Translations under genes and position numbers: made by a program
The notes under the pieces: model-generated
Told to the model about the DNA's origin: nothing
The model's database searches: none
Seen by the model: only the letters and a program-made list of their open reading frames with translations
Source: Perkinsus olseni
Lineage: Eukaryota
NCBI GenBank assembly: GCA_013115125.1
Contig: JABANN010000376.1
Location: forward strand, 1-34,335
Length of the DNA stretch: 34,335 nt
Direction: 5' to 3'
Shown here: one piece after another, positions 1 to 34,335 of the stretch
How the letters are laid out: every line of letters begins with the position of its first letter
How positions within the stretch are numbered: position 1 is the first letter of the stretch

Positions 1-132
1 TGATCGGCAGGGCGGGACGAGTCGAGTTGACGAGTTTTGGGTGGGAAGCTGCGATCGGGCCTAGGTTTGCAGTATTTGCTCGTTCCGACTACGATGATTT
101 TCGTATGCGGGCGATTGATCGTGAGGTGCACT
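1..132 (+). CDS. Possible 3' fragment of a superfamily-2 helicase (motif VI region), cut by the window start; may be a pseudogene
   Basis: The frame from position 3 reads IGRAGRVELTSFG...RSDYDDFRMRAIDRE. (M)IGRAGR resembles the QxxGRAGR motif VI of SF2 helicases. Only this one motif is visible. Confidence 0.25.
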
Positions 133-984
133 AAGATTGCTTGTTTGTCTTTGGATCTCTCCGTAACAACTTCGCATAGGGCGATGTCTGTGTACGGGGA
201 TTGACGACGCTTAGCAGCTGTGCTAAGACGTCTCACCGCTAGCACACATCTCTCGGGTTGGCAGGGAAGAGATCATCTTGCACACCAATAGTTATGCCAC
301 AGCTATTGTGGGAGCCACAGAGACCACTATATCTAGCTTGCTATCGTCGTTATAACTGAAACAGTGAATCCAATGCATATGTTCGGCATCCGCACGTACG
401 TATCTCATGTGCTGCGCTTAAAGCGTATGCGTTCATTGTGTTGCGTGCGCACTCCCTTTGTTCTCGTATTCCACCGAGGTAACGCTACGCGTACTTACAA
501 AAAAGAACGCCGGGTGTCAACTGCATTAACCCATCGAGTAAACCGCTCATTAGCAAGTTTCTAGTAGCAACTCAGAGTGAAACCGGTTACTAGGGAAGCA
601 AGTAGTAAGCACACACATGTCTCCTTATTGCGCAACCGCTCAATGTATACTCCTGCGCTGGGTCTTCCACCCTCCGTTCCTGAAGGGAACTCCACACGCC
701 TGAAAATGACACGCTCGTGGATAGAACTTGGTACCAAAGGCACAACAGCCTGCCGTACCACCCTATTCACCAATATCGCTGGACCATTGTCCATGGTCCC
801 CAACACACCTGTCATACGAGGGTCCATTCACTTAGTTAAATAATGAACTTCATCGTCATAAGGGCCAATGACCATGCAACTCTAAAGTCTTGAACAACTA
901 CAAATTCGTAGTCTACAAAAGCTTATGTCAGAGGGATGAATACGAGACTACGAGGGGAACCCGCGAACACTCTTTACGCGATAA

Positions 985-1052
985 AAACAGGTAAATTGGC
1001 AGAGTTCTTGACTTCATATCAGAAGGTCTCCGGTTCAATGCCGATGGGAGGC
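985..1052 (+). pseudogene. Degenerate tRNA-like sequence
   Basis: ttga-cttcata-tcag forms a partial anticodon arm, followed by aaggtctccggttcaatgccg with a B-box-like GGTTCAATGCC. Acceptor and D arms do not pair convincingly. Confidence 0.25.
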
Positions 1053-1057
1053 GTAGA

Positions 1058-1494
1058 CCACGTTCTTTCTGAAAACCGTCCACGACGTGGAAGGAACAAA
1101 TCATGGTCGAAACGTGTCAGTATGAATGGAGCTATAAGATAGGCTTTGTATTTGTTTCAAACAGCTTCTTTGACACAATGAGTGAAATAACCAATACAAC
1201 AATGAAGCGCAAAATGAACATTATCTTACCTAAGTGAGTGAAAAATTCACCGTCACTCATTAACCAGACGAATTGACGAAGTATGATACAGCAATGTGAC
1301 GCGCTAAACCGAACGAGTGGTATGGTCTGCACGAATCTAAGGCTTGGCGAACATCTACTAAACCCTGTTTGTTAGGTGTGTTACTGGCGTAGTGGTATGT
1401 GCCGCATCTTACGCACGCTAGGCCGCGGGCTCAAATACACGCGAACGTTACTTTATTGAATTGATCTTTTGCAGCGAGTGAGAAACAGGGGGGC
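1058..1494. repeat. Direct repeat, copy 1 of a 437-bp unit (offset 479 bp)
   Basis: ccacgttctttctgaaaaccgtccacgacgtggaagg...gagaaacaggggggc aligns at a constant 479-bp offset to 1537-1973, with scattered substitutions. Confidence 0.95.
1378..1449 (+). pseudogene. tRNA-derived element inside repeat copy 1 (degenerate, Val(TAC)-like)
   Basis: A-box TGGCGTAGTGG at 1385-1395, loop CT-TAC-GC, and a damaged B-box GGCTCAAATAC. Confidence 0.35.
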
Positions 1495-1521
1495 TTGGGT
1501 GTACTAAACCACTCATGGGAG

Positions 1522-1548
1522 AAAAGATCGTGGCATCCACGATCTTTT
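1522..1548. repeat. Perfect 12-bp inverted repeat at the junction of the tandem duplication
   Basis: aaaagatcgtgg-cat-ccacgatctttt. Confidence 0.9.
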
Positions 1549-1973
1549 TGAAAACCGTCCACGACGTGGAAGGAACAAATCATAATCGAAACGTATCAGT
1601 GTGAATGGAGCTATAAGATAGGCTTCGTATTTGTTTCAAACAGCTTCTTTGACACAATAAGTGAAATAGCCAATACAACAATGAAGCGTAAAATGAACAT
1701 CATCTTACCTAACTGAGTGATTAATTCGCCGTCACTCGTTAATCAGACGAATTGACGAAGTATGATGCAGCAATGTGACGCGCTAAACCGAACGAGTGGT
1801 ATGATCCGCACGAATCTAAGGCTTGGCGAACATCTACTAAACCCTGTTCGTTAGGTGTGCTACTGGCGTAGTGGTATGTGCCGCATCTTACGCACGCTAG
1901 GCCGCGGGTTCAAATACGCGCGAACGTTACTTTATTGAATTGATCAATTGCAGCGAGTGAGAAACAGGGGGGC
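1537..1973. repeat. Direct repeat, copy 2 of the 437-bp unit
   Basis: ccacgatctttttgaaaaccgtccacgacgtggaagg...gagaaacaggggggc matches 1058-1494. Confidence 0.95.
1857..1928 (+). pseudogene. tRNA-derived element inside repeat copy 2 (degenerate, Val(TAC)-like)
   Basis: A-box TGGCGTAGTGG at 1864-1874 and B-box-like GGTTCAAATAC at 1907-1917, at tRNA spacing. Putative anticodon loop CTTACGC at 1887-1893. Stems are only partly paired. Confidence 0.4.
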
Positions 1974-3134
1974 ACCTTGAGGAGGTCAGGAGCCGGTGTG
2001 GAAATTTCAACACGCCAGCCGTTGAGCGAGACCGCGACTGGTAGTCACATCCGTTTGGCAAACGTGAACTTCAATTTAGATAAAATCGTAAGTTGGGTCC
2101 TGATGAGTCAGAGACGCTCTCCCCTCACGACGAGCTTCCTTAAGAAGACGCGATCCTAAGAAGACCACCTCAGTAGTGGTGTAGTACTTCACCTAGATGC
2201 TTCGGTGAATAAGGCTTAGTCTGAGAAATCGTTCCGTTGGTGCGGGGGGAATGAGTTTTTTTGGAACTCAGCCGGCAGATCAGGAGGAAAGGAGAGGAAA
2301 GATTGATGGTCCATCAATGATGGAGCGCGCCAAAAGTTGGATATCATGTCGCCAATCCAGGGAACTTCCCGCGAACTTGAACGAGCAGCTGTAGGGGCAG
2401 TCACACAAATCGCAGAACGCCCGTTCTCGAGGATAGTTGTGGATTCTTCCTCCGAGTGTGTGAGATTTTGAGAGTGTACACCTACATGTTTGGCAGGTGA
2501 AAACAGGACAAGTATGGGGGAAAAAGTGCACGCACTATCATAATGCTGAGAAGGATGACAGAACACGTCCTGTTTAGATACGTTCGGCCAGATCGGTCTC
2601 ATTGACGCCTCTCGTTTGCTATCTCCACAATTTGGACCCTGGAGCAGCATCGCTGGTGATACTCTGAGGCAGATAAACCAATCCATTCCCTCTCGGCAGG
2701 ATCCACTCTTCATCGCGAGGCTGTGACCAACTACTGGAACACTAGCTCTGCCGCGGCGCCTTGCTCGAGTTCCATCTACAGAGCTCGAGAATGTGATGAC
2801 CCAGCTAGTCCCCTGCTTCAGATTCAGTTAAGGAGCTCCCCTTCGGGACTGTTAGCCCTGTATGCCATCGTTCCATTTTTGCAGCAGTTCCCTACGGCTG
2901 CACATCGGCTCACACTTGTTTCTGGTCCGTCCCTGCCTTCTGTTGTGGAAGCGTTCGGGTTAACTGACTAACGCATCACGGAGGCTATTGTTCAGGAAGC
3001 TTCTCCGGTTGAATGTACCCCCTGAGGAGAGCTTCTTGACAATTTGTCTTATCGCACTGGATGTCAACGCCGCAGAAAGTCTTCAACTGAGCACATCGGC
3101 TAAGCCGGAATCGGCGTTGGACTATAAACTCGCA

Positions 3135-4290
3135 TCGGTGTTTCTCGGTACCCAGTGTGACTATGGTAACGAAAGAAACTATGGTAGCGCGACTATCTCA
3201 TGAAGGAAGGAATTGTCGCCGGTGTTCAAGGCATCGAGAGCCGCTACCCATTCCTCGATCGCCATACGAGCTCTGTGTATCAGCCTTTCCCCACTATAAC
3301 ACCTCTCCGGAGGAGCATGCTGGGAAACGATGATTCGCAGCCACAGACACCCACAGGTTTTTTAGCCGTGTAAAGTGAACCAGTAAACTCATACATAGGA
3401 TGCAAGCATACGATCACCAGCCGCCTGCAGAGTATCGCGTCGATGTCTCTGCTATCAGCAGACTGCTAAGCTCCATCACCGTCCAAGCAGTTACCCAGAA
3501 GTAGGCCGTCAAAGAGTTCTGAGCGTCATGCGCGATTTCCCCTGACTTCTACGCGGCAACGGATCCGCTTGTCTGATTTGTAACTTCCATTTTTCGACAA
3601 CTTGCATGAGGAGGGCTCCCTACGCATCGATACTACACAGACCGACCGTGCAGTGGTTCAGGATGTTAGCTGGGCCAGCGGAGTCAACTGCGGATGGCCA
3701 ATTTTCCAACTACTATCCTCTGGCGTGTATAACACTACCTATGTGCAACACGATGCGCTGTAAACGCTGCTGATCGTAAGGAACTCCCGCTCGAGGGCGC
3801 AGACAGTTGTATCAATGTTGCGAGTCGCGTCCAAGGTTCAGTTCGGCGGAGTCGAAGAACTGCTTCGGTGGGCACTAGAACACTATTCAGCCGCGGGAGA
3901 GCCAGTCGTGAATTTAGGGTGTCCTTCGCGTATGGGCGTCGTTAAGTCGTATGCGAGCTAATGAAGGACAGTGGGATCACCTCAGTTAAGTACCGAAAAA
4001 GAGAGCTTAACTCACAAGCCGTGCGCGTGTGCAGGGATGCCGCGGGCTACAATACCCTCGATATGAAATATCGTCACACCGTACCGGATGCTGTGATCAT
4101 AGCTAACGTTCACCGCGTTGGATGGCCGTAATCGACATGGCTTCACCAAGCCACTTCCTCAAAGCCCGAGCGCCCTGACTGCGGATCAAGGTAACGTGTT
4201 TCTCTTCCAATCTCCTCGCATTGTCACCCTTCGTGTTAGACTCTATCTAGATTCTATTGGCCAAGCCTACAAGTTATGTTAACGCAATCA
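3135..4290 (+). pseudogene. Decayed duplicate of the 3' part of the AsnB-like gene (about 12409-13327)
   Basis: Shared blocks include ggcatcgagagccgctacccattcctcgatcgcc (about 3230 vs about 12473), ggagcatgctgggaaacga, tgcagtggttcaggat, ggatggccaattttc and gtcgcgtccaaggttc. There are frameshifts, stops, deletions and a ~225-bp insertion at about 3965-4188. Confidence 0.9.
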
Positions 4291-4334
4291 GCCTGCGGCT
4301 CTATGGAAACAGGGCAATAATAGCCATAAAACAA

Positions 4335-4560
4335 CAGTGGCACGCAGTTTATAGACAACAACAGTAAAGTAGTCGATTGTGTCGACTTCAGGAACTGATC
4401 AATACTCCTCTGATGGCAGGAGTTGAAGGAACGACGCAGTAACAGGGAGAAATGAGGAGGCGGAGAGCGAAAAGGGAATACAACAATCGGATCTAGATCG
4501 CTTGAGGCCAGGGTCTTAGCGTGGATGGCCTACCTCGGCATGCGGCACGATACGGCACCA
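4335..4560 (-). pseudogene. Decayed duplicate of the 3' end of the inositol 5-phosphatase gene (about 13365-13592)
   Basis: cacgcagtttata...ggaactgatc(a/g)atactcctctg and cttagcg(t/c)ggatggcctacctcggcat match the 13368-13577 region. Confidence 0.85.
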
Positions 4561-4642
4561 AGGAACATCAAACAGTCTACTTGAACACCGTGGACTGCAA
4601 CCGCACCAGCCTTGAATCATTGAGTCACGACGTCAATAGCCT

Positions 4643-7600
4643 TTAATACGCCTCAGTGGAGTATCTCTTCTTCGCCTTAATGTCATTCTCAAACCACAAC
4701 TCAACCTCATCCTCTGTCATCTTGCCAACTGTACGTACCGCATTTTTCATTGCTGCCTCCACATCGGGAACAGCTACAGACGGTCCACAGAAGTAGAAGT
4801 AGCCACCAAGTTGCTGGATATACTTGTACAATAGCTCAGGGTTCTCAGCCATCTTATGCTGCACGAATATCATATGGTCTTGGTCATGAGAGAAGGCGTT
4901 GATGACCTTGGTCAACACCCCAGCTTCCACGAAGGCCTTCCACTCATCTCTGTATAAGAACTCCTCCTTCTCATGACGACATCCATAGAAGACTATCATA
5001 GGACCAGTATCCATCCCGAGGACCTTCCGCTTGTACATACGATCCTGAACAAAGGCTCTTATGGGCGCTATACCAGTTCCCAAGCCAGCCATAACCATGG
5101 GTGTACGCTCATCCTCAGGGAAGACAAAGGTTCCACTCGCCACGGAGACGCACATCTTAGTGTCCTTACTGAAGCCCAAGTACTTAGTACTGGTACCAGT
5201 TAGAAGTCTACCATCAGAGTTGGTCCATCTGTTGATGACAACAGTGAGCTCGACGATGCCAGGCGAATAGAAGGAGCTGTTAGCGATCGAGTAGAGCCGA
5301 GGCTTCAACAGAGGCACCGTCTCGAGGAAGTTGACCAACGTCATGGACTTGGCAGATTTTGGGAACATCTTGAGAACCTCTGCATAAGAAACGCTCTTTC
5401 CCAACAACTTCTTGAACTTAACGTCATCATTAGCTATATCAGTGAGCTGCTTAGATTCTCCCTCATCACAGCTTATACGAGCAAGTTGCTTATAGAAGCT
5501 CCGACTGGGCTTACCAAAGATGTCGAGCAGCTCCGTGAAGATCTGCTTGGTAGGCATCCGGGCCGTGAAGGCAGAGCGCAGACGTGTTGGTACGTCCTCA
5601 GAGAGACACTTCACCGAGACGACATCGTTACGGTCTAGATGCATCAACACTTCGTCGAAGAGGTTGTCGACATCCTCCCTCAAGTTCTGTGGATAAAGCG
5701 TGATGGCATCACCAAGCCTGAAGGGTAGGTCCACAGCACTGATGTCCAGCACGATGTGACGAATATCACGCTCATACTCCATCGGCGTCATACGGCGGTT
5801 CTCACGCACAGGGACGGCATGAGACCCCGGAGGTACTATACGGTGATAAGGCAGCTGCTTCTCAGTAGCAGTAACAGGCAGACTAGTAACCTCAAACAAG
5901 GCCTCGTACTCTTCCTCTTCCTCTGGCTTAGCACCGACCTCTTCACAGAGCCCAGGCAACCACTGGTCGAAAGCAGTAGCCCAGCCATCCTCGTCCCGGT
6001 CATCTCCCTTGGCAATATCGAGGACTCGACTGACACCAAGTTCGGCCATGCGCTTGTCGATCTTCACAGCAGCTTCACAGAATTGTTCGTAAGAACTATC
6101 ACCCATGCCGAACATACAGAATCGACCACCGAGCTTCTTATTCTTCGGTAGAGCGGACATTTGCTCCCAAAGAGCCTGGGCTGCTGCTGGCATATCACCA
6201 TCACCACAAGTAGACGTCATGAGCACTAGTAGATCCTCAGCCTGGGTGGCTTCCTCAAGGACCAACTCGTCCATACCGGTGCAAACGTTAACACTGACAC
6301 CACGGCGCTTGAGTATGCCGGACAACCGCTTAGCGAGCTGTTCAGTAGTGCCAGTGTCCGAGCCGTAGTAGATCCTCACTCCAGCCGATAAACCCGAGGT
6401 AAGAACTTCAGCCGAGTGAGTCTTCTCCGCCGCGATGTCCTTCAACTTCTTATGGCGCTTCTCGATGTAGTCCTTGAGTTCAGTTTGCAGCTCCTCAGCG
6501 TGCTTTGGCATGCGCCTTACTAGCTGCTCAAAACGATTCTGGTTCTTCAAGAACTGGGCCAAAACCTCCGGCTTAATGTTCTTAGAGTCGAGCTGGAATG
6601 GATTCTTACGCTCCTCGGCGAGCTCGGGATCATAGCGGTAAAGAGGGTAGTAGCCTGACTCGACAGCTGCCTTCTGATCTTCGGGCATCCTAGTCAGACC
6701 CGTCTTAGTTCTATGTTCGATACAGGGGGCGTAGCAGAGTACAAGTGATGGGCCAGAATGCTTCTCGGCTTCATGGAAAGCCCGAACCGTCTGAGAGTAG
6801 TTGGCGCCCATGGAGCAGGAAGCTACATACACATTAGGGTATGCCATAGCCAGTTGACCCAAGTCCTTTTTCTGGAGGGCGCGACCATTCCGCATGAACT
6901 TGGCAACAGCTCCCATGGGAGTAGCCTTCGAGCCCTGGCCACCAGTGTTAGAGTAGACCTCAGTATCCAATACCACAATATTGACATTTTCGCCAAGTGC
7001 CAAGACATGATCTATGCCGCCGTAGCCGATATCATTGGCCCAACCATCACCACCGAGGATCCACATAGACGTCTTAACGAAGAGGTCAGAGAGCCTCTTG
7101 CACTCCTCGAGGCACCTCGGCAAGGGCGTCATGCCGTTCATGATTTCAACAGCTCGTTCACCGTACCTAGATGAGGCCTCGGGATGGTCAGCGTTATCAA
7201 GCCACTGCTGTAACACGAGCCTGATCTCGCCGGTAACCTCGGTATCATTCGCCAACGCCTCTTGTACACGAAGGCGTAGCTGCTGCCGCCTGTGGTGCAT
7301 AGTAACAGCCATGCCCATACCATACTCAGCATTATCTTCAAAAAGTGAGTTACCCCAGGCCGGGCCCTTGCCAGTCTTCTTGTCAACAGTATAAGGAATC
7401 CAACCAGCAGTAGCACCCCAGATAGAGCTGCACCCAGTAGCATTGGCAATGACCATGCGCTTACCGAACATCTGAGTCAGGAGCTTCGCGTAAGGCGTCT
7501 CGCCACAACCCTCACACGCGCCCGAGAACTCTAGTAAAGGCTGTTGGAACTGGGATCCCTTCAAGGTGTGAGCGTCAAAGCGGTCTCCACGAGACTCTAG

Positions 7601-10266
7601 AGTCATAGCATAGTCCCAGTTGTTCTTGTGACCTTCGGCCAGTGCATCAGGCAAAGGCTTCATCGCCAAGGCATTGTCGGGGCAAGCGTTCACGCAGACC
7701 TCACAGCCGGTGCAGTCCAGAGGAGAGGCTTGGATACGGAAAGCTAGGCCGGATACTTGATTACCACCGGTAGCTGGCTTAGTCAGGAAAGTCTCAGGAG
7801 TAGCATCACTGGCAAGCTCTTGAGGAGAAGCGAGGAATGGTCTGATAACACCGTGAGGGCAGATGGCTGAGCACTTGTTGCACTGAGTACATTTGTCCAT
7901 GTCAACGACAGGGATTGCCTGAGCCACACCACGCTTACCCCACTGCGTCATGCCCAATGGGACAGTGCCACCAGGCTGGAAGGCAGATACGGCTAGAGAG
8001 TCGCCTAGACGTGTTTGGATCTTATCCAACACATCTCGAACGAATGCCGGCTCCTCACCGCTGCGGGACTTGACCTGATCCAAGCGCTCACACTTCATCC
8101 ATCTGCTGAAGGGGACGTCGATCTTGTGGAGGTTGTCAATGGCATACCCCACAGCCAGGATGTTCTTGCGGACAACATCAGCACCCTTGTTCTTGTAAGT
8201 CTTCTCAATCGCAGCCTCGAAAAGTGGTAGTGCTTGCTCGTAAGGGAGGACACCAGAGAGACGGAAGAACACAGCTTGCATGATGTTGTTGATAAGTCTA
8301 CCCATACCCGACTCCTTAGCTACCAAGGAGGCGTTGATGACGAAAAGTTTGAGACGCTTCTCGGCCACCATCAGCTTGAACTTCGATGGGAGTTCTTCAT
8401 CAAGCTCTTCCACGGTCAGCCAAGGGGCGTTCAACACGAGGATGCTCTCCGGTTTGCTGGCACCGAGGATCAGAGAAGCGTCGAACGCCTTGACGTACTC
8501 CTTCTTGTGCACGGCGACGTATTCACATCCGCTAGTGATCTCGTAGGGCGAATTTATAGGCCTGGGACCAAAGCGAAGATGCGACACTGTGACCCCACCA
8601 GACTTGAGGGCATCGTAGGCGAAATATCCCTGAGCATAGAGATCGGTGTTGTCCGCTATGATCTTGATGGCGTTCTTATTGGCGCCCACCGTGCCATCCG
8701 AGCCGAAGCCCCAGAACATGCACTGAGTAGTAGAGGGATCAGACACGTCAATCTCATCCGAGACGGCCAGGGAAATGTTGTTCACGTCGTCATCAATTCC
8801 AACCGTGAACGGCGACTTGGGCACCCGGGCGTCGACAAGATTTCTCACAGCTGCATAGACTTGGCCCGGGGTGAAGTTCTTGGAAGCCAATCCAAAACGT
8901 CCACCGATCACCTGAGCAAGAAAGGTTAATGAGACCCAACTCCCGGGGTAACAAACGCCGAAGAACTGCCCCTTACCAGGATATCGGGCCTCTTTGACTT
9001 CTGGATACTAGCGCATACATCAACATAGAGGGGCTCTCCAATAGCACCTGCTTCCTTGCAGTGGTCCAGTACGCAAATGCGCTGCACCGTCGCTGGAAGA
9101 GCATTCAAAAAGTGTGGAACCGACCATGGCCTCAGGAGTCTCACTCGGACCAGCCCGAGCTTGTAACGAGGCTGTCGCTTCGCCAAATAAGCGATGGTCT
9201 CGGCAACCGTAGAGGAACCGGCCCCCATAACGACGAATACATGAGTAGCATTCGGGTCACCCTCATAGTCGAAAATGTTATATTCCCTACCAGTCAAGGC
9301 CTTGATCATATCAAAGGCCCCCAAGAGATGCTCGGGCACGGCGTCATAGTAGGGATTAGCGGCCTCAACATTCTGGAAGTAGATGTCGGGCGACTGGGCT
9401 GTGCCACGAACGGTCGGGTGGTTTGGGTTGAGGGCACGAGAGCGATGCTTGTCGATCTCCTTGGACATGATCTGGGCCACCAACTTCATCTGGTCAGCAG
9501 TGAGATCGTTAATCTTCTGTATCTCATGGGAAGTCCTGAACCCATCGAAGAAGTGGATGAATGGCACCGAGGACTTCAACGTGGCTATGTGAGCAGCCAA
9601 AGCCATATCCATACACTCTTGGACGGAGCTGGCACAGAGAAGAGCCCAACCAGTTTGACGCACAGCCATGATGTCAGAGTGGTCACCGAAAATTGACAAA
9701 GCTTGACCAGCGATGGCTCTTGCCGGTACATGAAAAACGCACGGAATGAGCTCACCAGCGATCTTGTAGAGGTTAGGGATCATTAACAAAAGCCCTTGAG
9801 ATGCAGTGAAGGTAGACGCCATACCACCGACTGCGAGGGAACCATGGACTGCACCGGCTACACCTCCCTCACTCTGCATCTGCCTAATCACAGTGCACTG
9901 ACCGAAGGCATTCTTGACACCAGCAGCAGACCATTGGTCACAATTCTCGCCAAGAGGAGTGGAAGGTGTAATGGGATAGATGAAAACGGAATCGGATAGA
10001 TTATAGGCCACGAAGGAGGCCGCACCGGCGCCATCATAAGGCTTCATGCCTGTATTCCGAGATGCTTCCAATTTGGCCAACATCTTCGGATCTTCTTGCG
10101 AGGCCCGAGGGACCGGAGGGCCCAGCTTCTCATCAGACGACTTGGCCCTCCTGCTGGTCAGGGCATAGGTGAAGACGCCAGCCGCTGCCAACGCAGCAGC
10201 CCCACCAGCAAGGGTCAAAGGGGTGAGCTTAACAACTCCAGGCTCCTCGGAGTCTTTCTGAGGCAT
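4643..10266 (-). CDS. PNO: Pyruvate:NAD(P)+ oxidoreductase (PFOR fused to a CPR-like FMN/FAD/NAD(P)H module), 1852 aa. Exons 10266-8977 and 8911-4643; 65-nt GT-AG intron at 8912-8976.
   Basis: PFOR motifs YPITPS, QMQSEGG, TASQGLLLM, FDGFRTSHE, GxDGTVGANK. Two ferredoxin motifs (CTQCNKCSAICP, CTGCEVCVNACP), plus GACEGCGE, ATGCSSIWG and the TPP motif GGDGW...NTGGQ. Flavodoxin motifs YGSDTGTTE and STCGDGD; FAD motif PRLYSIA; NAD(P) motifs GLGTGIAP, YGCR and YFCG. The splice ctg|gtaagg...ctcag|gtg joins PDIL to VIGGRFG in frame. Confidence 0.97.
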
Positions 10267-10525
10267 TGGTAAATGACAGAACACTGACAACGGAAGGAGT
10301 GCGGCTGTGAAACGACAGTGATTTAATGGGCATTGCCCACCCGATGTGATGAACGTCACCAAAACGCGGAGCGATACACGACCAAGATGTACACAACGTG
10401 CTGTATATACACCTGACGAGAAGGCTTGATGAGAGGCATATTCCTTGGCGAAAGAGAGAAACGGCGATTTATTGTTAGTGATTGAGTGCCGATTGAGTTA
10501 ACACTATACTAGATAACAACTTATG

Positions 10526-10639
10526 TGCAAGTGCTGACACTATGCCACACGGCGCGGAAGCAGTCCGGCGATGAAGCACCGAGTGAGGCTGCCTCCCAGC
10601 ATCACCTGCTGCTGTCACGTGGCATAGTGGCATGTTGCA
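10526..10639. other. ~115-nt fold-back structure in the divergent PNO/AsnB intergenic region
   Basis: cactatgccac (10538-10548) pairs with gtggcatagtg (10619-10629). It is extended outward by tgcaa-gtgc/gcat-g-ttgca, with inner stems ggaagcagtc/ggctgcctcc and cagca/tgctg. Confidence 0.55.
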
Positions 10640-11293
10640 TTCTGTCCTCACAGACTGCAATTAAAAGAAAACGTCTTGAAAGTCCTCATTGAACTCACTA
10701 CAAGTATATTTTCTTCACAGCTTAAGCTTAGCATTGGGTTTCATCCTTCACCCGCTGGAGACACAAATCGTGCTACGACAGATCTGGACAACGACAACGA
10801 TGCACCACCGTCTTTCTGCCCGCTTCCTCTGGCGGCCGTAACTAACTCACCTTAAATAAGAAAAGAAAGGCGTAGAGAAGCTTGTGACCGTTGGAAAAAT
10901 CAGTGCCTACGCGAGGTCAAATGCGGTGGCGTGAGATAAATATATGCGGCCCTAGCAGAGATCAAGGATTTTTGGGCTAGCGCGAAATTGACTAGCCCAA
11001 CATTTTTCGCGCGCGCCCGAAAAAGAGCACTTGATCTTTTGTATTGTCTACACCAGTCAGTGCTGCATGTAACACTGATCATAGCCGATGAGCGAGTGTG
11101 CAATTGTACGACGAATGCCGGGCGGACTGGCCCGTCTACATAGACCTGCACTCGTCACTGTGGCTTTTACAGTGGGCTCAGTGCCAATTTGAGCCACTCT
11201 GCGCTCAGACCTCGCTAGTAGTTGCTACGCTGAAATAAGCTCAATCTGCCCAGCCTGGGAGAATACGGTTGCAAAGGTTTGTTTCAAATAATA

Positions 11294-13327
11294 ATGTGCA
11301 GCTTCTTGGTGAGTACGTGGCTGGCCCTGAACACCTCCATGGTCAACAAGTATATGCATCGTAGAGGTCCGGACAGCAGCCTTGTGACAATATGGCAAGA
11401 CCAACTTCTTTTCCTTCACAACCTACTGTCTCTCACCGGAGCTTATATGGAGCAGCCAGTGACTTCCGGATCGGTTGCCGCCGTTTTCAATGGTGAGATC
11501 TACAACTACCCCGAACTACATGGAGGAGCTACGACTGATACTGAGAGCCTCATTCCAGCTTATCAGCATGTTGGTGAGCATTTTCCGAGACTTCTGGACG
11601 GAGAGTTCGCCTTGGCTCTGGCCGACTTGGACCGGGCCCGTCTGATCCTTAGCTCTGATGTCTTCGGAACCAAGCCATTGTATTATTCCGCAACACCCGA
11701 AGATGGCGTACATGCCGCCACATACTCGAGCGCACTGAAGTTGATGGGGTTGCCGGAGCGTAGCATTCGAAGAGTACCTCCGAACACCTACCTGGTTATA
11801 TCTCTAGAAACCTACCAAGTCGTCGGCACTCATCAGATCTATGAGTTTGATCTGAGACAGCATAAACGAAACTGCGATGATTGGCTGGCAGCTTTCACGC
11901 GGGCAGTTGCGGTGCGCGTTGGGCATTCAGCAGATCACAGACCCTTCATAGGTCTCTCTTCGGGAGTTGATTCAGGTGCCATATACCTGGCGATGGCTGT
12001 CAGTGGTCTGCCTATACGCGCATACACCATTGCGGGAGAAGAGGATATGGACGTCTTACTTGGACGGTTATCCCATCCTTTCAACAACTCGCTCGAGCGA
12101 GCAGTTGCCATCGAGTTGTCAGTAGACGACTTCGAGAAGGAACGAAAGTTCCTCACTTTGGAAGCCGAGCCGGTTGCATACGAGGGCACCAACAACTGGG
12201 CTGGCGGGAGTATCGCAGAAGACCCTGCAGCGAGCGGCTTCTCCTTCATAGGGCGTCTTGCTAGACAAAACGGCGAGCTCATTTATCTCTCCGGCACAGG
12301 CTCCGACGAGATCATCTCAGATTACGGCTTTAACGGCACCAAGTTCTTCCCTCATAGTACGTTCGGTGGCTTATTTCCCGAAGACTTGCATGATATGTTC
12401 CCTTGGGAATCTGTGTTCCTCGGCACCCAGCGCGACTACCTTATGAAGGAGGAGATTGTCGCTGGTGCTCATGGCATCGAGAGCCGCTACCCATTCCTCG
12501 ATCGCCGAGTGGTGCAAGAGTTTCTGTGGTTGGATGCATCAGCCAAAAATGCAGCATACAAGTCCTGCGTATCAGCCTTCCTCGACCATCACGCCTTTCC
12601 AAAGGAGCATGCTGGGAAACGAGGATTCGCAGCCAGCAAGCACCTACGGATACTCGGTCTGTCTAAAGTGGACCACCCAGCAAACTTGTGCTTGCAACCG
12701 CCAGGCTGCCTGCAGAGCATCGCATGGATGTCTCTGTTAAGCTCAATCACAGTGTATGCACTCAGACCTGAGGTGGGCCGCCATAAAGTTCTTAGCGTCA
12801 TTCAAGATTCCCCTGAACTTCTTCACGACAATATACCCTCTTGTCTCGTTGGCCAACTAGCTCTGTACTACTACTTGCATCAAGAAGGCTCTCTACGCAT
12901 CGATATTACACAGATCGAGCATGCAGTGGTTCAGGATATTAGCTGGGCCAGGGCAGTCAACTGTGGATGGCCAATTTTTCAGCTACTATCGTCTGGCGGG
13001 TCTAATGTTACCTACGAGGAACACGATCTGATAGACTCATTGCTGACCCTAAAGAACTCCCGCTCGAAGGCGCAGACGGTTGTGTCAATGTTGCAAGTCG
13101 CGTCCAAGGTTCGGTTTGGCGGAATCGAAGATCTGCTGCGCTGGGCACAGAAACACCATTCCGCCGTAGGAGAGCGAGCCGACAACGAGGTTGTCTTTCG
13201 CGAGTTAGCGCTGTTGAGTCGTGACAATATGCGTGCTAACTATGGTGACATATTTCTTCTCCGATCTCTTTGCATCGACGTGTGTCGTGTTAAGTCTAAG
13301 AATTACTTTCACGCAATCAGCTCGTAG
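11294..13327 (+). CDS. Asparagine synthetase B-like glutamine amidotransferase (Ntn-GATase plus ATP-pyrophosphatase synthetase domain) with a ~220-aa unassigned C-terminal extension; intronless, 677 aa
   Basis: The ATG at 11294 gives Met-Cys (Ntn nucleophile). Motifs RRGPD, FNGEIYN, TDTE, LDGEFA, DVFGTKPLYY, PP-loop LSSGVDS, LSGTGSDEI and ESRYPFLD. Confidence 0.88.
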   Translation: MCSFLVSTWLALNTSMVNKYMHRRGPDSSLVTIWQDQLLFLHNLLSLTGAYMEQPVTSGSVAAVFNGEIYNYPELHGGATTDTESLIPAYQHVGEHFPRLLDGEFALALADLDRARLILSSDVFGTKPLYYSATPEDGVHAATYSSALKLMGLPERSIRRVPPNTYLVISLETYQVVGTHQIYEFDLRQHKRNCDDWLAAFTRAVAVRVGHSADHRPFIGLSSGVDSGAIYLAMAVSGLPIRAYTIAGEEDMDVLLGRLSHPFNNSLERAVAIELSVDDFEKERKFLTLEAEPVAYEGTNNWAGGSIAEDPAASGFSFIGRLARQNGELIYLSGTGSDEIISDYGFNGTKFFPHSTFGGLFPEDLHDMFPWESVFLGTQRDYLMKEEIVAGAHGIESRYPFLDRRVVQEFLWLDASAKNAAYKSCVSAFLDHHAFPKEHAGKRGFAASKHLRILGLSKVDHPANLCLQPPGCLQSIAWMSLLSSITVYALRPEVGRHKVLSVIQDSPELLHDNIPSCLVGQLALYYYLHQEGSLRIDITQIEHAVVQDISWARAVNCGWPIFQLLSSGGSNVTYEEHDLIDSLLTLKNSRSKAQTVVSMLQVASKVRFGGIEDLLRWAQKHHSAVGERADNEVVFRELALLSRDNMRANYGDIFLLRSLCIDVCRVKSKNYFHAISS

Positions 13328-13350
13328 GTTAGTGGAAACATATCGATAAG

Positions 13351-15251
13351 TCATACTACGCCAGTGACACGCAGTTTATACACACCAACAACAGGAGAAT
13401 GATCGCTCGTGTCCACTTCGGGAACTGATCGATACTCCTCTGGTATCAGGGCTTGAGGGAACGACGCTGAAACACGAAGAATGTGGATGCGACAAGTGAA
13501 GAGGAAAAGCAGCAAACTGATCGAAATCACTTTTTCGGAAGCTCGGGCCTTAGCGCGGATGGCCTACCTCGGCATAGAATACGGTCACACCAACTGGGTA
13601 CACGCTTAGCTGAATATTGCTGACCTTCTGTGCCGGAAATCGTCTTGTAGGTTGGCTTAAAGCTAAGCGGCGGCTCCCAAAGGGTGCAGCACTGCGGCAC
13701 CTGACTCGAGGCGGAGAAGCGATCGAGATACACGCGAGCAATATTCTCCCCGCAGTGAGGCTCCAAGTTACGAAAGACCCATGTTGACGCGAGGCTATAC
13801 GCTCCCCAAAAACGAGGATCCCTGGTCACACCGCATGCCGGCTCACTCGTGATCCGCATACGAGCTCGTCAGTGGTCTCGTCGAAGGCGACCTCCGAACG
13901 GGCGTTCCAGTCGCCGAAAGCAAACATCACAGTCGATTCGAAACAGTGCATTGAATTCAGTCTGATGTTATCGAGGATTCTGTAGTATCTGAAAGTCATC
14001 AGAGGGTACAGCACGAGGCCGCCGCCCCGCCTCGAACGCTGCCGCCAGGCTGATGGACGAAGACGTACTGTCGGCGCCGCATTTCAGCTCCTCCTTCACC
14101 AGCGGACAGATGTACCGCAATCGCAACCAAAGAGGTGTCTCCCACATCGACACGCATCCCAGCGGCTCCTTTGTTTCCAGTGTAACCAAAGGTACCAGTT
14201 TTGCAAATAGCCTTGTCAACATATTCGATGTACCGGTGAACGTCCTTGCTAACGAAGCAAGCCAGCAAGATTCCAACAAGCTCAACGTAACCGACCAGAG
14301 TGTAGTTCAGTAGAGCACTGTCCCAAATACTAAGCCATCTGTATGTGTTATGGTTGTCCTTCCACAACACGTTCACAGGCTTCAACTCTATTGTCTCCTG
14401 GAGACTGATAAAAACTATGTCCGTGCCATCGGGTGGGTTCAGCGCCGCCGGAATCTTCTTGGGAACTTTTTGAGCGGCAACGTTCCACGTGAGCACCCAA
14501 ACTTTAAGTTCTCTCCCAGGCTTCCTGCTCGTGGCCGTTCTTGCCAGCATCTCCTCCGAAGCACGAGTGGTAATACCACCGAGCTCATTGAAGTCTATAC
14601 GAACGTCGCCATCGTTCAGCATATCTCCTCCACTAGACAAACATACCGGCTCACCGTACCTCCAAAGCCAATCAAATCGGAAGCTGTAGCGAGGCCCTGT
14701 ATACGATACACGTGCGCTGTCTGCTATGCTCTGAGCACGAAGTAACGCATTCTTGAATGGACTGGCATCGACAGATGATGCATAGAGATAGATCTCGAGC
14801 CACTCTTTCTCAGGTTCTCGGGAAGTTCTGGTAGACCAGTAAATATACAGGCCCGCCGCGTCGTAAGTGACCGAAACATTATGAGCCAGGGGGATGCATT
14901 TTGATGCTGTAGGGCCACCTACGACGGATGCCTCCTCGAAATTGTAGACTAGTAGCGCAGCTTCCTCTGGGCGCGCTCGGGAACAAATCAACAGCAACCC
15001 TGATCTTGAGTACGCGTTGGTATCTGAGCTTTTCACTTCAGCGATAGTTGCACTGAGTAAGCGTTCATTTTTTTGCACCTGGAAGTAAGATGACCAAAAG
15101 GGCTTGAACCGCCGAGCGTCACCTCTGACTCAGCCAGGGGCATCAAATACACTTCACGCCCCTCTGGCGACGTCGTCGAAAACGAAGACATGCGGGTGTC
15201 AGTTGGCGTTGGAGATGAGGTAGCGGGTGAGGTTGGGGGAAGTGGCTCCAT
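13351..15251 (-). CDS. Inositol polyphosphate 5-phosphatase (OCRL/INPP5B-like, possible N-terminal PH-like region), multi-exon
   Basis: Motifs TWNV, DIVFISLQE, KTG...GNKGA, HLSAG, FAFGDWNAR, FKPTYK and RVPSWCDRIL; the last exon carries SDHSPV with a stop at 13351. The first intron at 15079-15122 (gtgacg...ttccag) keeps frame. The start at 15251 is the most plausible ATG but is not certain. Confidence 0.9.
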
Positions 15252-16488
15252 TGATAAGCCATCGACATAGTCAGGGCATGGGTGCATCTGCTGAGAACAT
15301 CCACCCTCCGATTGTACCCAACACGAGCTCACGGGAAAGTTGAAACAAATGACATGTCTATTTCGGCTCTCGAGCCTCCGGCACACTACAAGCCTTGGAA
15401 AGCATGCGCGGCACGGAGCACCTCTGCGGAGGTTCGGAGGAGGACTTAGTCTTCAGGACTCGTGTTAACGGTCGAGGTGCCGTCGCTCCCCTCCATCCTA
15501 TCCACTGTGGACTCAATAAATCTCTTCAACTCCTCAACATCCGACTGCGCGCAAACTTTCATGCGTGTGGAAGAGAGTCGCCATAGCGCTGATGATTAGC
15601 TCATCTAAGAGAACTTAATGTGAGTTGGATGACAATTCGCAACTCTGCGGAAGGTAATTGACCAAGTTCAAGGACATTATCAGATTCCCTTTTTCGCACG
15701 AGTAATGCCCACTTCGCGTAAGCCCAGTAGGATGGGCATGGATCTTGGCATTCTCAAAACGCGGGTCGTTCAGGGCTCATCTCACTTGATGAGCGAATAA
15801 CCCGATAACAACAACTTCCAATTCAAACTTCTCTAAAACCTCACGATTCACGAACCCTCGACTAAACCTAGAGGCCTTCGAGGTTCACTAGGAGCAGGAA
15901 AGGCCTGGGCGAAAATGCCTTGGCAAGCCCTCATGGTAGAAGGGCCGGCCCCGTGTCAGTGGCGCCAGTCGCGTCAGCAGCGCCGAATGAATTGTTACAA
16001 GCCTTAGCAACACAATGAGCAACTCACGATCATAATTGTTCGAACCTTCTAAAGTGGTTTTTCAAGGACTTCGCCGAAGTCACTTCGGTCATATCAAGAG
16101 TTTCAAGTCCAGACGCGTGTGGCTAGAATCTCCAGTACCATGCGTTCGATATGGGTGGAACTTCCACCGTGGAAGTTGCAGACTGCAACGAAGTCAGTTT
16201 CTGACTTGTAGTTCAACCGCAGCAGTTCTAGAAACTAGCCTCGCTTCGACTGCATTCCGCCTGTGCGGCGCTCCATTGAATGGGGGTGAATGGAGTCCTT
16301 TCTGTCTACTTTTTTGTGCGAATATTGCACTATGTGCAAGCGTGCAGCCCGAGGTACTGGCCCTTTGCCGCTGTAGTCAGAACTGGACTTAAAGGTCCAT
16401 CTCACGCGTAGTTTGACCGCCTGGAAGATCGCGTGATATTGTTACCTCCGCTATTGGTACTCAGTTCGGGTCATTCTAGCGATTTTGC

Positions 16489-18477
16489 ATGAGAGTCACT
16501 CGACCCCCTCTCCCCCTTTTGTTGTCTCTTGCCGTCGCTTTCCAGCCGGTACAGATCGCCAACGGTCCTATTTCAGGGGTGGTGGTAAAGAAGGATACCA
16601 CATTACAGCAGCCTATCATGCAGGATGTGGAGATCTTCTTTGGAATCCGATATGCCGAACCTCCCGTCGAAGGATTGCGATTTCGGCCTCCACAGACATA
16701 CACCTCCGGTGACTGGAATTCTACCCGGCCTATGGTTACACCTGGGAGTGCCTGCTTTCATGTTAACTCAGGCGTTGAAGGTGGTACTGGTCCTACAAGT
16801 GGTGAAGAGGATTGCCTCTTCCTCAACGTTTACCGGCCATCTACTGTAGAGAATAGCACGTCGAAACTCCCAGTCATGTTCTGGATCTATGGCGGTGGCT
16901 ACGTTAATGGCGACGCATCGTCAGTCAGTGGTACAGCATTGGCGGCAACGCATGATGTTATTGTTGTCACGGTGAACTACAGGCTGGGCCACTTGGGGTT
17001 CTTCGGTTCCCAGAGCTCTCTTTCACAAGAAGGCACAACTGGCAATTGGGGGACCTTGGATACTCAGCTAGGTCTGAAGTGGGTCCAACAGAACATCGAG
17101 GCCTTTGGTGGGGATAAGAACAGAGTCATGTTGTTCGGAGAGTCTGCCGGGGCGTTTACTGTTATGTGGCACATCGCAGCCCCGGGAAGTAAAGGCCTCT
17201 TCCACTCGGCCATTATGCAGTCTGGAACGACTTCGACTCCGTTGTTCTTCCAAAATCAGGCAGATGCTTTCAGATATTACGACTGGGTAGCGACCGAACT
17301 TGCAGGCTGTAGGGATGCCGATGATCTCGACTGCCTACGACGAGTTAATCCACAGAAGTTGTCCTTACCGGACGGCATTCGTGTGGATGCAGCCCGTGCG
17401 CCAACTTGGGGATCGCCATTATTTCCCAATATGCCTGTAGGCCCTATTGTAGACGGCACGGCCCTCCCCGATATCCCGCTCCGGGTGGTTGAGAATGGTA
17501 ACCATAATGATGTACCACTTATCATAGGCCTAAACAAGAACGAAGGGTCGTTGTTCGCCTTCATAATACCGGATATGATTCCGGATCTCGAAGTGCCACT
17601 GACAGAGCAGGACGTTCGCAAAGCCGTCAACTACTTCTTGCAGAACGAGACTGCTTCGCAGGGGTTGGAGAAGCTCTATTCTTTTGGGAGATACTCTTCT
17701 GTCTACGGCCCCGACAACGGTCCATTCGAGCAAGTCGCTTATCAAATAAGGGACGCTTTCTTCCACTGCTCCGGCCGACGCCTCGCCGATGCACTCAGGA
17801 GTAAGGCGAGGTCCCCCTCCTGGATGTACTCCTTTGACAAGTCAGACCTCTTCGGGGCTTTGAGTGAGCTCAAGCTCGGAGCATTCGTTGCGGCCTACGG
17901 GAATGTGACTCTGGATGAGCTGGGCACTTTCCACTCCGCAGAACTTCCCTTTGTATTCAAGAAGTTCGGTGAAGGTCCAGCCAACTTGTCACCCTCGGTC
18001 TCGTCAATAGTCTCGCTGTATATGGCGCATCCTCCTCGCCAGCCTGGTGACGCCTTCCATCGCATTAGCGATGCCTTCTCCTGCATGTGGTCTCATATGG
18101 CCTCCCACGGAAGTCCGACGAGTCCACAGCAACACTGCCCGGGGTTACCTGATGGAGGTATCCCTCCGTGGTTGCCTTACAACTCGAGCCTCGATGGCTC
18201 CCAGGCTCAGGGTGTCTACATGCACATCGGCGATAAGTTGAGCATGCGGCCTTGGAGATCCAACAACGTCTACCCCGATAATGAGATGCCGTCTATTGAA
18301 CAATGTCAGTGGTGGGATGAGCACCCCGTGGGGTTCCATGACCTTCGGGCTGATATTCCAATAACAACGACACCTCCCCCAACTCCCACCAGACCCGTAT
18401 CGTCAGCTCGTTGCTGGGCTGCAGGGAACGTCATTTTGATCTTGATATCGTTTGTTGTCTTGTCGCTGCTGGCATAA
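16489..18477 (+). CDS. Type-B carboxylesterase/cholinesterase-family hydrolase, secreted and probably GPI-anchored; intronless, 662 aa
   Basis: N-terminal signal peptide; motifs FFGIRYAEPP, EDCLFLNVY, oxyanion GGG, NYRLG, nucleophile GESAG, acid NKNEG and His FHSAELPFVF; T/P-rich stalk and hydrophobic C-terminal tail. Confidence 0.93.
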   Translation: MRVTRPPLPLLLSLAVAFQPVQIANGPISGVVVKKDTTLQQPIMQDVEIFFGIRYAEPPVEGLRFRPPQTYTSGDWNSTRPMVTPGSACFHVNSGVEGGTGPTSGEEDCLFLNVYRPSTVENSTSKLPVMFWIYGGGYVNGDASSVSGTALAATHDVIVVTVNYRLGHLGFFGSQSSLSQEGTTGNWGTLDTQLGLKWVQQNIEAFGGDKNRVMLFGESAGAFTVMWHIAAPGSKGLFHSAIMQSGTTSTPLFFQNQADAFRYYDWVATELAGCRDADDLDCLRRVNPQKLSLPDGIRVDAARAPTWGSPLFPNMPVGPIVDGTALPDIPLRVVENGNHNDVPLIIGLNKNEGSLFAFIIPDMIPDLEVPLTEQDVRKAVNYFLQNETASQGLEKLYSFGRYSSVYGPDNGPFEQVAYQIRDAFFHCSGRRLADALRSKARSPSWMYSFDKSDLFGALSELKLGAFVAAYGNVTLDELGTFHSAELPFVFKKFGEGPANLSPSVSSIVSLYMAHPPRQPGDAFHRISDAFSCMWSHMASHGSPTSPQQHCPGLPDGGIPPWLPYNSSLDGSQAQGVYMHIGDKLSMRPWRSNNVYPDNEMPSIEQCQWWDEHPVGFHDLRADIPITTTPPPTPTRPVSSARCWAAGNVILILISFVVLSLLA

Positions 18478-18504
18478 GATGAGTATATAATTGCTCAGAT
18501 TCAT

Positions 18505-18562
18505 TGTCTTTTGAAAAGACATGTTCAGTCGAGAAAAGACTCTTTTCTCGACTGAACATGTC
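18505..18562. repeat. Perfect 45-bp palindrome (22-bp arms) overlapping a smaller 17-bp palindrome
   Basis: gacatgttcagtcgagaaaaga-c-tcttttctcgactgaacatgtc (18518-18562) and tgtctttt-g-aaaagaca (18505-18521). Confidence 0.95.
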
Positions 18563-19823
18563 GGGATCCACTCATTCTTTTAGTGAGCTCAGCTTCTAGG
18601 AGAGTGCTGTTCTAGTTCTGCAAGTGCATACTACTGCTGCGCCACACTACAAACCCTGTATACAGCCATATAAACCCTATACGTATGTAGCTAGCTTACA
18701 GCTGGGGTCACGGATATTTTCACACGGTGTCAGGGGCCTCAAGGATAGGGGCTCAAACTTTCTCTCGCCTCCCAGAGCTGGTTTCGTTTTGTTGGTGATT
18801 CCCGCGGCGCACAGATCACGGAGAAAGTTACCTAGTGAATACGCTGGGGCAGGCAATGTGCACTGCACAATGGTATCTTCTCCGAGAACGCTCCTCGCTG
18901 CTGATTGATGTCAACGGCGCCCGACGCGGATTCCACCGAGACAATGGCTTGTGTCATTACAATTACGCTAATGATCTGATGCAAGCCACCTTCCGCGGAT
19001 CACCCCTTGGTGAGATTCCTTCTTGTCTGGCGGTCCGCCCGTGGCGAGTGTGTCTGTACATGCATGTGTCTCAGTCGTTGCCAGAGCGGAGCTGCCTCGA
19101 TTGCAGCTCCCTGCCTAGCTACACCAGGCCGACTCGACCTGGCCGAATCTTGGTTATCAATCCTCACTGTATTGCGTCACGAGGCGCAAGAAGTTCCCTA
19201 CTGGACGATAAGGACAAGAGCGAGCTCAAAAACAACCTGGTTCCATCTCTGAGTGATCTGGTCGATGCAACTCCTTATAAGGTGAGCCTAGCTGCTCCCC
19301 TGACAACTTATTACCTGCCCCATATCAATCTGAGAGCCCAAGCGTCTCATCCAAGAGACGAAGCTTGGTAGGATCCCAACCTGAAAAAAAAGCTACGTCA
19401 TTCTGAGCTCCAAGGTCGAGCTATGCTGGCTCACCTCCCCTCCAAGAAGGGCTCCTCGAGTCGAGGACCTCGACACAGCAACAACCGCTTCAGTTGTAGG
19501 AGCTCCGCGAGGACCCGTTCAAAGCCAACGTTCAGTATGGCATACTAATCGCAACAACCAAACGTCGCAGCACATTGGGAAGCAATTCACTGAGTTCTAC
19601 CTGATATTAGCGAGGCTTCTGTAGCACCTGGCCCGGGTTGGCCGGACACGCGGCACTTCGCCGCGGACTCGGACGGAATGCGTCGTCGGCATAGTAGGAT
19701 AACGGTCGCATAAGATTCACCTTATACCGGCTGAATGCATCGAACTCGGTATCACAGAAGAAGGTGGAAACACAACGTATTATACAACAACTATCATCGG
19801 GAACCAATAATACGATATAGTGG

Positions 19824-31983: not shown

Positions 31984-32456
31984 GGTCACAACAGAAGAAA
32001 CAGGGCACTGCCTAGCACAGACAATCTTGGACATCTACGACCAGCATGCTAGCTCACGACGCTCCGGAGACGCGCAATTTGACAGTATCTTGTGATTTCT
32101 CCAGCATCACTCCGTGAATGGTTCACATAGTGCACGGTCTTCTATGGGCCGGATAGGATGCCGATATCTCATTTGCAACTGCCTAGCTTACTGCTTTCAA
32201 GACACTTGAACTACCCTCGCCATAAGCTCATTCCTCCGTGCACTATGCACAGTAGCCGCCCAACACTACGGTATGATGGAAAGGGCATAGAGATCCGAAA
32301 TTCACTCCCATTCACACATAATGAGGATTATACTGGTAGACTGTCTGCAAAACCGATAACAGGCCTCGTCAAGCGGCACGACGTCATCAAAGGTTTCCCC
32401 TCCGTCCCACATAAATGAACTCAAGTCATTAACTCCAAAATAAATGATACAACTCT

Positions 32457-33629
32457 TCAGTCTTCGGGGCTACCCAGATGGAGAGGCCTTCGTCGTAACG
32501 TCTCAAAGCCTGGCCTATCTGAGCTGCCACTTCGAACACTCGACGTACTAGCGGCACCAGACTCGCTCGATGCAGCACGACTGCTCTCGGTATTCCTTTG
32601 ACGAGGCCGACGACGACTACGTCTATGCCGCTTCCTCCTAGAAGGCCGACTGAACAGTGCTCGCCATACCATTGAGAATCCAGCGAAGACTAGGAATACG
32701 ATGAGAACGAGTAACACAAAGACAACACACATGATGATCGGATGGGACGACAGGAGGTAGCGGATACCCGAGAGCTGGGAGTGGAATCTCAAGTCAGCTC
32801 GGTAAACCTGCAGTGGAGGGCTCATGCAGACCGTGGCCGACAACAGCGGGAAGTTTGAACTCTCGTAGACCTCCACGTTGAGCTCTTCGAATAAAGGCAT
32901 CGTTACAGTGAACTCATCGACGGTCCATCCGAGAAGGGCTGGTACAATCATCAGCCACTCTCTCATCGTGCCGAGCAATGAAGAACGATACGGTAAGAGG
33001 AGAGGCCGACGTGAGCGTGCCGTGGGCTCATCTCGGCCCTTCATACCATACAAGGTGATGTCCACCATGACAGGTCCCTTGTCGACGTTGTAGTGATTGG
33101 AAGGTAGATCCAAGGCCAGTGTAACGTCATAATCGACCGAGGGAGCTGGGAGATCCAGAACCGGTGCAGCGAGGGCCGGTCGACTAGCTGCCGTGTCAAA
33201 CCATTGGCGGTTAGAGAAGGACACCGCCGCGCACGCAGGTGTGGTGCTGTAGTCAAAGTAAACAGGGAAAGAGTGCAATTGCTTTGGTATGACCAGCCAG
33301 TGCACCACCCAGTAGAGGATCAAGGCGGACACCGTCACTGAGACCACGCTCAGTCCGACCAGAATCAATTTGGCCCATAGGAGTACTAGTCGCCACGCGA
33401 AAGGCGATATGTGGCGGGATACGAAAACCAGCCCGGGTTGAATGGCATGCCAAGTTCCGTAGGAAGCTCTGGCCAATGCCGAACCCTGAGCCTCGCTATC
33501 GAGACTGGAGTTCGACGAGTTAGTTGGCGACGACGCATTGGAAGCCAGATCTCCGCTGCCTGATGAGGGGTCAGTGTGGCCCTCGATGGGCAATTGAGGG
33601 ACTCCAGAGGATCGAGTCCGCTCGGACAT
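32457..33629 (-). CDS. Seipin (BSCL2/Fld1 family), intronless, 390 aa
   Basis: Two TM segments flank a lumenal domain with IP...FPVYFDY, YDVTLALDLPSNHYN..KGPVMV, SRRPLLLPYRS and LQVYRADLRF..QLSGIRYLL..HP; basic C-terminal tail. Confidence 0.9.
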   Translation of the reverse strand: MSERTRSSGVPQLPIEGHTDPSSGSGDLASNASSPTNSSNSSLDSEAQGSALARASYGTWHAIQPGLVFVSRHISPFAWRLVLLWAKLILVGLSVVSVTVSALILYWVVHWLVIPKQLHSFPVYFDYSTTPACAAVSFSNRQWFDTAASRPALAAPVLDLPAPSVDYDVTLALDLPSNHYNVDKGPVMVDITLYGMKGRDEPTARSRRPLLLPYRSSLLGTMREWLMIVPALLGWTVDEFTVTMPLFEELNVEVYESSNFPLLSATVCMSPPLQVYRADLRFHSQLSGIRYLLSSHPIIMCVVFVLLVLIVFLVFAGFSMVWRALFSRPSRRKRHRRSRRRPRQRNTESSRAASSESGAASTSSVRSGSSDRPGFETLRRRPLHLGSPED

Positions 33630-33734
33630 TTGCAGAACGCCGCTTGGGGATCTAATCTTGCTTCCTTAGCAATCTTGCATCTCCTCAGCGCATTTACCCG
33701 TGACGCCGGATGAGTCGTGACGACGGTTACCATA

Positions 33735-33778
33735 CATCTGTACGTATTTTCATCCGTACGTATTGACATCTGTACGTA
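33735..33778. repeat. Three copies of CATC(T/C)GTACGTA at a 16-bp period upstream of seipin
   Basis: Copies at 33735, 33751 and 33767. Confidence 0.85.
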
Positions 33779-33850
33779 CAAATCGTCGCGCGCCATAAAA
33801 ATAGTACCATTTCGGGACAACCTCGCGTAGCGAGGTTGAGAAGTTTTCGA

Positions 33851-33922
33851 GTTAAAATAGTTGAGTGGTTAATGTAGCTGTTTGAGAACCGGACACCCGC
33901 AGGATCAAATCCTGCCGGGGAC
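33851..33922 (+). pseudogene. Degenerate tRNA-like sequence (Ser-like)
   Basis: A-box-like TAGTTGAGTGG followed by TTAA (compare the GAGTGGTTAA of tRNA-Ser D loops), and a perfect T-stem gcagg-atcaaat-cctgc (33899-33915). Acceptor and anticodon stems are not intact. Confidence 0.4.
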
Positions 33923-34335
33923 ATATAGTACTTCTATGTTGTAACGACATAGGTGTTTACTGGATGTTTGTGAGCGCCGTTCGGTGCTTCGGTGCTTCGT
34001 TTCAACCTCAGACGTTTCTCTCGGTTTGACAACCCAACATGAAGACTGATAAAGAACAAGTGCATGAAACATTGAACATGTTCTTCGCAGGATACTCTAG
34101 CCGACTATTTCGTCATCAGATCCTCTGCCAGTCTTCTTTCCACCATAGCGGTCCCTGAAACAGGTTATTCAAGCAGCGAATTGGCAATCTGCGATTCGGG
34201 ACCCGAATTTCGGGCAACCAAGGGCCGCTTCAGGCCCTGAGGGAATTGTCGTTACAACAAACACGAAGTTAGGGATAGCGGCTGATTACTACAGTGCCAA
34301 GAAACGTTTTGGAAAATGAGTATATTACAAGAAGT

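Follow-up and report, generated by a model that had tools for sequence, protein, structure and literature searches.

Perkinsus and dinoflagellates have lost both the mitochondrial pyruvate dehydrogenase (PDH) and complex I, and the route from pyruvate to acetyl-CoA after the loss of PDH is an open question. One published candidate is pyruvate:NADP+ oxidoreductase (PNO), known from Euglena gracilis, Cryptosporidium and Blastocystis and from annotations in Perkinsus marinus and dinoflagellates; its defining activity is the reduction of NADP+, not NAD+, in a pyruvate- and CoA-dependent manner. Two reports put forward PNO as a possible substitute for the missing PDH in P. marinus and in dinoflagellates (PMC3879968; PMC4779609). 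The window analysed here, a stretch of 34,335 nucleotides from Perkinsus olseni (contig JABANN010000376.1), encodes a PNO paralogue that keeps only the Ser of the S-R...K.Y tetrad found in canonical PNOs. This locus raises the question of which acceptor receives the electrons of pyruvate, and whether the enzyme could stand in for PDH. The answer favoured here, with confidence slightly above even, is that the gene encodes a functional, transcribed member of a Perkinsus/dinoflagellate PNO subfamily with a rebuilt adenosine-2'-phosphate subsite, which would reduce NAD+ preferentially or alongside NADP+ and would probably be tethered to a membrane.

Gene structure, expression and domain architecture

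According to its translation and the RNA contigs, the paralogue is a single transcribed chain of 1852 amino acids, laid out as follows.

10284..10285, minus strand: AG acceptor used in trans-splicing of the spliced leader; 10283 is the first position of the mature mRNA's own body (RNA contigs)
8977..10266, minus strand: coding exon 1, which opens with the first ATG (MPQKD...) and has 430 codons (open reading frame and translation)
8977..10266, minus strand: content of exon 1, an N-terminal extension and the PFOR domains POR_N (Pfam E 8.6e-74) and PFOR_II (E 6e-7)
8912..8976, minus strand: intron of 65 nt, GT..AG (genomic sequence and RNA contigs)
4646..8911, minus strand: coding exon 2 (P0001), 1422 codons, with the stop codon at 4643..4645 (translation and Pfam)
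5960..6373, minus strand: FMN (flavodoxin-like) domain, P0001 847-984 (Pfam Flavodoxin_1, E 5.7e-28)
5180..5818, minus strand: FAD-binding domain, P0001 1032-1244, with RLYS at 1205-1208 (Pfam FAD_binding_1, E 2.2e-40)
4778..5086, minus strand: core of the NAD(P)-binding domain, P0001 1276-1378 (Pfam NAD_binding_1, E 8.3e-12)

The junction of the two exons is visible in the RNA contigs: in those of runs X1 and X3, from two studies, 65 nt that lie between 8909 and 8975 are missing (CT..AC on the plus strand). Contigs of both runs diverge from the genome at 10285, where the added letters, reverse-complemented, read TCTTGGCTCA; together with the genomic AG, these letters form the 3' end of PmaSL1, the Perkinsus spliced leader (PMC3101222). 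The first ATG lies 17 nt downstream of the spliced-leader site, and read depth is zero across 10316-10500 in either run. At the other end of the gene, record 9 of X3 (4668..5576) spans the NAD(P) domain unbroken, with one mismatch and no gaps.

The homodimeric-type PFOR part, with its TPP and Fe-S domains, is present (Pfam POR_N, PFOR_II, POR, EKR, Fer4, TPP_enzyme_C). The minus-strand reading frame 4643..8911 (P0001, 1422 aa), whose translation includes TKVINAFSHDQDHMIFVQHKMAEN, supplies the rest of it (POR, EKR, two 4Fe-4S motifs and TPP_enzyme_C) and joins the C-terminal half of PFOR to the diflavin reductase module (Flavodoxin_1, FAD_binding_1, NAD_binding_1) in one exon and one polypeptide. 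This single-chain order of PFOR, flavodoxin, FAD and NAD(P) domains is that of canonical PNOs, and both trees place the reductase module among PNO sequences, although it is only 37% identical to that of the canonical Perkinsus paralogue P0046. The motifs named in the earlier note as intact were all located in P0001: RLYS, GLGTGIAP (1276-1283), YGCR (1309-1312), YFCG (1373-1376) and a terminal STEAY. The features of diflavin reductases of the CPR/CysJ/NOS type are likewise all present (FMN and FAD motifs, RxYS, GxGxxP, the C-G of the hydride site and the C-terminal aromatic residue).

The altered 2'-phosphate loop and its clade

The altered segment and the residues of interest lie at the following positions.

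4856..4903, minus strand: segment INAFSHDQDHMIFVQH, 16 residues, P0001 1337-1352, inside the previously flagged 4852..4905
4889-4891, minus strand: S1341, Ser kept
4886-4888, minus strand: H1342 at the R597 position, Arg to His
4871-4873, minus strand: M1347 at the K602 position, Lys to Met
4865-4867, minus strand: F1349 at the Y604 position, Tyr to Phe
4775..4777, minus strand: V1379, a fourth clade-specific pocket position; 96% of canonical PNO rows have Gly here, and R634 of the rat Asp632 loop aligns with it

In a phmmer search against PDB chains, rat NADPH-cytochrome P450 reductase (CPR) gives the top match across the entire module (E 7e-63), and the stretch AFSHDQDHMIFVQH pairs gap-free with rat AFSREQAHKVYVQH. 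This alignment and the minus-strand translation bear out the earlier reading of the segment: R597H, K602M and Y604F, an Ala-to-Asp change (the 'extra Asp') and an unchanged Ser. The same note had assigned four rat residues to the 2'-phosphate and adenine. A passage of PMC12472590, which has binding of the 2'-AMP-PPi part initiated by R597 and K602, agrees with these two; the numbering of S596 and Y604 is the note's own. The same paper also describes the loop around Asp632 and a gate formed by R597/N635 in rat CPR (PMC12472590), and the sorghum CPR equivalents are given elsewhere as S626, R627 and Y634 (PMC8942828).

The window's loop, SHDQDHM, contains no basic residue and two Asp, for a net charge of -2, as against two to four basic residues in 81 canonical rows; the Asp two positions after the Ser site is shared with canonical PNOs. 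SHDQDHM is known from one Perkinsus sequence, as the other Perkinsus orthologue models lack the region.

Some features of the pocket speak against a shift to NAD+. Ser1341 and the Arg of the GCR motif (R1312) are retained, and His1342 and His1346 could be charged. Within the ferredoxin reductase superfamily, the NADH-specific enzymes, such as cytochrome b5 reductase, replace the Ser before the Arg position by an acidic residue, which binds the ribose 2'/3'-OH; no acidic residue occupies this position here, where the window protein has Ser and the clade Gln or Ser.

The substitutions are not confined to this one enzyme: they mark a clade of 35 PNO rows from Perkinsus and dinoflagellates, with support of 100 both in FastTree with the motif columns removed and in IQ-TREE under LG+C20. 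Its sister, with support of 99, is a group of 15-17 canonical PNO rows that includes both canonical Perkinsus paralogues. The four tetrad positions read Ser, Arg, Lys and Tyr in every one of 77 canonical rows; among 34 rows of the clade they hold Gln (68%) or Ser (32%), Phe (68%) or His (32%), Met (50%) or Gln (38%), and Phe (94%), respectively. Canonical rows with an intact S-R...K.Y numbered 77/77, 77/77 and 24/24 in three comparisons. The homologue searches yielded named sequences from Blastocystis, Diplonema, Amoebophrya, Chromera, a gregarine, Mesostigma and further Perkinsus paralogues, with Euglena and Cryptosporidium not among the names. The named Blastocystis protein carries the tetrad, as do all canonical rows examined; these rows make up part of the comparison set that the earlier note proposed.

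Over the 578 residues of the reductase module, only five positions separate clade from canonical rows (L1070, R1342, K1347, Y1349 and G1379), counting those with conservation of 95% or more among canonical rows and retention of 10% or less within the clade; a further 54 positions are at least 95% conserved in both. Three of the five are the equivalents of R597, K602 and Y604, so the altered triad exceeds chance (hypergeometric P 1.2e-6 over 578 positions; 9e-4 over the 64 positions conserved at 95% or more). Conservation of at least 95% extends to R1048 and R1312 (the R298 and R567 equivalents), GTGxAP, R1285, C1375-G1376, RxYS and the terminal aromatic residue, and pairwise identity within the clade is higher in the NAD(P) domain (0.65) than in the FMN (0.56) or FAD domain (0.54). 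The earlier suggestion of a targeted change, not decay, is thus upheld: the residues that serve pyrophosphate, nicotinamide and flavin show 95% conservation or more, and the NAD(P) part is the best-conserved subdomain.

Cofactor, electron acceptor and location

The N-terminus of the protein also sets it apart.

10153..10227, minus strand: predicted membrane anchor (hydropathy), residues 14-38, the uncharged hydrophobic segment LTPLTLAGGAAALAAAGVFTYALTS followed by RRAK

The segment comprises 25 uncharged residues, with a Kyte-Doolittle 19-residue maximum of 1.61 and a net charge of +2 in the C-terminal flank; it is borderline in the query and clearer in relatives (1.5-2.35). Such anchor-like segments occur in 14 of the 16 full-length clade members and in none of 104 canonical PNOs. 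From its sequence, the segment probably tethers the clade's enzymes to a membrane. With a presequence-like N-terminus replaced in this way, a PDH-like role in the matrix becomes doubtful for the window paralogue, and it is the canonical Perkinsus paralogues that appear to be candidates for that compartment. The idea of a single-chain substitute for PDH is not new, PNO having already been proposed in this role for these lineages (PMC3879968).

In the favoured scenario, the subfamily would have been born by duplication of a canonical PNO. Its 2'-phosphate subsite would then have been rebuilt (Arg to His or Phe, Lys to Met or Gln, Tyr to Phe, and often Ser to Gln) with the flavin, pyrophosphate and nicotinamide sites retained. 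Electrons from pyruvate would follow the usual PNO route, by way of TPP, three Fe-S clusters, FMN and FAD. At the final hydride acceptor the selection for a 2'-phosphate would be gone, so that NAD+ could be reduced, whether in preference to NADP+ or beside it. The gene's structure and expression, its place in the clade and the pattern of substituted and conserved positions are observed; the cofactor shift, like the membrane anchoring, we infer from the sequences compared. The altered site is best read as pointing to relaxed or NAD+-shifted specificity, and electrons are probably handed to NAD+ or to either cofactor. The window protein would be the extreme case, since its loop lacks any basic residue and holds two Asp.

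A stronger proposal, which we regard as tentative and rather doubtful, is that Perkinsus and dinoflagellates possess a membrane-tethered pyruvate:NAD+ oxidoreductase, a natural NADP-to-NAD switch of a diflavin module. A single chain would then yield acetyl-CoA and NADH and feed alternative NADH dehydrogenases, with the window protein as the fully switched form.

The alternative that survives best, though an unlikely one, is that the enzyme is still NADP+-linked and differs from canonical PNOs in location or regulation, its 2'-phosphate being held by Ser1341, a protonated His1342 or His1346, and Arg1312, with a shifted Lys added in dinoflagellates. The Ser and R1312 are indeed kept, and a passage on sorghum CPR has the Arg equivalent to R1312 in contact with the 2'-phosphate (PMC8942828). 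The clade's 12 'SH' rows, query included, all conserve the His, and all 34 other clade rows carry one or two Lys in the loop, with Lys in 97% at column 1346, one before the K602 position; the dinoflagellate members may thus have rebuilt the 2'-phosphate site, not lost it. Against this stand the window's own loop, with neither Lys nor Arg and its net negative charge, and the 23 of 35 clade rows that have lost the Ser and carry Phe at the Arg position. Arg and Lys are, moreover, invariant in the 178 canonical PNO-type rows examined (178/178), which suggests that an NADP+ enzyme does not easily dispense with them.

It is less probable still that the main exit for electrons lies elsewhere, such that a membrane-tethered enzyme would pass them from FMN or FAD to an acceptor at the membrane, for instance a quinone, cytochrome b5 or P450-type proteins, or to oxygen, and keep the NAD(P) domain for structure, regulation or overflow. 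The distribution of the anchor implies that it was co-inherited with the altered site, and 'SH' variants without Lys and Tyr occur in fusions with [FeFe]-hydrogenase, flavodiiron-type and hybrid-cluster proteins. Yet no part of the clade's module is better conserved than the NAD(P) domain, and GTGxAP, R1285, R1312, C1375-G1376 and the terminal aromatic residue persist in at least 95% of rows, as working hydride transfer requires; the anchor, too, sits at the PFOR end, distant in sequence from the FMN domain.

An origin of the segment in decay, in a pseudogene or in faulty assembly or annotation is very improbable and was rejected, as was splicing out of the NAD(P) domain, suggested by P. chesapeaki models: although public models P0003 and P0004 skip P0001 ~1278-1385 and P0005 ends after GCRHEK, both frames are unbroken (1422 + 430 codons), spliced and spliced-leader-capped contigs come from two studies with one contig covering the domain, and the domain is strongly conserved in 35 clade rows. 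As P. marinus P0005 encodes GLGTGIAP...YGCRHEK, annotation errors most likely account for the skipped pieces, and public Perkinsus gene models of the subfamily are broken precisely at the informative region.

Perkinsus and dinoflagellates contain at least two kinds of PNO, one of them with its cofactor pocket rebuilt and probably with a membrane anchor, which divides the acetyl-CoA question between two testable enzymes, possibly with different cofactors and locations. If the favoured cofactor shift is true, a natural NAD+-accepting diflavin reductase would also be relevant to enzymologists who attempted to engineer such a switch in P450 reductase. No description of the subfamily, its altered site or its anchor was found in the mostly open-access literature searched.

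Comparison with related diflavin systems

Among solved structures, rat CPR (PDB 1amo, 3wkt and others) is the closest match, and its FMN, FAD and NADP motifs align with those of the window protein. R597, K602 and Y604 are absent from the latter, and its Asp632 loop is one residue shorter (GPSV against GDAR). The direction of flow also differs: in CPR NADPH is the electron donor, and in PNO the nucleotide is the recipient. From canonical PNOs, the window protein is distinguished by the three replaced tetrad residues and by Val in place of G1379 in the Asp-loop region.

Its nearest counterparts are the dinoflagellate members of the clade in Symbiodinium pilosum (P0022), Effrenium voratum (P0018) and Polarella glacialis (P0037), with 42-48% identity over the module. 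They share the replacement of Arg, Lys and Tyr and the N-terminal hydrophobic segment, but carry a four-residue insertion (YPPK type) and one or two loop Lys where the window protein has neither insertion nor basic residue.

CysJ-type diflavin modules fused to [FeFe]-hydrogenase are known from the anaerobic protists Trichomonas, Pygsuia and Stygiella (PMC4989108). Among the nearest representatives, the hydrogenase-type fusions P0145, P0250, P0242, P0224 and P0120 resemble the window protein in having S-H and lacking Lys and Tyr, and the same holds for P0185, a fusion of flavodiiron type, and P0219, a fusion with a hybrid-cluster protein. The possibility that the module was acquired from a hydrogenase-type 'SH' reductase was considered and rejected, because the clade nests within PNOs in the tree and the fusions fall elsewhere. 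The hydrogenase-type fusions have other catalytic partners and lie outside the PNO subfamily, so the resemblance of the sites is convergent or ancient and not a product of shared descent with the clade.

Gene structure and transcription

The gene encoding the PNO-type protein lies on the minus strand and comprises two frames with an intron between them.

4643..8911, minus strand: exon 2 reading frame, 1422 codons (P0001, whose numbering is used for residues)
8912..8976, minus strand: GT..AG intron, 65 nt, between both frames
8926..10362, minus strand: upstream open reading frame holding exon 1

Exon 1 matches the Pfam families POR_N and PFOR_II, and exon 2 matches POR, EKR, 4Fe-4S motifs, TPP_enzyme_C, Flavodoxin_1 (P0001 847-984), FAD_binding_1 (1032-1244) and NAD_binding_1 (1276-1378). 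Pyruvate:NADP+ oxidoreductase (PNO) has this domain order. Translation from the first ATG, 17 nt past a spliced-leader site, gives 1852 residues (430 + 1422).

The locus was compared with contigs of two public sequencing runs (X1 and X3) from two studies. In contigs of both runs the 65 nt of the predicted intron are missing between 8909 and 8975, where the plus strand has CT..AC; their match to the window stops at 10285 and is followed by extra letters that read TCTTGGCTCA as reverse complement. Joined to the genomic AG at 10285-10284, these letters reproduce the 3' end of PmaSL1, the spliced leader of P. marinus whose sequence PMC3101222 prints. Past this site (bin 10316-10500) depth is zero in either run, and X1 depth declines from 3' to 5'. 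The intron skip, spliced-leader ends and depth pattern argue that both runs, taken to be RNA by guess, are RNA; the gene is real and expressed. The AG acceptor (10283..10285, minus strand), 17 nt upstream of the start codon, is joined to the Perkinsus spliced-leader 3' end in the RNA contigs, and this junction fixes the mRNA 5' end and the N-terminus. Splicing does not remove the NAD(P) domain, since a single contig, record 9 of X3 (4668..5576), runs through all of it with one mismatch and no gap.

Some contigs depart locally from the window. Over 6635..8731 those of both runs diverge by ~2-3% (40/2097 and 55/1884 positions), which could reflect a divergent allele, strain or close paralogue; adjoining contigs are almost identical to the window. 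One base at coding position 8799 is missing in a low-depth X1 contig (depth 6.3 of 29.9), an assembly error or minor frameshift variant. At 4572, in the 3' untranslated region, an X3 contig runs on into 255 unrelated letters, which could mean that the mRNA has another 3' end, that haplotypes differ or that the contig is chimeric.

The neighbouring frames (11279..33629) resemble ordinary eukaryotic genes and show no obvious connection to PNO; among them are the following.

11279..13327, plus strand: asparagine-synthase-like gene
13999..15078, minus strand: exo/endonuclease-phosphatase
16489..18477, plus strand: carboxylesterase
19824..21702, minus strand: CLC chloride channel, split over two frames
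25767..27176, minus strand: Hsp70-like gene
32457..33629, minus strand: seipin

Across 24001..32000, G+C is 0.56-0.58 versus ~0.51-0.53 elsewhere in the window, and GC skew is strongly negative (to -0.19).

The nucleotide site and its distribution

An earlier note had claimed that the reductase module lost the residues binding the NADP(H) 2'-phosphate while its other motifs stayed intact. The top solved-structure match is rat NADPH-cytochrome P450 reductase (CPR; E 7e-63), and the gapless HMMER alignment of AFSHDQDHMIFVQH to rat AFSREQAHKVYVQH confirms as written both the segment, INAFSHDQDHMIFVQH by translation (P0001 1337-1352, window 4856..4903, minus strand), and its substitutions. RLYS, GLGTGIAP, YGCR, YFCG and a terminal STEAY are likewise all located in P0001.

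The closest proteins belong to Perkinsus chesapeaki (85% and 75% identity) and P. marinus (73%), which, taken together with the spliced leader, indicates a Perkinsus-like source. Since the P. chesapeaki model P0003 pairs with the window's protein and P0004 with P. marinus P0005, Perkinsus has two paralogues of this type. Both P. chesapeaki models leap from ...PMVMA to the final ~37 residues, leaving out the entire NAD(P)-binding core (P0001 ~1278-1385) with the same boundaries, and the P0005 model ends after YGCRHEK. Because P0005 encodes GLGTGIAP...YGCRHEK and the window's frame is unbroken, these fragmentary models are probably mis-annotated, judging from the protein models and this frame, and they conceal the altered site from database users.

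Within the 120 best matches, a second tier at 42-48% identity, including named Symbiodinium, Effrenium and Polarella proteins, lacks S-R...K.Y throughout and reads AFSHDKPHYPPKMIFV or AFQFDKPHYPPKQIFV. Among the 115 rows covering at least 90% of the module, 77 read SR, 23 QF and 13 SH, one of the last being the query and another a hydrogenase fusion; in the remaining 2 the region is missing. All four S-R...K.Y residues are kept in 77/77 canonical PNO rows among these homologues, in 77/77 further canonical rows retrieved by searching from Diplonema (P. chesapeaki P0346 and a Blastocystis protein identified by name among them), and in 24/24 more, including Amoebophrya, Chromera, a gregarine, Mesostigma, P. 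marinus P0356 and P. chesapeaki P0374. In a wider set, the 150 closest cluster representatives across all diflavin reductases, 144 rows have those columns filled and 126 of these read SRKY.

With the motif columns taken out, FastTree (113 rows) gives a single clade (support 100) made up of the query, 11 SH rows and 23 QF rows; 15 canonical rows, P. marinus P0046 among them, form its sister group. IQ-TREE (LG+C20, PMSF, short search; 90 rows with outgroups added) recovers the same clade with support 100, sister to 17 canonical rows including both Perkinsus canonical paralogues (99), and places the SH-reading fusions of hydrogenase and other enzymes elsewhere. The H/M/F-type change, put forward for a check of lineage specificity, thus belongs to an alteration marking a single clade.

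A position counted as clade-specific if its conservation reached 95% or more across 77 canonical rows and no more than 10% of the 34 other clade rows kept the residue. The scan of 578 module positions yielded L1070 (to V or I), R1342, K1347, Y1349 and G1379, plus two gap columns. R1342, K1347 and Y1349 align with rat R597, K602 and Y604, and G1379 with R634 in the Asp632 loop. By chance, three of five positions would coincide with the four named residues with a probability of 1.2e-6 across the whole module and 9e-4 within the 64 conserved positions. In rat CPR, NADPH binding is reported to be initiated by R597 and K602 at the 2'-AMP-PPi part, with the pyrophosphate held by R567 and R298 and the pocket gated by R597 and N635 (PMC12472590); in sorghum, the equivalents S626, R627, Y634 and Q636 are reported as 2'-AMP-PPi ligands (PMC8942828). 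At least 95% conservation in both clade and canonical rows is seen at 54 positions, which include RxYS, GTGxAP, R1285, R1312 (the GCR Arg), C1375-G1376, R1048 (by eye the likely R298 equivalent), R1416 and E1420. Mean pairwise identity within the clade is highest in the NAD(P) domain (0.65 vs 0.56 for FMN and 0.54 for FAD), the same pattern as in canonical PNOs. These features point to an NAD(P) domain that is under constraint, with rebuilding confined to the 2'-phosphate/adenine corner, and bear out the suggestion of a targeted change; decay or artefact is contradicted and very improbable.

Acceptor choice and the N-terminus

The interpretation in the earlier note finds support in part. The favoured reading, held with modest confidence, is a PNO subfamily whose final step would no longer choose its acceptor by the 2'-phosphate, and which would accept NAD+ preferentially or alongside NADP+. 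An acidic residue at the Ser position is typical of NADH-specific relatives; the position carries none here, so specificity would be relaxed rather than strict.

The main rival, rather unlikely, is that NADP+ use is retained through Ser1341, His1342 or His1346, and Arg1312. Between the Ser and Lys columns, the loop retains one or two Lys in all 34 other clade rows, and a Lys one column ahead of the K602 position is 97% conserved; a phosphate site might have formed anew in the dinoflagellate enzymes. This is much harder to argue for the window's protein, because its loop, SHDQDHM, has zero basic residues, two Asp and a net charge of -2; the same loop has two to four basic residues in 81 canonical rows. 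The window's protein is the extreme case among the clade rows; the models from other Perkinsus species lack this loop.

A bolder and still less likely rival has an anchored enzyme sending electrons mainly to a membrane acceptor.

The N-terminus is a further trait of the clade. In the window's protein it reads MPQKDSEEPGVVK, then 25 uncharged residues (LTPLTLAGGAAALAAAGVFTYALTS), then RRAK. Ahead of the PFOR core, the Kyte-Doolittle 19-residue maximum is at least 1.5 in 14/16 full-length non-canonical rows (1.61 in the query, up to 2.35 in others) and in 0/104 full-length canonical rows (median 0.57); the two non-canonical rows below 1.5 have shorter N-terminal extensions. The same segment occurs in P. 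marinus P0005 (1.74) and both P. chesapeaki models. Most clade members have an uncharged stretch of 19-25 residues with a C-terminal flank usually of net +2 to +4. This pattern suggests a putative membrane anchor that would leave the enzyme on the side of the positively charged flank; alternatively, the segment could be a signal peptide. Canonical Perkinsus paralogues start Arg/Ser/Ala-rich, without a hydrophobic segment, and these starts by eye look like mitochondrial presequences.

Comparison with known systems

A literature search, with most subscription journals and supplements outside its reach, turned up no account of PNOs forming a subfamily in which the nucleotide site is altered or the N-terminus carries an anchor. 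PNO is reported in P. marinus and dinoflagellates, with a possible role after pyruvate dehydrogenase loss, in PMC3879968 and PMC4779609. The proposal of a pyruvate dehydrogenase substitute is therefore partly not new, and for the window's paralogue the anchor-like N-terminus casts doubt on a location in the matrix.

CysJ-fused hydrogenases have been described before (PMC4989108), and several read S-H, like the window's protein. Diflavin modules fused to [FeFe]-hydrogenase, a flavodiiron-type (ODP) domain or hybrid-cluster protein read S-H without the Lys and Tyr (P0145, P0147, P0250, P0242, P0224, P0120, P0185, P0219), P0147 being S-H by HMMER alignment and L-R by regular expression. The cofactor use of these S-H fusions may merit the same question.
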